A stretch of 64,000 nt of DNA from a virus: positions 128,098 to 192,097 of IMG/VR virus record IMGVR_UViG_3300045974_000166; one strand, written 5' to 3'. Positions 1 through 64,000 of this stretch are shown piece after piece. Under the pieces are notes generated by a model. It did no database searches and had not been told where the DNA came from. It was given only the letters and a program-made list of their open reading frames with translations. The position numbers were made by a program, and so were the translations under genes. Position 1 is the stretch's first letter. Every line of letters begins with the position of its first letter.

Positions 1-1107
1 GACCGCTATACAAATATTGTTCGGCCGGAGATACTTGGGTCAAGTCTATCTTCACAAGAAAGTGGATCCACCAATGCTATCGTAAGTTATGGACTTCAAC
101 TGAACGACAAACTAAGACTTGGGACATTGGCAACAGTGCGTTTTGGTGATAATTATCAAAACACTATGATATCTGGTTCACTCGGTTGGAGTCCTTCGGC
201 CGAAAATTCATTCACAGTTGTAACAGCTTATTCGCAGACCCGCGATCCAATACAGGCAACTGTTCCTAATGGTAGCGCATTTTATTTGAATCATACTTAT
301 TCTGATAAGACTCTTTTTTCACAGTCTAGCATTACATACGTCGCCGAAAATTTCAGAGCTGACATGGGATATATGAATTTGGCTGGGGGAACCAGATTTT
401 CAAATTACGAAAGTTTGAACTTCGACCAGTCAGAAAATGACTTTATTACATCATATGGTGGTTATGTCACTTTTGATACGACTATAGATGCAGACAATAA
501 TCTAGTGAGTTATGACCAGACTTTGTCTGCATCTATAACTATGAAATCCCAGTATATATTTTCTATCAGTAAGCAAAAGAACATGTATATATTCGACACA
601 AAGCGATTTTTGTCCGACCAAACAACTATCAATTTTGATGCAACACCATTTAACTGCTTCACTATTATGTCATCTTTCGGCCGTGGCACAACAACCGATT
701 TCAATGTTCTAGAACAGCGTCCACTTAGTAGTATGATGTTTACAACGGTGTGGCAAATTACATCACAGTGGAAAACTTCTACATCTATTATAAATGAAAA
801 AGACGCCGATTCAAACGATCTTGGATATAAAGCTAGGGTTGTCAATGTCAAACTGTCATATTCTCCCTCAAAATTCCACACTCTGAAATTACAATTGGCG
901 CAGTCTAGTACTTTACAGAAAGATCTATTTGATGGGATTCTGTATGAACAACATTCAGTAAGTCAAAAAGAACAAATTGTTTACACATGGAATCCGCAAA
1001 TAGGCACAACTTTAGTGCTTGGTTGGCAAGGTAATAGAACCAAGACTGATGGTAAGATTTCGACTCAAACAACTGCAGTCTTTGGTAAGTTTGTAAAAGT
1101 ATTTTAA
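1..1107 (+). CDS. 5'-truncated outer-membrane beta-barrel-like protein (DUF5916-like C-terminus)
   Basis: Frame open from base 1; alternating beta-strand pattern, ENFRADMGY motif, C-terminal Phe. Confidence 0.5.
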   Translation, partial: DRYTNIVRPEILGSSLSSQESGSTNAIVSYGLQLNDKLRLGTLATVRFGDNYQNTMISGSLGWSPSAENSFTVVTAYSQTRDPIQATVPNGSAFYLNHTYSDKTLFSQSSITYVAENFRADMGYMNLAGGTRFSNYESLNFDQSENDFITSYGGYVTFDTTIDADNNLVSYDQTLSASITMKSQYIFSISKQKNMYIFDTKRFLSDQTTINFDATPFNCFTIMSSFGRGTTTDFNVLEQRPLSSMMFTTVWQITSQWKTSTSIINEKDADSNDLGYKARVVNVKLSYSPSKFHTLKLQLAQSSTLQKDLFDGILYEQHSVSQKEQIVYTWNPQIGTTLVLGWQGNRTKTDGKISTQTTAVFGKFVKVF

Positions 1108-1136
1108 TTTACACATAATACTCGGTGGTTTATAAT
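1108..1136 (+). promoter_or_regulatory. early promoter
   Basis: TTTACA-17-TATAAT. Confidence 0.85.
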
Positions 1137-1165
1137 GAAACATCTTCTGAAACAAAGGAATAGAA

Positions 1166-1357
1166 ATGATCACTGTAGGAAAAATGGAGGACGGAAAGAT
1201 TGTTCAAATCGTACGCACTGCCACCACAGTAGAATTTTCAAAGGTTCCTGGGTGGATCTGTATCTGTATTGACTTTGAAAAGCCGATTCGGAAGCAAGAA
1301 CAAGTTAAGTGGATCCCAGGCGACACAAAGTTTACTTGGGTTCATGAATTCTCTTAG
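1166..1357 (+). CDS. hypothetical protein
   Basis: AAGGA RBS, follows promoter. Confidence 0.7.
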   Translation: MITVGKMEDGKIVQIVRTATTVEFSKVPGWICICIDFEKPIRKQEQVKWIPGDTKFTWVHEFS

Positions 1358-1365
1358 GAAACATT

Positions 1366-1656
1366 ATGGGTAAGAAAACATTCTCTGTCGAAAAAATGCG
1401 TCTTGACATTAACTCTAGTCTCAAGAATTCAACCTCTGACTATTGTTCGAAAGATGTTCGTCAAGGTCTCTGCAATGCTCTAGAGTATGTGCTTCATACT
1501 TCTGGAAACTACCACGGCTTTAAGTACCTTTGGCAAGATGCTGTGCCGCAGGGCGAATTACCGGGTATCGTTGTGCATGGGCTAATTGAAACCACGCCAC
1601 AAGAAGTTCGCTTTGCCAAAGGTACTGTGGATGAAACCCGCCGGGAATACTTTTGA
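1366..1656 (+). CDS. hypothetical protein
   Basis: AGGA RBS, tandem ORF. Confidence 0.75.
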   Translation: MGKKTFSVEKMRLDINSSLKNSTSDYCSKDVRQGLCNALEYVLHTSGNYHGFKYLWQDAVPQGELPGIVVHGLIETTPQEVRFAKGTVDETRREYF

Positions 1657-1749
1657 AACCCAATAAAAAGATTCGGAAGTCAATTGCCGACTGGCAAAGT
1701 TCTCAAAAGCAAGTAGAACTTTGCCCGGCATGTTCTGGCTCGGGTTATT

Positions 1750-2043
1750 ATGATGTGCAGGGAAGTCCAAAATGTGGATCCTGCTCTGGAACAGGAATTA
1801 AAAATGAACCTAGTCGAACAAATCGTTGAACTTGCCAAAGAGATTGAGGCAGAAGACCCGATTGATTTTGGAATGCTTAATGTGTCTGAAGACGTCGCGT
1901 ATTCCATAATGGCCTCGGGCGTACTCGATTCGTATCTGATGAATGATCCCGAGGATCGCGATCTGATTCTTATGGCTACTGTTACTAAACTAATAGTAGA
2001 AAATTTTGTACTTAACTTAGAAAAGGCTAAAAGAAATGAGTAA
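1750..2043 (+). CDS. hypothetical protein (start probably 1804)
   Basis: acidic ORF, RBS before 1804. Confidence 0.7.
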   Translation: MMCREVQNVDPALEQELKMNLVEQIVELAKEIEAEDPIDFGMLNVSEDVAYSIMASGVLDSYLMNDPEDRDLILMATVTKLIVENFVLNLEKAKRNE

Positions 2044-2308
2044 ATTAGTAATGGTAGAATGTGTTTCTATGTTCCGAATTCGGTATGTCGTTGAGGTACC
2101 CGATGACCACCCTGAGTATGCGCTTGATTCTGTCACGTGTCAAGAAGTTGAAGAATTTGATCAAGAACATCTCGGAGAAACTATTGTCTCACACCGCGTT
2201 GTTACGGAACAAGAAGTGCTCGATCAATTTGAAAGCGGCAATCTTGCTTACTGCGCAGGTTGGACAAAAGAACAAAAACTCGCGAACGTCTTTAAGGTAG
2301 AAGTATGA
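2036..2308 (+). CDS. hypothetical protein
   Basis: overlapping tandem ORF. Confidence 0.75.
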   Translation: MSKLVMVECVSMFRIRYVVEVPDDHPEYALDSVTCQEVEEFDQEHLGETIVSHRVVTEQEVLDQFESGNLAYCAGWTKEQKLANVFKVEV

Positions 2309-2435
2309 ACGACTATATCACCGACACAATCGTTCGCGAAACTAGGTCTACTGTTTATAATGCAGGTCTTGTGGCCGATCAAATGGAACGGGTAGCATAT
2401 CAATTCGATACATTCGTTGAACTTTACAGACTTTT

Positions 2436-2942
2436 TTGGCAACTCCCACCTTCAAAATGAGCATTTATACTATGAAATTTCTTCGGCCAACTTGCTATAT
2501 GCTGATTGGTGTTCCTGCATCTGGGAAAACTACTTGGACTATCAAGAACCATCCGTCTATCGGATATGCTTCGACCGACAAGTATATTGACCGGTTTGCA
2601 GCTGAACGTGGTGTGTCTTACGATGATGCATTCGACACCAGCATCAAAGAAGCAACTTCGCTGATGATTGAAGAAGTTGGGACTTATGTCGTCGAAGAAA
2701 AGGATTTTGTTTGGGATCAGACAAATCTGTCCAAGAAATCTCGAGCAAAGAAATTGAAATTTCTCAGTGACTACAATGTCGTTGCTGTTGTTTTTGAAAC
2801 ACCCGAAAAGAGTGTCTTGAAAGAACGTCTTGACCGCCGTCCTGGAAAAACTATTCCACACTCAGTGCTGAAATCAATGCTGGAAAGTTTCGAACTTCCT
2901 ACCATTGACGAAGGTTTCTCTAAAATTGTTATCGCCGAATAA
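2436..2942 (+). CDS. AAA_33 P-loop kinase (polynucleotide-kinase-like)
   Basis: LIGVPASGKTT Walker A, WDQTNL, RxxR lid (RLDRRPGKTIP). Confidence 0.85.
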   Translation: MATPTFKMSIYTMKFLRPTCYMLIGVPASGKTTWTIKNHPSIGYASTDKYIDRFAAERGVSYDDAFDTSIKEATSLMIEEVGTYVVEEKDFVWDQTNLSKKSRAKKLKFLSDYNVVAVVFETPEKSVLKERLDRRPGKTIPHSVLKSMLESFELPTIDEGFSKIVIAE

Positions 2943-3501
2943 AATGATCTATTTCACTTCAGATCTTCACATTTACCACAGACGGATCCAAGAGTTCTGC
3001 CCAACTACTCGGTCGGGTAAAGATTGGGAAGAAATGTCCGAGATTCTCTTGAGTAATTTAGAGCGAACTCTGAAGCCCGGTGATGTGCTGTACAACTTAG
3101 GTGACGTAGCATTTCAGGGTGTTGATTTCTGCCATAAAGCACTGAGTCGTATTGCTGCGACTGGTGTCGAACACCATTTGATTTTGGGTAATCACGATCA
3201 CCACATGCGGAAGAACCAGCATCTCCGCGATCAATGTGCTTCGGTATCTCACATGAAGACTTTTGTGATTGAAAAGCAAATGGTTGTGCTATGTCACTTC
3301 CCATTGGCACATTGGGAATCTGAAGAAACTAGTTTCCACCTTCACGGACACTGCCATGGGTCGTACCAAACGGACGGTAACATTCTCGATGTTGGAATCG
3401 ACAACCGAGCAGAAGCTGATATGATGCCATGGACTTGGGACGAAGTCAAGCAGTACATGAAGACTGTGAAGCCTAAGGTCGGTCATCACGGAGCCTCGTA
3501 A
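2905..3501 (+). CDS. calcineurin-like metallophosphoesterase (start probably 2944)
   Basis: FTSDLH, LGD, GNHD, HLHGHCH motifs. Confidence 0.9.
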   Translation: MTKVSLKLLSPNKMIYFTSDLHIYHRRIQEFCPTTRSGKDWEEMSEILLSNLERTLKPGDVLYNLGDVAFQGVDFCHKALSRIAATGVEHHLILGNHDHHMRKNQHLRDQCASVSHMKTFVIEKQMVVLCHFPLAHWESEETSFHLHGHCHGSYQTDGNILDVGIDNRAEADMMPWTWDEVKQYMKTVKPKVGHHGAS

Positions 3502-3530
3502 TTTACACATAATACTCGTTGTAGTATAAT
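3502..3530 (+). promoter_or_regulatory. early promoter
   Basis: TTTACA-17-TATAAT. Confidence 0.85.
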
Positions 3531-3551
3531 AATTGAAATTGAAGGATCAAA

Positions 3552-3899
3552 ATGATTGATGCAAAAACGGCCCGGACTCTTGTTGAAGAGAGCGATACTT
3601 TGATGGTAAAATACCTCGAAGATCTGGGGAATCTTATTGAACGCGAAGCTAAACTTGGTAAACGCCATGTTTTTCCAGCAAATTCCGGCCTTCAATTCAG
3701 ATCAATTTATGATGTCGCCCATGAAGATTGCCGGGCATCAGAAATGAATGGTTTACAGAAGTTGATTAAAGCTAGACTCAAATTGCTTGGGTTTGATATG
3801 TGTCTAGAAAAGCAAAAAGTCCAGATTGGTGGCGGCTTGGGATGGATGGATGACGAAGTTCGGCATGAGTTTCATGCCTCCATCAAGATTTCTTGGTAA
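3552..3899 (+). CDS. hypothetical protein
   Basis: GAAGGA RBS, between two promoters. Confidence 0.75.
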   Translation: MIDAKTARTLVEESDTLMVKYLEDLGNLIEREAKLGKRHVFPANSGLQFRSIYDVAHEDCRASEMNGLQKLIKARLKLLGFDMCLEKQKVQIGGGLGWMDDEVRHEFHASIKISW

Positions 3900-3928
3900 T
3901 TTACACATAATGCTCGTTGTAGTATAAT
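3900..3928 (+). promoter_or_regulatory. early promoter
   Basis: TTTACA-17-TATAAT. Confidence 0.85.
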
Positions 3929-4128
3929 TGATCCATACCGAATCACTGCGGAGAATTGAAGTGTTTATGTTTAAACGTGTGTGGGGTGACCGAAAAGTCG
4001 TAGAAATTCAAGAATTGGAAATCGAAATTTCTAAACTTGAAATTGAACAGGGTGGAAAGTACGGCCACTTATCTCCAAAGATTTCAAAACTGCTTCATAA
4101 AGTGCAAAAACTTCGTAATTCTCTTTAA
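3928..4128 (+). CDS. hypothetical protein (start probably about 3967)
   Basis: ORF after promoter. Confidence 0.6.
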   Translation: MIHTESLRRIEVFMFKRVWGDRKVVEIQELEIEISKLEIEQGGKYGHLSPKISKLLHKVQKLRNSL

Positions 4129-4305
4129 GAAATAAATGAAAAAAGTTGTCTACAAAGGTCTCACCCTTGCCAAAGGCTCCAAAGCACTTGAGCTCTGGGA
4201 AGATTGGCAGCGTGACACCAAAGATCGCAATGCTGCACAAAAGAAATTGGACCAGCATATGAAAGATGTCGAAACCCGTTATCGTGAATTGCTGGAGAAA
4301 GCAAA

Positions 4306-4518
4306 ATGAACAAGCGCACTATGGAACTTTGGAAGCAGGCAACCGAGCATGCTTTTTCTGTGACTACATTGAATGAGACTCCCAAGGAATTTGAAGAACT
4401 GAAGTTGGCCAAGTTTGCTGAGTTGATTGTGGGGGAATGTGTAGATATTGCATGGCCGAATATCAACGGATTCGTTATTGCAAAGAAGATTAAAGAACAT
4501 TTCGGAGTTAAGAGTTAA
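4306..4518 (+). CDS. hypothetical protein, FAELIVxEC paralogue family
   Basis: KFAELIVGEC motif, ends IKEHFGV. Confidence 0.75.
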   Translation: MNKRTMELWKQATEHAFSVTTLNETPKEFEELKLAKFAELIVGECVDIAWPNINGFVIAKKIKEHFGVKS

Positions 4519-4520
4519 AG

Positions 4521-4733
4521 ATGAAACCGACCCTTCTTAACTTTTCACTGCTCTCAGGGGCGGCCAAGTACAAGTCTTATCTTGATCCAGTGCCGTGTAT
4601 AGTTCTTGCTAATGGAGAAGAACTTGAAAAATTTGCAGCAATGGTAGTCAAACATTCCGTTAACTATCTTAAAGATAATAATGCAGATTTTGAAGCTGAA
4701 CAACTGGAAGATTTTTGGAGAGAACATCTATGA
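4521..4733 (+). CDS. hypothetical protein, divergent FAELIVxEC family member
   Basis: LEKFAAMVVKHS. Confidence 0.65.
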   Translation: MKPTLLNFSLLSGAAKYKSYLDPVPCIVLANGEELEKFAAMVVKHSVNYLKDNNADFEAEQLEDFWREHL

Positions 4734-4942
4734 CACGCGAAGCAGGCAAAGGTGATAAACTGCGCAAAGGTGCAGACCTAGAAAAATATGCCGACGGATG
4801 GGATCGTATCTTCGGTAAGAAGGAAAAATTAGTGCGTATCAAAAAGCATACTTGTCCGTACAAAGAAGATCTTTTTGGTGATTATAGAACTCTGTGTGAC
4901 TGCGACCATGAAGCTACTCGGCAGTGTGCGCACGACATTTAA
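4715..4942 (+). CDS. hypothetical protein (start probably 4730)
   Basis: AGKGDKLR...YADGWDRIFG, Cys-rich tail. Confidence 0.7.
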   Translation: MERTSMTREAGKGDKLRKGADLEKYADGWDRIFGKKEKLVRIKKHTCPYKEDLFGDYRTLCDCDHEATRQCAHDI

Positions 4943-4971
4943 TTTACACATAAAGACTTTTGGTTTATAAT
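4943..4971 (+). promoter_or_regulatory. early promoter
   Basis: TTTACA-17-TATAAT. Confidence 0.85.
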
Positions 4972-5163
4972 GAACCATCTTAAACAAAAGGACAAATCGT
5001 GTCTGCAATGTCTACTCTGCATTTCGATGTCGTAGAACTCTACTACGAAGGTATGAATTCTCGGCAAATTGCCAATGAACTCGATGTGCCACATTATGTT
5101 GTGATGGGTATTTTGGAATCATTGAATCAAGATTTTTGAAGGGTATTACTATGAAAAAAGTGC

Positions 5164-5472
5164 TTGGGACTATGCCAAATGTTTAACTCTCGGTACGAAG
5201 AATTAGTCTATCTTGCTGGTCAAGCACCAGCTGAACCACAGCCGTGGTTTAAGCCGAGTATGCGGCAACGCCCAAACTCAGATGTTTATGTATCTTATGA
5301 TGGTAAGAGGAAATACACTTCGGCTTATATGGCCGAGCAGCAAGAAGGTGATGATTTTCTATTGGTCAACGAAAAAGAAATTGCCGCATGGGAAGAAGAA
5401 TATAAAAAAGAGAGATACATTCAATGGCCTTTAGCATGGGCCAGAGTGATTCGTGCAACGATAGTAGAATAA
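5164..5472 (+). CDS. hypothetical protein
   Basis: tandem ORF. Confidence 0.6.
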   Translation: MGLCQMFNSRYEELVYLAGQAPAEPQPWFKPSMRQRPNSDVYVSYDGKRKYTSAYMAEQQEGDDFLLVNEKEIAAWEEEYKKERYIQWPLAWARVIRATIVE

Positions 5473-5473
5473 C

Positions 5474-6283
5474 ATGAAAATACAAATAGTCTCAGACTTA
5501 CACTTAGAATTTGGCACCACAGAAATCAAAAATGCCGGTGCCGATGTTTTGGTGCTGGCCGGAGACATTGTAGTTGCAGATGATATCTCAGAGACCACAG
5601 ATCCAGATAGCCATAGATATCTAACTACTCTACGTTACCGACTGTTTTTTGAACAAGTAGCATCAGAGTTTAAGCATATAATCTATGTTGCAGGAAATCA
5701 TGAATTCTACAACGGCAAATGGGAAAAATCTTTAGAAATTCTTCGACACTTTTTGCAGAACTTTCCAAATGTACATTTCCTCGAACGTGAGCATATTGTC
5801 CTAGATGAAGTAGTTTTCATGGGTGGTACTCTCTGGACCGACATGAATAAAGGTGACCCACTGACCCTACATGCTACTCAAGACATGATGCACGATTTCA
5901 CATTGATTCGTAACGATGCTCTGGGATACCGGAAGCTCCGTGCATATGATACCGTACTTCGACATAGAGAAACTTTGGGGTACTTTAAAGTACTGGCCGA
6001 CATATATCGAGATCAGAAGATTGTGATGGTAGAACATCACGCGCCTCACCAGAAATCTATTCATGAGAGATATGTGAACAATTATCTCATGAATGGCGCC
6101 TATGCTTCGGATCTATCTGAATTCATCCTAGATCGGCCGCAGATTAAACTTGTGACTCACGGTCACATGCACAACAATTCTAATTACATGATCGGTGATA
6201 CTCGAGTTGTATGTAATCCTAGAGGTTATGCACCCAATGATCTAAATGATCAATTTAACCCAAATTTTATAGTGGAGATTTAA
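5474..6283 (+). CDS. calcineurin-like metallophosphoesterase
   Basis: SDLHLE, LAGD, GNHE, HHAP, THGHMH, NPRGY. Confidence 0.92.
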   Translation: MKIQIVSDLHLEFGTTEIKNAGADVLVLAGDIVVADDISETTDPDSHRYLTTLRYRLFFEQVASEFKHIIYVAGNHEFYNGKWEKSLEILRHFLQNFPNVHFLEREHIVLDEVVFMGGTLWTDMNKGDPLTLHATQDMMHDFTLIRNDALGYRKLRAYDTVLRHRETLGYFKVLADIYRDQKIVMVEHHAPHQKSIHERYVNNYLMNGAYASDLSEFILDRPQIKLVTHGHMHNNSNYMIGDTRVVCNPRGYAPNDLNDQFNPNFIVEI

Positions 6284-6499
6284 ATGCTTGAATGCAAAGA
6301 ATGTAAATTTTGTGATACTCAGTACGCAACTAAAGGTTACGGTTACTGTAACATCAAACTACCTGCTTGGATGGTCACCAACAGCAATTCGGCTTTTGGA
6401 TCAGACAAATTGGTTTCGGTCAAAGAATCCGATGGTTGTGATCTAGCTCAACCATGCGATGAAGATGATTTTCAACCAACACAATCGAGTTTTCTATGA
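6284..6499 (+). CDS. hypothetical Cys-rich protein
   Basis: CxxCxxC start, GGAG RBS. Confidence 0.7.
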   Translation: MLECKECKFCDTQYATKGYGYCNIKLPAWMVTNSNSAFGSDKLVSVKESDGCDLAQPCDEDDFQPTQSSFL

Positions 6500-6690
6500 G
6501 AGAATTTATCCGATACACAACCGAAGAAGCAATCCGTAAAGCTTTTGTAGAAGATTCGTGGGCAGTTCGAAATGTGCTAAAAGCAGCAGATGGTGATGAA
6601 CTAACTTTCAACATTACTTATACTTTTGACAAAGTTCCGGCAAAGTATGCCAAGGAAATTCTCAAGGACTACCTGGCCGAGAAACTTTAA
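6496..6690 (+). CDS. hypothetical protein
   Basis: ATGA overlap with upstream ORF. Confidence 0.7.
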   Translation: MREFIRYTTEEAIRKAFVEDSWAVRNVLKAADGDELTFNITYTFDKVPAKYAKEILKDYLAEKL

Positions 6691-6719
6691 TTTACACATA
6701 ATCCACATTATAGTATAAT
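6691..6719 (+). promoter_or_regulatory. early promoter
   Basis: TTTACA-17-TATAAT. Confidence 0.85.
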
Positions 6720-6751
6720 AAACCATCTAATCCGAAACTCAAAGGAACATC

Positions 6752-7006
6752 ATGAGATATCAATCGATTTCAAACATTCTTGAAGAACTGTATGAACGCC
6801 GGGTTGAACTTGCTGCTTCAAAATTTTCGGGTGTACACCGTGATGGGATCTTCTATCGTGTACACAAAGCAAACATCGTCCCGGCAATCTTTTATGACGA
6901 TGAGAAAATTTCGAAGGATATTGCTTCTACCGTAGATATCGTCTACCATCAAGAGATGAAATTCAATACGGAAACTTCTTGGCTTACAATGTGGGATAGA
7001 AAATGA
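6752..7006 (+). CDS. hypothetical protein
   Basis: AAAGGA RBS after promoter. Confidence 0.75.
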   Translation: MRYQSISNILEELYERRVELAASKFSGVHRDGIFYRVHKANIVPAIFYDDEKISKDIASTVDIVYHQEMKFNTETSWLTMWDRK

Positions 7007-7257
7007 ACAGCACTCGAATTGCAGAACTTGCCAATCTGGCATCTGAATTGACAGACAAAATCACAAATGCCTGCGCCGATGAAACTGGCGCCTGGGTGCA
7101 TACCTGGAATGACATCTACGACCAAGAGTTTGCTAAGTTGATTATCCGCGAATGTCTTGGCCGTATTCAATTGCAATCTGTCCACGATGAAGTAACTGAA
7201 TCCTGGGTGTATTCGAACCTTACGGATGACATCAAAGAAATATTTGGAGTTGAATAA
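7003..7257 (+). CDS. hypothetical protein, FAELIVxEC family
   Basis: EFAKLIIREC...IKEIFGVE. Confidence 0.75.
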   Translation: MNSTRIAELANLASELTDKITNACADETGAWVHTWNDIYDQEFAKLIIRECLGRIQLQSVHDEVTESWVYSNLTDDIKEIFGVE

Positions 7258-7472
7258 TGAAAATGCAGCTGACTGTTAGAACTTTCACGGGTGGTGTAAG
7301 TATTGTTGCTCAATCCGATTGGGCAGAATGTACTCAGACTGAGTTTGATGACCTAGCTGAGTTTTCTGCAACGATGGCCAAACAAGGTCATTATATGACT
7401 GTTGCCAATACAATCATCCCGGGTGAGTTTCTTCGGAACCACTGTGTGATTGACGTCAGATCGGAAGACTGA
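7257..7472 (+). CDS. hypothetical protein
   Basis: TAATG coupling. Confidence 0.7.
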   Translation: MKMQLTVRTFTGGVSIVAQSDWAECTQTEFDDLAEFSATMAKQGHYMTVANTIIPGEFLRNHCVIDVRSED

Positions 7473-7695
7473 AATGAACGCGAACGCAGTTGACTATTAC
7501 CTGATCATCACTTACCCGCATTCGCGGAAACAGCATCTTATGACTGGTCCAGACCAAGCAATTGCTGCCACAGAAGAAAACAAGAACGTTCTTCTTGACA
7601 TGGGTCAACGGTTGCTCAATGAAAACGTGATTGCGAGTTACCAACTGTTGAAAGTGGTTGCTGATGAAGTGAACAACATTTGGGAGAAATTGTAA
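7450..7695 (+). CDS. hypothetical protein
   Basis: tandem ORF. Confidence 0.65.
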   Translation: MTSDRKTEMNANAVDYYLIITYPHSRKQHLMTGPDQAIAATEENKNVLLDMGQRLLNENVIASYQLLKVVADEVNNIWEKL

Positions 7696-7898
7696 TGTTT
7701 AAAATGCTCGTTATTTATCCATCTGGTGATACAGATGATGTACTAACTGATTCTGTACCGCGTAGAGGTGACACATTTAGTATTGAAGGAAAAGGTTCAC
7801 CTTTTCGGGTAGCATCTGTGACTTACCGAGCTGTTTCGGTATCCGCGCCGGCAACACATAAAGTAGCATTTGCGGCTATACAGTTGGAATTTGAATAA
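7680..7898 (+). CDS. hypothetical protein (start probably 7695)
   Basis: TAATG coupling. Confidence 0.65.
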   Translation: MGEIVMFKMLVIYPSGDTDDVLTDSVPRRGDTFSIEGKGSPFRVASVTYRAVSVSAPATHKVAFAAIQLEFE

Positions 7899-7901
7899 AA
7901 T

Positions 7902-7929
7902 TTTACACAAAATCTTTTTGTGATATAAT
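7902..7929 (+). promoter_or_regulatory. early promoter
   Basis: TTTACA-16-TATAAT. Confidence 0.75.
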
Positions 7930-7961
7930 GAAATTATCTATAACAATCTAGGAGTTAGATT

Positions 7962-8540
7962 ATGAACTGGTTTACTTGGACGCCGCTCGAACTTTGGGCA
8001 AATATTTTCACAATTGCTTGTATCGTACTTGCAGGTCGCAACAGTATCCACACCTGGTGGACGGGGCTGGTTGGATGCGTATTATTCGGCATCATGTTCT
8101 ATAACGTACAACTATATGCTGATGCGACACTTCAGATATTCTTCTTTGCCACCGGGATTTACGGTTGGATGATGTGGAAAACTAAGGGCACCTCGGAAAC
8201 AAAAGAACTAGAAATAAACAAAGCAGATAGAGTCTGGTTCATCATGGCGGTTATATCTGCACAGGTGGTTGCTTTGACATACGGATGGATACTACACTCG
8301 TTCACTAATGCTTATGCGCCTTGGATAGACTCAACTGTACTTGCATTCTCGGTGGTTGCCCAGATTCTGCTAATGTCCCGTTCAATTGAGACCTGGAAAG
8401 TATGGCTGATTGTGAACACACTGTCAGTCCCACTGTTCTGGAGTCGTGAACTGTACTTGACATCTGTGCTATATGGATTCTTCTGGGTCAATGCGCTGGT
8501 ATCATACTTCAACTGGAAGAAATTGATGGAGAAACAATAA
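7962..8540 (+). CDS. pnuC: nicotinamide riboside transporter PnuC
   Basis: multi-TM; LYADATLQIFF, GIYGWMMW, PWIDS, WKVWLIVN motifs. Confidence 0.92.
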   Translation: MNWFTWTPLELWANIFTIACIVLAGRNSIHTWWTGLVGCVLFGIMFYNVQLYADATLQIFFFATGIYGWMMWKTKGTSETKELEINKADRVWFIMAVISAQVVALTYGWILHSFTNAYAPWIDSTVLAFSVVAQILLMSRSIETWKVWLIVNTLSVPLFWSRELYLTSVLYGFFWVNALVSYFNWKKLMEKQ

Positions 8541-8776
8541 TGTGGTTCAATAAAACAACTACACCGGCGCCAGCGCCTGGTTCAAGAGGTCCTATTCCAA
8601 GTTTACGACCAATGGCACCCCCACGACAACCTGGAATTTATGAAGTACTAGCAGATATGAAAGATGCTGCAAAGGTACTTCAAGTCGAACTGAATACAAA
8701 AAGACAGTGTGAGGATAAAATCAAACTTGCAGAATTTCTTCTTGGTTTGGCAAAAGAAAAATTGGAGAAACTATAA
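8540..8776 (+). CDS. hypothetical protein
   Basis: TAATG coupling. Confidence 0.65.
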   Translation: MWFNKTTTPAPAPGSRGPIPSLRPMAPPRQPGIYEVLADMKDAAKVLQVELNTKRQCEDKIKLAEFLLGLAKEKLEKL

Positions 8777-8973
8777 TGCTTAAAAATCGCGTAGAACTAA
8801 TCGAAAATGATATTCGTAAACTTACTACTAAATGCGGCAAATCATATTTGGAAGCATTTAGATCTGGGGTGCCAGATGTTGGGTCTGAATATTTTACAGA
8901 TTTAGAACTCATTGTTAGTCTGAAGGCACAACTCGAGATTATTAAAGATTTGATTAACAAAGGACACGAATGA
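8776..8973 (+). CDS. hypothetical protein
   Basis: TAATG coupling. Confidence 0.65.
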   Translation: MLKNRVELIENDIRKLTTKCGKSYLEAFRSGVPDVGSEYFTDLELIVSLKAQLEIIKDLINKGHE

Positions 8974-9040
8974 GAAATTTCTTTTTTGGCAAACAGCATT
9001 CAATGCTTGATATTGTACTTATATCTACTACATTTTATCA

Positions 9041-9496
9041 ATGTGGCGCAGGCTCCATCACAGCGTGGCAGACACTAGGAATAGTAGTTCTTGGTTCGAT
9101 AATTTTGTCTTTTGTCGATACAATTTACTTTGGAATAAAATGAACAAAGCAACTAAACTCGCGGAAAAATGGGTTAATGCAGTTAATAAGGCAGATGATG
9201 CCCGAGATGACTTTGAATGTTATCTTATTCCAATTATCAAGGCGCTGCACCCGAAAAGAAATGTTTACTCATTTGTGAGAGTATATGAAACCGCCACCGA
9301 TATGTACGTCGAAACTCATGACGATCGAGATTATGACAATTGGAACCATTTTACTATTCCGCTGGCCGTTTTAAATGCAAAAGATCCACTCAAAGAAGCA
9401 CAAGGCCGAGCAGTTGCCGCACAAGAAGCAACTGATGCTTGCCGACAAGCTCAAATTAAAGCAGAAATTGCACGACTACAGGAGTTGGTGAAATGA
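9041..9496 (+). CDS. hypothetical protein (start probably about 9140)
   Basis: RBS before MNKATK. Confidence 0.65.
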   Translation: MWRRLHHSVADTRNSSSWFDNFVFCRYNLLWNKMNKATKLAEKWVNAVNKADDARDDFECYLIPIIKALHPKRNVYSFVRVYETATDMYVETHDDRDYDNWNHFTIPLAVLNAKDPLKEAQGRAVAAQEATDACRQAQIKAEIARLQELVK

Positions 9497-9596
9497 GAAC
9501 AAGTAGCATTGCGGGATATTTTGGATCTTATCGTGCTGCATACGAGGCAGTGGGTAAGAGATTCAAAATTAGTGGAAAGTATTCAATACAGCAAGT

Positions 9597-9872
9597 ATGC
9601 TCGGATTACAGGATGCATCCTTGGGTGTTGATTTATTATGGGAATTTTGTATGAACAAACGAATTAAAAAACTTGTCAAACAAGCAACACGACCTCGTGG
9701 TCCAAATAAGCCAGCAGAACTTGACACAGATTATTTGGCCGAACTGATTGTGCAGGAATGTGCGGCAATTGCCAAAGACTGCTATATTTACCACGAACCA
9801 CTTTCAAAAGTGCCAGCACACATTATGAAATTTGAACGACTGAACGATGATAACATGGGACACAAACTATGA
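9597..9872 (+). CDS. hypothetical protein, FAELIVxEC family (start probably 9651)
   Basis: MNKRIKKL...YLAELIVQEC. Confidence 0.7.
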   Translation: MLGLQDASLGVDLLWEFCMNKRIKKLVKQATRPRGPNKPAELDTDYLAELIVQECAAIAKDCYIYHEPLSKVPAHIMKFERLNDDNMGHKL

Positions 9873-10066
9873 ACCGAGATATAGTAAAAGGAATGTATAT
9901 TGCCTCAGAAGGCATTTGCAGCAACATGGGAAGATCCGAAGCATGGTTATGGGAAGAAACTTTTGCTTCTTTGTTTGTTAAAGAATGTATGGCAGTTGCG
10001 GACAAGGCAGTTAAGAACGGACTTGTCCCAAGTGAAGAAATAGCAAAACATTTTGGAGTTGAATAA
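9869..10066 (+). CDS. hypothetical protein, FAELIVxEC family
   Basis: TFASLFVKEC...IAKHFGVE. Confidence 0.7.
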   Translation: MNRDIVKGMYIASEGICSNMGRSEAWLWEETFASLFVKECMAVADKAVKNGLVPSEEIAKHFGVE

Positions 10067-10323
10067 TGAATGAAGTAGCTTGGTTAATAGAATGCAACTT
10101 GCCTGGTGTGGGCAGGGCTGAGTGGTTTACTGCTGGGCCAATTAGGTCTGGTAAAGTAGAGTTTAGCCCTGGTGCAGATAAAGCAGTACGGTTTAGCCGA
10201 AGAACAGATGCTCAAGTAGTGTTAGACTGGTTGGCCGTAAATGAACAACTATTAATTTCACACTGTAACTATTTCGAAGTATATTCGGTAACCGAACACA
10301 TGTGGATATGTGGGATAGAATAA
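10066..10323 (+). CDS. hypothetical protein
   Basis: TAATG coupling. Confidence 0.7.
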   Translation: MNEVAWLIECNLPGVGRAEWFTAGPIRSGKVEFSPGADKAVRFSRRTDAQVVLDWLAVNEQLLISHCNYFEVYSVTEHMWICGIE

Positions 10324-10509
10324 GGATTTAATAATGAAAATCGATTATCAAATAGCCGCCGAGTTAAATCAAGAACAGATTTTCGCAATTATGCGAGAGT
10401 CGATTGAAAAGAAAACAGGTAAGCAATTAGCAAATATTTACTGGAATGAATCTGATGCTGGTGTTTCTTGTAAATTGATATTCCGAGATGAACCTGCGGA
10501 GTTAAAAGA

Positions 10510-10809
10510 ATGAAAACCGAGAATTTTAAATGTGTTCAAGAAGCAAAAGTAATTGTGAAAAAGCAAATGGAGTTTTACAATAGCATGATGGCAGAGAAAA
10601 ACACCATGAAATCCCACAGAACTAAAGAAGAATGCTTTGAAGAATTTATGCGGAATACTTCCTCACGTAGCATTACTCCAGCAGAAGCATTTTACGCAGG
10701 CTGGTACAACTGTGCCACCGAGATCAATAATGGATACGATTCAGATGATCTTCAGGAACAACTTGAGACTGGTGATTTCTTGCTTCGTGAAAACACCGAG
10801 GATGATTAA
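10510..10809 (+). CDS. hypothetical protein
   Basis: tandem ORF. Confidence 0.65.
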   Translation: MKTENFKCVQEAKVIVKKQMEFYNSMMAEKNTMKSHRTKEECFEEFMRNTSSRSITPAEAFYAGWYNCATEINNGYDSDDLQEQLETGDFLLRENTEDD

Positions 10810-10959
10810 ATGAGAATTCACCATTACTATACTCAAGAAGAATGTCATCGAGCATTGTACCTACAAAGCGGTATGCAAGTTTGGAAAGTATGGGTCAAAG
10901 GTAACTTACCAAACATGAATACTAATCAAGTAGCAAAACCAGTCGATAAGCAAAAATAG

Positions 10960-10988
10960 TTTACATGTAATCTACATTGTGTTAAAAT
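10960..10988 (+). promoter_or_regulatory. early/middle-type promoter
   Basis: TTTACA-17-TAAAAT. Confidence 0.7.
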
Positions 10989-11007
10989 GAATCTTTAAGG
11001 AAATTTT

Positions 11008-11220
11008 ATGGACAACAAACTTAGTTATGTATTGGGAGCAGCAGTTCTATTCTTTTTCGTTTTCCTGATAGGCAGCATGGTCATTTCAGGTATAAAGCGT
11101 GATGAAGCAATTGCTACACTAGCAGCAAAGGGAGTAAATCCTATTTTGGCTCGGTGTTCTCTTGACAATCAATACACCAAAGATAATTCAACCCTATGCG
11201 CCGAAGCACTTAAGAAATGA
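11008..11220 (+). CDS. small membrane protein
   Basis: N-terminal TM helix, AAGGA RBS. Confidence 0.75.
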   Translation: MDNKLSYVLGAAVLFFFVFLIGSMVISGIKRDEAIATLAAKGVNPILARCSLDNQYTKDNSTLCAEALKK

Positions 11221-11558
11221 GCAATTATTACCCCGACAAATGGGTCTTGGTAGAATTTGATTCTGCCAAACATGGTAAGATTACTAAGGTGCTAGCATCT
11301 TGGTACGGTGGATACTTAAATGGAGATTCTTGGAAGTTATCTTCTGGTGTTAACAAGATCACTGATACCTCAGAAGGATATGAGTTCTTAAATGATTCTG
11401 GGTCAACATATTTCTGTCACAAAGATGCTTATGGTATGTCTGGATATACAAGTTCTGTATATTCTAACTTTGTCGAACAAATCAAAGAAGCAAATGACGG
11501 ATCAACTATCCGAATTTTGGACGAAGACAAAGTTGAGGAAGCGGTGCTGATTGTATGA
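11217..11558 (+). CDS. conserved phage hypothetical protein
   Basis: PDKWV...WYGGYLNGDSWKLSSG. Confidence 0.8.
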   Translation: MSNYYPDKWVLVEFDSAKHGKITKVLASWYGGYLNGDSWKLSSGVNKITDTSEGYEFLNDSGSTYFCHKDAYGMSGYTSSVYSNFVEQIKEANDGSTIRILDEDKVEEAVLIV

Positions 11559-11730
11559 CTGAAGAAGATTATGATGTCGTTGTTGATGTCCTTCAAAAGC
11601 ATTACGATAAATTGCTCAAGATGACGCAGCAAAACATGAATGCTGACATGGACAATATCATGGATCAAATCCGACTTGAGCAATGTGCCCAACTTGGTAA
11701 GGCAATTATAATGTGGAAAACAAGGAGTAA

Positions 11731-11919
11731 ATGATGTTAAAAGTACAAAGCGCAAATTCTCGCGAACAATTAGATCGTATGATCTCGAAGTCAATGAGCG
11801 AGAAAAACTGGGCAGTCATGGAAGAAAATGCTGCATCGGTAAAATTCCCGTCAAAGTTTGTGGTGCTGTATGATCAGCAACTTCACCTTGCGACAATTGA
11901 ACATTTGGAATTTGCATGA
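11731..11919 (+). CDS. hypothetical protein
   Basis: AAGGAG RBS. Confidence 0.7.
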   Translation: MMLKVQSANSREQLDRMISKSMSEKNWAVMEENAASVKFPSKFVVLYDQQLHLATIEHLEFA

Positions 11920-12131
11920 ACGATCCAATCCGCGAAGCATTTGAGAGAATCACTGCACCAAATTTCCGAGATGTTGATGGTAAGTTCTCTTGTCAAAGAA
12001 ACTCGCATGGTGAATATGTAAACCCAGGATTAGAAGATCACTGGCAGACATTCCAAGAAGGGTGGGAAGCGGCAATTGATTCTGCTATTCTAGTTTTGAA
12101 TGCTCTCGATAAGGTGAATGGTAATGGATGA
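11916..12131 (+). CDS. hypothetical protein
   Basis: ATGA overlap. Confidence 0.7.
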   Translation: MNDPIREAFERITAPNFRDVDGKFSCQRNSHGEYVNPGLEDHWQTFQEGWEAAIDSAILVLNALDKVNGNG

Positions 12132-12318
12132 ACAAGATTTAGTTTACCGACTACGTAAACGAGCAGAGATTCGACGCCAGATTCCATCACGGAAGTCTGT
12201 GCAAGAAGGTGCGGCGGATCGCATTGCTGATCTACTTGATGAAGCGGCAAACGAAATTACTTCTCTTCGAGATGAGATTCAAGGAATGTGGGAACATGAA
12301 GCAGGAGCATCATTATGA
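12118..12318 (+). CDS. hypothetical protein
   Basis: DLVYRLRKRAEIRRQI. Confidence 0.75.
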   Translation: MVMDEQDLVYRLRKRAEIRRQIPSRKSVQEGAADRIADLLDEAANEITSLRDEIQGMWEHEAGASL

Positions 12319-12566
12319 TTGAAAAATACAAAACTCTATCGTGTATTGCAGCAGACGTCTGTGTAGAACAATGCATCGGCCAAGATGAAAACATTCCATG
12401 GATTTGGGAAGAAAAATATGCCGCTCTTGTTGTAGAAGCATGTATCGAAGAGGGCCGGAGAGCTGGTGGTCATGTGTGGCAAGAGTTAGTCACAACAGGT
12501 GACATCGAACATCGGATGCGCCGTGCCCTTGGTCTAGTTGGACCAAAAACATTAAGAAATCTATGA
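12315..12566 (+). CDS. hypothetical protein, FAELIVxEC family
   Basis: WEEKYAALVVEAC. Confidence 0.7.
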   Translation: MIEKYKTLSCIAADVCVEQCIGQDENIPWIWEEKYAALVVEACIEEGRRAGGHVWQELVTTGDIEHRMRRALGLVGPKTLRNL

Positions 12567-12979
12567 AAATCGGAGTCACAGGCACCCGCAAAGCTCCTAC
12601 TCAGGAGCAGTTAGATGCTGTACGAAAATTTTTAAATGCTGCACAGACTTATTGTAGAGAAAATGACGATTTCCTAGAACTGCATCACGGTGACTGTGTT
12701 GGCGCTGATGCAGCAGTAGCAGCAATCGCAAAAGAATTTGGAATCAAAACAGTAAGTCATCCACCTTCTAAAAGTGATCTTAGAGCATTCTTTGAATCAG
12801 ATGAAACTAGATATCCAACGTCGTATTTTGCACGGAATAGAAACGTCGTAGATGGCACGGACTTTCTTTTGGTAGTACCATATCAAACTACACCTCAAAC
12901 GTCTGGTGGCACTTGGTATACGCACGACTACGCGCTTAAGCAGGGCAAAGCAGTAAAGGTGATTTATCCAAATGTTTAA
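12563..12979 (+). CDS. SLOG superfamily (DprA/Smf-like) protein
   Basis: IGVTGTR, HHGDCVGAD, ARNRNVVD, SGGTWYT. Confidence 0.8.
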   Translation: MKIGVTGTRKAPTQEQLDAVRKFLNAAQTYCRENDDFLELHHGDCVGADAAVAAIAKEFGIKTVSHPPSKSDLRAFFESDETRYPTSYFARNRNVVDGTDFLLVVPYQTTPQTSGGTWYTHDYALKQGKAVKVIYPNV

Positions 12980-13802
12980 ATTAAAAGAATTTAGCAAAAC
13001 CAAAGAATGGGGTCTTGCTCTGTCACTTAAGACTGCATATGAATTTTACAAAGACGAACCAAATGTTCTTCACGTAGCATTATTTGGTTATTCATTCTGG
13101 TTCGAAGTACCACAGATTCTGAAACCAAAGTCTGTCTGGGTAGATACTTCAAGATATGAATGGGCCAAGGGTAATCCTAAAGCAGGATATACTAATCATA
13201 TTTGCCGTGAGTATGGATTTTCTATATATGAAGATCATTTGCACATTAGATATGGAATTCAGCCAGGTTCTTGGTCGAGAAATGATCCTGAAAATTCCGA
13301 CCATTCTAAATGCTTCGAAATCCCATGGAAAGCTCGGCGACGGATGCACATCGATTACTTGAATCCAGATGAAACTTTATTCAAGAGATATTTTGACAAA
13401 AAGAATGGCGGCATTAACTTTGATGCCCTAGAAGAAATTAGAAATGCAGTACCAAAGTTAGTGATCAAGTTCAACGACTTTGACGGAGAAGAAATCACTG
13501 CTACTTGCCACATCGAAGAATCAATGTATCGTCACGGCACATCTTGGATGAAATGGCTTGGATACATTAGAAAACCAGTATACTATAAACACGTTGACTT
13601 CTCTTTTGATAAAGAAGTGGGTCGGCAAAAAGGTGACTGGAAAGGCGGCACAACGGCACATTCGGCTGTCGTCGAAGAAGGTGATACTCTGTTTGAAGCA
13701 TTTGTCAGATATGGAACATCTCTCGAACGCTGCAAAGGGTACGGCCAGGTTAACCGTGAATTTAGTAATATGAGGATAGTAAATGATCAAGCAATATCGT
13801 AA
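12972..13802 (+). CDS. hypothetical protein
   Basis: 276-aa ORF in tandem array. Confidence 0.8.
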   Translation: MFKLKEFSKTKEWGLALSLKTAYEFYKDEPNVLHVALFGYSFWFEVPQILKPKSVWVDTSRYEWAKGNPKAGYTNHICREYGFSIYEDHLHIRYGIQPGSWSRNDPENSDHSKCFEIPWKARRRMHIDYLNPDETLFKRYFDKKNGGINFDALEEIRNAVPKLVIKFNDFDGEEITATCHIEESMYRHGTSWMKWLGYIRKPVYYKHVDFSFDKEVGRQKGDWKGGTTAHSAVVEEGDTLFEAFVRYGTSLERCKGYGQVNREFSNMRIVNDQAIS

Positions 13803-14073
13803 GAAACCAGTAGTAATTGAAGCAGTTCAGTTCGTCTATTCTAAAGAAGGAATTGAAGAACTGAAGGCATTCTGCGGTCCATATCTGCTGAAGACAAACA
13901 AGAATCGACACATTGGTGCCATCGGCGAAGCTCACATCGGCACTTTGGAAGATGGGAATGTTCTTCAAGTAGACCACATCGCCGATGAAGGTGACTACAT
14001 TATCAAAGGTGTTGCTGGCGAATTTTACCCATGTAAACCCAGCATCTTCCATTCTACATACGAGGCTGTATGA
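13783..14073 (+). CDS. conserved phage protein (KKPVVIEA / PGDYG-like)
   Basis: KKPVVIEAVQF...GDYIIKGVAGEFYPCKP. Confidence 0.8.
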   Translation: MIKQYRKKPVVIEAVQFVYSKEGIEELKAFCGPYLLKTNKNRHIGAIGEAHIGTLEDGNVLQVDHIADEGDYIIKGVAGEFYPCKPSIFHSTYEAV

Positions 14074-14267
14074 CTAAAGTAGAAAAGCTCGAAAATAAAA
14101 TTTTTAAACTGTATTCACAGATCGATGAAATCCAAAGGGCATGTCCGCATACTAATGCAAGCAAAGAGGGATTTTCTGACACAGGTAACTGGTGCAAAGC
14201 CGATGATTGTTACTGGTGGGAATTCAGATGTCCAGACTGTGGAAAGATATGGACGGAGGATCAATAA
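14070..14267 (+). CDS. hypothetical Zn-finger-like protein
   Basis: CPH...CPDCG. Confidence 0.7.
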   Translation: MTKVEKLENKIFKLYSQIDEIQRACPHTNASKEGFSDTGNWCKADDCYWWEFRCPDCGKIWTEDQ

Positions 14268-14548
14268 TGGCTAACGGATATGCAGACATTACTGATGTAG
14301 CAATTAAGTACGATGGTGTGATCTGGTCTCTACCGCGGCCAAATCGGCATCATCACGTGATTCGTCTTATTGCTTCTAAGAACGGAGTAGGCATCAAAGG
14401 GTCAGATGTTCAAGGTTTCCTAGATGAAAACGGTGAGTTTCTGAACCGCCAAGGTGCCTTCATTCGCGCACAAAGAACTGGGCAAATCATACGCCCAGCA
14501 GAAGGCGGTTATCAAGGTGGGAATTTATTCTCGGAAGATCTCTGGTAA
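14207..14548 (+). CDS. conserved phage hypothetical protein (start probably 14267)
   Basis: RHHH, QGFLDENGEFLNR, LFSEDLW. Confidence 0.75.
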   Translation: MLLVGIQMSRLWKDMDGGSIMANGYADITDVAIKYDGVIWSLPRPNRHHHVIRLIASKNGVGIKGSDVQGFLDENGEFLNRQGAFIRAQRTGQIIRPAEGGYQGGNLFSEDLW

Positions 14549-14577
14549 TTTACACATAAACTTTTTGATGTTATAAT
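14549..14577 (+). promoter_or_regulatory. early promoter
   Basis: TTTACA-17-TATAAT. Confidence 0.85.
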
Positions 14578-14583
14578 GAACCT

Positions 14584-14832
14584 ATGAAATTTTGTATAGA
14601 CTGTAAATACCACAGATATGGTGACGATTACCCATCAGAATGTCACCATCCGATGTCTAACTATAAGACAAATCTAGTATCTGGATATGAGTATTTCCGT
14701 GATTGTACTTATATGAGAGTTGATTTTGCCACTGCAACCGGAATATCTATGCAGGCTGCTGTATGTGGTCCAGATGCAAAATTATTTGAACAAAAGAAAC
14801 CTTGGTGGAAATTATGGCTAAGAAATTCGTAA
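14584..14832 (+). CDS. hypothetical Cys-rich protein
   Basis: CIDCKY...CGPDAKLFE. Confidence 0.7.
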   Translation: MKFCIDCKYHRYGDDYPSECHHPMSNYKTNLVSGYEYFRDCTYMRVDFATATGISMQAAVCGPDAKLFEQKKPWWKLWLRNS

Positions 14833-15842
14833 CCGGTTTGGTTGTCGGCAAGTTCTGCCCACTTCACGATGGGCACGTCAAAGTCATTGATACTGCCGCT
14901 GAGCAATGTGAGAATCTAATCATACTATCTTACACCTCGGGTAATTTCCCAGGCTGTGAAGCAGAGAAGCGGCAAGAGTGGTTAGAAATGGCCACAAAAT
15001 TTTGGGACAGAACCAATATTACAATTGATGTCCTAGACACAAAATCCATTGTCATGGGCCTTGTGGATGACTCTTCGGAGTTTGCACATAGACAATTTTG
15101 TGCCGAACATTTGCTTGAAACTTTAGAAACTACCGTAGATGCCGTCTTTACATCCGAAGATTATGGACAGGGATTTGCCGATCATCTAGCACTTTACTTT
15201 ACGTCGAAATTTTTGAATCCAGTTCATGTCGAACATGTGATGGTAGACAAAGATCGCCTTGAACATCCAATTTCTGGCACACAACTCCGGGAATCAACTA
15301 AGAATATGGAACTATATACACCGTGGTATGTTCGAAAAGATTTTGTTCGTAAGGTATTATTCCTTGGTGCCGAATCAACTGGCAAAACTACTTTAGTACG
15401 TGCGCTTGGGGATGAACAACATACTGCTCTAGAATATGGCCGATTGCTGTACGATGCTCGGAATGGTAAACTTCGGTATGAAGACATGACTCTAATTGGT
15501 GCTCGGCAACTTCAAGTGGAAGATTTAAAGGCTGGCGGCATTAAAATGGATGAATTCATATACTGTGACACATCACCATTGACCACACTGTTTTACACCG
15601 AGCAGTGGTTTGGTCGAGTTCCACAAAAACTTTACGATATGGCAGCAAATTTGGATTCTTACTACAAGATCTTCCTGTGTGCGCCAGACTTTCCGATGGT
15701 GCAGGATGGCACCCGGCAGGATGAAAAGTTCCGGAACAAAGGGCATGCGTTCTATCTCAAAGAACTCGAAGGCAAGAAATATACTCTGCTCACAGGAAGT
15801 CTTGAAGAACGAATTGCTAAAGTGAAACAGGAATTACTATGA
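14802..15842 (+). CDS. nadR: NadR-like NMN adenylyltransferase / nicotinamide riboside kinase
   Basis: GKFCPLHDGH (HxGH), PISGTQLR, LGAESTGKTT, EYGR, CDTSPLTT, QDGTR. Confidence 0.92.
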   Translation: MVEIMAKKFVTGLVVGKFCPLHDGHVKVIDTAAEQCENLIILSYTSGNFPGCEAEKRQEWLEMATKFWDRTNITIDVLDTKSIVMGLVDDSSEFAHRQFCAEHLLETLETTVDAVFTSEDYGQGFADHLALYFTSKFLNPVHVEHVMVDKDRLEHPISGTQLRESTKNMELYTPWYVRKDFVRKVLFLGAESTGKTTLVRALGDEQHTALEYGRLLYDARNGKLRYEDMTLIGARQLQVEDLKAGGIKMDEFIYCDTSPLTTLFYTEQWFGRVPQKLYDMAANLDSYYKIFLCAPDFPMVQDGTRQDEKFRNKGHAFYLKELEGKKYTLLTGSLEERIAKVKQELL

Positions 15843-16174
15843 GTGATTACATGGAATTTAGAGGTAAGTGTAAAGAACTATCCGAAGCTGCATGTTTAGA
15901 TGATCCAACACTTAAATTAGTTCGAGGTCATTACTATTGTCCAATTTGGAATTCAGAAGAACAACATTGGTGGACAGTGAAAGAAGATGGGACGATTTAT
16001 GATCCATCTAAAGCTCAATTTCCATCTAAGGGACTTGGTACGTACACAGAATTTTCTGGTATGGTTGAATGTTCTGAATGCGGAAAAGAAATGAAAGAAG
16101 AAGATGCAAGTTTCGATAGTAACTATGCATTTTGTTCTTATAAATGTCATGGTAGATTTGTAGGAGTATTTTAA
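15839..16174 (+). CDS. hypothetical protein with Cys motifs
   Basis: HWW, CSECG, FCSYKC. Confidence 0.75.
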   Translation: MSDYMEFRGKCKELSEAACLDDPTLKLVRGHYYCPIWNSEEQHWWTVKEDGTIYDPSKAQFPSKGLGTYTEFSGMVECSECGKEMKEEDASFDSNYAFCSYKCHGRFVGVF

Positions 16175-16440
16175 TGAAACCGGTTTACACATTAGAAAAT
16201 TGGGCAATAATATATGCCGTGGATAGTCCATATACGGCGCCCGAGGCTGCAGTGCCTTGTTTAGTGGGGGATAGAAATGGACTTTACGTAAAGACATCTA
16301 GACTTCTTGGCAAATCTGGGAACTATGTGGTAACACAGAATTCTCTGTACAAGCTAGGGGAACCAGATCCAGAGTACGAAGCAGCTTATCCCGGTGCTCG
16401 TGGCCGAATGTTTACATCGTTGCAGAATGTAGAAGTATGA
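16174..16440 (+). CDS. hypothetical protein
   Basis: TAATG coupling. Confidence 0.7.
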   Translation: MKPVYTLENWAIIYAVDSPYTAPEAAVPCLVGDRNGLYVKTSRLLGKSGNYVVTQNSLYKLGEPDPEYEAAYPGARGRMFTSLQNVEV

Positions 16441-16443
16441 GAC

Positions 16444-16647
16444 ATGATCAAAATCAATAATAATCTGTATGTAGCCGAAGATCAGATTTCAGAAGTCGCT
16501 TTAGATTACTATGGTGAACATGTCAAAGTGACTATGAAATCGGGTGAGATACACACCAAATCTAACGTTTATGGAGTTTCTGTCTACAAACAGTTGGATG
16601 ACTTAGTCAAAGAAATTAATTTACACATAATGCGCGATGTAGTATAA
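16444..16647 (+). CDS. hypothetical protein
   Basis: tandem ORF overlapping next promoter. Confidence 0.65.
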   Translation: MIKINNNLYVAEDQISEVALDYYGEHVKVTMKSGEIHTKSNVYGVSVYKQLDDLVKEINLHIMRDVV

Positions 16648-16648
16648 T
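16620..16648 (+). promoter_or_regulatory. early promoter
   Basis: TTTACA-17-TATAAT. Confidence 0.85.
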
Positions 16649-16678
16649 AAACCAACTTCTGAAACTCAAAGGAAAATC

Positions 16679-17029
16679 ATGTCTACATTCGATGAACTCT
16701 CGGTATCTGATCTGCACAAAGATGCGTTCGGTTGCCGTCCTTCTCAGTCTTGGTGGTATGGTTGGACCCATGCTACGGATGCCCAAAAGCAATTCCAATG
16801 GGATTCTTTGGTGGAAGCCATGGTGCGCTCGGAAGACTACCGCAAAGAGCAAGAAGTGCGAGACATCGCTAAGTTCGAAGCTTCGGTTGCAGTTACCATT
16901 GAAGCTGGTGCAGCTGATCGTGCTACCGCCCTTCGGTGGCTCTTTGAAGCTGCTGATTGTTTTGGTGACTGGGAACATTTTGAATGGCAGAATGGTCTGC
17001 CGTTTCGGTATTTGACAAAGGAAATGTAA
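16679..17029 (+). CDS. conserved phage hypothetical protein
   Basis: SDLHKDAFGCRP; AAAGGA RBS. Confidence 0.8.
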   Translation: MSTFDELSVSDLHKDAFGCRPSQSWWYGWTHATDAQKQFQWDSLVEAMVRSEDYRKEQEVRDIAKFEASVAVTIEAGAADRATALRWLFEAADCFGDWEHFEWQNGLPFRYLTKEM

Positions 17030-17241
17030 TGTCTAGAGTAACTATGTCCGCGGCGTTCATTGTAAGCAACCCAGATGGTTGGCTGTATTCTGTTCGGGCG
17101 GACGACGACAATTCCGAGTGCATTCGCATAGAACAAATCGATGACGGCAGTGGCACTCCGACTGGTCATCTTGTCTTCACAAAAGAGGAAGCAATGTTTA
17201 TTGCTACCGCACTACAACGACTTGCTATTAACAAGGACTAA
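16984..17241 (+). CDS. hypothetical protein (start probably 17029)
   Basis: TAATG coupling. Confidence 0.65.
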   Translation: MAEWSAVSVFDKGNVMSRVTMSAAFIVSNPDGWLYSVRADDDNSECIRIEQIDDGSGTPTGHLVFTKEEAMFIATALQRLAINKD

Positions 17242-17707
17242 AATGACCGATTACTTTGAATTAGAAGAAGGCATCCAGAATTGCTGGAATGTCACCACAG
17301 ACATCAAGGATATGTGTGAAGCCGGAGCTCCAGTGGAAGACATCAAAGCTCTGGCAACCGTGTATGCCTATCGCTTCGAAAAGCTCTGGAATACTTACGA
17401 GAGCATGATCCGGGAAAAACAATTTGTGAGTACTGAGGTTCCAACGGCCGAACAATTCTCAGATTTGCCGCCAAGCGGGGTTGACATGAGCGAGGCGGCA
17501 ACTACATCTGGCAACGGAATCTTTGGAGTCAATCTTGTGGATTCGGATAATCAGAATGTACGACTCTCGTACGGTATCTATGACACAGATGAAGGTCCCC
17601 AGCGGATCCTCGGTATTGGCCGCGGCACCGAAACTTTATCATCATCGATCAATGATCTTGATGTGTACATCAACGCACTTACTATCTTGAAGGCTTGTGT
17701 AAAATGA
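17141..17707 (+). CDS. hypothetical protein (start probably 17243)
   Basis: AAGGA RBS before MTDYFELE. Confidence 0.7.
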   Translation: MTAVALRLVILSSQKRKQCLLLPHYNDLLLTRTKMTDYFELEEGIQNCWNVTTDIKDMCEAGAPVEDIKALATVYAYRFEKLWNTYESMIREKQFVSTEVPTAEQFSDLPPSGVDMSEAATTSGNGIFGVNLVDSDNQNVRLSYGIYDTDEGPQRILGIGRGTETLSSSINDLDVYINALTILKACVK

Positions 17708-17928
17708 ACTACCCCCGCGTGTATGGATTCACAGATCGTCAACTGAAACATGCCGACGTTCTTTGGGCGCTTCAGTCTACCGAGGATGTTGAGTACTACC
17801 TTAGTGGTTTGACTGGAGCCGATTTCACAGATGCTCAGGTTGCTCTCATGATGATTGCCGCCGAGATTTACGATGAAGTCACAGAGTTTGACTTTGATCT
17901 GACTCAAGTTCTCGAGAATCTGAAATAA
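17695..17928 (+). CDS. hypothetical protein
   Basis: ATGA overlap. Confidence 0.7.
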   Translation: MCKMNYPRVYGFTDRQLKHADVLWALQSTEDVEYYLSGLTGADFTDAQVALMMIAAEIYDEVTEFDFDLTQVLENLK

Positions 17929-17957
17929 TTTACACATATTGACTGTTGGGTTATAAT
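17929..17957 (+). promoter_or_regulatory. early promoter
   Basis: TTTACA-17-TATAAT. Confidence 0.85.
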
Positions 17958-17963
17958 TAACCC

Positions 17964-18167
17964 ATGTCTAAAATCACTCTTAAAACAGTCAATAAAGCCC
18001 TGAAGGAAGAGGGAATTCCCCTCGAACTTCAACGTGGTTCTGGTTACTTTTACTTCACCGGCTATGTGTTGGATCTCCGTGATTCAACCTCGGTGATGGT
18101 AAACTCACTGAACCAATTGACTCTCGGCGAGTGGATTGAAGAAGCTCAATCGTTGATCAAGGAATAA
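17964..18167 (+). CDS. hypothetical protein, nearly leaderless
   Basis: ATG 7 nt after the -10 box. Confidence 0.7.
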   Translation: MSKITLKTVNKALKEEGIPLELQRGSGYFYFTGYVLDLRDSTSVMVNSLNQLTLGEWIEEAQSLIKE

Positions 18168-18169
18168 TC

Positions 18170-18448
18170 ATGCGTGGAAAATACAGCCCAACCGTTACTG
18201 CCGCTTACATGGCTGACCAGGAATGGTGGCACAAATACAGCCGTGAAGCCGAAGAATTCACTCAGTACGACCCAGAAGGTTTCGATTCTTACGGCTACGA
18301 TGTGAACGACGTTGACCGTGCCGGCAACTGGGAATGTGTTTACTACGAGAACAATGCGCCAGAGTTTGTTGATGCCGACTACAACTGGAAGTACGAAGCG
18401 GCTCTGGATGAATGGACATTTGACGGTATGAAACCGGTAAGGAAATGA
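18170..18448 (+). CDS. hypothetical protein
   Basis: YDPEGFDSYGYDVNDVDRAG. Confidence 0.75.
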   Translation: MRGKYSPTVTAAYMADQEWWHKYSREAEEFTQYDPEGFDSYGYDVNDVDRAGNWECVYYENNAPEFVDADYNWKYEAALDEWTFDGMKPVRK

Positions 18449-18700
18449 ATGAATGCAGCAGAAGCACTTGACTTGGCAACAGCGGCTAGGTCGCTTGACG
18501 GTGAGTACAAACGCGAAGAAACCAACGAGGTTTTGAAAACAATCAAAGCTAATGCTAAAGTTGGCAATCTAGGTTGTATCATTTATGATCTCATTGATCC
18601 GATAGTAGTGAATCGTCTGAGAATACTTGGGTATGCAGTCAGAGAGTCTGAGGACCAACGTGACGGCTACATGGCAGAAATTACTTGGGGTAAAAAATGA
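18449..18700 (+). CDS. hypothetical protein
   Basis: tandem ORF. Confidence 0.7.
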   Translation: MNAAEALDLATAARSLDGEYKREETNEVLKTIKANAKVGNLGCIIYDLIDPIVVNRLRILGYAVRESEDQRDGYMAEITWGKK

Positions 18701-18790
18701 GACCAGCACATCTTTACATCACCGCATCAATCGTGATGTTCGCTCTCGGACATTGGATTGCCGGATCAATTTTGTTGTTTTTGTTTTTGA

Positions 18791-19033
18791 TTGCATGATA
18801 TGAGGTACGATGAGTTTAGAATGGCTCACTATGCCACATATCAACCACAACTTCGTGGTCCAGGATTTGAAGATGAAAGCATCACCGATTGGAAAAACCG
18901 TTGGGTTACTCGTATGTCTTCTCTGCAAATCCGTACGTGCATGGTTCATGAATTTGGGCACTACAATAGTGAGTGGAAAGATGTTGCCGAGGTAGTTATT
19001 CCGGCGTCCGAATGGTATAAGGAAACAAAATGA
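18791..19033 (+). CDS. hypothetical protein
   Basis: tandem ORF. Confidence 0.55.
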   Translation: MHDMRYDEFRMAHYATYQPQLRGPGFEDESITDWKNRWVTRMSSLQIRTCMVHEFGHYNSEWKDVAEVVIPASEWYKETK

Positions 19034-20088
19034 CAGAAGTTTATGTTCGTAAAATGGCATCTATTCAAAAGATTGCCGAAGTAAAGGCTATCCCTGACGC
19101 AGACAAGATCTGTGCTTACAGGGTGAATGGCTGGTGGATTGTTGACCAAGTCGGCAAGTATGTCGTGGGTGATCTTGTTGTGTACGCAGAACCAGATTCT
19201 TTCATTCCGAGCACACTTGCACCTTTCTTGACGAAGCCAGGACATTTCCCCAAGACGTATCTTGGTGTCGAAGGTGAAAAACTTCGCACGATCCGTCTGC
19301 GCAAGCAATTGTCACAAGGGCTGTTGCTGCCATTTACTCCAGAAATTGCAATCAAGGGGTTGGGCGCTGGGCCTGGGGCAAAATTTTCGGATTATGAAGG
19401 TGCTGATGTTTCTGAATTTCTCGGCATTGTAAAGTGGGAAGCACCACCTGAGTTTACTTCTGCTGATGCTCGTGGATCATTCCCATCGTTCATCATCAAG
19501 ACTGACCAAGAACGTGTGCAAAACTGCTTCCGTGATATGGAAGAACATTTTGAACACCAAACATGGGAAGTCACAGAGAAGTGCGAAGGCTCTTCAATGA
19601 CCGTGTACCAACGTCAAGGTGATTTTGGTGTTTGCTCACGCAACTTGGATTTGAAAGAATCTGAGGACAACACATTCTGGAAGATGGCTATTGAGCTTGG
19701 TCTGAAGGAAAAGTTGATCGAAGGTGGGTTGAATATTGCTATTCAAGGTGAACTTTGTGGTCCTGGAATTCAGGGTAACATTTACAACTTGACCAAGCAC
19801 ATGTTCTTCGTGTTTGATATTTTTGACATTGACAAGTTTGAATACTTTAACCCGCACGAACGTAGGTTCCATACAGCACTGCTTGGGTTGACTGATGTGC
19901 CTGTGCTTGAACGTGAAGCAAATCTGGTTGGGCATACATGTGAATCACTGCTATCAAAGGCCGATGGCCAGTCTGTACTTGGGTTGATTGGATGCCTGCG
20001 TGAAGGTGAAGTTTACAAGTTGAATTCGAATCGGCGTATTTCATTCAAAGCAGTGTCAAATAAATATCTTGAAAAGGTTAAGGATTAA
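19030..20088 (+). CDS. ATP-dependent RNA ligase, DRB0094/Rnl2-like with N-terminal OB-like domain
   Basis: IPDADKI, LRTIRLRKQLSQGL, KTDQER, TEKCEGSS (motif I), QGELCGPGIQGN, EGEVYK, SFKAVS. Confidence 0.9.
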   Translation: MTEVYVRKMASIQKIAEVKAIPDADKICAYRVNGWWIVDQVGKYVVGDLVVYAEPDSFIPSTLAPFLTKPGHFPKTYLGVEGEKLRTIRLRKQLSQGLLLPFTPEIAIKGLGAGPGAKFSDYEGADVSEFLGIVKWEAPPEFTSADARGSFPSFIIKTDQERVQNCFRDMEEHFEHQTWEVTEKCEGSSMTVYQRQGDFGVCSRNLDLKESEDNTFWKMAIELGLKEKLIEGGLNIAIQGELCGPGIQGNIYNLTKHMFFVFDIFDIDKFEYFNPHERRFHTALLGLTDVPVLEREANLVGHTCESLLSKADGQSVLGLIGCLREGEVYKLNSNRRISFKAVSNKYLEKVKD

Positions 20089-20195
20089 TATGAAAGCAAA
20101 AATTGTCGAGGCAGGTCTATATACGGCCATGACTATTGTGGTTTTGATTACTATCTACTTGTTTGCAATGCTACGATAAATATTAAATTTTAGTA

Positions 20196-20570
20196 ATGAC
20201 TATGAAAATAGGTTTAAGACTTGGATATTGTCTCCGCGATATAGTTAAAGGCACTGTAAAAACTTCAAGCATTTTTGTACTTATTGTAAATTCCAAATTT
20301 AACCCAAATAATGATGATCATTGGGATGCAATTTGGGAATATTACATGGATAACAAAATCTGGGATACCGGCCATAGCGAAGATGTATATAAATTTGCAC
20401 TGAGAAGATTGTACAAGGCTGGCAAAATACATCAACCAAGAATTTACGGTGGTCGAGTACATAAATTTACTGAATCATGGGTCGAAATGATCCCAGCATT
20501 AATTAAAATGGCACCACAACAAGTTACCAGTTTTCCCGAACTGAGTACAATACCGGATATACTATTATGA
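20196..20570 (+). CDS. hypothetical protein
   Basis: GYCLRDIV...HQPR. Confidence 0.7.
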   Translation: MTMKIGLRLGYCLRDIVKGTVKTSSIFVLIVNSKFNPNNDDHWDAIWEYYMDNKIWDTGHSEDVYKFALRRLYKAGKIHQPRIYGGRVHKFTESWVEMIPALIKMAPQQVTSFPELSTIPDILL

Positions 20571-21349
20571 GAATTTCTTATTGGTCGAATTCAAAGTTTG
20601 CCGCAAAGCTCCGAGAAGTCTTCGGACTTCCTAAGCAACCGACTTCTGCAACATGGGAAGAATGGAAGGAAATAGAAGCCGAAGAAAAGAAAGCATCTCG
20701 ACTTGGTATTGCTATTATACACGGTTTTGATAAAATCCAGGGGGCAATCTATGCTGTTCCGGATGCACTTCACTCTGTAGCTTATTTTGCTGGTAATATT
20801 AAGAATCAGTCGAATGTTCTTCGTACTCGTACTAAATTTGGATCTTGGGCTGATTTGTCTAATAGAATTCCAGACGGCTTGATGTTTGCCGTAGTCGACT
20901 ACTTTGAAAAAGAATGCTTTTGGATGAACTGTGCCTTTACTTCTAAAGAAGAAATGCATACACTCGAACCAGAAGTTCAAAAATACATACAACAATCTTA
21001 CATCCACCGAAAATTGTTTGGTGTCAAAGTTTCGGATGAAGTAAGAGCAAAGCATGCTCGAGAATGGATTGATTTCCAGATTAAAGAAGGTAACCCAGAA
21101 TCAGCGTCTGGTTACGAAGCACTTTGGGCAGCTTACAAATTCGCCAAGGGTCGGTACCTTACATATGACGCTTGGGAAGAATCTGGCTATAATGCTAGAA
21201 TGGATGAAATTCATCGAGGCATTGGTAATGTGTCCGAAGAGCAAACTGCTCTATTTAGAAAAATTACCGAACTCGAAGAAGCATTTGAGAAGGAAGTAGA
21301 AATTCATTGTACTTCTATTGTGAAATATCGTCAATTTATGTGGACTTAA
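20567..21349 (+). CDS. hypothetical protein
   Basis: 260-aa ORF, ATGA overlap. Confidence 0.8.
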   Translation: MRISYWSNSKFAAKLREVFGLPKQPTSATWEEWKEIEAEEKKASRLGIAIIHGFDKIQGAIYAVPDALHSVAYFAGNIKNQSNVLRTRTKFGSWADLSNRIPDGLMFAVVDYFEKECFWMNCAFTSKEEMHTLEPEVQKYIQQSYIHRKLFGVKVSDEVRAKHAREWIDFQIKEGNPESASGYEALWAAYKFAKGRYLTYDAWEESGYNARMDEIHRGIGNVSEEQTALFRKITELEEAFEKEVEIHCTSIVKYRQFMWT

Positions 21350-21350
21350 T

Positions 21351-21608
21351 ATGACAAACAATTTATATGATGGTTTAGAACTCAAAGAAATCAAACCGCT
21401 TGAGTATCAGTGGCCCAAAGATGGAGTTACAGATGGAGTTACTTATACTATTGCTAAAGAACTAGAACCGATCGGTTATTGGGTCTTGGGCTCTGGTGGA
21501 TATTCTACTATAAATTTTGCTATGTACGTTAAACCAACTGCGGATCAGATTTACAACACAGAGATGCTGCTTGGTTGGAAATGGAAAGATGCAATTAAGT
21601 ACAAATAA
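21351..21608 (+). CDS. hypothetical protein
   Basis: tandem ORF. Confidence 0.7.
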   Translation: MTNNLYDGLELKEIKPLEYQWPKDGVTDGVTYTIAKELEPIGYWVLGSGGYSTINFAMYVKPTADQIYNTEMLLGWKWKDAIKYK

Positions 21609-21834
21609 GAATGTCCGAATGATTGCGGTAGAGTCAAATCTTATCGTAGAAGAATACAATGGGTTTGATCGCGCAGAACTTACTCAAGCTGAGATTGAGT
21701 TTGCCAAGGGCATCATTGCGCAGTGCATCTTTATTGTACAGTGTGGTGTCGTTCGGAATGGACATGATACTCCAGAGTACAAACGATCGGTGAGACACAT
21801 CACGGATCTGGAATATTTCAAGGACAACGTATGA
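21517..21834 (+). CDS. hypothetical protein, FAELIVxEC-like (true start downstream)
   Basis: EFAKGIIAQC. Confidence 0.55.
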   Translation: MLCTLNQLRIRFTTQRCCLVGNGKMQLSTNKNVRMIAVESNLIVEEYNGFDRAELTQAEIEFAKGIIAQCIFIVQCGVVRNGHDTPEYKRSVRHITDLEYFKDNV

Positions 21835-22052
21835 GTTGCAATCTTGTTCATGGTTTGGTAGATGACAAAAGATGTTGTTGCAATTGCAAATATCATCATG
21901 TAGACTACCATCACTGCTGTACCACAGGTAAGAAAGCAGATGGTGCTTGTGTCTGTTCTAACCAACGGGGTTGGATCTGCTCGGGCACAGGTAGAATGCA
22001 TTCTGGATGGACAGAACACGGACTCTGTGAAGAACACGATTACTCAATATGA
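21831..22052 (+). CDS. Cys/His-rich hypothetical protein
   Basis: CCCNCKYH, HGLCE. Confidence 0.65.
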   Translation: MSCNLVHGLVDDKRCCCNCKYHHVDYHHCCTTGKKADGACVCSNQRGWICSGTGRMHSGWTEHGLCEEHDYSI

Positions 22053-22237
22053 TGTACCGAGAATATTTCCTGGCATTTCTGGATTCAAATCCAAGGAAAA
22101 ATGAAATGTGGCAAGCACCACAACTAGATTGGTCTACGTGGCTTGGAAGTCCGATGTGGTATGATGGTGGATTCTATGTGAACCGAACACTGGAAGAACG
22201 AAATGAACATGACAGAAGAACTCAAAGGAGAAGTTAG
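22049..22237 (+). CDS. hypothetical protein
   Basis: overlapping tandem ORF. Confidence 0.5.
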   Translation: MMYREYFLAFLDSNPRKNEMWQAPQLDWSTWLGSPMWYDGGFYVNRTLEERNEHDRRTQRRS

Positions 22238-22427
22238 TATGATTGCAACAGCAGTAACAATTGGTTTGGTAATGGTAGGATGGATGGCAATTTGGGCATT
22301 CGTTCACGGCGCTTCAGATGGATGCGGTGGGAACTGCAACCAAGGTCAAGATAAGTGTGATTGCAAAAAGTTTGAATAAATTTTCGTTTTTCTGAGAAAA
22401 AGTTGGCTAACCACCATAAATAAGTAC

Positions 22428-22535
22428 ATGAAACAAAACCTCTTATCCTTGTCGATGCATCTCTCAAACGCTGTCTATAATAGCGGTTGCGCCATTGCAC
22501 GCGGACAATTCACACCAGAATGGGATCAAACATAG
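22428..22535 (+). CDS. 35-aa putative leader peptide MKQNLLSL...PEWDQT
   Basis: read by hand; stop codon abuts an antiterminator-like arm. Confidence 0.45.
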   Translation: MKQNLLSLSMHLSNAVYNSGCAIARGQFTPEWDQT

Positions 22536-22562
22536 AGGGACTTTGAAATTCTACGGAACACC

Positions 22563-22589
22563 AAAGGCCCTTGTAAGAAGGGCCTTTTT
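22563..22589 (+). terminator. intrinsic terminator with alternative pairing
   Basis: AAAGGCCCT-7-AGGGCCTTT then T run. Confidence 0.75.
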
Positions 22590-22606
22590 GATTGGTTCTA
22601 AAATAA

Positions 22607-22635
22607 TTTACACATATTCCGGGATGGTTTATAAT
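22607..22635 (+). promoter_or_regulatory. early promoter, RNA array
   Basis: TTTACA-17-TATAAT. Confidence 0.85.
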
Positions 22636-22644
22636 CATTCCATA

Positions 22645-22684
22645 CCAACAAATCATCGTGTTTGTTGGATTGGTTCTTTAAAAA
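22645..22684 (+). promoter_or_regulatory. boxB-like hairpin plus boxA-like element
   Basis: CCAACAAA-TCATCGTG-TTTGTTGG then GTTCTTTAAAAA. Confidence 0.6.
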
Positions 22685-22687
22685 GTT

Positions 22688-22876
22688 GTTGTTAGGTTCT
22701 GACTCACTCTAAGGTGAGTATGGTAGCCCTGGGTATTAAGTCCCAATGGGTGAGGTGAAACCAATTAGTTGTTCGGACGTCACGCAAGTGAAGGGTAGCT
22801 CAAAAAGAGCAAGGTAAAGAACCGCAGTATCCGCAAGGACTGTAATTGGCGTAATGTAAGAAATTTCCCTAACAAC
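22688..22876 (+). ncRNA. candidate structured RNA, about 190 nt
   Basis: 9-bp closing stem GTTGTTAGG/CCTAACAAC, GCAA-capped hairpins, no ORF. Confidence 0.55.
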
Positions 22877-22894
22877 TTCTGACTAAAGAAATAA

Positions 22895-22923
22895 TTTACA
22901 CATAATGCAAATTGTGGTATAAT
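22895..22923 (+). promoter_or_regulatory. early promoter, RNA array
   Basis: TTTACA-17-TATAAT. Confidence 0.85.
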
Positions 22924-22931
22924 TAATCTTT

Positions 22932-22972
22932 CAAACAGATCATCGAATTTGTTTGTTTAGTTCCTTAACAAT
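22932..22972 (+). promoter_or_regulatory. boxB-like hairpin plus boxA-like element
   Basis: CAAACAGA-TCATCGAA-TTTGTTTG then GTTCCTTAACAAT. Confidence 0.6.
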
Positions 22973-23079
22973 ATAGTAGACAAGATTCCTTGCATTGACG
23001 ACATAAAAAGTGTGTCCTCGATCGTGAGATTACAGGTGCTAACAGATAGGGTAAAACGTATCCAAGGCAAGTGTGAGGA

Positions 23080-23159
23080 GTCATTTTGAAGTATCGTAGG
23101 TGATCCAAACTGCTCCACGAGGTTTGTGGTAGGTGATCTGGACGGTATTTCAAAATGAC
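23080..23159 (+). ncRNA. long-stem element B1
   Basis: GTCATTTTGAAGTAT / GTATTTCAAAATGAC. Confidence 0.6.
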
Positions 23160-23241
23160 ATTTTGAAGTATTTTAGTTTGAACGTACTCCTGGATCTTAA
23201 TTGAAAAAGGCACGCCAGTATTCCTAAAGTATTTCAAAATG
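23159..23241 (+). ncRNA. long-stem element B2
   Basis: CATTTTGAAGTATTTTAG / CTAAAGTATTTCAAAATG. Confidence 0.6.
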
Positions 23242-23315
23242 ATTATCCCAAGACAATAGCGCAACGATAAGATCCGTGCAGACACAATTCTACAATAGCA
23301 GCACGATATTGGGAT

Positions 23316-23407
23316 GTCATTTTAAAACATACTTAGATGCTAGTTCGATTCTAGGCCTGGGTAAGAGTAGCATAATTTGGCAATGCGAACGTATGTTTTA
23401 AAATGAT
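23316..23407 (+). ncRNA. long-stem element B3 with permuted T-arm then D-arm cargo
   Basis: GTCATTTTAAAACATAC / GTATGTTTTAAAATGAT; CTAG-TTCGATT-CTAG precedes TA-GCAT-AATTTGGCA-ATGC. Confidence 0.65.
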
Positions 23408-23445
23408 TGTCTGATTGTGCATTAGTAGTTTAAGCAGAGGAAGAC

Positions 23446-23535
23446 GTCATTTTGAAGTATTTTGTGTAATTCCCGTCTCAACGGTATGCCGTCCCAACAG
23501 CTAACCGCGTAGGTAACAAAGTATTTCAAAATGAT
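23446..23535 (+). ncRNA. long-stem element B4
   Basis: GTCATTTTGAAGTATTTTGT / ACAAAGTATTTCAAAATGAT. Confidence 0.6.
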
Positions 23536-23540
23536 TTTAT

Positions 23541-23634
23541 GGGCTAACACCGGTAGGATCCGGCCAGTGGTCGTCAATGACTCAGTATGGAATGAAAGCT
23601 TTGAAGTAGGTTCGAGTCCTACCTTGGTCCACCA
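23541..23634 (+). pseudogene. atypical tRNA-like element (possible GTC loop)
   Basis: GGGCTAA/TTGGTCC acceptor, GTAGG-TTCGAGT-CCTAC T-arm, ACCA end; D and anticodon arms irregular. Confidence 0.45.
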
Positions 23635-23841
23635 ATTTTATTCCTCGGACTGGAAATACAGTGATGAATCCGTAAGCCGCTCGATAGCCCAAGGGTCACT
23701 GTATAGTTGTGTTTGGAGTTAATATTACCAAGCACAGTGAAGTTAGATTCTTCATAGGGGAGCCAAATCACGCTTAGAGGTTGGGTGAAACCTCCGAGTA
23801 CTTAAATGTACAATCCGCAGTACAGTGAGAAGCCCTGCGTT

Positions 23842-23907
23842 TATTTTAAAGCACATTGCCTGTGCGGACACAATGAGAAACATAGGTTCAAAGTGTGCTT
23901 TAAAATG
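23842..23907 (+). ncRNA. long-stem element B5
   Basis: TATTTTAAAGCACAT / GTGTGCTTTAAAATG. Confidence 0.55.
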
Positions 23908-23958
23908 GAATTAGCAAGAGTAATTAACTTGCTCCATTATCGGGAGTCATGACCCGAT

Positions 23959-24050
23959 GAACTCGTAGTGATGGAATTGGTAGACATAGGGCCCTTTCCG
24001 GGTCCTGCCGTAAAAAGCGTACAGGTTCGAGTCCTGTCTACAATGAGTTC
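23959..24050 (+). pseudogene. class II tRNA-like element without CCA, extended terminal stem
   Basis: Leu-type D-arm GGAATTGGTAGAC, GGGCC-CTTTCCG-GGTCC, ACAGG-TTCGAGT-CCTGT, GAACTC/GAGTTC. Confidence 0.55.
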
Positions 24051-24051
24051 G

Positions 24052-24161
24052 CATTTTAAAGTATTCTGCAACGGCCGATTGTGGTCAAATAGACGAAGAG
24101 CGTATAAGGTTGGTACCAACCTAAATCCCAGTAGGTTTATGAAGTAGAATGCTTTAAAATG
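24052..24161 (+). ncRNA. long-stem element B6
   Basis: CATTTTAAAGTATTCTGC / GTAGAATGCTTTAAAATG. Confidence 0.6.
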
Positions 24162-24283
24162 ATTTCAATCCACAATCCTCGCTCATCTGGGGATTACAAT
24201 ATGGGAATTAACCCTAAATGCGATGAGGCATTGACATCCTGTAAGGGTGTATAGCTTGAATTAACAGGGTGGATCGAAATGAT

Positions 24284-24433
24284 TTTATAGTTGAAGGCAT
24301 TGCACTATCTGAGAAACACATCAGTAGGGTTGCTCCTACACCGGTGTGAAAAGTCGGAATTCGTTCTTCGCAGAGTTCAATAACCGTATTGGGACGAAGG
24401 TAAAGTGTTTTGAACAGTGCCTTCAACTATAAA
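24284..24433 (+). ncRNA. long-stem element B7, multi-hairpin cargo
   Basis: TTTATAGTTGAAGGCATTG / CAGTGCCTTCAACTATAAA. Confidence 0.6.
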
Positions 24434-24435
24434 TA
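24428..24435 (+). promoter_or_regulatory. T4-type late promoter
   Basis: TATAAATA 7 nt before tRNA-Ala. Confidence 0.55.
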
Positions 24436-24442
24436 GAAATAT

Positions 24443-24518
24443 GGGCTGGTAGTGATACTGGGGTACACGAGGCACTTGCAATGCTTAGATTGGAGTTCGA
24501 TCCTCCACCGGTCCACCA
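24443..24518 (+). tRNA. tRNA-Ala(TGC)
   Basis: loop CTTGCAA, G3:U70, CCA. Confidence 0.92.
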
Positions 24519-24525
24519 AAAATTT

Positions 24526-24597
24526 GCGGGTTGTTTGTGGAATACGTTTAGCCTTCCAAGCTGAAAGATGCAGGTTCGAACCCTGTAGCCCGCTCCA
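24526..24597 (+). tRNA. tRNA-Gly(TCC)
   Basis: loop CTTCCAA, U73, CCA; short D-arm. Confidence 0.88.
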
Positions 24598-24606
24598 CTT
24601 TAATGA

Positions 24607-24683
24607 GTCCCAGTAGCCGAATAGGTATAGGCAGCTGTCTTAAAAGCAGTAATCTGTGGGTTCGAGTCCCACTTGGGACACCA
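24607..24683 (+). tRNA. tRNA-Leu(TAA), short variable arm
   Basis: loop CTTAAAA, A73, CCA. Confidence 0.85.
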
Positions 24684-24690
24684 AGAATAA

Positions 24691-24766
24691 GCCAATGTGG
24701 GACAGGGGTTGTCCAGCTGATTGTCTATCAGCCTTTATGACGGTTCGAGTCCGTTCGTTGGCGCCA
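24691..24766 (+). tRNA. tRNA-Asp(GTC)
   Basis: loop TTGTCTA, G73, CCA. Confidence 0.85.
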
Positions 24767-24771
24767 AGTTA

Positions 24772-24830
24772 AGGATCAGTTCAGCAAAAACTAAAAACTT
24801 TGAATCATTCTCAAACTAAAAGTTGATCCT
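24772..24830 (+). ncRNA. Y-RNA-like element Y1
   Basis: AGGATCA-GTTCAGCAA ... TGATCCT-GTT. Confidence 0.6.
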
Positions 24831-24835
24831 GTTAA

Positions 24836-24864
24836 TTTACACATATTGATGAATGTTTTATAAT
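24836..24864 (+). promoter_or_regulatory. early promoter
   Basis: TTTACA-17-TATAAT. Confidence 0.85.
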
Positions 24865-24889
24865 AACACATCAAATACGGAATTGCAAA

Positions 24890-25054
24890 ATGATTAAAGT
24901 TAACATGAAACAAATGAAAAATTGGAAGGTTACTTCTGATAACGTTAAATTCTATGACTCAATCATGAAAACAAAAGGTTCTGTAGTTACTTTAGACAAA
25001 AGACCTTATGTTGAATTACTTTGTGAGTTCAACATAATGTTTACGGCAAAATAA
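24890..25054 (+). CDS. 54-aa hypothetical protein in RNA array
   Basis: read by hand, between two promoters, GGA RBS. Confidence 0.55.
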   Translation: MIKVNMKQMKNWKVTSDNVKFYDSIMKTKGSVVTLDKRPYVELLCEFNIMFTAK

Positions 25055-25083
25055 TTTACACATAATATGGAATGATTTTAAAT
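25055..25083 (+). promoter_or_regulatory. early promoter variant
   Basis: TTTACA-17-TTAAAT. Confidence 0.65.
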
Positions 25084-25092
25084 CATTCCATC

Positions 25093-25134
25093 CAATCAAA
25101 CATCGCTTTGATTGACTAGGTTCATTAAAAAGTT
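25093..25134 (+). promoter_or_regulatory. boxB-like hairpin plus boxA-like element
   Basis: CAATCAAA-CATCGC-TTTGATTG then GTTCATTAAAAA. Confidence 0.55.
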
Positions 25135-25174
25135 ATTGAAGGATTTTCTGTGTTGACACTTAGTTGGCACAGAG

Positions 25175-25263
25175 ATCATTCCGAAGCATAAAGCAACCGT
25201 GGCAGAGATCGTCACAACTAACCATGGAATAGATGTGTTGCTCCATGTATGCTTCGGAATGAT
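25175..25263 (+). ncRNA. long-stem element B8
   Basis: 16-bp ATCATTCCGAAGCATA / TATGCTTCGGAATGAT. Confidence 0.6.
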
Positions 25264-25270
25264 GAATATT

Positions 25271-25356
25271 GGAGTAGACGCCTGAGTGGAAGGGCTCCCG
25301 GCTGTAACCCGGAGGACAGTAATGCTGTGTAGGTTCGAACCCTACCTGCTCCACCA
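25271..25356 (+). tRNA. tRNA-Tyr(GTA)
   Basis: loop CTGTAAC, long V-arm, CCA. Confidence 0.92.
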
Positions 25357-25363
25357 ATTTTAT

Positions 25364-25442
25364 TGACCATAAGCCGACAAGGTGTTAGGCGCTTGACTGT
25401 TAATCAAGAATGAGGTAGGTTCGATTCCTACATGGTCAGCCA
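25364..25442 (+). tRNA. tRNA-Asn(GTT)
   Basis: loop CTGTTAA, G73, CCA. Confidence 0.92.
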
Positions 25443-25448
25443 AGTTAT

Positions 25449-25706
25449 TTCGTTGTAGTATAGAGGAAGGTAGAGTAGTATTGAGTATGTGAGATAAGGC
25501 ATCTAGTAGTGCAAAGTAGATAACAATCGCGTAGGCTTAAAAAAACCAAACACTGTGAGCCGGGGAAGTGCCGGACAGGTTGAAATGCATGAAGAGTGAG
25601 ATAAGGCGCAGAGGGGATATGAGGGTAACTTTGGGAAATACACGGGCCACCCAGCATACGCGATTTTGGGCCCTAGTCGCAGGTTCGAGCCCTGCCAATG
25701 AAGCCA
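25449..25706 (+). ncRNA. 258-nt tRNA-shaped RNA with about 176-nt D-loop insertion
   Basis: TTCGTTG/CAATGAA-GCCA acceptor, GTAT/ATAC D-stem, GGGCC/GGCCC stem, GCAGG-TTCGAGC-CCTGC. Confidence 0.6.
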
Positions 25707-25709
25707 AGT

Positions 25710-25862
25710 TTTGAAGTGTAGATGTTGAGAACACAGGAACTCGAAAGCCCTGTAAGCAGATTTAGCGATCTATGTACCAACTATTACTACGTATCTCTAA
25801 CCCACCGCGGCTAGTATTCATGGGTAAAATGGTTCCGAATGAGGGAGACGGAACACTTCAAA
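25710..25862 (+). ncRNA. long-stem element B9
   Basis: TTTGAAGTGT / ACACTTCAAA enclosing four hairpins. Confidence 0.5.
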
Positions 25863-25871
25863 TTCATTTTT

Positions 25872-25926
25872 AGGTTCCGTTCAGCAAATTCAAAAATTTC
25901 ACTTTTAATGAAAAAATAAGGAACCT
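25872..25926 (+). ncRNA. Y-RNA-like element Y2 with Lys anticodon stem-loop
   Basis: AGGTTCC-GTTCAGCAA ... TTTCA-CTTTTAA-TGAAA ... GGAACCT-GTT. Confidence 0.65.
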
Positions 25927-25934
25927 GTTATTTT

Positions 25935-26010
25935 AGCCTTGTATTCAATCGTAGTTGAAACCTCTCTCATAAAGAGGATATAGGCGGTTAGACTCCGTCC
26001 TAGGCCACCA
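25935..26010 (+). tRNA. tRNA(CAT), Met or Ile2
   Basis: loop CTCATAA, A1:C72 mismatch, CCA. Confidence 0.8.
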
Positions 26011-26011
26011 A

Positions 26012-26386
26012 ATACTAAGTTGTTTGCTAGTAGTAGAGTAGATGGAAACCGAGCCGGAAAGATGTTCCGGTCTTCACAGAAATGTGACAAACGATAAGCA
26101 AAGTCGGTCCAGTAGGGAGTCGAAAGCAAACAATGGCGGAAAGACCTGCCGAGGACAGAAGTTAAGATCATACACAGACGGCCCACATGGTACCGACTGG
26201 CAATTCGATCCTAACGCCGTGTATTCCTTCCCAAATTGAATCAAGTGGAAAGCAAGAGCCACAAAGTAAATGTTAGATGATCATGGCTGCTCGGTCATCT
26301 TTGCTGTGATACACGGCGTCAGTTGTCCGCAAGGGTAGCAATTGAGAAACAACGGGGTAAGAATCCCAACTAAGAGTATGCCTCCA
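26012..26386 (+). ncRNA. candidate large structured RNA, about 375 nt
   Basis: long-range helices 26214-26224/26309-26319 and 26102-26108/26192-26198, terminal stem, GGG-GTAAGAAT-CCC, ends CCA. Confidence 0.6.
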
Positions 26387-26392
26387 ATTTTC

Positions 26393-26467
26393 ACCGCGTT
26401 CGACTTCTGGTGAGGTCAACAGCCTTTCAAGCTGTGTAGACGGGCTCGAAACCCGTACGCGGTACCA
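26393..26467 (+). tRNA. tRNA-Glu(TTC)
   Basis: loop CTTTCAA, T-loop CTCGAAA, CCA. Confidence 0.9.
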
Positions 26468-26470
26468 ACA

Positions 26471-26520
26471 TTTGAAGACGCCAAGGTTACCTGCACCATA
26501 ACGGCAAGCAGGACTTCAAA
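26471..26520 (+). ncRNA. small stem-closed element B10
   Basis: TTTGAAG/CTTCAAA with inner CCTGC/GCAGG. Confidence 0.35.
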
Positions 26521-26528
26521 TTCAATTC

Positions 26529-26602
26529 GCCTATGTAGCTCAATGGTAGAGCAATCGACTGATAATCGATCGACGAAGGTCCGATTCCTTACGTAGGCAC
26601 CA
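26529..26602 (+). tRNA. tRNA-Ile(GAT)
   Basis: loop CTGATAA, CCA. Confidence 0.92.
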
Positions 26603-26607
26603 AATAT

Positions 26608-26685
26608 GAGGCGTGAGCTAGTGTGGTCATTCAGCGACGGTCTGAAAAGCCGTAGAACAAGGTCCGATTCCTTGACGCCCCACCA
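26608..26685 (+). tRNA. tRNA-Phe(GAA)
   Basis: loop CTGAAAA, CCA. Confidence 0.9.
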
Positions 26686-26692
26686 AAGTTAT

Positions 26693-26785
26693 GGAGATGT
26701 GGTCGAGTCTGGTTTATGGCAACGGTCTTGAAAACCGTCGGGGACTAACCCTCCCCCGTGAGTTCGAATCTCACCGTCTCCGCCA
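26693..26785 (+). tRNA. tRNA-Ser(TGA)
   Basis: loop CTTGAAA, long V-arm, G73, CCA. Confidence 0.93.
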
Positions 26786-26793
26786 AAATTTAT

Positions 26794-26867
26794 GCACTTA
26801 GAGCCGGTTGGATAGGCAGCGGATTGCAAACCCGTGTAACTCAGTTCGATTCTGAGTAGGTGTTCCA
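26794..26867 (+). tRNA. tRNA-Cys(GCA)
   Basis: loop TTGCAAA, U73, CCA. Confidence 0.92.
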
Positions 26868-26873
26868 GTATTT

Positions 26874-26947
26874 CTCGGTATAGTTTAATAGTAGAATTTA
26901 TGCTTTGGGAGCATGGGATGGGGGTGCGATTCCTCCTACCGAGACCA
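26874..26947 (+). tRNA. tRNA-Pro(TGG)
   Basis: loop TTTGGGA, C1:G72, A73, CCA. Confidence 0.9.
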
Positions 26948-26953
26948 ATTTAA

Positions 26954-27030
26954 CAGTATGTGGTGACAAGTGGACGTCGACTAGTTTTGGAAACTAGAAT
27001 ATATCGGTTCGAGGCCGATCATACTGACCA
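26954..27030 (+). tRNA. tRNA-Pro(TGG), second copy with A37
   Basis: loop TTTGGAA, C1:G72, A73, CCA. Confidence 0.85.
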
Positions 27031-27131
27031 TTTTAAGTAAGACATTCGGGTTGACCACAAGGCCACGTGCCAAGGTAAGGTGTCTGAAGTATAAGCAACA
27101 GGTTTGGTCATGCTTATGCACGAAAAAGTTT

Positions 27132-27209
27132 TGAGTAGTTACAGCAATTAATAAAATCTGGCTGAGGGTTTCGATTTCCCTCTTTAATCAAAAAGTAGAT
27201 CACTACTCA
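27132..27209 (+). ncRNA. Y-RNA-like element Y3 with T-arm cargo
   Basis: TGAGTAG-TTACAGCAA ... GAGGG-TTTCGATTT-CCCTC ... CTACTCA-GTT. Confidence 0.6.
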
Positions 27210-27219
27210 GTTATATTAC

Positions 27220-27294
27220 CTGCCATTCGTATAGTGAATAATACAACTTTCTTCTAAAGAGTGAACGGGAGTTTGATTCTCTCATGGCGGACCA
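27220..27294 (+). tRNA. tRNA-Arg(TCT)
   Basis: loop CTTCTAA, CCA. Confidence 0.88.
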
Positions 27295-27318
27295 AAGATC
27301 ATTAAGAATAAAAATAAC

Positions 27319-27326
27319 TATAAATA
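27319..27326 (+). promoter_or_regulatory. T4-type late promoter
   Basis: TATAAATA 8 nt before tRNA-Gly. Confidence 0.6.
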
Positions 27327-27334
27327 GTAAGTAT

Positions 27335-27408
27335 GTGGGGTTAGTTAAATGGTAGAACCAAACGTTGCCAACGTTTAGACACGGGTCCGATTCCCGTACC
27401 TCACACCA
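27335..27408 (+). tRNA. tRNA-Gly(GCC)
   Basis: loop TTGCCAA, CCA; A73 atypical. Confidence 0.88.
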
Positions 27409-27413
27409 AATTT

Positions 27414-27488
27414 GCTCTCAAAGCATAGACAGCGATGCAGGGGTCTTGTAAGCCTCAGAGTAGGGCGCAAGTCCTTATGGGAGCACCA
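27414..27488 (+). tRNA. tRNA-Thr(TGT)
   Basis: loop CTTGTAA, T-loop CGCAAGT, CCA. Confidence 0.88.
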
Positions 27489-27493
27489 AATTA

Positions 27494-27567
27494 CGCAGGT
27501 AGTGTAGCCAACAATCCTCTCTCATAAGGACGGATCATCGGAGGTGCGAATCCTTCACCTGCACCCA
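27494..27567 (+). tRNA. initiator-like tRNA-Met(CAT), degenerate D-arm
   Basis: C1:A72 mismatch, loop CTCATAA, CCA. Confidence 0.7.
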
Positions 27568-27592
27568 TTTAATCATAGAAAGGCATCATATC

Positions 27593-28156
27593 ATGAATAG
27601 GTATCCATTAGTGCTAACACTAGATTCTGCAGGTATTCCGCAGAGATGGTCTACCTGGGAAGAAGGTGTCGTGGCAAAATACAAAGGCGTTATCGCTTGG
27701 TCACTTGGTGAAGAAACCATCTACCGGGGCGGTAACTCAAGACTTACTGGCGAACAATCAACCGTAGCAGTTCCATCTATTATTGCTATTCGATCTATGG
27801 GTCGTACAAAGAACCGAGCAGTGCCACTTACAAACAAGAATTTGTTTGGGCGTGACCGGAACATTTGTTGTTACTGTGGTACTCATGTGAAAGATCATGA
27901 CGCTACACGTGACCATATTGTTCCGTATGCTAAGAAAGGTACGAACGTTTGGATGAATGTTGTTACTGCATGTAAGCCTTGCAATAACTATAAGGATGAC
28001 AAAACTGTAGAACAAGCTGGGCTAGAGATGCTATATGCACCTTATGTCCCAGATCGTGCAGAAGCTTTGATTCTTGCCAACCGTAACATTTTGGCAGATC
28101 AAATGGAATTCTTATTGGCACATTTGCCTAAGCATTCTCGGGCACGACCACATTAG
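27593..28156 (+). CDS. HNH endonuclease (McrA/HNH_5-like)
   Basis: NLFGRDRNICCYCG, TRDHIVP, NVVTACKPCNNYK. Confidence 0.92.
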   Translation: MNRYPLVLTLDSAGIPQRWSTWEEGVVAKYKGVIAWSLGEETIYRGGNSRLTGEQSTVAVPSIIAIRSMGRTKNRAVPLTNKNLFGRDRNICCYCGTHVKDHDATRDHIVPYAKKGTNVWMNVVTACKPCNNYKDDKTVEQAGLEMLYAPYVPDRAEALILANRNILADQMEFLLAHLPKHSRARPH

Positions 28157-28245
28157 GGGTGTGGGCAGGATGGTAATGCAGCGGTTTGCTAAACCGTAGA
28201 GTCCCTCAAAAGGCTCACAGGGTCCGATTCCCTGACACTCCGCCA
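28156..28245 (+). tRNA. tRNA-Ser(GCT)
   Basis: loop TTGCTAA, long V-arm, G73, CCA. Confidence 0.92.
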
Positions 28246-28250
28246 ATTTT

Positions 28251-28362
28251 AGGATCAGTTCAGCATTTAATATACCAAGCAGCTTGTTGTGAGTTCGATT
28301 CTCACCTTCCGAGTAATCGGTTGTAGTTCAACGGTAGAACAGCCGCCAATTAAAGTGATCCT
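28251..28362 (+). ncRNA. Y-RNA-like element Y4, YrlA-type circularly permuted tRNA module
   Basis: AGGATCA-GTTCAGCA; T-arm GTGAG-TTCGATT-CTCAC; acceptor closed by CCGA-GTAA-TCGG; TA-GTTC-AACGGTA-GAAC D-arm; TGATCCT. Confidence 0.8.
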
Positions 28363-28373
28363 GCTAAATATAC

Positions 28374-28449
28374 TGGGGGTTTGTCATTTGGTAATGACAC
28401 TGCGCTTTGACCGCAGGAAAGTCGGGTCCGATTCCCACACCCTCTGCCA
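28374..28449 (+). tRNA. tRNA-Gln(TTG)
   Basis: loop CTTTGAC, G73, CCA. Confidence 0.88.
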
Positions 28450-28484
28450 ACATTATTGATTTTTAACTAGATGGAGTACTCCAA

Positions 28485-28637
28485 ATGAAAGATAGAAGTG
28501 TGAAACATAAAGAAGCCCTGAGCCGTAACACGGAATGGGCAAAACTTTCCCCTACTGAGCAATTAGCTCAACTGGATAAGTTGGGTTTGGTAGCAACCAA
28601 ACAGCGAAAGAAAATTGCTGCTAAAATGGCAGCTTGA
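28485..28637 (+). CDS. 50-aa basic hypothetical protein
   Basis: read by hand, GGAG RBS. Confidence 0.65.
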   Translation: MKDRSVKHKEALSRNTEWAKLSPTEQLAQLDKLGLVATKQRKKIAAKMAA

Positions 28638-28644
28638 GATATAC

Positions 28645-28718
28645 AGGTGGTTGGTGTAATGGCAACATTGCGGTCTCCAAAATCGTCGATCGGGGTTCGA
28701 GTCCCTGGCTGCCTGCCA
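28645..28718 (+). tRNA. tRNA-Trp(CCA)
   Basis: loop CTCCAAA, G73, CCA. Confidence 0.9.
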
Positions 28719-28731
28719 AGACAATTTAGGT

Positions 28732-28804
28732 GTGGCCTTATCATAAAAGTAATGACCTAGGCTGTGAACTTAGTTAAGAGGGAGCATTACCCTCAGGTCA
28801 CCCC
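28732..28804 (+). tRNA. tRNA-His(GTG), no encoded CCA
   Basis: loop CTGTGAA, C73, T-loop AGCATTA. Confidence 0.8.
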
Positions 28805-28816
28805 TAAATTGTTTTT

Positions 28817-28893
28817 GCGGATGTGGCGAAATTGGTAAACGCAGCGGTCTTAGAAGCCGTAGGCTGTGGGTTCGAGTCCCACCATCCGCACCA
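28817..28893 (+). tRNA. tRNA-Leu(TAG), short variable arm
   Basis: loop CTTAGAA, Leu-type D-loop, A73, CCA. Confidence 0.9.
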
Positions 28894-28970
28894 AAATTTA
28901 CGGGGAGCAACTAATCATTGCCGCTATATGTCCATACCCCGTGGGTATAGTGTTTCCCTGTAAAACTTAC

Positions 28971-29045
28971 ATCTCTGTAGTACAACGGAAAGTATCTAAG
29001 TTTGCGAAACTTAAGACGGTGGTTCGACTCCACCCAGAGGTACCA
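28971..29045 (+). tRNA. tRNA-Arg(GCG)
   Basis: loop TTGCGAA, CCA. Confidence 0.85.
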
Positions 29046-29061
29046 TCATTAAAGGAAAATC

Positions 29062-29250
29062 ATGAAAAAACTTATCGCTCTCATTACATTGGCTTTTGCC
29101 TCTACCGCTTTTGCTGCTGCTTCGGCACCTCGCGTACATGTACAACTCAAGGTTGCTCAGCCACCAGTCCAAGCAGCTGTTAATGAAACAAAACTAAAGC
29201 AGCGTGCTGCTAAGTTGGCCAAGGCCAAGGCTAAAGCCGCTTCTAAGTAA
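29062..29250 (+). CDS. small secreted Ala/Lys-rich protein
   Basis: signal peptide MKKLIALITLAFASTAFA, AAAGGA RBS. Confidence 0.75.
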   Translation: MKKLIALITLAFASTAFAAASAPRVHVQLKVAQPPVQAAVNETKLKQRAAKLAKAKAKAASK

Positions 29251-29321
29251 GAAGTACTCCGACACAGATACTGTATCTCGTCTGTGTTGGGGAGGGTGGA
29301 ATACAGCCACCCGAGAGATAC

Positions 29322-29398
29322 GTCCATGTAGCCGAATTGGTATAGGCACCTGTTTCAAAAGCAGTCATCTGTGGGTTCGAGTCCCACCTTGGACACCA
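29322..29398 (+). tRNA. tRNA-Leu(CAA), short variable arm
   Basis: loop TTCAAAA; paralogue of the 24607 tRNA; CCA. Confidence 0.82.
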
Positions 29399-29408
29399 AC
29401 CAAATTAT

Positions 29409-29483
29409 GCGCGGGTAGCTCAGAGGAAGAGCAACTCTTTTACACGGAGAAGGTCGAGATTTCAAAATTCTCCCTGCGCACCA
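29409..29483 (+). tRNA. tRNA-Val(TAC)
   Basis: loop TTTACAC, CCA. Confidence 0.88.
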
Positions 29484-29491
29484 AAACATTA

Positions 29492-29566
29492 GGGTCGTTA
29501 GTACAACGAATAGTATCATTGTCTTCGAAACAATAGATAAAGGTTTGACTCCTTTACGACCCCCCA
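29492..29566 (+). tRNA. tRNA-Arg(TCG)
   Basis: loop CTTCGAA, C73 atypical, CCA. Confidence 0.85.
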
Positions 29567-29571
29567 ACATC

Positions 29572-29646
29572 GCCCAGTTATTTCAGTGGTAGTAATAAAT
29601 CTTTGGTAAGGATTAGACGGGGGTTCGATTCCCCCACAGGGCACCA
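29572..29646 (+). tRNA. tRNA-Thr(GGT)
   Basis: loop TTGGTAA, CCA. Confidence 0.88.
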
Positions 29647-29652
29647 AATAAA

Positions 29653-29737
29653 GCGAATGTGGCGTAACTGGTAGCCGCGCTAGTCTAAGAAGCTAGTGGA
29701 GAAATCCGTGTCGGTTCGAGTCCGACCATTCGCACCA
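29653..29737 (+). tRNA. tRNA-Leu(AAG), A34
   Basis: CTAGT-CTAAGAA-GCTAG, long V-arm, A73, CCA. Confidence 0.88.
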
Positions 29738-29743
29738 TATTAA

Positions 29744-29772
29744 TGTACACATACTTCTGAGTATAGTATAAT
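29744..29772 (+). promoter_or_regulatory. early promoter variant
   Basis: TGTACA-17-TATAAT. Confidence 0.7.
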
Positions 29773-29798
29773 GAACTATCTAAATTCAAAAGATTGTC

Positions 29799-30158
29799 AT
29801 GCTTTTAACATCTCTTATTGTCAGTGTTCACCTTTTAAGTCTTCACGATGCGCCTGGATTTCAGGCCGTTACTCCCGGACTTAGTATTCGTGAACCCGAA
29901 ACTGGTTTGACTGTTGGGATACTCAAAAATTCCGAAGGCGGAGATTCAGTATTCGCCGGCAAACTTATGGAACACAAAAACTATGGACTATTCATTGGTG
30001 CAATCACAGGATACAAATCTGCATCTGTGCTCCCAATGGTTGTCCCTAGTTACAAAATTAACCTAGCCAATGATGTTAATCTGCGGTTTAGTTATTTGGC
30101 CAAGGTTAACTCCAATGGCGCAAATGCAATTCACTTTTCAATTGAAAAGAAATTTTAA
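29799..30158 (+). CDS. small exported beta-rich protein, possible outer-membrane barrel
   Basis: hydrophobic N-terminus, TPGL, GAITGY, C-terminal Phe. Confidence 0.6.
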   Translation: MLLTSLIVSVHLLSLHDAPGFQAVTPGLSIREPETGLTVGILKNSEGGDSVFAGKLMEHKNYGLFIGAITGYKSASVLPMVVPSYKINLANDVNLRFSYLAKVNSNGANAIHFSIEKKF

Positions 30159-30173
30159 TCAAGGAAAATCAAA

Positions 30174-30194
30174 ATGAAAACTAGTAAACGCTAG
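30174..30194 (+). other. mini-ORF MKTSKR with two AAA codons
   Basis: AAGGA RBS; ATG AAA ACT AGT AAA CGC TAG followed by a hairpin. Confidence 0.45.
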
Positions 30195-30256
30195 TGTCAT
30201 TACTCAACCCCGTGTAGGTTCTGTGATGGCACGTAAAAGAAATTTTATACACATCA

Positions 30257-30331
30257 CCACCCTAAACTTTGATAGTGAAGTCCGGCCTCTTAAGCCGAGA
30301 GAACTCAGTGCAATTCTGAGAGAGTGGACCA
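30257..30331 (+). tRNA. tRNA-Lys(CTT)
   Basis: loop CTCTTAA, T-loop TGCAATT, CCA. Confidence 0.85.
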
Positions 30332-30336
30332 TACAC

Positions 30337-30410
30337 GGGGTTGAAACTTTAAAGTGAAGTACCGGTCTTTTAAACCGGCTAATTCGGAGCGTTACCGAAC
30401 TACCCTACCA
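30337..30410 (+). tRNA. tRNA-Lys(TTT)
   Basis: loop CTTTTAA, T-loop AGCGTTA, CCA. Confidence 0.85.
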
Positions 30411-30505
30411 TATCTAAATACACTATCGTTTGATCAACGACGCTTGGAGCTACCGGAACAGCATGCACCGGGTGAGGTTCGATTCCTCTAGTGTATTTAG
30501 ATATG
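30409..30505 (+). ncRNA. long-stem element B11 with tRNA-like cargo
   Basis: 17-bp CATATCTAAATACACTA / TAGTGTATTTAGATATG; inner GAGG-TTCGATT-CCTC. Confidence 0.6.
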
Positions 30506-30579
30506 GTACAGTAGCATTAAGATAATGCAACATCTTCATACGGTGTCCTAAGTGGGTTTGATTCCCACCCGTACCACCA
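30505..30579 (+). tRNA. tRNA(CAT), Met or Ile2
   Basis: loop TTCATAC, CCA. Confidence 0.85.
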
Positions 30580-30610
30580 AATTTGTCTACTATATTGTCA
30601 CCGTTAAGCC

Positions 30611-30643
30611 AAAAGCCAAGATGTTAATTCGTCTTGGCTTTTA
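30611..30643 (+). terminator. intrinsic terminator ending the RNA array
   Basis: AAAAGCCAAGA ... TCTTGGCTTTT. Confidence 0.7.
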
Positions 30644-30839
30644 AAGTATCTGAAATATGTATTTCAATCTATATCAGAGGTAATATAGTGTACTATGTAC
30701 GGCACCAGACCAAAAAAATCGACCGTTTTCTTATAAATACACAACAATGGGCTCACAAGGAACATTGTTCCTCCCATGTGGTTGTGAATACTTTACAACC
30801 ATTGAATGGGCAGGATATTAATTCTAAAGGAGAATTAAA

Positions 30840-31532
30840 ATGGCAGATATCGTAACAGGTTCAGTAACTGGACAATTGGACGTAACATCATTAATCGAAG
30901 GTCACTCAGACATTCGTCGTGAATCAGCACACCAAAGTGCTGACATTCGTAGAGAAAATGCTAAGGAAGCATCGGACGTTATTGATCAAATCAAGACTTC
31001 GGCATGGGCAAATTCTGACCGTACAGGTACAGAAGCTGACCGCGTTGTTGCTCAAGAAACAGCATACTTCATTGCTGGTCAATCTCAAAACTTCTCTAAT
31101 GCAACCGCACTAGCAGCTCTAAAAGCTGGCACTGACATGCAGTTTGCAAACACTCTTGCAGCTATCAATTCATCTGCTCAGCAAGGTCAAGCAGCAACTG
31201 CTCTTGAAGGTGCTAAAAACGCTGCAGCAACAGCCCTAGGTCAAGCAAACATTACTAATGCAATTGCTACCGATGGTAATGCTACTCGCTCTTTGATCAA
31301 TTCATTGAAGATGGACGAATTGAATCGTGTTCTTGCAGAACGTCAAGCTGAAATTATTGAATATCGCGGTGACTCTCGTCACTACAGAGATGGTGTAAGC
31401 AACTTGCAATCAGCAGCATTGTCAAATCAAATCAATGCTCTACATAGCCAATTCCAAGCCGCTACTCAAAAGACTGTGAACTTTGGAACAATGGGTGCAA
31501 ATACAAACACATCCTCAAACAATGTAGCATAA
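30840..31532 (+). CDS. hypothetical Ala/Asn-rich coiled-coil protein
   Basis: AAAGGAG RBS, 230 aa. Confidence 0.85.
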   Translation: MADIVTGSVTGQLDVTSLIEGHSDIRRESAHQSADIRRENAKEASDVIDQIKTSAWANSDRTGTEADRVVAQETAYFIAGQSQNFSNATALAALKAGTDMQFANTLAAINSSAQQGQAATALEGAKNAAATALGQANITNAIATDGNATRSLINSLKMDELNRVLAERQAEIIEYRGDSRHYRDGVSNLQSAALSNQINALHSQFQAATQKTVNFGTMGANTNTSSNNVA

Positions 31533-31553
31533 AGCTATCTTATTATGATTTAT

Positions 31554-31586
31554 AGGGTGGGAGAGAAATCTCCCACCTTTTTTTTG
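31554..31586 (+). terminator. intrinsic terminator
   Basis: GGTGGGAGA-GAAA-TCTCCCACC then T run. Confidence 0.85.
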
Positions 31587-31595
31587 GTATAAACT

Positions 31596-32720
31596 ATGAT
31601 AATATTGTCATTAAATACTTGTTCTATGGCCAACATAACTAATATCATGAAACCAACTATTCTATTCATTCTCAAACGTCGCGAAGATTACGACCAAGAG
31701 AAACATTCACCACAGGGTTTGAGCACTGGCTTGTACAATTCTGCTTCATTCATGAGAGATATGCTACTTGCTGTCGGTGTAGATGCACGACTAGAAGTTG
31801 CAATTGATAACAACTGTATTGATCGCCTAGTAACAAAGCATAAACCAACTCATGTGATTATAGAGGCTCTTTGGGTAGTACCTAGTAAATTTACAATTTT
31901 ATCTCAACTACATAAATCTGTTACTTGGATAATTCGACTACATTCAGAGTTGCCATTTTTGGCCGGGGAAGGTATGGCAATGGATTGGATTGGCGACTAC
32001 TCAAAGTATCCAAACATCATTATTGGTATTAATGCCCCACGACTTATGGAAGAAGTAAAAGTATATCTGCAGATTAAGAATAATTTGACAGATGAAGAAC
32101 TTAAAAAGAAAGTTGTCTATCTGCCGAATTACTACCCACAGAACTATGTCAGAAAAGAATTTGATAATAGTAAAGAAACAATAGATGTTTGTTGCTTCGG
32201 AGCTGTAAGACCTTTCAAGAACCACATGATTCAGGCAATTGCTGCACTGAAATTTGCCAAAGTACTTGGTAAGAAATTAAATTTCCATATTAACTCTGGT
32301 CGAACTGAGATGAAGGGTGAACCTGTACTAAGTAATCTCAGAGCAATGTTCCAGCATCTATATGATCAAGGCCATAGTCTTACAGGTCATGAATGGACAC
32401 CTCGAGAAGAATTTTTAAAAACTTGCGCATCTATGGACATCGGAATGCAAGTATCATTTTCAGAAACTTTCAATATTGTCGGTGCCGACATCGTCAGTCA
32501 GGGTGTTCCTCTAGTTGGGTCAATTGAAATTCCATGGATGTCTACTCAGTGTACAGCTACGCCACAAAATCATGATGAAATTGTAAATACACTACTGCGT
32601 TCTTATGACAATCCTCAGGCAAATGTAAAAAATAACCAACAATTGCTAACCCATTATACCAACAAGACTCAGAAGATCTGGGTAAATTATTTTACACATG
32701 GGGTGACATATGCATTTTAA
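31596..32720 (+). CDS. GT-B fold glycosyltransferase, GT4-like (start probably about 31647)
   Basis: FGAVRPFKN, MQVSFSETFNIV, GVPLVGS. Confidence 0.7.
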   Translation: MIILSLNTCSMANITNIMKPTILFILKRREDYDQEKHSPQGLSTGLYNSASFMRDMLLAVGVDARLEVAIDNNCIDRLVTKHKPTHVIIEALWVVPSKFTILSQLHKSVTWIIRLHSELPFLAGEGMAMDWIGDYSKYPNIIIGINAPRLMEEVKVYLQIKNNLTDEELKKKVVYLPNYYPQNYVRKEFDNSKETIDVCCFGAVRPFKNHMIQAIAALKFAKVLGKKLNFHINSGRTEMKGEPVLSNLRAMFQHLYDQGHSLTGHEWTPREEFLKTCASMDIGMQVSFSETFNIVGADIVSQGVPLVGSIEIPWMSTQCTATPQNHDEIVNTLLRSYDNPQANVKNNQQLLTHYTNKTQKIWVNYFTHGVTYAF

Positions 32721-32901
32721 AGTACAATTATTTTATTACATCAACGAAATTTTAGAAATTTTTCATGTTAGATATGATGATTTAGTAGAAGCTATTAAAT
32801 ACGGTAATAAAAAGTCGTGTCATTCTTTCAAGGTATACGACAGTGATGGATGTTTACATCATGATTCGAAAGATCATGGCCAACACGATCACTATGTCTA
32901 A
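32710..32901 (+). CDS. hypothetical protein
   Basis: overlapping tandem ORF. Confidence 0.6.
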   Translation: MHFKVQLFYYINEILEIFHVRYDDLVEAIKYGNKKSCHSFKVYDSDGCLHHDSKDHGQHDHYV

Positions 32902-32902
32902 A

Positions 32903-32910
32903 TATAAATA
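32903..32910 (+). promoter_or_regulatory. T4-type late promoter
   Basis: TATAAATA. Confidence 0.7.
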
Positions 32911-32920
32911 AGGTCGCAGT

Positions 32921-33613
32921 GTGCTTACATTTAAACAATTCATTTCAGAAAAATTCCATCTGACGCTTAAGTATCATCATGGGCTCAATGCAAAGCTTTG
33001 GGAGAATTCAGAACTCAAAGATGGAATAGCATCCTATCTCATTAAGAATGCAAGAAAATTTGCATCTTTTGCCGATGTACCAAGAGTAGCGGTAAACGAT
33101 ATCGTAATGACTGGTGGTAACTGCAACTATAACTATACTAAGTTTTCTGATATCGATGTGCATATCATGTGCAACGAAATTGATCTAGACGATACGGAGT
33201 ATTTCAAAAAGAAATCTGAATGGACTAAAGAACATCCAGAAATCAAAATACAGGGATACCCAGTTGAATACTATATCCAAGACGAAACAGAACATTTTCC
33301 AAATGGGCAAGGTGTTTATTCCCTACTTCATGGAAAATGGCTAGTCGAACCAAAACATTTAGATTCAGTAGATATTCTAAAGGATCCGAAGGTTTTAGAA
33401 CAAGTACAATTCTATATTCAGACTGCTAAAGATCTAGTAAAGAATGGTACCGAACAAGATATTTTAGACTTTAAAACAAAACTTTGGAAAATGAGATCAG
33501 CCGGCCTTGAACAAGGCGGCGAGTTCAGCTTTGAAAATGTGATGTACAAAGATCTTAGAAATCGCGGGTGGGTTGATAAATTAAATCATAAATTGGACGA
33601 ACTAACTAAATGA
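32921..33613 (+). CDS. Pol-beta superfamily nucleotidyltransferase
   Basis: MTGGNCNYNYTKFSDIDVHI; third acidic residue in PVEYYIQD. Confidence 0.75.
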   Translation: MLTFKQFISEKFHLTLKYHHGLNAKLWENSELKDGIASYLIKNARKFASFADVPRVAVNDIVMTGGNCNYNYTKFSDIDVHIMCNEIDLDDTEYFKKKSEWTKEHPEIKIQGYPVEYYIQDETEHFPNGQGVYSLLHGKWLVEPKHLDSVDILKDPKVLEQVQFYIQTAKDLVKNGTEQDILDFKTKLWKMRSAGLEQGGEFSFENVMYKDLRNRGWVDKLNHKLDELTK

Positions 33614-33978
33614 AAAAACTAATTGCACTTATTTTCTGTATCTGTAACATTGGATATACACAGACATTAGACCCACTGGTAGATTATAGATATGCCGGGG
33701 TCGTAGTCAGAGATGCCGATGGTAGTATCCATAGATCATCAAAACCTCTTACTGCTTTTAAAAAGAAATGGGCCTGTCCAAGTACTGGTGCTCATACTGG
33801 TGCTTGTCCAGGCTGGGCAATCGATCACGTAATTCCATTAGCTTGTGGTGGTGCAGATGCTATCTACAATATGCAATGGATGCCAGATGCAGGAAAATCT
33901 TGTGCAGCAGACTATTGCAAAGATAGATATGAACGTAAAATTTATGGTGGTAATGGCATGGGCAAAGCTTGCCCTTAA
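33610..33978 (+). CDS. secreted HNH-like nuclease
   Basis: signal peptide, CPSTG, IDHVIPLACGGAD, NMQW. Confidence 0.8.
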   Translation: MKKLIALIFCICNIGYTQTLDPLVDYRYAGVVVRDADGSIHRSSKPLTAFKKKWACPSTGAHTGACPGWAIDHVIPLACGGADAIYNMQWMPDAGKSCAADYCKDRYERKIYGGNGMGKACP

Positions 33979-34000
33979 TTAGTAATTTTAGGAGAAAATA

Positions 34001-34231
34001 ATGACGATAGAATCTAATGTAACAATGGCCGCAACCGATGTGTTGCTTTCGAATGCCTTAGGCAAAAAGTGGTACACATCTAAAACTTTTTGGGCCAATA
34101 CTGTAGCTATTCTGGCCTTGATGGCACAGATCAAATATGGATTTTTGATCTCTCCAGAATTACAGGCAATTGGTATGTCATTCATCAACGTTGGTCTTCG
34201 TAAAATTACGTCCGAACCAATCATTTGGTAA
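34001..34231 (+). CDS. small membrane protein, holin-like
   Basis: KKWYTSKTFW, two TM segments, VGLRKIT. Confidence 0.6.
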   Translation: MTIESNVTMAATDVLLSNALGKKWYTSKTFWANTVAILALMAQIKYGFLISPELQAIGMSFINVGLRKITSEPIIW

Positions 34232-34446
34232 TAGTAATGGAATCGATAGAAGATTATCTGTTAACGGTAAAGTCATACTCTCAAGAACTTTACAATACTT
34301 TGGTACAACTCTGGGGTGAGATGGGTTTTGATTCTTACATCAAGAATCGTTTGGTTGAAATGGAAGATAAAGAAAACTTCATTTTGGCGTCGGCACTACT
34401 CAAACTAGAAAAAGAACATTCGAGCTTGTTTCCCGAGTACGAATAA
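34225..34446 (+). CDS. hypothetical protein
   Basis: tandem ORF. Confidence 0.65.
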   Translation: MVIVMESIEDYLLTVKSYSQELYNTLVQLWGEMGFDSYIKNRLVEMEDKENFILASALLKLEKEHSSLFPEYE

Positions 34447-34447
34447 T

Positions 34448-34475
34448 TTTACTTTCTTTCTAATCATGGTATAAT
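34448..34475 (+). promoter_or_regulatory. early/middle-type promoter
   Basis: TTTACT-16-TATAAT. Confidence 0.65.
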
Positions 34476-34482
34476 TGAACTC

Positions 34483-34962
34483 ATGAAAGGGTTCAATGTG
34501 AAACTAAAAGATCAAATTTTCTTCATGGAAGTGGCAAAGCTTGCCGCTCTTAGATCGTATGCTATCCGACTTCAGGTTGGTGGTGTAGTTTGCGATGCTC
34601 GTGGAGATATGGTAGCATTTGCTTACAATGGTACTGTCCACGGTATGGACAATTGTTGCGAAGATGTGCTTACAGACTCAGAAGGGAATCCACTTATTGA
34701 TACACACGGAAAACCTTATCTTGTAACAAAACCAGACACTATTCACTGTGAACCAAATCTTATTGCACATGCTGCACGACGCGGCGTTTCGATTGCAGGT
34801 GGTTCTGTGTTTATTACACATTCGCCTTGTCAACCATGTGCGGCACTGATGCTTCAGGCCGGTATCAAAGAGGTTTATTTTCTAGAAGAACACAGATCGT
34901 TTGTAGATACAAGTGCAAAATATGGCAGAATGTTTAACCGACTTGAGAAATTTGTACCATGA
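34483..34962 (+). CDS. cd: dCMP deaminase
   Basis: AYNGT, IHCEPN (HxE), SPCQPC. Confidence 0.9.
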   Translation: MKGFNVKLKDQIFFMEVAKLAALRSYAIRLQVGGVVCDARGDMVAFAYNGTVHGMDNCCEDVLTDSEGNPLIDTHGKPYLVTKPDTIHCEPNLIAHAARRGVSIAGGSVFITHSPCQPCAALMLQAGIKEVYFLEEHRSFVDTSAKYGRMFNRLEKFVP

Positions 34963-35492
34963 ATTTTCATGATTATTCACTAGTTAGATTATTTCAAAAA
35001 GATTCAATTCAAATAATTGATCATATTTTAAAATTACCCGAAGCAGATCGTTATCTTCGATTTGGTTATAATTGTTCTGATGAGCGTGTAGAATTATATG
35101 TTCAAAATGCTTTAATACCAAGTCTTACACAACAGAATTTCTGGTATGGCATTTTTGATGGTGAATTGCTTGTTGCTACATTGCATATTGCTACAAATGG
35201 TGATGTTGCAGAATTTGCATTTACCACAGATATTGAATATCGAAGTCAAAAATTAGGTCAGTTATTGTTTGCTCGTGGTTATCAATTAGTTACTGAGTTT
35301 CAAATCAATCGTATATACATGGTATGTCTTAGCAAAAACTCCGCCATGCGCCATATCGCTAAGAAATTTGGTATGTCAGTAATGACTCAGGGATCAGATT
35401 CTGAAGCATCAGTTAATATTCAATACCCAGTACCATTATCCCGGTTAAATGAAGTTAAAATGTGCGTTATTGATAAAGGAATTGGCAAATGA
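34959..35492 (+). CDS. GNAT-family acetyltransferase
   Basis: YRSQKLGQLL motif A, NSAMRHIAKKFG. Confidence 0.8.
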   Translation: MNFHDYSLVRLFQKDSIQIIDHILKLPEADRYLRFGYNCSDERVELYVQNALIPSLTQQNFWYGIFDGELLVATLHIATNGDVAEFAFTTDIEYRSQKLGQLLFARGYQLVTEFQINRIYMVCLSKNSAMRHIAKKFGMSVMTQGSDSEASVNIQYPVPLSRLNEVKMCVIDKGIGK

Positions 35493-35734
35493 GAGTATAT
35501 TCTACAGAATCAGCAGAAAAGATTTATAATTATACGAAAAATGAACTTGAATCAAAACTTGTGTCATTATCTCGTGTAAAACAGTTAATGAAATGGGTTA
35601 AGAAGTATTCAAATGTTGGCGCGTATCTTGAATGCGAAGAAGTTAAACCAAATCAATATCGAGTTGCTATCTTTGCCCCAAAGATTCACATTGACACGTA
35701 TGGAAACATGGCTATCGTCAAGAGCCCTGCTTAG
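35489..35734 (+). CDS. hypothetical protein
   Basis: ATGA overlap. Confidence 0.65.
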   Translation: MRVYSTESAEKIYNYTKNELESKLVSLSRVKQLMKWVKKYSNVGAYLECEEVKPNQYRVAIFAPKIHIDTYGNMAIVKSPA

Positions 35735-35810
35735 ATCGTCGTAGAATGATCGTCCAGTTCTGGGTAGGTATGTTACTATTCCCGAGCAAAATAGATCGTT
35801 GGACTAGTAA

Positions 35811-35839
35811 TTTACACATATTCCTCATTGGTTTATAAT
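35811..35839 (+). promoter_or_regulatory. early promoter
   Basis: TTTACA-17-TATAAT. Confidence 0.85.
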
Positions 35840-36007
35840 CAATACATGGAAACGAAATATGAATTTGAAATCTTCTGGAAACAGAAGTCCATCATCGGAA
35901 CCGAACTGGACTGTTCATTCAGAACGACTGCCGATGCTGTCAAAAAGCATCTTTCGTCCCTTCTGAAAAAGAAGAACCGTTTCGGCATTGGTTGCCGTAA
36001 GCTTTAA

Positions 36008-36036
36008 TTTACACATATTCAGCATTGTTTTATAAT
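36008..36036 (+). promoter_or_regulatory. early promoter
   Basis: TTTACA-17-TATAAT. Confidence 0.85.
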
Positions 36037-36960
36037 AAACCAACTTCTCCAAATCACAAAGGAAAACAAATGGCTAAAATCGAAAACAACTCTGGTGTCT
36101 ATTCCTTCACAGACGTCGACGGCAAGGTCCGTAAATCTAAGAACGAATCACACATTCAGTACCTTTTCAAGAAGTCGTACGGCAAGAATGCTGTTGCTAC
36201 TGCCGCTGATGTGGTTACCGAATCAGAATTCAGCATCAACGAACGCTTCGAATTCATTGAGAACTATGTTTCGATGGTTGCCGAACAAATTCAACCTTCA
36301 GTCATTTTGACTGGTTCTGGTGGCATTGGCAAAACCTACACTGTGAACAAGGCTCTGAAGGCCGAAGGTTTCACTGATGTGTCGAACCTGGAATCGTTTG
36401 TCGAAGGTCAAGCTCTCCCACGTAAGCACTACCGTGTGATCAAGGGTTACTCCACTGCTAAGGCCATGTATCGTCTCTTGTATGAAAACAAGAATTCGAT
36501 CCTGATTTTTGATGACTGTGACTCTGTGTTCAAGGATGCAGATGCTGCCAACGTTCTGAAAAGTGCTTTGGATTCTTCATCTGAACGGATTGTGTGCTGG
36601 AATGCAGAAACCCGTGACGAAGATCTGCCTCGCTCTTTCCGTTACACCGGTGGCGTTATCTTTATATCTAACCTGTCTAAGGACAAGATTCCTCAAGCTC
36701 TGCGTACTCGTGCAGTTTGTGTTGATGTGTCCATGAAGTTGGAAGAAAAAATTGAACGGATGAAGCACATCCTGGAAGATTCTGAATTCATGCCTGAAGC
36801 TGACATCAGTATCAAGCGTACGGCTCTGAAGATCATCGACCAGTACAAGGCACAGGCTCGTGAAGTGTCTATGCGCTCACTGATCCAAGTGATCCGTATC
36901 GGCCAAAAGTTCACAGGCGAAAAATTTGCCAAAATGGCTCAATACAGTCTTACGAATTAA
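36025..36960 (+). CDS. AAA-family P-loop ATPase (start probably 36070)
   Basis: GSGGIGKT Walker A, ILIFDDCD Walker B, FISN. Confidence 0.85.
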   Translation: MFYNKPTSPNHKGKQMAKIENNSGVYSFTDVDGKVRKSKNESHIQYLFKKSYGKNAVATAADVVTESEFSINERFEFIENYVSMVAEQIQPSVILTGSGGIGKTYTVNKALKAEGFTDVSNLESFVEGQALPRKHYRVIKGYSTAKAMYRLLYENKNSILIFDDCDSVFKDADAANVLKSALDSSSERIVCWNAETRDEDLPRSFRYTGGVIFISNLSKDKIPQALRTRAVCVDVSMKLEEKIERMKHILEDSEFMPEADISIKRTALKIIDQYKAQAREVSMRSLIQVIRIGQKFTGEKFAKMAQYSLTN

Positions 36961-37117
36961 AATGAAATTTGATCATCACATAAATTACTGGGCTTGTTTT
37001 ATTTTATCGGCTATTTGGGAGACAAGCGAAAAGCCCCATGCCGGAAGTATTGCCATATTTTGGTTCTGCTTAGCCCTATTTTTCATAGTTTTTAGGAGTA
37101 AAAATGAAAACGATTAA
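36926..37117 (+). CDS. small membrane protein
   Basis: two hydrophobic segments. Confidence 0.5.
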   Translation: MPKWLNTVLRIKMKFDHHINYWACFILSAIWETSEKPHAGSIAIFWFCLALFFIVFRSKNEND

Positions 37118-37463
37118 ACTTGCCCTTGTGGGCCTTGCACTCAGTACCGCGGCAGTCGCTGCTTTTGCTCAACATCGTCACCCGGGATATTACGAAAATT
37201 CTGGTGATCGAGATCGTAATCTCGGCATTGGCCTGATCATCGGCGCACTGGGTGCTACGGCAATTTACCAGAGTCGCCAACCTGTGTATGAACAACCACC
37301 GGTAGTCGTTGTTCCACCTCCAGTGGTGTATTACCCAGCTCCGCCTGTGTACGTCGAACAACCACCTGTAGTTTATCTGCAGGACGGCACTCGGCTTACT
37401 TATTCTTACCGCTCTGGTCTGTGGGTTGATAACCGCGGCCGGGCATATAACCTCCCACGTTAA
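37104..37463 (+). CDS. secreted Pro/Val/Tyr-rich protein
   Basis: signal peptide, Gly-zipper, PPVVVVPPPVVYYPAPP. Confidence 0.8.
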   Translation: MKTIKLALVGLALSTAAVAAFAQHRHPGYYENSGDRDRNLGIGLIIGALGATAIYQSRQPVYEQPPVVVVPPPVVYYPAPPVYVEQPPVVYLQDGTRLTYSYRSGLWVDNRGRAYNLPR

Positions 37464-37466
37464 ATA

Positions 37467-37763
37467 ATGAACCTGCTAATACACGGCTATCGCTTAGTTC
37501 TGACATGTTGCGCATGTCCAGAGCAGTACGATGTACACGATGATGAAGGTAAGCAAGTTGCTTACATTCGTTTACGACGTGGTGTCTGTTCTGTCCAATG
37601 CCCAGATTATGGTGGTGAAGTAGTTTATACTGCTGAACCAAAGGGTGATGGAATATTTCATGATGACGAACGGATGAAGTATCTGTATGCAGCTATTTTA
37701 GCTGTGCAGGAATGGCAGATCCGTGAACGGTATAAACCGACTAAGGAAGATGATGAGTCCTGA
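37467..37763 (+). CDS. conserved phage hypothetical protein
   Basis: CCACPEQYDV...YIRLRRG. Confidence 0.75.
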   Translation: MNLLIHGYRLVLTCCACPEQYDVHDDEGKQVAYIRLRRGVCSVQCPDYGGEVVYTAEPKGDGIFHDDERMKYLYAAILAVQEWQIRERYKPTKEDDES

Positions 37764-38295
37764 ACTCGACGAACAACTATGTAAGCGGTATCCGCTGATC
37801 TTTGAAAATCGCCATGCTTCTATGCAAGAAACCTGCATGTGCTGGGGCTTGGAAGTAGGTGATGGTTGGTACAACATTTTAGATCAACTGTGTGCGAATA
37901 TTCAATGGCACATTGATGGTACTAAAAAGTCACGTGTGACCGCACTAGAATATAATTTTGTCCAACAACAAGCAAGACTTGGAAACTGGGATCCGTTTGA
38001 TAAGTACTATGATTACATAAGTACTCCAGATCAGATTCGTCGATACAAGGATGATATTCTGAAATCTGGTGATCGGACTGTACCCGCGCTTGTTGAGCAA
38101 GTAATTGCTACTCAAGTCAAAGAGAAATTTGGTACACTAAGATTTTATTACTCTGGTGGTGATGAAACAATTTCTGGTATGCTGTACATGGCCGAATCTA
38201 TGACAGAAGTAACATGTGAGGTATGTGGAGCTCCAGGTAAACGAAATGATAGTGGATGGCTTTCTGTTCGGTGTGAGGCACATAGACAAAAATAA
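37723..38295 (+). CDS. conserved phage hypothetical protein
   Basis: GDGWY, QVKEKFGTLRFY, TCEVCGAPG. Confidence 0.8.
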   Translation: MNGINRLRKMMSPELDEQLCKRYPLIFENRHASMQETCMCWGLEVGDGWYNILDQLCANIQWHIDGTKKSRVTALEYNFVQQQARLGNWDPFDKYYDYISTPDQIRRYKDDILKSGDRTVPALVEQVIATQVKEKFGTLRFYYSGGDETISGMLYMAESMTEVTCEVCGAPGKRNDSGWLSVRCEAHRQK

Positions 38296-38297
38296 AT

Positions 38298-38326
38298 TTT
38301 ATAACCGTTTCTAATGGGTGTATAAT
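38298..38326 (+). promoter_or_regulatory. promoter for the Y-like RNA / DUF2828 unit
   Basis: TTTATA-17-TATAAT. Confidence 0.7.
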
Positions 38327-38335
38327 GAAGGTATA

Positions 38336-38452
38336 AGGATCGGTTCTGCAATATTAAAAATTAAAGGACGTTGCTTGATACCCGGACAACAAACTCCGGA
38401 TTCAGTAACACACAAGCTCTAGATCTTGTAAAAAATCTATAAAGACGATCCT
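38336..38452 (+). ncRNA. Y-RNA-like element Y5
   Basis: AGGATCG-GTTCTGCAA ... CGATCCT-GTT. Confidence 0.65.
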
Positions 38453-38468
38453 GTTAAAATTTGATTAG

Positions 38469-38584
38469 AGGTTGGGTTCAGCAAATACTTAGCGGCTTCG
38501 CGGCCGCACCTAGTAAGATGCCTTCGGGTATCACAGTGAGTTTGGAATGTCTCACTGCAAAAACAAAAAGTACAAAACCAACCT
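38469..38584 (+). ncRNA. Y-RNA-like element Y6
   Basis: AGGTTGG-GTTCAGCAA ... CCAACCT-GTT; two TTCG hairpins inside. Confidence 0.65.
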
Positions 38585-38595
38585 GTTATTTGTAA

Positions 38596-38853
38596 AGGAT
38601 GAGTACAGCATTTAAAATACAAGCTAATGTCCGAAGAATGTGCCGGTAGGATGATAGAAATATCAGCTCTGATGATTTAAAATCAGGGCCACAGAAGGAA
38701 CGGGATAGGTCGGCAAAGTACCGAATATATTGTCTCTGGTAGAAAAATCACAGAGACTAGGTAACATGAATTGTTGCTAGGGTCGCAGTAACTGAACCAA
38801 AACACAGGGGATGCAGGCGACCAGAACACTAAAATACTACGTTACACCATCCT
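38596..38853 (+). ncRNA. Y-RNA-like element Y7, large multi-hairpin cargo
   Basis: AGGATG-AGTACAGCAT ... CATCCT-GTT. Confidence 0.6.
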
Positions 38854-38896
38854 GTTAGTTTAGGTCGATATTGACCTGTTATAGAAAGAGAATATT

Positions 38897-40315
38897 ATGA
38901 ACGCATTCGTAAACGCCATTGCTGAACAAATTCAACGTACCGAAAACGGTATGAAGGCTCGTGCATCCACAGCTAACGCCTGTGTTGACCTGTTTTTCGC
39001 TATCGGTGCAAGCCGTGGCAAGAACATCATCCCTCAATTCACGGCGGCATTCGTAGAGAACTCTGACCTGGCTCTCCGCATCGTTGCGTGGGCTCGTGAC
39101 GTTCGTGGTGGTGCGGGTGAACGTGAAATCTTCCGTTCGGTGCTTTCACATCTCGAAACCGCTAATCCAGCGGCCGCTGTGGCTCTTGTTAAGAAGGTGC
39201 CTGAATTGGGCCGCTTCGATGATCTGTTGATCTTCAAGACTAAGCCTCTGAAGGAAACTGCTTACACTATCTTGGGTGACGCTCTGCGCGCTCAAAATGG
39301 TCTGGCGGCAAAGTGGACTCCTCGTAAGGGTGATGTCGCACGTGAAATCCGTGAGTTCTTCGGTATGAGCCCAAAGTTTTACCGCAAGTCTTTGGTGACA
39401 ATGTCTACTACTGTTGAGCAACAAATGTGTGCCGGCAAGTGGGATGACATCAACTACTCCCATGTGCCTTCGGTTGCTCATGCACGTTACAAGAAGGCCT
39501 TTGGTCGCCACGGTACAACCTATGCTGAGTACATCACCAAGTTGGTTAAGGGTGATGACCCAACTGTGAAGATCAATGCTTCGGCAATCTTCCCACATGA
39601 CGTGCTGAAGGGTCGTATCGACGGCTACGACATGACTTGGAATAAGCAAGAGCTCGATGTGATCGAAGCTCAATGGGCTGCTCTGCCTAACTACATTGGT
39701 GACGCTTCGGTGTTGCCATTGGTTGACGTGTCTGGCTCGATGACTTGTCCAGCGGGTAATAAGGGTACAACTACTTGTTTGGAAATTGCAGTGTCTCTGG
39801 GCCTGTACTTTGCAGACAAGAACAAGGGTGCCTTTAAGGACTGTATGCTGACTTTCAGCGACAAGCCACAGTTGGTGAAGCTGAAGGGCAACATCAACGA
39901 GAAGATCAACCAAATGGTCGCCGCTGATTGGGGCATGCGTACTAATCTGCACTCGGCATTCAACACAATCTTGGATGCAGCAGTGAAGAACTCTGTGCCA
40001 TCGGCAGATATGCCAGGTACTATGGTTATCTTCTCGGATATGCAATTCAATGCTTGTGTGCGTAACGATGACTCTGCCATGGAGATGATTGAACGTAAGT
40101 TTGCGGATGCAGGTTACACTGTGCCTAAGATTGTGTTCTGGAACTTGAACGCTGGTAACAACGTTCCTGTGAAGTTCGACAAGACTGGTGCCGCTCTGGT
40201 ATCTGGTTTCAGCCCAGCGGTTGCTTCGGCAATCTTGTCTGGTAATATAGACGACTTCACCCCAGAAGCGATCATGCTGAAGGCTGTGATGCAAACTCGA
40301 TACGATTTGGTATAA
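38897..40315 (+). CDS. DUF2828-family helical + vWA protein, Ro60/TROVE-like architecture
   Basis: RDVRGGAGER, GRFDDLL, AAKWTPR, vWA MIDAS VDVSGSM, TFSD, FSDMQF, VFWNL, VSGFS. Confidence 0.85.
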   Translation: MNAFVNAIAEQIQRTENGMKARASTANACVDLFFAIGASRGKNIIPQFTAAFVENSDLALRIVAWARDVRGGAGEREIFRSVLSHLETANPAAAVALVKKVPELGRFDDLLIFKTKPLKETAYTILGDALRAQNGLAAKWTPRKGDVAREIREFFGMSPKFYRKSLVTMSTTVEQQMCAGKWDDINYSHVPSVAHARYKKAFGRHGTTYAEYITKLVKGDDPTVKINASAIFPHDVLKGRIDGYDMTWNKQELDVIEAQWAALPNYIGDASVLPLVDVSGSMTCPAGNKGTTTCLEIAVSLGLYFADKNKGAFKDCMLTFSDKPQLVKLKGNINEKINQMVAADWGMRTNLHSAFNTILDAAVKNSVPSADMPGTMVIFSDMQFNACVRNDDSAMEMIERKFADAGYTVPKIVFWNLNAGNNVPVKFDKTGAALVSGFSPAVASAILSGNIDDFTPEAIMLKAVMQTRYDLV

Positions 40316-40334
40316 AGCTAAATCATCTATAAAT

Positions 40335-40366
40335 ACCCGTAAGGCTTCGGCTTTTCGGGTTTTTGC
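40335..40366 (+). terminator. intrinsic terminator
   Basis: ACCCG...GGC-TTCG-GCT...CGGGT then T run. Confidence 0.75.
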
Positions 40367-40380
40367 TTTGTAAAAAATAT

Positions 40381-40408
40381 TTTACTTTTCTTTCAAATTT
40401 GATAGAAT
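40381..40408 (+). promoter_or_regulatory. promoter
   Basis: TTTACT-16-TAGAAT. Confidence 0.6.
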
Positions 40409-40499
40409 AGTACTATAACTTGATTAAATAAGTATGTCGATTCCGGTACATTGCGACTACAATTAATGTACAAATTACTTTAAAAAGGCTTAGAAAACT

Positions 40500-41405
40500 A
40501 TGATGAACTTCGAATCTCTTTTGTCACAAATTGACTCAGTGACTGCTAAAAAGAAAAATTATAATGAAGGCTCCGAAACATATTGGAGATTGACCAAGGA
40601 CAAGGCTGGAAATGCTTCCGCTGTAATCCGATTCCTACCAAACAAAGAAATCAATGAGATTCCATTTGTGCGTTTGTACACTCATTCGTTCAAGGATCCA
40701 AGTACTCAACGTTGGTACATTGAAAACTCGCTTTCTACTTTGGGCATCCAAGACTATATCTCAGAGGTGAATCGCGAACTCTGGAATACCGGTCTGGATG
40801 AAAACAAGAAGATTGTATCGGCGCGTGGTCGTAAACTTAACTACATCTCAAACATCTTGGTTATCAAAGACCAAGAAAATCCTGAGAATGAAGGTAAGGT
40901 TTTCAAATTCAAGTACGGTAAGAAAATCTTTGACAAGATCGTGTCTGCTGCAAAGCCTGACGAAGATTTGGGTGAAGATCCAATCAACGTGTTCGACCCA
41001 GAAGAAGGCGCTGATTTCTTGCTGCGTATGACTATCGTTGCAAACTTCCCTAACTATGATACTTCTAAGTTCTCTTCTAAGAAACCAATTGCTGGTGGTA
41101 AGAAGAAGATTGATGAAGTTCTGTCCATGTGTTATCACTTGGAAGATGAAGTGGCTGCGGATAAGTTCAAGACTCCAGAAGAACTCAAGAAGAAATTCCT
41201 TTGGGTAACTGGTCAAGATGCTCCACGTAGTACACCTGCTGCTGACTATGACAAGGAACTTGATACACTTGCTAAGATTGCAGAGGAAGTTCCAGCTACA
41301 AAGGCTACAAAACCTGCTACTACTCAAAAGGCAAAAGCTCCTCCAGCAGCTACTGCTCCAGATGAGGATGAAGAAGCATTTTTTAACTCGCTCGTAAACG
41401 ATTAA
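40500..41405 (+). CDS. gp32: single-stranded DNA-binding protein gp32
   Basis: DKAGNASAVIRFLP, WYIENSLSTLG, FKYGKKIFDKI, NYDTSKF, acidic tail. Confidence 0.95.
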   Translation: MMNFESLLSQIDSVTAKKKNYNEGSETYWRLTKDKAGNASAVIRFLPNKEINEIPFVRLYTHSFKDPSTQRWYIENSLSTLGIQDYISEVNRELWNTGLDENKKIVSARGRKLNYISNILVIKDQENPENEGKVFKFKYGKKIFDKIVSAAKPDEDLGEDPINVFDPEEGADFLLRMTIVANFPNYDTSKFSSKKPIAGGKKKIDEVLSMCYHLEDEVAADKFKTPEELKKKFLWVTGQDAPRSTPAADYDKELDTLAKIAEEVPATKATKPATTQKAKAPPAATAPDEDEEAFFNSLVND

Positions 41406-41410
41406 AAAAT

Positions 41411-41447
41411 CTAGGTACGGCTTTAGTGTTTAGCCGTACCTAGTTTT
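41411..41447 (+). terminator. intrinsic terminator
   Basis: CTAGGTACGGCT / AGCCGTACCTAG then TTTT. Confidence 0.85.
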
Positions 41448-41477
41448 GAAAACACATTTTTATTATAGGAAAATCCA

Positions 41478-41714
41478 ATGACTCAAGAAAATTTTACACT
41501 CCAACTCACTTCTACCACAACTGGTGTTACCCCAAACGAACTTCGTTTGCTCGGTGTAGCATCACCTTCGAAGGTTGTTTCACGTCTACGTCGTAAGGGT
41601 GCATGCATCTTTACTAATCGCACCTCAGTTGGTACCGTATATCGTTTGGGTGCTCCAAGTGCTCGTATGATCGCTATGGCCTTTGCAGTTGCAGGCCCAC
41701 GTGCTTACATGTAA
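41478..41714 (+). CDS. small winged-helix-like protein
   Basis: SKVVSRLRRKG...YRLGAPS. Confidence 0.7.
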   Translation: MTQENFTLQLTSTTTGVTPNELRLLGVASPSKVVSRLRRKGACIFTNRTSVGTVYRLGAPSARMIAMAFAVAGPRAYM

Positions 41715-41752
41715 GTCACATAAATAGTTTTGTATCAATCAAAACTTTATTG

Positions 41753-41786
41753 AAGGGGTCGGATTGATAAAGTCCGATCCCTTTTT
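41753..41786 (+). terminator. intrinsic terminator
   Basis: AAGGGGTCGGA / TCCGATCCCTT then TTT. Confidence 0.7.
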
Positions 41787-41954
41787 AGCTATGAACAAAC
41801 TGATCCATAAAATTTTACACATAATCGGCAGAAATCGAGTTGATGTCATAACTTGGAAAGAAGAAGGCTTTATCCATTTTGGGCTCAAGTGTAAAGGGTG
41901 CGAGAGCATCAAAACAATAGAAAAAATCCCATTTGATGAAAGTGAAAATATAAA

Positions 41955-42254
41955 ATGAGCACACAAGTTGTAATTTTGAAAATGATTGACGGTACAGAAA
42001 TTTTAACAACCGTTTCTGAGAGCGCCGGTACATATTTCTGCCGAGATATTCTACAATTAGTTACTGATGTAGATGAACGTGGGCAGGGACGCATGGGTCT
42101 GCTTGACTTTATGCCGTATGCAGATAAGGAAGCAGGTTTTGCCGTACCATCGGCTGTTACCTCTCTGGCATTCCCATCAGAAGAATTGCTAAACCATTAC
42201 AATGAGCGATTCAAGAAAATCATTGTTCCACCAACTAAACTTACACTAGTATGA
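41955..42254 (+). CDS. conserved T4-like hypothetical protein (Sm-like fold possible)
   Basis: LKMIDGTEI...FMPYA...IIVP. Confidence 0.75.
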   Translation: MSTQVVILKMIDGTEILTTVSESAGTYFCRDILQLVTDVDERGQGRMGLLDFMPYADKEAGFAVPSAVTSLAFPSEELLNHYNERFKKIIVPPTKLTLV

Positions 42255-42490
42255 TTATGGTTACTCAATCAGCTATGGATGCACAAAAACTTTCTGGTTT
42301 TGCTCTATTAAAAGTTTTTGTGTACACTTTACTATTGTTTCCAGCATCTATAGTGATGCACACAATTTCTACACTTTTTGGATTTTTGATTACCATCATA
42401 CTAATTCCAACTTCAACTTATGATATCATCTATAAGTTTGAAAAAGCTAAATTAGTAATTAAAGAAAAGGCTAAAAATGGCACTCTATGA
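42251..42490 (+). CDS. small membrane protein
   Basis: hydrophobic core. Confidence 0.6.
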   Translation: MIMVTQSAMDAQKLSGFALLKVFVYTLLLFPASIVMHTISTLFGFLITIILIPTSTYDIIYKFEKAKLVIKEKAKNGTL

Positions 42491-42752
42491 CTATCTCTGC
42501 ACTGGATGTAATCAGGTCTCAGAACTACCAAAGAAAATTGCCGATAGAGATGCCGTAGAAACTGATGCCTGTAATAGCTGTGGAGCTGTGGGTAAACTAA
42601 CACGACTCTTATCTTCAGCGACTATAGGATATTCTACTGTGGTCGCTGGTGGTTATGGGAACAAAGTGCCTGACGGCTTCAAAGAAGTACTTAAAAAGAT
42701 CCACCGAGCTGCACCAGGATCTCAAATGGACAAGACATCAACTTTCATGTAA
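42477..42752 (+). CDS. FmdB-like zinc-ribbon protein
   Basis: YDYLCTGC...CNSCG...VPDGFKEVLKKI. Confidence 0.85.
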   Translation: MALYDYLCTGCNQVSELPKKIADRDAVETDACNSCGAVGKLTRLLSSATIGYSTVVAGGYGNKVPDGFKEVLKKIHRAAPGSQMDKTSTFM

Positions 42753-42828
42753 ACATTAAATCGGTTTAGGAAGGAAAACCAAAAGTATCGTATTCTCAAT
42801 TTCAAAATAACTCTAAGGGAAATACTAC

Positions 42829-43647
42829 ATGGCACGTGCTCCAGCAACACCAAGAAAATCAACTCCTTCAACACAAACAGAGCGTACAGCGAAACGCCTA
42901 GCCCGGCAACAAAAGGCATTAGAAAAAGATCTTATTAATGAAATGACCGCCAAGGTAGCACCAAATGGCGGAAAAATGGTCAAATTGGCAGACATTAAAA
43001 AATTGTCTCCACTCACAGAAACTCAGAAGCATTTTTTCCAAGCTTGGGAAAATGGCGATGCAGATGGATATATCCTACACGGTACTGTAGGAACTGGTAA
43101 AAGTTTCATGGCAGTATATTTTGCTCTCATGGAAATTCTATATCAAGAATCTAAATTCAAGAAATTGATCATCATTCGCTCTTCGGTACCTACTCGTGAT
43201 ATGGGATTTTTGCCAGGTGATCTAGATGAAAAGATGGCCGTGTATGAAATGCCTTATGTACAAATTTGTGCAGAACTTACTAACAACAAGCATGCATATG
43301 AAAAGTTGAAGGAAACTGGTAAGATTGAATTCATGTCATCTTCATTCCTTCGCGGCACGACGTTCAGAGATGCTATTGTGTTAGTAGATGAAATTCAGGA
43401 TTTGAACTGGCATGAAATTTCTACCGTCATTTCTCGTGTTGGTGAGAATACAATCATGATCTGCTGTGGTGATGGTAAGCAGGATGACTTGATTAAGTCT
43501 AAAAATGATGTATCTGGTTTCAGAGACTTCCTTTCTGCCACTCGGTTGATGCCTGAGTTTAGATCATTCCGATTTACTACCGAAGACATTGTGAGAAGTA
43601 GCTTTGTGAAGTCTTTTATTATTGCATGTGAGAAACTTGGACTATAG
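42829..43647 (+). CDS. phoH: PhoH-family ATPase
   Basis: GTVGTGKS, MGFLPGDLDEK, FLRGTTF, VDEIQD, CGDGKQDD, DIVRS. Confidence 0.93.
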   Translation: MARAPATPRKSTPSTQTERTAKRLARQQKALEKDLINEMTAKVAPNGGKMVKLADIKKLSPLTETQKHFFQAWENGDADGYILHGTVGTGKSFMAVYFALMEILYQESKFKKLIIIRSSVPTRDMGFLPGDLDEKMAVYEMPYVQICAELTNNKHAYEKLKETGKIEFMSSSFLRGTTFRDAIVLVDEIQDLNWHEISTVISRVGENTIMICCGDGKQDDLIKSKNDVSGFRDFLSATRLMPEFRSFRFTTEDIVRSSFVKSFIIACEKLGL

Positions 43648-44319
43648 ATGAAAAACTTTATTCGTTATGAAGATGTGAAACCCCAGAATTTTGAACTCTT
43701 CCGAGATGATTCTGGGCCGATAAGATACTACATTGACCCAGAAGGAAATAAGTACAGATCCGTTACTTCCTTTGTGGGTCAATTTAGTTCTGGCAAGGAA
43801 AGTATTGCTGCATGGAGAGATGCCGTCGGACATACCGAGGCAGATAAAATCACTAAGGCAGCAGCTACTCGGGGCACAGCTATCCATTTGGCATGTGAAA
43901 ACCTCCTCCTAAATAAGCCGTGGGACGATATATCTATGTTTTACAAACAAGATTTTCTTACCATGAAAAAGCATTTAGAAGAGCACGTAGATAATGTCTT
44001 TGTGCTTGAACATCAAATGTTCTCTAAGATGTTAAGTTTGGCAGGTACAGTAGATTGTATAGCAGAATATGATGGAAAACTTGCAATTGTTGACTTCAAA
44101 ACTTCGTCTCGGCTGAAGTATAAAGAAGACATCAATGCTTATTTTCTACAGTGTGCTGCATATGCATGTATGGTATTTGAAAGATATGGAATTAGAATAA
44201 GTGAGTTGGTTATTCTAATGGTAGTAGAGGGTGGTGCAAATGTAGAGGTATTCACAGAGCCATCGGTCAAGTGGATGAAAGAATTATTAAAACTAACGGC
44301 AGAAGCCAATAAGGAATAA
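43648..44319 (+). CDS. PD-(D/E)xK exonuclease
   Basis: YRSVTS, RGTAIH, AGTVDC, IVDFKTS, YFLQCAAY. Confidence 0.9.
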   Translation: MKNFIRYEDVKPQNFELFRDDSGPIRYYIDPEGNKYRSVTSFVGQFSSGKESIAAWRDAVGHTEADKITKAAATRGTAIHLACENLLLNKPWDDISMFYKQDFLTMKKHLEEHVDNVFVLEHQMFSKMLSLAGTVDCIAEYDGKLAIVDFKTSSRLKYKEDINAYFLQCAAYACMVFERYGIRISELVILMVVEGGANVEVFTEPSVKWMKELLKLTAEANKE

Positions 44320-44321
44320 CT

Positions 44322-45029
44322 ATGAAAATGAGAAATAACGACACAGAACAGATCATTGAACTTATTCAACAAGACAGTATGCCATCTATGATTAAAACTC
44401 ATAAGCAGGCAGTTGCTGTTCACACAGTATTCTTTGATGAAGATATTGGACCTGCTTCAAAATACCGCGAGTTGATTCATCTGCTTTACTCTGCTGAAGA
44501 GTTTGATCAGTTTGTGTTTGTAGTAAATTCTTCTGGTGGAGATTTGGATGGAGCACTATCTATTATTGAAGGCATTAAAGCTTCAAATGCTACCGTACGA
44601 GCAATCATTACCGGTAAATGTCATTCTGCTGCTTCTATCATCTCTTTGAATTGTGATGATGTCATGGTAACTGGATCTGCTCATATGTTAGTACATACTG
44701 CTTCTTATGGTGCCTATGGTTCTACCGGACAAGTTAAGTCAAATGTTGACTTCTCTACCAAGCAGATCAAGCAGATTTTGGAAAATACCTATGGTGGATT
44801 CTTGACTCCAGCTGAAATCATCGATGTTCATAAAGGTGTCGAGTTTTGGTTTGACAACAAGGAAATTGCCAAACGTCTACTCAGCAAAGTTAAATTTATT
44901 GAGGAAACAGCTGTACCTCATGCTAAGGTAGCTAAACTAAAAAAGGAACCAGTACTTCCACCAGTCAAGGAAGAAGTGAAGGTTCCAGTTAAAAAGATTC
45001 CTGTAAAGAAATCTAAGAAATCTGCTTAA
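44322..45029 (+). CDS. ClpP-like serine protease
   Basis: NSSGGDL, CHSAASI, MLVH. Confidence 0.8.
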   Translation: MKMRNNDTEQIIELIQQDSMPSMIKTHKQAVAVHTVFFDEDIGPASKYRELIHLLYSAEEFDQFVFVVNSSGGDLDGALSIIEGIKASNATVRAIITGKCHSAASIISLNCDDVMVTGSAHMLVHTASYGAYGSTGQVKSNVDFSTKQIKQILENTYGGFLTPAEIIDVHKGVEFWFDNKEIAKRLLSKVKFIEETAVPHAKVAKLKKEPVLPPVKEEVKVPVKKIPVKKSKKSA

Positions 45030-45092
45030 TACGTTGCATTGAAATTACCGCCGGTGGCTGTGAGGTCAACCGTGCTTATTGTTTGACCTGGT

Positions 45093-45114
45093 CCCACGTT
45101 ATGGCTTATTTAAT
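45093..45114. repeat. 22-bp direct repeat, copy 1 (copy 2 at 47834-47855)
   Basis: CCCACGTTATGGCTTATTTAAT vs CCCATGTTATGGCTTATTTAAT, 21/22 identical. Confidence 0.85.
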
Positions 45115-46330
45115 ATGCCGTGAAGTTTCCTGCGAGTGGGACAGTCTGTACTGTATAGACTGTAGCATCGCTATGCGCCGATGACATAGCATTCATGGCT
45201 GTTGTTATCATTGATATATCGATGCCATAATCAGGTCCTCCACCAGGAGTATAAAGTGCAGTTGCTAAAGTAGGATAATGTGTTGCGCCTATAGTAATCG
45301 GATATACTACGGGTCCACTAGAATCGCCCGAAATTATCGAACTTGTCCAATTAGTACATGTAGAGAATATTGAATGTGTTCCGATATTTCCTGTCACCCA
45401 GCCGCCATAGGCACCAAGTACACGATGATTACTTGAACCTATATTTGCCATCAAATTACAAGCAAGTGAGAAAAAAACAATATGACCAGTTTTTATGTAA
45501 GAAATATAGTCATAAGGAAGAAAATAGTACGGAGTTATTGGTGGTTGGCCATTGTTCCAGCTTAGATAAACAACACAGATGTCGCCACCATTTACTGGGT
45601 ATGTTATATCTACACAAGTTGCAGGCCATAGTACATTATTAGTGTCTAACCAGTATAGAGTTAAACCACGAAATAAACCCCCAGATTCTGCCCAATGCTT
45701 TGCACATATAGCATGACGCGAACTAATAAGATGCATTGGATCTGACTGGCCATTAGCATTTGTGCCACCATAAAATCCCAAGGACGATGCAGCAAACACC
45801 CAACTTGGAAATGGAGCATTTGGATTTCTCTGGAAGTTAGGGTAAGTTCCCGTGTAAGTTCTAGAATTTGCATCATTGTATGTTTTTCCAGATACCCATC
45901 CAGCAATTGTATCTAACATACTCCTTCTAAATGATCCGTTGATAAAACCGGTTATCAAATATGTTGGGGTATTTGCAGGAATATTTGTGATATATTTTGA
46001 GACTACTATAGAACCTATGTCGTTGGTTATTAAAGTCTTAGAAGTTCCAGATGATACATAACTTACTTTTCCTAGAGAATCAACAGACGAAATACTTGGT
46101 GTCAAACTTGAAAAAGTACATCCACTTTTGCTAGGAATTATATTAAAATTTGTATTCTGAGACTGACTATTGTATGTGTCGAATGTATAATCAAGTAAAC
46201 TATTAGAACCTATATTAGAACCCACGGTGATTAGGTCATCAACTGTTGATGCATGTAGGTTCTCGAGAACAGAATAACCTCGTATTTTCACCGAGGTGCC
46301 ACGTACTATGGAAGTCATACTGAGTACCAA
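45110..46330 (-). CDS. Ig-like segment plus trypsin-like serine protease
   Basis: FSSLTPSISSVDSLGKV (Big_2-like); LISSRHAICAKH, DICVV, GDSSGP. Confidence 0.65.
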   Translation of the reverse strand: MVLSMTSIVRGTSVKIRGYSVLENLHASTVDDLITVGSNIGSNSLLDYTFDTYNSQSQNTNFNIIPSKSGCTFSSLTPSISSVDSLGKVSYVSSGTSKTLITNDIGSIVVSKYITNIPANTPTYLITGFINGSFRRSMLDTIAGWVSGKTYNDANSRTYTGTYPNFQRNPNAPFPSWVFAASSLGFYGGTNANGQSDPMHLISSRHAICAKHWAESGGLFRGLTLYWLDTNNVLWPATCVDITYPVNGGDICVVYLSWNNGQPPITPYYFLPYDYISYIKTGHIVFFSLACNLMANIGSSNHRVLGAYGGWVTGNIGTHSIFSTCTNWTSSIISGDSSGPVVYPITIGATHYPTLATALYTPGGGPDYGIDISMITTAMNAMSSAHSDATVYTVQTVPLAGNFTAY

Positions 46331-47838
46331 ACACTGCCGTCATTAGCAAGTATAGTACCAGAATTAACATTTGGTACTGCTTTACCGGCGGCAGGAGTTG
46401 TCTTTGATGCAGTTGCATCTACAATGACCCCTAGACCAGAAACTAAACGACTATTAATAGTAATATAAAGCCAATTTGGAAATGCGCTAACAGGTGTATT
46501 ATGAAGATAGATATTAGATTCGGAACATACTTTACAACAGTTAGCCATTGTTATTGAAGATCCAGCTAATGAAATGGGTGCTGGCCCGATTAAACTGCTG
46601 TTATTATTCAAATACAGAGAACTAGGATATGTTATCTCAGATACGTCTGGAGAACCAATAGAAATATCATTCACGTAAGTTAAATTACAACCATTGACTA
46701 TGTTTAACGATGATGTCATTAAGTAACCACCATTAGAAAGTGATTCATTAGCATAACCATCAAACGTCACACCATCATGGAAAATAAGTGAATTTTCCAT
46801 GTATGGAAAATGGCCGCCTTTACTTTTAGTAATGACTACACCCACACCAAAGCCAGCAGCAGCTCCACCAAACGACACACATGTAAAACCCCCAAACCAT
46901 GATATCTCCGGGGCCGATTCTATCCAAGATGCATTAGGATATAAACCAAATGAATCTACACCGCCCGGCGGCACACCTGCAACAGCTGTTGCATATACGT
47001 ATTTGAAAGTTACTGTAGTAGAACTCAATGAATCAACTAAATATACGCCTCCAAATCTATATGATCCATGCAATAATCCAACTGGTTGACCTACAGAAAA
47101 TTTACCTATATCGATTACTGGATAAGATAAAACAAATGTTATTTTTCTTGTTGCATCAGTTGATCCTGACATGCTATATGAAGTTGTTGCGACCGCAGAT
47201 GGATTGATTGATGAACCTTGAATAAATAGCCACGGTAGAGATTTTGTCGGTTCAGTAATATAAGCTGTTCTACCTGGGGGTAGAACTAAAATTATTTTGA
47301 CATTTTCTAATGCATAACACTGCTGTAGAAAAACTATAGCAGTGTCTAATGTTGTAAAATGTGTGCCTATTGTATACGTTGCATTAGCGGTAAATAATCC
47401 TGGCTTATTATTGGCAGGAATTGTAGTAACAACAGCAGTGGGAATTGGATATGGATAGTAAACTGTTCCACCATTTGTAGAGCCGGAATATTGAACTATT
47501 GCTTTTGTATCTGTTGCTGATGCTAGTTCACCAATCCCACCAACTTGTGACAGCAGACCAGTGCCACCATAGGCACCAAGTACATCAGTTCGTGGTATTA
47601 GATTAACTACTAATTCTGGTATAATTGTACCAGCTGAATCTCTTAAAATGCCATCATTAATACCAGAACTATTAGTTTTTAATCCAACAGAAACAAAAGT
47701 TGATGGGGTACCTAGATTATTAAATGTTGCCCCAGAAAATCCATAACTACCTGGATTTGCTAGAACCTCGGCAGGAAAACTTCCAATACCGGTTTTTTGT
47801 AGTTGTTCTTTGTAAGATATTGCCATAATTGCTCCCAT
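46315..47838 (-). CDS. putative virion/fibre-associated beta-rich protein
   Basis: N-terminus SYKEQLQKTGIGSFPAEVL shared with the next gene; G/S/T-rich. Confidence 0.6.
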   Translation of the reverse strand: MGAIMAISYKEQLQKTGIGSFPAEVLANPGSYGFSGATFNNLGTPSTFVSVGLKTNSSGINDGILRDSAGTIIPELVVNLIPRTDVLGAYGGTGLLSQVGGIGELASATDTKAIVQYSGSTNGGTVYYPYPIPTAVVTTIPANNKPGLFTANATYTIGTHFTTLDTAIVFLQQCYALENVKIILVLPPGRTAYITEPTKSLPWLFIQGSSINPSAVATTSYSMSGSTDATRKITFVLSYPVIDIGKFSVGQPVGLLHGSYRFGGVYLVDSLSSTTVTFKYVYATAVAGVPPGGVDSFGLYPNASWIESAPEISWFGGFTCVSFGGAAAGFGVGVVITKSKGGHFPYMENSLIFHDGVTFDGYANESLSNGGYLMTSSLNIVNGCNLTYVNDISIGSPDVSEITYPSSLYLNNNSSLIGPAPISLAGSSITMANCCKVCSESNIYLHNTPVSAFPNWLYITINSRLVSGLGVIVDATASKTTPAAGKAVPNVNSGTILANDGSVWYSV

Positions 47839-47855
47839 GTTATGGCTTATTTAAT
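47834..47855. repeat. 22-bp direct repeat, copy 2
   Basis: see 45093-45114. Confidence 0.85.
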
Positions 47856-49580
47856 CTATGCTTCTTTCCAAATTGAGTATATCAAACTGCCGGCTGCAGC
47901 TCCAATTCGAGTTACTATAGTAAGAGTTAAAAAGTCTTGACTGTCACCAACAACACCAGTAATTGGTTGTATATTTCCACCAGGTGTCGGTGGAGTATAG
48001 CCCCATAGGTTCACAGTGTATACACCAGTGGCAAAATGACTAACATTCAATCCAATCTCGGCTACACCTATACTAGAAGTTTTTCCATAAGAACCATATT
48101 TTTGACCATTGGCAAGACCAGCAATGCTAAATTGAATGTTGATCACTTGGGTGCCACTTGCATTGGCTGGCCATGTTACAGTTTTAGTTGTCGTATTAAT
48201 TGTCCAACCGGCCGATGTGTCAGAAACAATTCCATTTGTTGGAGTAGTATCCGTAGGTAGAGTTATGGTTGTCATTGGAGGATGATTTGAAATAACTCTT
48301 TGCATACCTGAGACCCAAGACAGACCATCGGCATTGTAAATCTTGAAGTCTGTATTCCAATCCCATAGACTTACTGGCAATCCACTAGACAATGAAAATT
48401 GTCTGATAGACTGATAGTGTGTAAGTCTATCAGCTATTGTTGCTGTAATCTTGGCACCTGCTTCGCCGATGTACATCTTGCGGTTATGTGCTACACCCCA
48501 AGCAGCAATCGTATCAAAATTCCATGATAGTAATCTTGTACCATTGGCAGTTAGCGCAACACCAGAAGCTTGATGGGTGAAAGTAAATGGATCATACACG
48601 TGAACAGATACACCAACATTGGCATCAGCTGGCAATATCAAATTGTTTAGATCAGTCAGATTTGCTTGTGTATATGATTCTACCCAAAGTACACGTGTAG
48701 TATTTTTGCCACCAGTTGCTCGGATAGCTGCAACAATTGGTGCTATAGCATTTGACCATTCGGTTGAGGTTACACCGGCTGGTGTAGTCAAATTGGCGGC
48801 ACCAGCCGTGCGTGGTTCAGCGTACGGTTCATTAAGCAAGTCAAAACTCAAACGACTAGACACTGCAGCATACCTAGTGGCAATTTGCACCCATATTGTC
48901 TGAAGTCGGACTAGATGCTGTGCTGCCGTATATGCAACAGTCGTTGAAGGATACTCACCCCAAGCATGTTGATTTACTAGCTGTAAGTATCCATGGAAGT
49001 CAAGAACAACTCGCTGAAACATACCAACACATTGTGTAACTAATGGATCAACATACGTCGTTAAAAATGTTTCATCAACTAGACCAGCTGCATTGGCATG
49101 TGCTGCAAAGTTAACTGGGATCCGAATGTTAGTAAGTCCACCTTCTGATACTGCGGCCGTGAGTTGTGCCGTATTGATCCAACCTCCCGGAGCACCAATG
49201 ACTGGTGAATCAAGATAGTTTCCGAGGTTTAAGCCAAGACCCATATTTGCCACATACTCAGCGATCGTAGTAGGTTCCGTGAGTACTAACGTTGGGAAAA
49301 TATAATTAGTTGTTGTGGCTGGAATCAGTGATATTGTTGCTAGAGCAGCTTCGATGGCATTAAGTCTGGCGTGGACATTTGCTATATCTACACCACCGGC
49401 ACCAACTACAATAATAGAAATTGGTCCAGCACCAGAAATTAATCTAATTTCTCCATTTACATCTGAGGAGACAATGCCTACGTTTGAACCGTAGGACCCC
49501 TGATTAGATAGGACTTCGGCTGGAAAATCTCCAATGCCGGTTTTTTGTAATTGTTCTTTGAACGATAAAGTCATTTTCAT
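47856..49580 (-). CDS. GH5 (cellulase-family) glycoside hydrolase with shared N-terminal module
   Basis: NLGNYLD, IRIPV, VLDFH, LLNEP acid/base, HVYDPFTFTHQ, YIGEAG nucleophile, WD. Confidence 0.85.
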   Translation of the reverse strand: MKMTLSFKEQLQKTGIGDFPAEVLSNQGSYGSNVGIVSSDVNGEIRLISGAGPISIIVVGAGGVDIANVHARLNAIEAALATISLIPATTTNYIFPTLVLTEPTTIAEYVANMGLGLNLGNYLDSPVIGAPGGWINTAQLTAAVSEGGLTNIRIPVNFAAHANAAGLVDETFLTTYVDPLVTQCVGMFQRVVLDFHGYLQLVNQHAWGEYPSTTVAYTAAQHLVRLQTIWVQIATRYAAVSSRLSFDLLNEPYAEPRTAGAANLTTPAGVTSTEWSNAIAPIVAAIRATGGKNTTRVLWVESYTQANLTDLNNLILPADANVGVSVHVYDPFTFTHQASGVALTANGTRLLSWNFDTIAAWGVAHNRKMYIGEAGAKITATIADRLTHYQSIRQFSLSSGLPVSLWDWNTDFKIYNADGLSWVSGMQRVISNHPPMTTITLPTDTTPTNGIVSDTSAGWTINTTTKTVTWPANASGTQVINIQFSIAGLANGQKYGSYGKTSSIGVAEIGLNVSHFATGVYTVNLWGYTPPTPGGNIQPITGVVGDSQDFLTLTIVTRIGAAAGSLIYSIWKEA

Positions 49581-49616
49581 TTTCTTTCAATAGTGTTGGC
49601 TGGGGGCCCCCACATT

Positions 49617-49624
49617 TATTTATA
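49617..49624 (-). promoter_or_regulatory. T4-type late promoter
   Basis: TATAAATA on the minus strand upstream of the GH5 gene. Confidence 0.7.
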
Positions 49625-49685
49625 AGAAAATGATCGTTTTTGTTTGTACGGTAGATAACATAGTACACTATGTTACACTTAATAC

Positions 49686-51341
49686 TTACCGCTTTATCTC
49701 ATAACGATCTTTCCAGATGTTCTGAGTCGACTTGAATAGTGTTTCGGAAGACTTATCAAGAAAGTATGTGGCAGCTGTATCCTCTGAACTTCTTATGCTA
49801 CGGCCCATGCCCTGCAGAATTTTATACAGCGTCATCTCTCTATAAATATCCCCATATGAATCGGCAATCTTTTTGACCCTAAGGTCACCAAGAGATGCGT
49901 ATGGAGTCTTACAGACGATCTGATACCGAGATTCGTCATCCTTAAAGTCCAAGCCTTCAAATATAGAGGGCGACATAAGTACACCAGACCCAGTATGTTT
50001 TCTAAACGATTCTACGATCTCTGCCGAATTAGTTCCTTGTTCGTGTAGGAACAATCGGACAGACTTTGGAATCGCATTAGACAGCATCTTAGACGCATAG
50101 AACGATGGAACTAGAATGATGCCCTTATCACCTTTGTGGTGGTCGACGATAAACTGAATCACCTTGGCCATATCCTTGAACGTCTGAGGATCTTTCATCT
50201 TTTGATAGTTCAGGTTTTCCTTACCGATAAAGAAGATCGGTTTGTTCTCTTTGGGAAATACATCTTCTGGATTGATATAAGCGGTGTCGGCAGGATCAAG
50301 ATTGAAAGTCGTCTTTGCAAAACTCTTAGAAATTGTTGCTGACATGAAAAGATTGAAACGACCCAAAAGTAAATGCATCATATCTGAGACAAAGATTGGC
50401 TTGATACTAATCTGTTTATCTACCGTATCATCAAAGACGTGGTCATAATCATGTTCAAAGAATGAAACGATAAGATCACCCAATCGAGAGAAACGAGAAC
50501 CAACCTTTCGAACTTTAATTTTAGCCTTTAGATCTGGAATCAGTGCAGCTTGGTGTGAGCAAATATCTACAATCGATTGATAGATTTTTAACAATTCATT
50601 AATCTTTACTTTGTAATTGCTTATGTTGATTGCTCTTCGTTCTATATCCTTTTTGAACAAAACTAAATCTGCTTTTTGATTATCAGCTTTACCGTTCAGA
50701 TCATTTAACAGTGTACATAGTTTATCTAGTAGATCAACCGATACATCAATAGAAACTTGAGAGCAGAACGTTTCATTAAGCAAATGGGCCTCGTCAAAGA
50801 CCTGTAGATTCCGTTCCATTAAATGTTCAGACTTGAGTTTGGAAATCAAGAAGTAAGAATAGTTTGTAATTAGATTTTGCGTCTTGTTGATGATCTTTTT
50901 ATTCTGATCATACATACAATTCTTACAGTACTTGTTTTCTTCCATTTCTGAGAGTTCAGTCTTGACACAATCCTCTCCTGTAGCAAATTTGTTGCCGCGC
51001 TCAATAAAATATTGGCAACCGTAGTTCCGAGCACCCTTTATTCGAAAGAATTTCATCTCAGGTAGATGCTTAAAAGAATCACCGTACTGGTCAATCAGTT
51101 GGTTTGTTGAGGATAAATATATTCCGGATAGGTTGGATTCGGCTACGGTTTTCATAACCTCAGCCACTACAGCTGCAATGATAGATTTACCGATACCAGT
51201 TCCTGCACAAAGAATTACATTTTTCTTTTTATCATCTAAGTAAGCCGATACTATATCATTGATGATTTCGACCTGATTATTTCTGGGTGAAAATCCTAGT
51301 ACTTTAAAAGCAGTAAGAATTTCTTGATCACGATTTGCCAT
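49686..51341 (-). CDS. DinG/XPD-like SF2 helicase
   Basis: PRNNQ, AGTGIGKS, FDEAH, MSATI, FEGLDF, QGMGRSIRS. Confidence 0.9.
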   Translation of the reverse strand: MANRDQEILTAFKVLGFSPRNNQVEIINDIVSAYLDDKKKNVILCAGTGIGKSIIAAVVAEVMKTVAESNLSGIYLSSTNQLIDQYGDSFKHLPEMKFFRIKGARNYGCQYFIERGNKFATGEDCVKTELSEMEENKYCKNCMYDQNKKIINKTQNLITNYSYFLISKLKSEHLMERNLQVFDEAHLLNETFCSQVSIDVSVDLLDKLCTLLNDLNGKADNQKADLVLFKKDIERRAINISNYKVKINELLKIYQSIVDICSHQAALIPDLKAKIKVRKVGSRFSRLGDLIVSFFEHDYDHVFDDTVDKQISIKPIFVSDMMHLLLGRFNLFMSATISKSFAKTTFNLDPADTAYINPEDVFPKENKPIFFIGKENLNYQKMKDPQTFKDMAKVIQFIVDHHKGDKGIILVPSFYASKMLSNAIPKSVRLFLHEQGTNSAEIVESFRKHTGSGVLMSPSIFEGLDFKDDESRYQIVCKTPYASLGDLRVKKIADSYGDIYREMTLYKILQGMGRSIRSSEDTAATYFLDKSSETLFKSTQNIWKDRYEIKR

Positions 51342-51450
51342 GAAGGCCTTTCATTGTTAAATTGAATGGTTGATTATAATCTATTTTGAACAAAAAGTAA
51401 AATTTTTAGCATCCCTTTATAGATCAACAACTTACACAGTCAAAAAAGAT

Positions 51451-51479
51451 TTTACATCTATAGAAATCTATGGTATAAT
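51451..51479 (+). promoter_or_regulatory. early promoter
   Basis: TTTACA-17-TATAAT. Confidence 0.75.
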
Positions 51480-51720
51480 TACCTTTAGAAACGCCTTAGA
51501 GTGTTCACGGCTCTCCCCTCTGTACGCCTACAGGCATGCGGAAGAAGAATCTAAAAGTACTCTATAGAATAAAAGCTAGACTACTAGCTTACCCGGAATG
51601 CAATGGAGGGTGTACTTTACCGTGGACTAACTCTAGAGTATTCTTACACACTTATTGCTAAAGTAAGGGCATTCGGTACCCTCAGCCCTTGTAGCCCTAG
51701 CTACTGATCCACTAAATAAT

Positions 51721-51748
51721 TTTACTTTGAATCTAAATTGATTAGAAT
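51721..51748 (+). promoter_or_regulatory. promoter
   Basis: TTTACT-16-TAGAAT. Confidence 0.6.
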
Positions 51749-51768
51749 AAAACAATTAAGGAAAACAT

Positions 51769-52299
51769 ATGAACGACTTCTCTGTGATGATAGATGTGGA
51801 AACATTCTCCACTAATAAAAATGCTGCACTAGCATCCATTGGTGCTTTAAAGTTTAACGATAAAGAAATCCTAGACAAATTCTACATCAATGTAGATCCT
51901 ATTACATCTAAAGCGGCTGGACTACACTTTAGTCAATCCACTATCGACTGGTGGAAATCTCAGAAACCTGAAGCATTTGCAGCTCTAAAGAATAACCGCT
52001 ATACATTATCCAATGCTCTAGATCAGTTCTCAGAGTGGTATGGCACTAAAGGTGTACCAACTTGGGCTAATAGTACAGATGTCTGGGCCTGTGGTCCGGA
52101 TTTTGATCTAGTAATTATGGAAGCAAACTATGCAGCTGCAGGTAAAAAGCATCCTTGGAAATATTCCGACGCTAGATGCTTTAGAACTTTTAAGGCTATG
52201 TTTAAAGCTGCCACAGTCCGCCAAGGTGTCTACCATAATGCTTTGGATGATGCCATATTCCAAGCACAGTACATGATCGATGTACTAAATAAGAAATAA
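51769..52299 (+). CDS. DEDDh 3'-5' exonuclease (Rv2179c / exonuclease VIII-like)
   Basis: MIDVET, SIGA, WACGPDFD, HNALDDA. Confidence 0.88.
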   Translation: MNDFSVMIDVETFSTNKNAALASIGALKFNDKEILDKFYINVDPITSKAAGLHFSQSTIDWWKSQKPEAFAALKNNRYTLSNALDQFSEWYGTKGVPTWANSTDVWACGPDFDLVIMEANYAAAGKKHPWKYSDARCFRTFKAMFKAATVRQGVYHNALDDAIFQAQYMIDVLNKK

Positions 52300-52315
52300 A
52301 CTTAAGGAAAACTAA

Positions 52316-52759
52316 ATGAGAAATTATGATCGCGTTAGTAACTGGCTAAAAGTTGCTGGTAAAGAACCATCTGTACAAACTATGTCAGTACAGACTGGTG
52401 TGATGATTGAGGAATTTGTAGAGTTTCTTGAAACAATTTCATTCGGACACGGACCTTTTGAACAGACCCATCTAGATGAAGCAATCGAATCACTCCAAAA
52501 GGTTGCTCACGGACTCAAGAAAGATGGTAAGCTTTTGGACATCAGAAACCGTGTTAACTGTTTAGATGCTCTCTGTGACATTGATGTTACCTTGAACGGT
52601 GTAGCATTCCTGGCTGGTTTTGATAAGAATGGTGCCGATGATGAAGTGTTGGATTCAAACGACTCAAAATTTGTTGATGGCAGAGCAGTCATCCTCCCGG
52701 GTGGAAAAATTGGCAAAGGTCCATACTATGTTGCACCTAATCTGGAGTCATATACATGA
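52316..52759 (+). CDS. MazG-like / PRA-PH NTP pyrophosphohydrolase
   Basis: IEEFVE, LDALCD, VLDSNDSK, GKIGKG. Confidence 0.8.
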   Translation: MRNYDRVSNWLKVAGKEPSVQTMSVQTGVMIEEFVEFLETISFGHGPFEQTHLDEAIESLQKVAHGLKKDGKLLDIRNRVNCLDALCDIDVTLNGVAFLAGFDKNGADDEVLDSNDSKFVDGRAVILPGGKIGKGPYYVAPNLESYT

Positions 52760-53010
52760 GTAATCTATTTAGAAAAGTTAGGATCATACACTCACCACTG
52801 GAATCAAGATATGTAGTAGAGCAAAAATCTCTATTCGGATTCCGTTGGGATAAGATTGAAAATTATGACTATGTGACTGTACCCAATTATAGCATGCATG
52901 GGTCTCATGATCTTCCACCAGAAGCATTTGAAAAAGCTAAAAAGAAGGCAGAAATTCTTTTAGCAAAATCGGTAGTCTGGGAACAAACTAACTATTACTG
53001 GCATGCATGA
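52756..53010 (+). CDS. hypothetical protein
   Basis: ATGA overlap. Confidence 0.7.
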   Translation: MSNLFRKVRIIHSPLESRYVVEQKSLFGFRWDKIENYDYVTVPNYSMHGSHDLPPEAFEKAKKKAEILLAKSVVWEQTNYYWHA

Positions 53011-53225
53011 GCGCACTAGGAAAACATTCGACCGATCAGTCTGCTGAAATTGCTAGACTGCAAAAAGAAGTATCTGAGGCTTACAAGAAAGGTCTAAATG
53101 ATGCCATAGCTATTTGCGAATCTTGTGAGGTCATAGAAAGAGAATCTGGTCAAGTTGGCCTTGGTGAAATGCCATGGGTTATGTATTGTGTGCAGTGTAT
53201 TGAACAGGTCAGGGACTCAGAATGA
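53007..53225 (+). CDS. hypothetical protein
   Basis: ATGA overlap. Confidence 0.65.
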   Translation: MSALGKHSTDQSAEIARLQKEVSEAYKKGLNDAIAICESCEVIERESGQVGLGEMPWVMYCVQCIEQVRDSE

Positions 53226-53509
53226 TTTCAATTCCAACTCCCGTACCAGAACAAAAGTATTCATTCCTATGTACCAAGTGTGGTTCTAACAGATGTATTG
53301 AAGAAGATAAAGCAAAACAACACCCTCGTTGTGGCAATTTGGATTGTGGTTATATGGGTTTTGGATTTCCAAATAACTACACTAAAGAAGATATGGAAGC
53401 TTATGGCAGAGCTGAATATGCCCGTGCTGTAGACGATGCAATTGAAATGGTGTGTTTCCATGGTGGCACAGTTCATTTGGAAGCTCATATCAGAGCACTG
53501 AAAGACTAA
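53222..53509 (+). CDS. hypothetical Zn-finger protein
   Basis: CTKCG...CGNLDC. Confidence 0.65.
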   Translation: MISIPTPVPEQKYSFLCTKCGSNRCIEEDKAKQHPRCGNLDCGYMGFGFPNNYTKEDMEAYGRAEYARAVDDAIEMVCFHGGTVHLEAHIRALKD

Positions 53510-53513
53510 ATAG

Positions 53514-53542
53514 TTTACATGGCTTCATATCCATGTTAAAAT
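53514..53542 (+). promoter_or_regulatory. promoter
   Basis: TTTACA-17-TAAAAT. Confidence 0.7.
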
Positions 53543-53566
53543 TGACAAATTAGTAGAGAAACATCA

Positions 53567-53878
53567 ATGACAGATTTCATAGTAAAAAGCCCAACCAATC
53601 CCACCCATGTCTTTTTCCATCACTTCGGAAAACGTGGTGTGTACAATGTAGCAACTGGCAAGATCAAAAGCTTTGAAGCCAATGATTCCAACTTCAAAAA
53701 TCCTGCCAAGCTACTGGCAATTTCTGGTATCAATGCTCAACTGCACGTACAGATAAATGGAACGGCAATGACCGTAACGGATATGTACTACACAGACGGT
53801 TCAAGATTCTTTGAGCAAAAAGAGATTGCTAAATACTGTACTGGCTTCAAATGGAAATATGCTAATGAAACAAACTAG
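53567..53878 (+). CDS. hypothetical protein
   Basis: first ORF after promoter. Confidence 0.7.
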   Translation: MTDFIVKSPTNPTHVFFHHFGKRGVYNVATGKIKSFEANDSNFKNPAKLLAISGINAQLHVQINGTAMTVTDMYYTDGSRFFEQKEIAKYCTGFKWKYANETN

Positions 53879-54806
53879 ATATCCACTTTTTATTCTCTCT
53901 AAGGGTCGTTGGGAGTCTCGTATGACTTCTCGTACTCTAGAAGAAATTGGTGTAGACTACCACATCGTGATTGAAGAACAAGAATATGATAAGTATGCAG
54001 CTGTCATTGATCCCAAAAAGATTTTAGTTCTTCCATTTTCTAATCTTGGTCATGGTGGTATCCCGGCCCGGAATTGGATCTGGGAATATTCTATTTCTCA
54101 GGGTCATAAGCGCCATTGGGTGCTAGATGATAATATTCGCTATCTTTACCGGTCAATCCATAATACTAAGCTTCGAGTTAAGTCTACTGTACCATTTCGT
54201 TGTATTGAAGATCTGACCGATCGGTATCAAAATGTTCCTATGTCAGGAATGAACTATCATTTCTTCCAACCAACATTTGTGAAGAAAGAACCTCTGTACA
54301 TTAATACTCGAGTCTATTCTTGTATTCTACTGTCCAATGAAACTGATAAGCGCTGGAGAGTTCTTGACTGGGATGATAGCCCTGCCCCTTATAACGAGGA
54401 CACTGATCTTTCGCTTCAGTTCCTAGAAGATGGAGATTGCACTCTGCTTTCAAACCACTTCTCAATCGGCAAGGCAGATTCTGGTGCAGTCAAGGGTGGA
54501 AATAATTCTGAAGTCTATAAGTATGATGATCCAAATTATGATGCACGTTTTAAGTTTGCCGCATCACTGGCCAAGGCTCATCCGATGTATGTAGAAATTA
54601 CTCAGAAACATAGACGGTATCACCACCAGGTAGACTATTCTAAGTTTCAAAATTTCTCGGTGCTAAAACTAAAACCCGGAGTCGTAGTACCAACTGGTGA
54701 CAATAACTATGGTCTGAAATTAGTGAAACTGGATGATCCAAAGAATATCTGTTCTGCTTACAAGGAAACTGGTGTAGAAAATTACCTGGAGATAGAAAAT
54801 GAGTAA
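53811..54806 (+). CDS. GT-A fold glycosyltransferase, TAGT/GREB1-like (start about 53865)
   Basis: YPLFILSKGR, EEQEYDKY, GGIPARNWIWE, HWVLDDNI, VYSCIL, YNEDTDLSL, GGN. Confidence 0.8.
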   Translation: MSKKRLLNTVLASNGNMLMKQTRYPLFILSKGRWESRMTSRTLEEIGVDYHIVIEEQEYDKYAAVIDPKKILVLPFSNLGHGGIPARNWIWEYSISQGHKRHWVLDDNIRYLYRSIHNTKLRVKSTVPFRCIEDLTDRYQNVPMSGMNYHFFQPTFVKKEPLYINTRVYSCILLSNETDKRWRVLDWDDSPAPYNEDTDLSLQFLEDGDCTLLSNHFSIGKADSGAVKGGNNSEVYKYDDPNYDARFKFAASLAKAHPMYVEITQKHRRYHHQVDYSKFQNFSVLKLKPGVVVPTGDNNYGLKLVKLDDPKNICSAYKETGVENYLEIENE

Positions 54807-55083
54807 GAAGGAAAATCTATTCTCAATGCTCGGAGTTGACACAGATGTTCCAGTCTGGTCTGGTATGCCACATCACGTCCAGAATCAAGCCGAAGCAGAA
54901 TATGTCCTGTGTGTGAATCTTGAAACAAAAGAAGATCTACATGCATTTGCAGATTTGATCGGTCAGCCACAACTCAAGAACGAAGCAAAGACGAATCTGA
55001 AATCTACATGGTTCCCAAGACTTGAACGCGGCGAACGCGGCTCAAATGGAAACTACATTTGGGTTTCCGATGAAGACCTTTAA
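54799..55083 (+). CDS. small glycosyltransferase-associated protein, paralogue 1
   Basis: ETKEDLHAFADLIGQP...STWFP. Confidence 0.75.
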   Translation: MSKKENLFSMLGVDTDVPVWSGMPHHVQNQAEAEYVLCVNLETKEDLHAFADLIGQPQLKNEAKTNLKSTWFPRLERGERGSNGNYIWVSDEDL

Positions 55084-55084
55084 T

Positions 55085-55112
55085 TTTACTTCTCAATCTA
55101 TTTGGTTATAAT
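55085..55112 (+). promoter_or_regulatory. promoter
   Basis: TTTACT-16-TATAAT. Confidence 0.65.
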
Positions 55113-55118
55113 TGAACT

Positions 55119-55355
55119 ATGAATGAACTAGAAGAACTGATGGCTCAAGAGGCCGATGACAATTCCGAACTACCTTTTAAGCTGGTCGACAAACAAGGAC
55201 CAGGATATATCGCAGTGGTTCGTTTCAGAAACAAAGAAGACTACTTTGAATTTGCCGATCTGATCAAGCAACCAAAGCTGAAGGTCTATTCTAAATCGGC
55301 AATGAGAGAAACTACCTGGCCCGTCAAGGAACCAGAAAATTCTCTGTTCGACTAA
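55119..55355 (+). CDS. small glycosyltransferase-associated protein, paralogue 2
   Basis: RNKEDYFEFADLIKQP...TTWP. Confidence 0.75.
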   Translation: MNELEELMAQEADDNSELPFKLVDKQGPGYIAVVRFRNKEDYFEFADLIKQPKLKVYSKSAMRETTWPVKEPENSLFD

Positions 55356-55366
55356 TTAAACTTGGG

Positions 55367-56311
55367 GTGAAAATGAAAAAACGTATTTTAGTTACTGGCG
55401 CAGCAGGATTCTTAGGTTCACATCTTGTGAAATCTCTACTTGATGATGGTCACTCTGTCCTAGGTATGGACAATCTCAGTACAGGTTCAATGAAGAACCT
55501 TGAGCAGTTTGATGGGAATATGAACTTTGGTTTTGCTAACCACGATGTCACCGTACCGTACCATTTTATTGTAGATGAAATCTACAATTTGGCATGTCCT
55601 GCTTCACCACCAGCATATCAAGCTGACCGGTATAAGACTCTTATGACTTCCGTTAAGGGTGTAGAGAATGCTTTGAAGTGCGCTTTCAGTATTGGTAATT
55701 GCAAGGTATTTCATGCTTCAACATCAGAAGTCTATGGTGACCCAATTGTACACCCACAAGTAGAATCATACTGGGGCAATGTGAATACAGTTGGACCTCG
55801 CTCCTGTTATGACGAAGGTAAACGTGTTGCAGAAACTATGCTCACAGACTTCTCAAAGCAATATGGTGTGCCAGTTAAGATTGTTCGTATCTTTAATACC
55901 TATGGACCGAACATGGATCCACAAGATGGCCGAGTTGTGTCTAATTTCATTATGCAGGCTCTGCGTCACGAACCATTTACTATCTATGGCACCGGCCGCC
56001 AGACTCGTTCGTTCTGTTATGTGTCCGATACGATTGCCGGTTTCCGTAAGCTTATGGATACAACTTCAGATTTGTTTATCGAACCAGTCAACATCGGTAA
56101 TCCAAACGAGTTCACACTCATGGAACTTGCCGACATGATAGCTGAGAAGGTTGGAATTAAACCTGTGTTCATGTTCAAGTCCCTACCTGGTGATGATCCC
56201 AAACAGCGTCGTCCTGACATTAGTAAAGCTCAAAGAGTTCTCAACTGGGATCCAAAAGTCATGCTCTCCGAAGGTCTAGATAAGACCATCGAATATTTCA
56301 AGACTAAATAA
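55367..56311 (+). CDS. UDP-glucuronate decarboxylase (UDP-xylose synthase)
   Basis: GAAGFLGSH, LACPASP, STSEVYGDP, GPRSCYDEGKR, RIFNTYGP, DGRVVSNF, DDPKQRRPDI. Confidence 0.93.
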   Translation: MKMKKRILVTGAAGFLGSHLVKSLLDDGHSVLGMDNLSTGSMKNLEQFDGNMNFGFANHDVTVPYHFIVDEIYNLACPASPPAYQADRYKTLMTSVKGVENALKCAFSIGNCKVFHASTSEVYGDPIVHPQVESYWGNVNTVGPRSCYDEGKRVAETMLTDFSKQYGVPVKIVRIFNTYGPNMDPQDGRVVSNFIMQALRHEPFTIYGTGRQTRSFCYVSDTIAGFRKLMDTTSDLFIEPVNIGNPNEFTLMELADMIAEKVGIKPVFMFKSLPGDDPKQRRPDISKAQRVLNWDPKVMLSEGLDKTIEYFKTK

Positions 56312-56336
56312 ACATATCTAAACTACGGAGTATATT

Positions 56337-57167
56337 ATGGGAAAATTGAACATTGGTATTGTTGGTCTTGGCTTTGTCGGTAAAGCGGCAGCACATGGTT
56401 TCCAGAACAACAACTTGTTTCTAGTAGATCCAAACTTGGGTACGGATACTTCTCTACTCAAGAATCAGAAAATGGATGCAGTTTTCATCTGTGTGCCAAC
56501 CCCAATGGGTGCAGATGGATCGGTTGATATTTCTATTGTTGCTAAAGTTCTTTCTGAACTTAGAACTGTAGATACTCTTCTTGTTCTCAAGTCGACTGTG
56601 CCGCCAAATTTAGTTGCATGGTTTGCAGCAGAATATGAAAAGTTTGTTTACAATCCAGAATTCTTGACCGAACGGAATGCACTCTGGGACTTTGAAAATC
56701 CAATCTCCAATGTGTATGGCGGCAAGTTGGAATACACCAAACAGCTCGAGCAGATTTACAAACATCACTCAATTTGTAAGGAAGCAAATACTTTCCATAT
56801 GACTGCAGAGGAAGCAAGTTTTGTCAAATACGGCATGAACACATTCTTGTCAACCAAGATTTCTTTCTGGAATCAGTTCTATGATGAAACGGAAAAGAGC
56901 GGCTGTGATTATAATGCCATCAAACGTGCAATTGGAAATGATCCTCGTATTGGTTCGTCTCACATGGATGTTCCCGGACATGATGGTCGCCGCGGCTTTG
57001 GTGGTGCATGTTTCTACAAAGACTGTGCAGCATTTTTGAAATTCTCTGGTTCAAATGGTATGTCAGTACTTCGCGAAGCATGGAACAAGAATGTTGACTA
57101 TCGTATGTCATACGGAACTCTTCTTGATCGTGAAGTAGAACAACACGTGAACTTGATCAAACTATGA
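56337..57167 (+). CDS. UDP-glucose 6-dehydrogenase-like, short form lacking the C-terminal domain
   Basis: GLGFVG, CVPTP, KSTVPP, NPEFL, EEASFVKY, GFGGACFYKD. Confidence 0.88.
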   Translation: MGKLNIGIVGLGFVGKAAAHGFQNNNLFLVDPNLGTDTSLLKNQKMDAVFICVPTPMGADGSVDISIVAKVLSELRTVDTLLVLKSTVPPNLVAWFAAEYEKFVYNPEFLTERNALWDFENPISNVYGGKLEYTKQLEQIYKHHSICKEANTFHMTAEEASFVKYGMNTFLSTKISFWNQFYDETEKSGCDYNAIKRAIGNDPRIGSSHMDVPGHDGRRGFGGACFYKDCAAFLKFSGSNGMSVLREAWNKNVDYRMSYGTLLDREVEQHVNLIKL

Positions 57168-57342
57168 CCGAAGTTGAACAACTAAGAAAAGAACTCAATG
57201 AACTGCGTGAACGTATAGCAGTTCTTGAACGTCGATCTGCCCCGGCAACTCAGCCACCCCCAAATTGGAGTCCAACTGTGCCGGTATGGCCTAAAGACCC
57301 ACTTGCGCCACCATATACAATTACTTGTAAATCATCTTAAAT

Positions 57343-57371
57343 TTTACAAATCATTCTAATTGGTTTATAAT
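57343..57371 (+). promoter_or_regulatory. early promoter
   Basis: TTTACA-17-TATAAT. Confidence 0.8.
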
Positions 57372-57403
57372 CAACTATCTTGTTATGAAAAGGACCTTCC
57401 TAA

Positions 57404-58063
57404 ATGAAACTCTCTAAAACGACCCTTGAAGTTCTTCGCAACTTCTCCTCAATCAACCAAAACATCCTGATCAAGGCAGGTAAAACTCTTACGACACGAA
57501 CTGTGGCCAAGAACATCTTTGTGACGGCTGAGGTTGATGATACGTTTGACCAAGAGTTCGGCATCTACAATTTGCCAGAGTTCCTCGGTGTTATTTCCCT
57601 GTTCTCTGACCCAGAGTTCACATTCAATGAAAATTCGGTCACTATTTCTCAGGGTAAGAACAAAGTGCAGTATGTCTTTGCTGCTCCTGAAGTTCTGGAC
57701 TATCCAGATAAGGCCATCAAAATGCCTAAGACCGATGCAGAATTTGAACTTGCCGAGGAAGATCTGAAATCCCTTCTGAAGGCTGGATCTGTTCTTTCGG
57801 CTACCGATTTGCTCATCCAGGGTGACGGCTCTACAATTACTTGCACCGTGTTGGATCCAAAGAATCCAAGTTCAAACACCTTTGCGGTCGAAGTCGGAAC
57901 TACCGACCAGGTATTCTCGTCCTACATCAAGTTGGAAAACCTGAAGATGCCTGCTAGCATCTATACGGTCAGTCTGAGTTCTAAGAAGATTGCCCAATTC
58001 AGTTCCAAAACTATCAGCTACGAATTCTTCGCGGCTTGTGAAAAGAACTCTGCCTGGTCTTAA
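57404..58063 (+). CDS. gp45: sliding clamp gp45
   Basis: MKLSKTTLEVLRNFSSINQNI, FGIYNLPEFL. Confidence 0.95.
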   Translation: MKLSKTTLEVLRNFSSINQNILIKAGKTLTTRTVAKNIFVTAEVDDTFDQEFGIYNLPEFLGVISLFSDPEFTFNENSVTISQGKNKVQYVFAAPEVLDYPDKAIKMPKTDAEFELAEEDLKSLLKAGSVLSATDLLIQGDGSTITCTVLDPKNPSSNTFAVEVGTTDQVFSSYIKLENLKMPASIYTVSLSSKKIAQFSSKTISYEFFAACEKNSAWS

Positions 58064-58226
58064 TGTGATCATAGATAGGTACGGAATATGTGTTCTTGTA
58101 CCTATCTATCGGTATGTGGCTAATGGTCATCTTTAGTGCCATTAGCCACGTAAACCCAGTTAATGTACCATAAACCGCCCCTTAGCAGTGTAATGTCCTT
58201 TTTAAGTTACATAAGAAAGTTTTATT

Positions 58227-59165
58227 ATGAGTTTTGAGAACCAGGTATGGGAACATCGCTATCGTCCGAAAACTATCGACGACACAGTGCTTCCAGCCAA
58301 TGTGAAAAAGATGTTGAAAGAACAACTTGAGTCCGGTAAACTTCCGAACTACTTGTTCTCTGGTCCACCCGGTACTGGTAAGACTACGTGTGCCTATGCT
58401 ATTTCTGGTTTCCTTGATGCTGATGTACTTTTCATCAATGCATCGTTGGACGGGAACATAGATACACTTCGCACGAAAATTACTCAGTTTGTTTCAACTG
58501 TTTCATTCACCGATTCTAAAAAGATCGTGGTACTGGACGAAGCGGATTATCTAAATCCAAGTTCTGTGATGCCGGCTCTCCGCGGATTCTTGGATGAATT
58601 CAGCTCAAATGCACTGTTCATCTTCACGTGTAATTTCCCCGAACGGATTATCTCCCCTCTGCAATCTCGGCTGACTCGTATTGACTTCAAATTCTCCAAG
58701 GAAGAAAAGCAATCGGCCATGACTCAGATGTTCAAATCTGCATGTAAGATTCTAGACACCGAGGGTGTGACTTACGATAAGAAATCGGTGGCGGGCCTGG
58801 TATCCAAAAACTTCCCAGACTTCCGTAAGACAATCGTTGAACTACAACGGTATTCATCTTCCGGAACTATTGACTCAGGTATCCTGGCAACTATAGACGA
58901 CACCGGTATCAATGAACTTGGAACCTTCCTGAAGGAAAAATCCTTTACTAAGGTTCGTCAGTGGATCGCAAACAATCAGATGGACTCGTCTCAGTTCTAT
59001 CGGTTGTTCTATGATAAGATCTCAACTCAATTGCTTCCACAATCTATCCCTCAGTTGATTCTTCTCATTGGTGAGGCTCAGTTCAAGGCTTCTCACTCTA
59101 TCGACCAGGAAATCAACAATGCAGCATTTTGCATTCAAGTAATGCGTGACTGCCAATTCCAATGA
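58227..59165 (+). CDS. gp44: clamp loader large subunit gp44
   Basis: WEHRYRP, GPPGTGKTT, VLDEAD, LQSR, FPDFRKTI. Confidence 0.95.
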   Translation: MSFENQVWEHRYRPKTIDDTVLPANVKKMLKEQLESGKLPNYLFSGPPGTGKTTCAYAISGFLDADVLFINASLDGNIDTLRTKITQFVSTVSFTDSKKIVVLDEADYLNPSSVMPALRGFLDEFSSNALFIFTCNFPERIISPLQSRLTRIDFKFSKEEKQSAMTQMFKSACKILDTEGVTYDKKSVAGLVSKNFPDFRKTIVELQRYSSSGTIDSGILATIDDTGINELGTFLKEKSFTKVRQWIANNQMDSSQFYRLFYDKISTQLLPQSIPQLILLIGEAQFKASHSIDQEINNAAFCIQVMRDCQFQ

Positions 59166-59572
59166 GCCCCTTTGACATTGCCAAGAGTATCCTCCAAACC
59201 AAAGAGGATTTATTTACCACAGACGAACTATTCAACAAAGAATATGCTCCGTTTATGGTAAATCGCATTCTGTCTAATTCAGACAGAACTGTACTCTTTG
59301 CCGAGTGTATGGACAAATATTGTGGTTTAGACAAGAAACTTCAGTATGACTTTTATCTAAAAGGTGTTCCTCAGAATCGTGCATTTCAAAAAATGTGGTC
59401 TAAGAAAGAATCTTCCCAATTAAATACTGATCATGTAGAGTATATTTGTTCTAGAATGAATGTGTCTGCTAAGCGTGGTACAGAAATTTATAAATTAATT
59501 GGTTCAGAAGCCGTTGAGGCAGAACTAACCAAACATGGTGGGAAGAATAATAATGAAAGAACAAAAACCTAG
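59162..59572 (+). CDS. gp62: clamp loader small subunit gp62
   Basis: MSPFD, YAPFMVNRILS, LQYDFY; synteny. Confidence 0.9.
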   Translation: MSPFDIAKSILQTKEDLFTTDELFNKEYAPFMVNRILSNSDRTVLFAECMDKYCGLDKKLQYDFYLKGVPQNRAFQKMWSKKESSQLNTDHVEYICSRMNVSAKRGTEIYKLIGSEAVEAELTKHGGKNNNERTKT

Positions 59573-59963
59573 TGTTGGGATTGAAATTGCTTTAGACAAA
59601 CCAGATTCATTTCTACTTATTAAGGAAACACTTACAAGGATAGGAATCCCCTCTAAAAAGAATAAGACGTTGTTCCAAACGTGTCATATTCTACACAAAC
59701 AGGGAAAGTATTTTATAGTTCACTTTAAAGAATTATTTCTACTTGATGGCAAAACTGCCGATATTTCTGAAGATGATTACCGTAGACGGAATACAATTAC
59801 CAAATTTTTGAATCAATGGAATTTGTGTTCTATATTAAATAAGATCGACATCGAATTTTTATCTGCCTCTTCGGAGATAAAAATTGTTCCATTCAAAGAG
59901 AAAAAAGAATGGACTTTGCTTGCTAAATATACAATCGGTAATAGACCAAAGAATCCGGGGTAA
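59535..59963 (+). CDS. regA: translational repressor RegA
   Basis: FLLIKETLTRIGI, CHILHKQGKYFIVHFKELF, RRNTI. Confidence 0.95.
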   Translation: MVGRIIMKEQKPSVGIEIALDKPDSFLLIKETLTRIGIPSKKNKTLFQTCHILHKQGKYFIVHFKELFLLDGKTADISEDDYRRRNTITKFLNQWNLCSILNKIDIEFLSASSEIKIVPFKEKKEWTLLAKYTIGNRPKNPG

Positions 59964-59975
59964 TTTCACCCCAGA

Positions 59976-60001
59976 TCTATAGATGCCTTCGGGGTCTGTA
60001 G
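59976..60001 (+). terminator. UUCG hairpin, terminator-like
   Basis: CTATAGATGCC-TTCG-GGGTCTGTAG. Confidence 0.6.
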
Positions 60002-60035
60002 TAATTTTAAAACTTGCTTCTAAAGGAGTTAAAAC

Positions 60036-60473
60036 ATGGCTTATCTAAATCCAGACATCATGAACAATCTGTACAAAGATTTTATTGGTGCAAATAGACT
60101 TACAGATCGACTAAACTTTTTCTATGATGGAAAAGCTCACCAGTCTTCATTCCCACCCTACAATATTCTTGAATACGAAGATGGTGGATATGAGATTTCT
60201 TTGGCATTAGCCGGTTATAAGAAATCAGAGGTCACAATTGAAAATGAAAACAATACGCTAACCGTTAAGGGAACTAAGGAAGATAAAATTTCCTCAGATC
60301 GAGCGTATAAGTGGGTTTGGGGTGGCATTGCCAATCGCAATTTTGTGCGACAATTCTTACTTGAAGATAATATCAAAATTGTAGGTGCAGAAATGGTTGA
60401 CGGTATTCTTACTATCAGTCTTCAGAAGATTGTACCAGATAAGCCGAAAACTACATTGATCGCAATTAAGTAG
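60036..60473 (+). CDS. small heat-shock protein Hsp20
   Basis: FPPYNI, ALAGY, GIANRNFVRQF, GILTI. Confidence 0.93.
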   Translation: MAYLNPDIMNNLYKDFIGANRLTDRLNFFYDGKAHQSSFPPYNILEYEDGGYEISLALAGYKKSEVTIENENNTLTVKGTKEDKISSDRAYKWVWGGIANRNFVRQFLLEDNIKIVGAEMVDGILTISLQKIVPDKPKTTLIAIK

Positions 60474-60510
60474 ATTTTCCATAAATATAGATATCAACAC
60501 AGGTATCTAT

Positions 60511-60741
60511 ATGGAAAAGAAAACTAAAAAAACTCAAAGCTACTTCCAGGAGCTGATTAAGTCTAAGAAATTTCTTATAAACAATCGGTTCCTGGTCAAA
60601 CTGTCCATGGTCGACACTGGCGTTACTGAGAAAACATTTCTCATAGTAATACAAGACCTATTAGAAAATAATTTTAAAATGCAATTCTTCACAGCCGAAG
60701 AAGAAGTGAACAACCTGATTAAGATGCTATATCTTTTATAA
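60511..60741 (+). CDS. hypothetical protein
   Basis: tandem ORF. Confidence 0.65.
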   Translation: MEKKTKKTQSYFQELIKSKKFLINNRFLVKLSMVDTGVTEKTFLIVIQDLLENNFKMQFFTAEEEVNNLIKMLYLL

Positions 60742-60761
60742 CCCAAGAAAGTGAATTTATT

Positions 60762-61058
60762 ATGACAATCATTGACACAAACCAAGTTACTATGCCTAAC
60801 GATCCAATCGTGTTGAAGGCAATTAAAGATGCTATGCAAGAGGCATCGGCATCATTTACCCGTATTGAGGGTGAAAAGGATTTTCTGAAAGAACTCTTCG
60901 CCAACTTGGCCGAAGGTTCCGAATTGCCAAAGGCATATTTGAAAAAAATGGCACAGCTGTATCACAAACAAAACCTGGCTGCTGTGTCGGTTGACCAAGA
61001 GAATATTATTGAGTTGTATGAAAAGGTCTTTGGATCTCAGGAAGAAACACAGGAGTAA
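60762..61058 (+). CDS. T4 DsbA-like dsDNA-binding protein
   Basis: KKMAQLYHKQN...IELYEKVFG. Confidence 0.75.
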   Translation: MTIIDTNQVTMPNDPIVLKAIKDAMQEASASFTRIEGEKDFLKELFANLAEGSELPKAYLKKMAQLYHKQNLAAVSVDQENIIELYEKVFGSQEETQE

Positions 61059-61236
61059 ATTATGAATGAAGTAAGTATTAACATTGAAAAGATTGATGGT
61101 GGATTTTTGGTCTATGTGAATTCCACAGAAGGCCCAGGATTCCGCAAAATTGTGAGAAAACTTTCTGAGGTTGTCGCAATCGTCAAAGATGCAATGACTG
61201 ATCAATTAGTAAGCAATCAGTAATCGGCACCCACTT

Positions 61237-61265
61237 GAAAATGGCTCCATCTTGGGGCCATTTTT
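61237..61265 (+). terminator. intrinsic terminator
   Basis: AAAATGGCTCC / GGGGCCATTTT then T run. Confidence 0.8.
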
Positions 61266-61267
61266 AG

Positions 61268-61295
61268 TTTACAATCCATTCTAATGTGATAAAAT
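61268..61295 (+). promoter_or_regulatory. promoter
   Basis: TTTACA-16-TAAAAT. Confidence 0.7.
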
Positions 61296-61318
61296 GGATA
61301 CTATATTGATGAAAACAT

Positions 61319-63805
61319 ATGACCATAATTTATACAGCAGTAGAACAAAGATTCAATAAGATTTACTTTCGTGGGTACAAGGATGGCAAGCGTGTTCAGA
61401 CTTCTGATGCACAACATAAACCAACTTTGTATGTGCCAGGACAATCGGTAGATTACAAAACTTTATTTGGTGAAAGTCTAACTGAGATTCAGTTTGGCGA
61501 CATCCGTGAAGCACGAGATTACATCAAAGCATATGCCGATGCCATGAAAATCCACGGCAATGATCGGTATGAATATGATTTCATTCATCGTAACTTCAGA
61601 GGCGAACTCAACGTAGAATTGGCATCGCTGTCTATTCTATATCTTGATATAGAAACGACAACGGGTCAAGGGCCCATTGACACCAAGAATGCTCCAGAGA
61701 CTGTTCTATTGATCACGTGTTATTCCAATAAGCAGGCAAAAATGGTGACGTTTGGCGTCGAACCAAGCAATGCTAAGGGTACTGATTACATTATCTGCCG
61801 TGATGAAAAGGATCTTCTGCTCAAGTGGATCAACTACTGCATCGATGTTGACTTTGATATCATGACTGGATGGAATGTTGTTCAGTTCGACATGGCATAT
61901 CTTGGTTCACGTATTATTAAGTTGCTAGGTCAAAAAGCTCTTGAACGTCTGTCACCATTTGGTCATGTAGATGCTAAGACAGAAACTCTGATGGACCGTG
62001 AGTTCCTTAAGTATGAAATCTCTGGTAGGACTGTGCTTGACATGTTAGATCTGTACAAGAAGTTCCGATTCATTAACCGTCCATCTTATAAACTTGGATA
62101 TATCGGCGAGGTTGAGATTGGTGAAACTAAGACCAAGAACAAATATGCTTCGTTCCGTGAGCACTACGAAAAAGGTTGGAATGACACAGCAGATGGTCCA
62201 GATGGATTTGTTTCGTACAACATCCAGGACGTGAACTTGCTTGTGAAACTTGAGGATAAACTTGGCCTGATCTATCTAGCAGTGACTCTGGCATATCTGA
62301 CTAAGGTCAACTACTCAGATGTGTATTCACCCGTGAAGACTTGGGAGTCTTATATTCTCTCTACTCTGTATGAGGAAAATACTTTCTGTGCAATGAAGAA
62401 AAGTCATTCACCCGATCATCAGATTGTTGGTGGATATGTGAAAGATGTTATTCCTGGGTTGTATAAGTGGACTGGTGTACTAGATGCAACTTCGTTGTAT
62501 CCAAGTTTTATCATGTCACTAAACATGTCGCCCGAAACATTTGTAGATATGATTGATGGAGTTACAATTGATATACTTCTTTATACAAACATTAGTAATG
62601 AATCCGATTATGCTCTTGCTGCTAATGGTTCTCGTTATCGCAGAGATATTAGGGGAGTGATGCCACGGCTGACCGAGTCTATGTTCGGAAAGCGGAAGGC
62701 AGCCAAGGATGAAATGCTTCGGCTGAAACGTGAATATGAACGAACTCATGATGAAAGTTTTAAGAAGGCTTCGGCACGCTTTGGTGTTCTACAATTGGCC
62801 GTTAAGGTTCAATTGAACTCCCTATTTGGAGCCATGGCTAATAAATACTTTCTCTTCTTTGACAATCGGATTGCCGAAGGTATTACTACTACGGGTCAGT
62901 ATGCAATTCAAGCAGTGTCTCGAAGAGCAAATCAGTTCATGTCCAAAGTATGTAAGAAGGAAATGGACTATGTAGTCTATAATGACACCGATTCACTCTG
63001 TGTCTGCTTTGACAATCTCGTGAAACTTGCCCCCAAGAAAATGACAGATGATGCAACGGCTACATTTGTATTGAAATTTATTGATTCTTTCCTTGGTAAA
63101 GAACTGAATAAGTCTACAAAGGAAATTTCAGATCGGCTAAACTTCTATGAAAACAAACTTTACTTCAAACCAGAGGCTATTTCTTCAACTACTGTGGTTC
63201 TCGCCAAAAAGAGAAACTGTCAGAAGGTACTTGATAATGAAGGTGTTAGATATGCAGAACCAGAATACAAGATCACCGGAATCGAAACCAACAGATCTTC
63301 AACTCCTGACTTAGTTCGTGAGTGGCTCACCAAGGCGATTCAGATCATCTTGGATACTACTGACCGTGATACTCTTCTTAAGTATGTAGACGAATGCCAT
63401 AAGAACTTCCATTCATACTCGGTAGAGGAAATTGCCTTCCCTCGTGGCGTAAATAATATGAGAGAATACTCGGACTCAAATGCAATCTATGCCAAGGGTT
63501 GTCCGATTGCTGTGAGAGCGGCTTTGTTATACAACGATCGGATCACTAAGCTTGGTCTGACTAAAAAGTATGAATTGGTTAAAGAGGGTGACAAGATTAA
63601 GTATGTCGCTCTGACGGAACCTAATACTCTACGTGAAAACATTATTGGCTTTCCATCCGAGTTACCAGAAGAGTTCAATCTCCACCGGTACATCGACTAC
63701 GAAACTCAATTCTCTAAGGCATTCCTTGACCCACTAGTCAAGATCATGGATGCTCTGAACTGGAAACTAGAAGAGGAAAACTCCCTCGACGACTTTTTTG
63801 CTTAA
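61319..63805 (+). CDS. gp43: family B DNA polymerase gp43
   Basis: DIET, GWNVVQFD, YNIQDV, DATSLYPS, KVQLNSLFG, YNDTDS. Confidence 0.97.
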   Translation: MTIIYTAVEQRFNKIYFRGYKDGKRVQTSDAQHKPTLYVPGQSVDYKTLFGESLTEIQFGDIREARDYIKAYADAMKIHGNDRYEYDFIHRNFRGELNVELASLSILYLDIETTTGQGPIDTKNAPETVLLITCYSNKQAKMVTFGVEPSNAKGTDYIICRDEKDLLLKWINYCIDVDFDIMTGWNVVQFDMAYLGSRIIKLLGQKALERLSPFGHVDAKTETLMDREFLKYEISGRTVLDMLDLYKKFRFINRPSYKLGYIGEVEIGETKTKNKYASFREHYEKGWNDTADGPDGFVSYNIQDVNLLVKLEDKLGLIYLAVTLAYLTKVNYSDVYSPVKTWESYILSTLYEENTFCAMKKSHSPDHQIVGGYVKDVIPGLYKWTGVLDATSLYPSFIMSLNMSPETFVDMIDGVTIDILLYTNISNESDYALAANGSRYRRDIRGVMPRLTESMFGKRKAAKDEMLRLKREYERTHDESFKKASARFGVLQLAVKVQLNSLFGAMANKYFLFFDNRIAEGITTTGQYAIQAVSRRANQFMSKVCKKEMDYVVYNDTDSLCVCFDNLVKLAPKKMTDDATATFVLKFIDSFLGKELNKSTKEISDRLNFYENKLYFKPEAISSTTVVLAKKRNCQKVLDNEGVRYAEPEYKITGIETNRSSTPDLVREWLTKAIQIILDTTDRDTLLKYVDECHKNFHSYSVEEIAFPRGVNNMREYSDSNAIYAKGCPIAVRAALLYNDRITKLGLTKKYELVKEGDKIKYVALTEPNTLRENIIGFPSELPEEFNLHRYIDYETQFSKAFLDPLVKIMDALNWKLEEENSLDDFFA

Positions 63806-63814
63806 GGAAACAAT

Positions 63815-64000
63815 ATGGATTATGATATAGAAAATCTGCACAAAGCAGCAATGGTATTTCTTAAAACTGAGGCAAATAAGGAAAATTCTCGGCAATATAT
63901 TGACAGTATATCCTTCTCGACATACGTTAAAGAATTTAGAACTATTACTCTAGGTGTGCCGCGGCAATCTGGTAAGACAAAGTACATGCTAGCCTTAAAG
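63815..64000 (+). CDS. 3'-truncated hypothetical protein
   Basis: AAGGA RBS, runs off the window. Confidence 0.6.
   Translation, partial: MDYDIENLHKAAMVFLKTEANKENSRQYIDSISFSTYVKEFRTITLGVPRQSGKTKYMLALK

Follow-up and report, generated by a model that had tools for sequence, protein, structure and literature searches.

Leader-peptide transcription attenuators, among them trpL, hisL, pheL, thrL and pheM of pheST, combine a short open reading frame (ORF) driven by a Shine-Dalgarno sequence, codons that match the regulated pathway, and mutually exclusive helices overlapping the end of the ORF, and the position of the ribosome chooses the fold. In the ermC and cat leaders, a drug stalls the ribosome on a short ORF, and the hairpin behind it refolds so that a ribosome-binding site becomes accessible. 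T-box riboswitches (RF00230) are tied to tRNA supply, and a UGGN-type sequence in them pairs with the NCCA 3′ end. In designed RNase P riboswitches, sequestration of the tRNA 5′ leader controls RNase P cleavage in Escherichia coli (Ender et al., PMC8925977). tRNA-Lys is the target of PrrC (PMC10264068) and of PARIS AriB, and the tRNA-Lys of phage T5 rescues infection (PMC11464382). Why phages carry tRNAs, and whether these tRNAs are regulated, are open questions. Here, we describe a compact module (~250 nt), abundant in freshwater phage sequences, that precedes two phage tRNA-Lys genes and appears to be a tRNA operon’s own demand sensor.

The window (the whole stretch of DNA analyzed, 64,000 nt) forms the final 64 kb of an IMG/VR phage record of 192 kb, and the promoter-like site and the module described below lie on its plus strand. 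It contains a tRNA array of 24 genes (23962 to 29737; ARAGORN), with an HNH endonuclease ORF inside the array (27593 to 28156; phrog_16726, E = 4e-20), and the module lies downstream of this array. A promoter-like sequence, TGTACA-17 nt-TATAAT (29744 to 29772; 10/12 consensus matches, a consensus match only), is found upstream of both an ORF at 29799 to 30158 and the leader, and is the probable start of the transcript carrying the leader. The same TGTACA-N17-TATAAT occurs in a relative (L015, 2984 to 3012) directly before the leader; in the window, the 119-amino-acid ORF (weak PagP-like match, phrog_3600, E = 8.6e-7) stands between the motif and the leader.

The leader opens with a Shine-Dalgarno sequence, AAGGA (30161 to 30165), 8 nt before the ATG of a mini-ORF that reads directly as ATG AAA ACT AGT AAA CGC TAG (30174 to 30194; MKTSKR-stop). 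Its two lysine AAA codons are codon 2 (30177 to 30179) and the second-to-last sense codon (30186 to 30188). Hairpin H1 (30194 to 30232) begins at G30194 of the stop codon and has a lower stem of 10 bp (30194 to 30203 with 30223 to 30232), a 4-bp apical stem and an antisense arm in its apex (−16.2 kcal/mol; z = −3.8). The first-pass annotation had proposed both an ORF with two AAA codons driven by a ribosome-binding site and a hairpin starting at its stop codon; each was found where it had been placed, and the stem was corrected to the pairing given above.

The antisense arm (30204 to 30221) forms the 5′ strand of a long-range helix, P3. TCAACCCCGTGTA (30204 to 30216) is the exact reverse complement of TACACGGGGTTGA (30332 to 30344), which consists of the 5-nt spacer and the first 8 nt of tRNA(UUU), in agreement with the earlier claim of a 13-nt arm against the leader and acceptor strand of this tRNA. 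The helix extends further than had been claimed: GGUUC (30217 to 30221) pairs with GGACC (30326 to 30330), with A30331 bulged, giving 18 bp in total and covering also the 3′ end of the first tRNA (CUU). The 3′ strand, at the junction of the two tRNAs (30326 to 30344), thus comprises G71, G72, A73, C74 and C75 of tRNA(CUU), the bulged A30331, TACAC, and positions +1 to +8 of tRNA(UUU). In shuffled sequence, a perfect 13-mer inverted repeat within 200 nt is expected 0.13 times per window.

A second hairpin, H2 (30223 to 30257), was absent from the first reading. It is formed by 30223 to 30228 with 30252 to 30257 and 30233 to 30238 with 30243 to 30248 (−8.5 kcal/mol; z = −4.0), and it ends on nucleotide +1 of tRNA(CUU). 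Since H1 and H2 share 30223 to 30228, the two are mutually exclusive.

Two tRNA-Lys genes had been reported behind this leader. The second, tRNA-Lys(UUU) (30337 to 30410; anticodon 30369 to 30371, G1.U72, encoded CCA, T loop AGCGTTA), passes the Rfam tRNA model RF00005 (35.7 bits against a threshold of 29), the cloverleaf is its minimum free energy (MFE) fold, and three relatives (L013, L014 and L015) show compensatory changes in its anticodon, T and acceptor stems; ARAGORN misses it. The first, tRNA-Lys(CUU)-like gene (30257 to 30331; anticodon 30289 to 30291, encoded CCA) falls outside the general tRNA model and is listed by neither ARAGORN nor Rfam, yet its cloverleaf is the MFE fold, and relatives have homologous tRNA-Lys(CUU) genes that ARAGORN does call. 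Its acceptor stem starts with C1-G72 and C2-G71, the cloverleaf contains two C.A mismatches, and the T loop (TGCAATT) is non-canonical. A tRNA(CAU) of Met or Ile2 type (30505 to 30579; RF00005, 44 bits over 30505 to 30576), overlooked by ARAGORN, marks the end of the module.

Both tRNA-Lys genes of the window have altered elbow loops (CUU gene, D loop TGATAGTG and the T loop above; UUU gene, D loop TAAAGTG). In L015, the CUU gene is identical to that of the window, and the UUU gene has slightly different loops of the same type (D loop TAAGGTG, T loop ATCGTTA); judged from these sequences, the changes look kept rather than decaying.

Relatives were collected with a search pattern in which TAG, both strands of H1 and AAAGA are the only fixed elements and the mini-ORF and the tRNAs are left unspecified. 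Its matches number more than 119 among viral contigs and more than 120 among metagenome contigs, and well over 170 uncultured phage sequences besides the window share the layout; the breadth of these matches makes the window copy a diverged member of a large family. Contig names and the listed sequencing runs (pond, wetland) indicate a mostly freshwater family, and no RNA run was among the runs listed as carrying the sequence. In cellular genomes (596 Gb), the same pattern gave eight chance matches with neither ORF nor tRNA and three true members, all on contigs of metagenome-assembled genomes (MAGs; bins Haliscomenobacter, Bacteroidetes and Polynucleobacter), which are too few to name a host. 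None of the GenBank phage isolates carries the leader, and one Vibrio phage matches at the tRNA level alone. Nine loci were reached through the downstream 230-amino-acid protein, none with the leader adjoining; the upstream 119-amino-acid ORF led to no locus, and an exact T-arm pattern had no match in metagenomes.

The mini-ORF was conserved almost throughout this family. An in-frame ATG ORF of 6 to 9 codons (MK..K.*) is present in 177 of the 181 distinct pattern matches with enough flank, and the three conservation checks named by the first-pass annotation (mini-ORF, AAA codons and compensatory pairing) were all positive, with over 140 distinct sequences covered. Between ATGAAR and TAG lie 18, 21, 24 or 27 nt, in frame in 176/176, and a Shine-Dalgarno 4-mer (AGGA, GGAG or GAGG) stands 5 to 9 nt before the ATG in 145/177 members amid otherwise divergent sequence. 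The lysine codons are held equally firmly: codon 2 is AAA (167 times) or AAG (9 times) in 176/177, and the second-to-last sense codon is AAA in 176/177. The codons elsewhere are variable, and the arginine and serine codons vary synonymously. Common peptides are MKRSGKR, MKRAKR, MKRSAKR and MKRKSRKL, beside the MKTSKR type of the window, which lacks the arginine at codon 3; the two lysines are the sole residues kept across all types. A tmRNA-like gene was rejected, given the Shine-Dalgarno sequence and ATG and the lack of an Rfam match, as was recoding of the TAG, given that indel lengths in the hairpin are not divisible by 3 and that the window has no suppressor tRNA.

If the product itself mattered, either as a functional basic hexa- to nonapeptide or through peptidyl-tRNA drop-off that ties up tRNA in the manner of lambda bar (phage minigenes with drop-off effects are known), conservation of the lysine and arginine positions would be understandable. 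We consider this very improbable: the peptides differ in the length and make-up of their middle part, the last residue may be R, L, Q, P or M, and the three covarying pairings that join the stop codon of the ORF to the tRNA ends would be left unexplained.

The tRNA that follows bears on whether lysine is being read. The first downstream tRNA is tRNA-Lys in 173/177 members (CUU followed by UUU in 148), and the remaining four, the window included, are ARAGORN misses; no other recurrent mini-ORF leader was found before any of ~3,900 tRNA genes (262 loci), nor did the tRNA array of the window hold a further one. On these sequence counts, tRNA-Lys is almost the only partner of the element. This association, and the two lysines as the only residues common to all peptide types (MKTSKR included), weigh against a mini-ORF that would depend on translation without being specific for lysine, serving just to load ribosomes for the timing of folding, 5′ protection or coupling to transcription, with its lysine codons standing for A-rich, initiation-friendly sequence or an RNA motif UAAAC. 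In favor of such a role, AAA is the commonest initiation-favoring second codon, and the base after the second AAA is a C in ~170/177 members whatever the amino acid, which speaks for selection at the nucleotide rather than the codon level at this position. On balance, we judge it improbable. The C begins the last sense codon as CGN, CTN, CAG or CCN, keeping AAAC (30186 to 30191 in the window); its retention across four amino acids hints at an RNA-level constraint that a lysine-sensing switch leaves unexplained.

Both hairpins are supported by covariation, computed on a 143-sequence alignment. For H1, 95% of cells are paired; double-sided changes number 119, compared with 36.5 for shuffles (0/500 as high), and slid controls reach at most 48% pairing. 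Because the search pattern fixes six H1 pairs, this covariation comes from the remaining seven. The lower helix of H2 is 93% paired, and its 3′ strand covers the first 1 to 3 nt of tRNA(CUU) across the family. In column 79, the change from A to U is matched by changes in column 50, its H1 partner, and in column 117, its H2 partner, a three-way covariation characteristic, at the level of sequence, of alternative pairing. The G.U pairs, some invariant and others frequent, show that the pairings act in RNA of the plus strand.

P3 is likewise a family feature, in which the H1 apex pairs with G71-G72-A73-CCA of tRNA(CUU), a 3- to 6-nt spacer and the first ~6 nt of tRNA(UUU). The continuous duplex has a median of 15 bp against 5 to 7 bp in shuffled junctions. 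A comparison of cognate and non-cognate arm/junction duplexes separated them poorly (mean, 8.7 versus 7.5 bp) because most members share a C-run/G-run core, and a position-anchored pairing count was used in its place. Counted from the CCA, positions −5 to +9 show pairing in 77 to 100% of 110 distinct sequences; the spacer positions show several pair types (AU, UA, GU, CG and GC), and a slide by one base leaves only 8 to 18% pairing there. Close relatives show compensatory change in P3: where the window has C:G, L013 has A:U, and the leader helix of L014 is an entirely different one. A permuted or split tRNA, with upstream CAACCCC as the true 3′ strand, was rejected, as the tRNA has its own covarying 3′ strand.

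The three close relatives, found by exact DNA patterns, have unrelated flanks, yet their 21-nt ORF is identical to that of the window save for AGT/AGC, and compensatory changes keep each arm able to pair with the leader and 5′ strand of tRNA(UUU). L015 has the layout of the window. L014 (450 to 600) has only tRNA(UUU) behind the leader, with no tRNA(CUU). L013 (13298 to 13360) carries a deletion by which the hairpin, reduced to its 5′ half, runs straight into the D arm of tRNA(CUU); its tRNA(CUU) is truncated and its antisense arm permanently free. A partial duplication of the tRNA 5′ half, suggested by L013, was dismissed when L014 and L015 showed L013 to be a deletion variant.

Some features of these relatives are recorded here as observations. 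The deletion in L013 (~54 nt) removes H2 entirely, along with the 3′ half of H1 and, in tRNA(CUU), the 5′ acceptor and D-stem strand; the arm retains 10 bp of complementarity to tRNA(UUU). In L014, the arm pairs with tRNA(UUU) in two helices (7 and 8 bp) whose sequences are unlike those of the window and which both lie fully inside H1. The MKTSKR subfamily, and it alone, has a small hairpin inside the mini-ORF (ACTAGT-AAAC-GCTAGT; 30180 to 30195), in which the AGT/AGC difference between relatives is a change from U.G to C-G.

We propose that the module is a ribosome-read leader-peptide lock on the phage tRNA-Lys(CUU)-tRNA-Lys(UUU) precursor, a reading to which we give an even chance of being right. 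During transcription, H1 would form first as an anti-lock, occupying both the arm and the strand shared with H2, and as long as H1 stayed intact both tRNAs would fold, RNase P would cut and the ends would be trimmed. The 5′ strand of H1 would be the sole part within reach of a ribosome on the mini-ORF. With undelayed decoding of lysine, the ribosome would arrive at the stop codon and melt the lower stem of H1 in full; the strand common to both hairpins would pass into H2 and the arm into P3 (the lock), neither acceptor stem would form, and the precursor would go unmatured. A ribosome awaiting Lys-tRNA at the second-to-last codon would halt just short of H1 and leave it intact. Slow decoding of lysine, whether because AAA codons are in high demand or because an anticodon nuclease has depleted host tRNA-Lys, would thus raise the output of phage tRNA-Lys.

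The spacing of the element is consistent with such a lock. In E. coli, a ribosome with TAG in the A site covers ~12 nt downstream, a geometry that may differ in the hosts here; by the same geometry, we take the edge of a ribosome with the second-to-last AAA in its A site to lie at about the first base of H1. This geometry would explain an invariant AAA-NNN-TAG-H1 spacing while the rest of the ORF changes length. One point goes against the switch: the sensed AAA is read by tRNA(UUU), yet the first tRNA under control is CUU.

Folding calculations with nearest-neighbor energies place the locked state at the energy minimum. The MFE fold of the full precursor contains P3 in 131/146 members, with the acceptor stem of tRNA(UUU) unformed in 132/146; when H1 is enforced, both acceptor stems are native in most members, at a median cost of 5.2 kcal/mol (15.3 kcal/mol in the window, which otherwise folds as the family does). 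H-type pseudoknots follow loop-length rules, and a P3 of 15 to 18 bp cannot coexist with a closed lower stem of H1 because the connecting loops have only 0 to 2 nt. In simulated transcript growth, H1 is the MFE fold in 146/147 members when just made, in ~55/147 once H2 is possible and in 0/147 once the junction exists. The locked fold is therefore the computed ground state without a ribosome, and the proposed lock needs H1 to act as a kinetic trap. Moreover, H2 beats H1 in MFE before the junction exists in ~60% of members, and hence a ribosome may be unnecessary for locking. The interpretation of the first-pass annotation, that the leader may be a tRNA-Lys-sensing switch, is supported on comparative and thermodynamic grounds.

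A ground state of this kind would also be expected of a constitutive structure, such as a processing scaffold in which P3, H2 and a further hairpin (hairpin 3) serve as handles for RNase III or a phage nuclease that cuts at the spacer and after the CCA. In this scheme, translation of the mini-ORF would either open H1 to promote cutting or be irrelevant, and the duplexes would aid tRNA production. The first-pass annotation had itself allowed for a constitutive processing stem. Hairpin 3 (30406 to 30508) has a 20-bp stem in the window (30406 to 30425 with 30489 to 30508; −43.1 kcal/mol, z = −7.0) that occupies U72, A73 and CCA of tRNA(UUU) and the first 4 nt of tRNA(CAU), and a near-perfect stem of 15 to 22 bp starts at the tRNA(UUU) CCA in 108/116 distinct family members. 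As it ties up this CCA in both states of the module, some nuclease must remove it, and a processing role for the long duplexes is plausible. Further in keeping with a scaffold, a typical P3 has 6 + 3 + 6 bp with the spacer at the center of the duplex, and ACCAUAU stands at both tRNA 3′ ends within long duplexes. Against it, P3 and H2 take 6 to 8 nt and 1 to 3 nt, respectively, of the mature acceptor strands, which excludes the tRNA fold, unlike known processing stems, which to our knowledge are built from flanking sequence. A scaffold would leave the mini-ORF, its fixed lysine codon and the H1/H2 alternative unexplained, and a 3-nt spacer needs no added nuclease, RNase P and 3′ trimming being enough (PMC2190699). 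We regard a scaffold as unlikely.

The ribosome-read lock can be placed among the systems introduced above. Three of the four defining features of leader-peptide attenuators are present, namely, a leader ORF with a ribosome-binding site, lysine codons cognate to tRNA-Lys, and the exclusive helices H1 and H2, and in the proposed model the position of the ribosome would likewise choose the fold. The fourth is absent: no terminator-like site was found on the plus strand between 29650 and 30900, and a tRNA follows directly after H2. The module would thus work in the manner of an attenuator and is not one. Unlike attenuators, it has helices that end in mature tRNA ends, so that its output would be tRNA folding and processing rather than read-through; its regulated product is the very class of molecule that is sensed; and it has two lysine codons, one of them fixed in position, in place of a run. 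Unlike ermC and cat, it controls no downstream ORF. The UGGU of the arm pairs with ACCA much as in a T-box, with the differences that the pairing is in cis with the precursor, that covariation reaches into the spacer, and that the module has no specifier loop, T-box sequence, terminator or antiterminator. The T-box model gave no Rfam match, with E values allowed up to 10 for the window and up to 1 for a canonical member (L110). No Rfam 15 family covered the leader either in the window (30160 to 30257) or in L110, the sole listing over the window leader being a chance-level drum RNA (minus strand; 15.8 bits, threshold 43; E = 5). Full-text literature searches turned up no account of tRNA genes preceded by a leader peptide or switch. 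Designed RNase P riboswitches are synthetic and controlled by theophylline, whereas the module is natural, would be controlled by the ribosome, and captures bases of the acceptor strand as well as the CCA end of two tRNAs. If it works as proposed, it would add a new output class to ribosome-mediated RNA switches and be a natural counterpart to those designs, with the logic of an amino-acid attenuator acting on tRNA folding and processing instead of on transcription; its compactness should make transfer to a laboratory strain or cell-free system easy.

Loss of host tRNA-Lys as the sensed event is our inference. Attack on tRNA-Lys by PrrC or PARIS is a plausible selective setting, but simple control by supply and demand would fit just as well. 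The T5 and PrrC cases have in common with this locus a phage tRNA-Lys that could replace an attacked host tRNA-Lys; unlike here, no regulatory leader has been described for those tRNAs, and the words “leader” and “promoter” do not occur in PMC10264068. An inducible counter-defense, in which stalling at AAA would be the sign of a PrrC- or PARIS-like attack and only then would the locked, possibly nuclease-resistant tRNA-Lys pair be released, is a doubtful extension of the lock. Were it true, the module would provide the first natural example of a leader peptide governing tRNA maturation and the first phage system to sense a tRNA-targeting defense through translation itself. The lock, if real, would make testable the deployment of phage tRNA-Lys on demand and upon cleavage of host tRNA-Lys.

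Several minor features of the tRNA genes and their surroundings were noted. tRNA(CUU) starts with C1-C2, paired to G71-G72, in 146/148 members, these being the bases that H2 and P3 capture, and the tRNA(CUU) bodies behind the same leader fall into several very different D-arm and anticodon-stem types. ACCA followed by TAT occurs after both tRNA-Lys genes in most members (30329 to 30338 and 30408 to 30413 in the window), and the usual family junction, CCATATGG, is a palindrome that includes CATATG. A sigma-54 promoter at TGGCAC was rejected for want of a −12 element. For hairpin 3, an integron attC site or a miniature inverted-repeat element (MITE) is disfavored by its G.U-tolerant, strand-specific pairing and its conserved start at the CCA. 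The interiors of hairpin 3 are entirely different between relatives, the 3′ strand of its stem ending 38 to 240 nt past tRNA(UUU). In the window, the interior (30426 to 30488) contains a canonical T arm, GAGG-TTCGATT-CCTC (30474 to 30488), just before the 3′ strand of the stem, and from its sequence it looks like the remnant of a tRNA-like insert.

Follow-up and report, generated by a model that had tools for sequence, protein, structure and literature searches.

A TAGT-family glycosyltransferase module with its own UDP-xylose supply and a polymerase-like clamp tail in a T4-like phage: candidate machinery for replication-coupled DNA xylosylation

The locus described here belongs to an uncultured T4-like pond phage, whose genome is complete (192 kb, 298 ORFs); the window is the stretch of 64,000 nucleotides of that genome that was analyzed. 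Upstream of the sliding clamp gene, the genes run on the + strand in the order TAGT, sp94, sp78, UXS, mini-UGD, orf58 and gp45. The five genes that a first-pass annotation had placed here (a TAGT-like glycosyltransferase, two small proteins, a UXS and a UGD) are real, contiguous and all on the + strand at the positions proposed, and they lie close together, the gaps between neighbours being -8, 35, 11 and 25 nt. The same annotation had put the block directly before gp45, which holds as to contiguity except that a 58-aa ORF lies between the UGD gene and gp45. The features are as follows.

52316..52759, + strand: MazG-like NTP pyrophosphohydrolase, a context gene (phrog_671, E 3e-23; phrog_2144, E 3e-12)
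53514..53542, + strand: early-type sigma-70-like promoter TTTACA-17-TAAAAT, preceding orf103 and TAGT (agreeing with the consensus at 10 of 12 positions, with TG)
53567..53878, + strand: orf103, upstream of TAGT and described as co-transcribed
53859..54806, + strand: GT-A glycosyltransferase of the TAGT family (PF20691), 315 aa when read from the ATG
54799..55083, + strand: sp94, TAGT accessory domain protein, 94 aa, a homolog of the extension at the N-terminus of TAGT fusions
55085..55112, + strand: early-type promoter-like site TTTACT-16-TATAAT, preceding sp78-UXS-UGD (10 of 12 matches)
55119..55355, + strand: sp78, paralog of sp94, 78 aa, with its last six residues, ENSLFD, at 55335-55352
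55367..56311, + strand: UXS, a UDP-glucuronate decarboxylase (UDP-xylose synthase) that matches human UXS1 (4gll) with 353 bits and E 1e-104
56337..57167, + strand: mini-UGD of the nucleotide-sugar 6-dehydrogenase family, 276 aa, NAD and central domains only
57164..57340, + strand: orf58, 58 aa, its start overlapping the UGD stop
57343-57371: TTTACA-17-TATAAT site, preceding gp45
57404..58063, + strand: gp45 sliding clamp (phrog_223, E 1e-69; PF09116 and PF02916), the proposed docking site of the module
63776..63802, + strand: C-terminal tail ENSLDDFFA of the DNA polymerase gp43 (encoded at 61319-63805), taken as this phage's reference peptide for clamp binding

The promoters of the module look early-like, and the late TATAAATA motif was not found at 50-58 kb. 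The position of sp78, UXS and UGD behind a single promoter-like site suggests one early unit. The open reading frame orf103, which matched nothing in Pfam, PHROG or NCBIfam, is kept immediately 5' of TAGT in loci L004, L023 and L025, and a homolog of orf58 occupies the matching place in L024. By eye, the orf58 sequence is coiled-coil-like and then Pro-rich. The NTP pyrophosphohydrolase noted earlier at 52316 is indeed MazG-like; MazG adjoins TAGT as a cluster in 21 loci and in related phages often lies immediately 5' of it.

The glycosyltransferase matches PF20691 over profile positions 1-205 of 205 (E 7e-35, 121.2 bits against a gathering cut-off of 27.5) and also matches phrog_842, which bears out its assignment as TAGT-like GT-A. 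The TTG start at 53811 taken previously overlaps the upstream ORF, and the ATG at 53859 is likelier because homologs of 311-313 aa begin there. Among its homologs (n=5945), alignment of 20-30 showed that DDN (90-92) and NEDTD (179-183) are invariant, and an AF2 model of a 39%-identical TAGT relative, with pLDDT >90 in the GT domain, matched GT-A structures with probability 1.0; a GT-A fold with an acidic DxD-like motif is thus found by motif alignment and by the model of the relative. Similarity to the T6 enzyme, the one family member characterized biochemically, is remote (E 0.02-0.07 over ~90 residues), which weighs against the reading proposed below. TAGT is the sole glycosyltransferase found in the genome, where GT2, GT1/4, alpha-GT and beta-GT were sought; profile searches with PF11440 and PF09198 gave no match, and the PF11440 control recovers T6 alpha-GT with E 1e-260.

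The two small proteins had been called paralogous partners, and their paralogy is upheld by 36% identity over 53 aa (E 3e-11). They belong to an undescribed accessory domain, sp, which matched neither a Pfam family nor a fold already known. The sp domain adjoins or is fused to TAGT in 87 of the 97 TAGT loci; in most TAGTs of cultured phages it forms an N-terminal extension, and in L013 two sp domains are fused to TAGT. Because of this recurrent adjacency and fusion, sp is read as a probable TAGT subunit, and sp94 is probably a subunit of the transferase encoded here. In small phages, sp is fused to a ParB_N domain of the kind used by phage DNA methyltransferases, with 38-42% identity to the ParB domain of those enzymes.

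Regarding the sugar donor, UXS matches human UXS1 over its full length (353 bits, with the next family at 136 bits) and carries GAAGFLGS at 11, STSEVYG at 118, YDEGK at 148 and GRVVSNF at 188, which confirms its identity as a UDP-glucuronate decarboxylase. The neighbouring protein, proposed as a UDP-glucose dehydrogenase, belongs to that family and keeps the catalytic residues, but it lacks the UDP-binding domain of canonical UGDs, which counts against the donor pathway set out below. It matches PF03721 and PF00984 (TIGR03026, E 1.5e-38); GLGFVG, NPEF, K174, C225, K228 and D229, and likewise G10, G12, G15, N106 and E108, are kept in 120-121 of 121 homologs. The protein ends ~51 residues past the catalytic Cys, and PF03720, the C-terminal UDP-binding domain, is absent from it and from the whole genome in a search whose control was positive in 13 of 14 genomes. 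Mini-UGD family members number in the thousands and measure 268-299 aa. In other phages, the partner of mini-UGD is either UXS or an SDR resembling UDP-GlcA 4-epimerases, the one in L099 having its best PDB matches in 5u4q, 6zl6 and MoeE5. As both partners use up UDP-GlcA, they are counted in favour of the donor pathway. TAGT-sp lies within 10 kb of UGD and/or SDR in about three dozen loci, often as immediate neighbours, and the link first drawn between UDP-xylose supply and a TAGT-family transferase is strengthened by the tight clustering, by the failure to find a second glycosyltransferase and by the order TAGT-sp-sp-UXS, which is repeated in L001, L004 and L024.

The C-terminus of sp78 (...EPENSLFD) resembles that of gp43 of the same phage (...EEENSLDDFFA), so that a gp43-like clamp-binding peptide is predicted at its extreme end. 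Among the 298 ORFs of the genome, a clamp-type tail is found in sp78 and gp43 only. In related loci, the motif occurs in 42 of 1902 ORFs, comprising 31 polymerases, which terminate in SL(D/E)xFF, 5 sp78-type proteins, 2 TAGT paralogs, 3 c77 proteins located inside the module and 1 Dam-like DNA methyltransferase of phage C48C1; the T6 gp43 ends in ASLDFLFG. Many more short sp proteins bear such tails (SLDHFF, SLDEFF, TLDAFFGE, PLLEFF and similar). The sp78 tail (SLFD) is shorter than that of the polymerase (SLDDFFA), which counts against docking. Based on these tails, sp78 is a probable gp45 adaptor; T4 alpha-GT is a sugar transferase that binds gp45 (PMC13216743).

We propose, with a probability of about one half, that this early, self-contained module carries out replication-coupled xylosylation of phage DNA. 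Mini-UGD or the host UGD would oxidize UDP-glucose to UDP-glucuronate, UXS would convert the latter to UDP-xylose, and a two-part transferase, composed of the catalytic TAGT GT-A protein and the sp94 accessory subunit, would transfer the pentose, xylose being the expected sugar. As the small adaptor ends in a clamp-docking tail, the module probably puts the pentose on newly made DNA: docking of the enzyme on gp45 by sp78, through a C-terminal peptide resembling that of the polymerase, would let newly replicated phage DNA acquire the sugar at the fork, in the manner suggested for T4 alpha-GT. The clamp tail of the adaptor, the sp-ParB_N fusions and the early-looking promoters point to DNA as the target, and the characterized T2/T6 TAGT acts on DNA (PMC13216743, PMC13390438).

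For the acceptor, the earlier proposal of a modified base is not supported. The genome search it had suggested, for a dCMP/dUMP hydroxymethylase, hydroxylase or TET/JBP, returned nothing: in the complete genome there is no match to a PF00303 thymidylate-synthase-type hydroxymethylase/hydroxylase, a C5-methylase or TET/JBP, and none to the profiles PF00303, PF00145, PF13640, PF13759 and PF01702, nor to PF12851, for which the positive control was silent. Neither of two 2OG oxygenase families was found. The T-even combination for glucosyl-hmC, gene 42 dCMP hydroxymethylase with an alpha- or beta-GT, is likewise missing from the genome. The 15 related TAGT contigs, three of which are complete, likewise yielded no known base-modifying or acceptor-making enzyme, and neither TET/JBP nor a hydroxymethyl-pyrimidine synthase was seen to accompany TAGT in this genome or those contigs. 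Two complete small phages have only TAGT(+sp) in common with this genome, and Aeromonas phage 65 offers nothing beyond td, which lies next to frd. A 2010 review describes the sp-TAGT carriers Aeh1 and 65 as lacking the gene-42 modification network and genomes of this kind as probably lacking major dC modification, a statement that is not specific to these two (PMC2993671). As the module moves among unrelated phages without an acceptor-making gene, a DNA target would imply either new chemistry or an as yet unrecognized base-hydroxylating enzyme. In one version of the proposal, which we hold only tentatively, TAGT-sp would need no hydroxylated precursor, and the atom glycosylated at the replication fork would belong to a canonical base or another universal DNA group; on a canonical base the enzyme would behave like a Dam-type methyltransferase, with xylose in place of methyl.

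The alternative in T-even/RB69 style, in which the pentose is placed on a hydroxymethyl- or hydroxy-pyrimidine made by an enzyme of an unrecognized family, accords with all characterized phage DNA sugar modifications, since these use such an acceptor (PMC13326640, PMC13390438). The genome also carries MazG, a dCMP deaminase, a divergent phage-type ThyX-like gene and many ORFs without annotation. The ThyX-like protein, however, is ~50% identical to those of ~1000 phages (e.g., the PAK_P3 group), none of which, to our knowledge, has a modified pyrimidine; together with the lack of PF00303, TET or 2OG matches here and in 15 relatives, and with the unrelated complete phages that share only TAGT(+sp), this makes such an acceptor unlikely. 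A protein acceptor, either bound to the replisome or clamp or belonging to the host, with the clamp tail merely localizing the enzyme, is an explanation that we also consider improbable. GREB1, an animal relative of TAGT, is reportedly a protein O-glycosyltransferase, the best structural matches of the modelled TAGT relative (COLGALT1, LH3, TarS) are protein or polymer GT-A enzymes, and no DNA acceptor pathway was found; those matches, however, are generic to GT-A at 8-15% identity, the tail is common to the DNA polymerase and a Dam methyltransferase, and the ParB_N module is one that DNA methyltransferases use.

It is rather improbable that UXS and mini-UGD serve as auxiliary metabolic genes reshaping host UDP-sugar pools or surface polysaccharide while TAGT uses another donor or acts on a cell-envelope precursor. 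Phage C48C1, which is absent from the 25 TAGT-matching phage records, has an SDR and a mini-UGD amid replication genes, and nucleotide-sugar genes are frequent in cyanophage-like genomes. Against this stand the proximity of TAGT-sp to UGD and/or SDR across loci, the apparent single early unit that joins sp78 to both sugar genes, and the failure to find another glycosyltransferase in the genome. Eukaryotes glycosylate queuosine in tRNA, which offers a precedent for a module acting on RNA, such as phage tRNAs, or on a small molecule; we regard this as very improbable, as double-stranded DNA is the target suggested by the clamp tail and by the ParB_N fusion alike, and the TAGT-sp pair also occurs, beside the terminase, in small phages that have no tRNA arrays.

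Coating DNA with sugar is one of the major ways in which phages withstand restriction enzymes and CRISPR. If the module xylosylates phage DNA, protection against restriction and CRISPR nucleases would be the likely benefit. The module is widespread in both T4-like and small phages, and no publication describing it was found. It is distinguished by its own interchangeable sugar-nucleotide supply, which would deliver xylose in this phage and probably galacturonate or other sugars in others, by its accessory domain and by two different means of targeting DNA, either the clamp tail or ParB_N. The proposal, if true, would account for the 'solitary TAGT' genes reported in 288 of 753 phage genomes (PMC13216743) and would offer a portable set of enzymes with which to glycosylate DNA.

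Among known systems, the T2/T6 beta-glucosyl-HMC-alpha-glucosyltransferase shares PF20691, the GT-A fold, a DxD-like motif and a location in the T4-like replication region with the enzyme described here, and it acts on phage DNA. The T6 form (279 aa) has no sp domain, is a neighbour of gene 42 and transfers glucose onto glucosyl-hmC (PMC13216743), whereas the TAGT of the window is paired with sp partners and linked to UXS in a genome without gene 42 or alpha/beta-GT. T4 alpha-GT is a DNA sugar transferase on the sliding clamp whose modification accompanies replication (PMC13216743); it differs in being a GT-B enzyme that uses host UDP-glucose and a 5hmC acceptor, and here the clamp contact would be made by the tail of a separate adaptor protein. 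Pentose hypermodification, put forward as not known to be characterized, is already described on DNA (PMC12838424, PMC13326640), although made by enzymes other than these. The arabinosyl-5-hydroxycytosine of RB69/DLP3 (PMC13326640) resembles the present case in the pentose on DNA, the phage-encoded sugar-nucleotide supply and the plastic region near DNA polymerase (PMC13326640, PMC6024577), but it requires a thymidylate-synthase homolog for 5-hydroxy-dCMP and works with different transferases and an arabinose pathway; the present genome has none of these genes. Shewanella phage Thanatos carries a deoxypentose on cytosine with a link to UDP-xylose (PMC12838424); it has a UDP-xylose pyrophosphorylase (TH1_063), the bifunctional TH1_060 and a TS homolog, and no UXS, UGD or TAGT-sp. 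In Bacillus phage SP-15, a UDP-glucose dehydrogenase in the hypermodification cluster, which matches the mini-UGD of the window, is the presumed source of uronic acid for decorating the DNA (PMC5977210), but the acceptor is dihydroxypentyl-uracil, formed via hydroxymethyl-dUMP synthase, and the transferases are different. The closest parallels in targeting are the ParB_N-DNA methyltransferase fusions, whose ParB_N is 38-42% identical to the sp-fused one, and the Dam-like enzyme of phage C48C1, whose C-terminal tail reads STLDAFFG. The catalytic domain of both is a methyltransferase and not a glycosyltransferase, and with these same targeting devices they modify canonical DNA after replication.

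The stretch forms the final 64 kb of a 192,097-bp IMG/VR virus record with a completeness of 100% (CheckV). The encoded DNA polymerase shares 45% identity with its counterpart in Synechococcus phage BUCT-ZZ01 and ~39% with those of marine cyanomyoviruses, which makes the source a divergent T4-like phage. A search of sequencing runs listed the whole stretch in a single run, a pond metagenome, which is probably its origin, and in no RNA run; a DNA-level search of the phage collection gave a short UDP-glucuronate decarboxylase (UXS) match and nothing else. The first-pass annotation placed a TAGT glycosyltransferase, two small paralogs, UXS and a UDP-glucose dehydrogenase (UGD)-family gene ahead of the sliding clamp gene (gp45), and this arrangement was borne out, with all genes on the + strand:

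53567-53878, +, orf103
53859-54806, +, TAGT, matching PF20691 end to end (E 7e-35)
54799-55083, +, sp94, small partner
55119-55355, +, sp78, small partner
55367-56311, +, UXS
56337-57167, +, UGD-family protein of 276 aa (mini-UGD)
57164-57340, +, orf58 (58 aa)
57404-58063, +, gp45

An alternative TAGT start, TTG at 53811, is less likely than 53859. Early-type promoter-like sites following the pattern of the source phage (TTTACA-17-TATAAT) are located at 53514, 55085 and 57343, and the module region contains no T4-type late motif. A 95-aa protein with four Cys in a zinc-ribbon-like arrangement (53222-53509) is encoded just upstream of the module's early promoter. At the other end, orf58 overlaps the UGD stop and has a counterpart at the same position in a related locus (L024); by eye, it resembles an N-terminal coiled coil with a Pro-rich C-terminus.

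Regarding the donor side, the proposal of UDP-xylose is well supported, as UXS retains the catalytic motifs and aligns to human UXS1 with 353 bits, a score well beyond that of every other short-chain-dehydrogenase-type sugar enzyme (SDR). The assignment of the second enzyme as a UDP-glucose dehydrogenase stands as to family and catalytic residues: the Lys, Cys and Asp of the active site are present in the mini-UGD, together with NPEF and the Rossmann motif. The protein is not canonical, however, as it terminates ~51 residues past the catalytic Cys and lacks the UDP-binding domain (PF03720). A small ORF as supplier of the missing C-terminal domain was rejected, because a search of the whole genome gave no PF03720 match and neither sp protein is related to that domain. 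The short form is no truncation accident, since lengths among the top 120 homologs range from 268 to 299 aa and 120-121 of 121 sequences agree at the catalytic columns. In other phages, the mini-UGD adjoins either UXS or a UDP-GlcA 4-epimerase-like SDR, both of which consume UDP-glucuronate, and this association argues that the mini-UGD still makes UDP-GlcA. UGDs of this length without the UDP-binding domain constitute a large family in many phage-sized contigs (window 56337-57167; P0121-P0240), and weaker relatives are found in Pelagibacter phage HTVC008M, Campylobacter CP220-type phages and phage C48C1.

The small partners sp94 and sp78 are paralogs (E 3e-11) and belong to an accessory domain of TAGT. 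The counterpart of sp94 in the TAGTs of Aeromonas phage 65, Vibrio phage Kuja, Tenacibaculum phage PTm1 and Pectobacterium phage POP12 is an N-terminal extension of ~100-135 residues, with which it aligns; a similar extension in Paraglaciecola GD virus 1 gave no match to the sp profile. In a profile search of TAGT loci, sp was adjacent or fused to TAGT in 87 of 97, and one locus (L013) carries two sp copies fused to TAGT; of the other ten loci, several end at contig edges or have a broken TAGT. sp belongs to no Pfam family and shows no recognisable fold: the sp94 model (pLDDT 79) contains short helices only, neither the PDB (best Z 2.0) nor the viral models gave a structural match to it, and an Atlas feature search returned viral hypothetical proteins only. 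In the predicted fold of the L013 fusion, the GT domain is confident, and the sp portion (pLDDT 30-60) is uninformative on sp packing. In small phages, the TAGT partner is a ~200-230-aa protein, an N-terminal domain followed by sp, encoded just upstream of TAGT and terminase. This N-terminal domain matches ParB_N in two of five examples tested, and the ParB domain found in DNA methyltransferases of phages is 38-42% identical to it.

A second link to DNA lies at the C-terminus of sp78, which ends in EPENSLFD, comparable to EEENSLDDFFA of the DNA polymerase (gp43); among the 298 ORFs of the genome, only these two bear such an end. The gp43 of T6 ends in ASLDFLFG, and a tail of this type docks T4-type polymerases on gp45. 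In related loci, the motif occurs on 42 of 1902 ORFs, namely 31 DNA polymerases, five sp78-type proteins, two second TAGT paralogs, three c77 proteins situated within the module, and one Dam-like DNA methyltransferase, and many further short sp proteins in a 1.8-billion-protein library end in SLDHFF, SLDEFF, SLEDLF, PLSEFM or similar. c77, a 318-aa protein without a known family (L075:6666-7622, L076, L081), and the second TAGT paralog (L077:9638-10501, L079) bear the tail in place of a small sp protein. The methyltransferase, a D12-class enzyme encoded beside the DNA polymerase of phage C48C1 (L017:5178-6062, OQ984149.1), ends in STLDAFFG, the same clamp-type tail as on polymerases, which suggests clamp-tethered methylation in that phage. 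T4 alpha-GT also binds gp45 (PMC13216743). Three independent contextual lines thus point to DNA as the target: the clamp-type C-terminus, a ParB_N of the kind found in methyltransferases, and the sole characterised TAGT-family activity, in which the T2/T6 enzyme puts a second glucose on glucosyl-hmC (PMC13216743). Replication-coupled xylosylation of DNA is given a probability of roughly 0.5.

The first-pass annotation had the pentose added to a modified base, and this acceptor is not supported. The genome contains no thymidylate synthase (TS)-family gene (positive control worked), C5-methylase, 2OG-FeII_Oxy_3 or 2OG-FeII_Oxy_5 oxygenase, TGT/DpdA, ParB_N, GT2 or GT1/4 glycosyltransferase, beta-GT or alpha-GT (the last search being positive on T6); TET/JBP (PF12851) had no match in the genome or anywhere searched, a weak absence as this search lacked a positive control. 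The only thymidylate-synthase-like gene is ThyX-like (304 aa, PF02511 34.9 bits; G000:C1:31368-32282 of the complete genome, - strand, outside the window; L018:1126-2040); the genome also encodes a dCMP deaminase. The ThyX-like product shares ~50% identity with its counterparts in Pseudomonas phages of the PAK_P3 type and in ~1000 others, and it was rejected as evidence for a hydroxymethylase because it is of this common phage type. Among relatives, TS-family genes are absent from all 15 TAGT contigs searched, of which three are complete; Aeromonas phage 65 has td beside frd and nothing more of TS-type, and neither it nor Aeh1 has gene 42 or gene 56 (PMC2993671). In two complete small phages, TAGT(+sp) is all that is shared with the genome (TAGT identity 51%). 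Together, these patterns indicate that the module moves between phages unaccompanied by an acceptor-making enzyme. Direct sugar modification of a canonical base would be one form of the proposed DNA xylosylation, with a low overall probability.

The recurrent neighbours of relatives' modules (C2, C21, c77, GT4-like c60, PMM and cytidylyltransferase) are absent from the genome. C2, a 292-316-aa protein without a Pfam family, occurs in 28 TAGT loci (L094:11988-12914 and 27 others), adjoins TAGT-sp, SDR or UGD in most of them, and may be a further enzyme of the module. Two full-length sp-TAGT genes stand in tandem in Vibrio phage Kuja (L003:4590-7278), L069 and L038, and an additional GT4-like gene is present in L063, L065 and L001, which suggests that some phages make di- or oligosaccharides. 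The TAGT of one complete 47-kb phage (L084; G012:C1:45847-47191) is split into three ORFs, owing either to gene decay or to misassembly.

In the literature, no publication was found tying UXS, mini-UGD, the sp domain or the clamp tail to TAGT. "Solitary" TAGTs have been noted and left unexplained (PMC13216743), and for the TAGT of Aeh1 the published entry reads "presumably modifies DNA, unknown base" (PMC8056088). RB69/DLP3 (PMC13326640) and Thanatos (PMC12838424) do have pentoses on their DNA, but the enzymes responsible in those phages differ from those of the present module.
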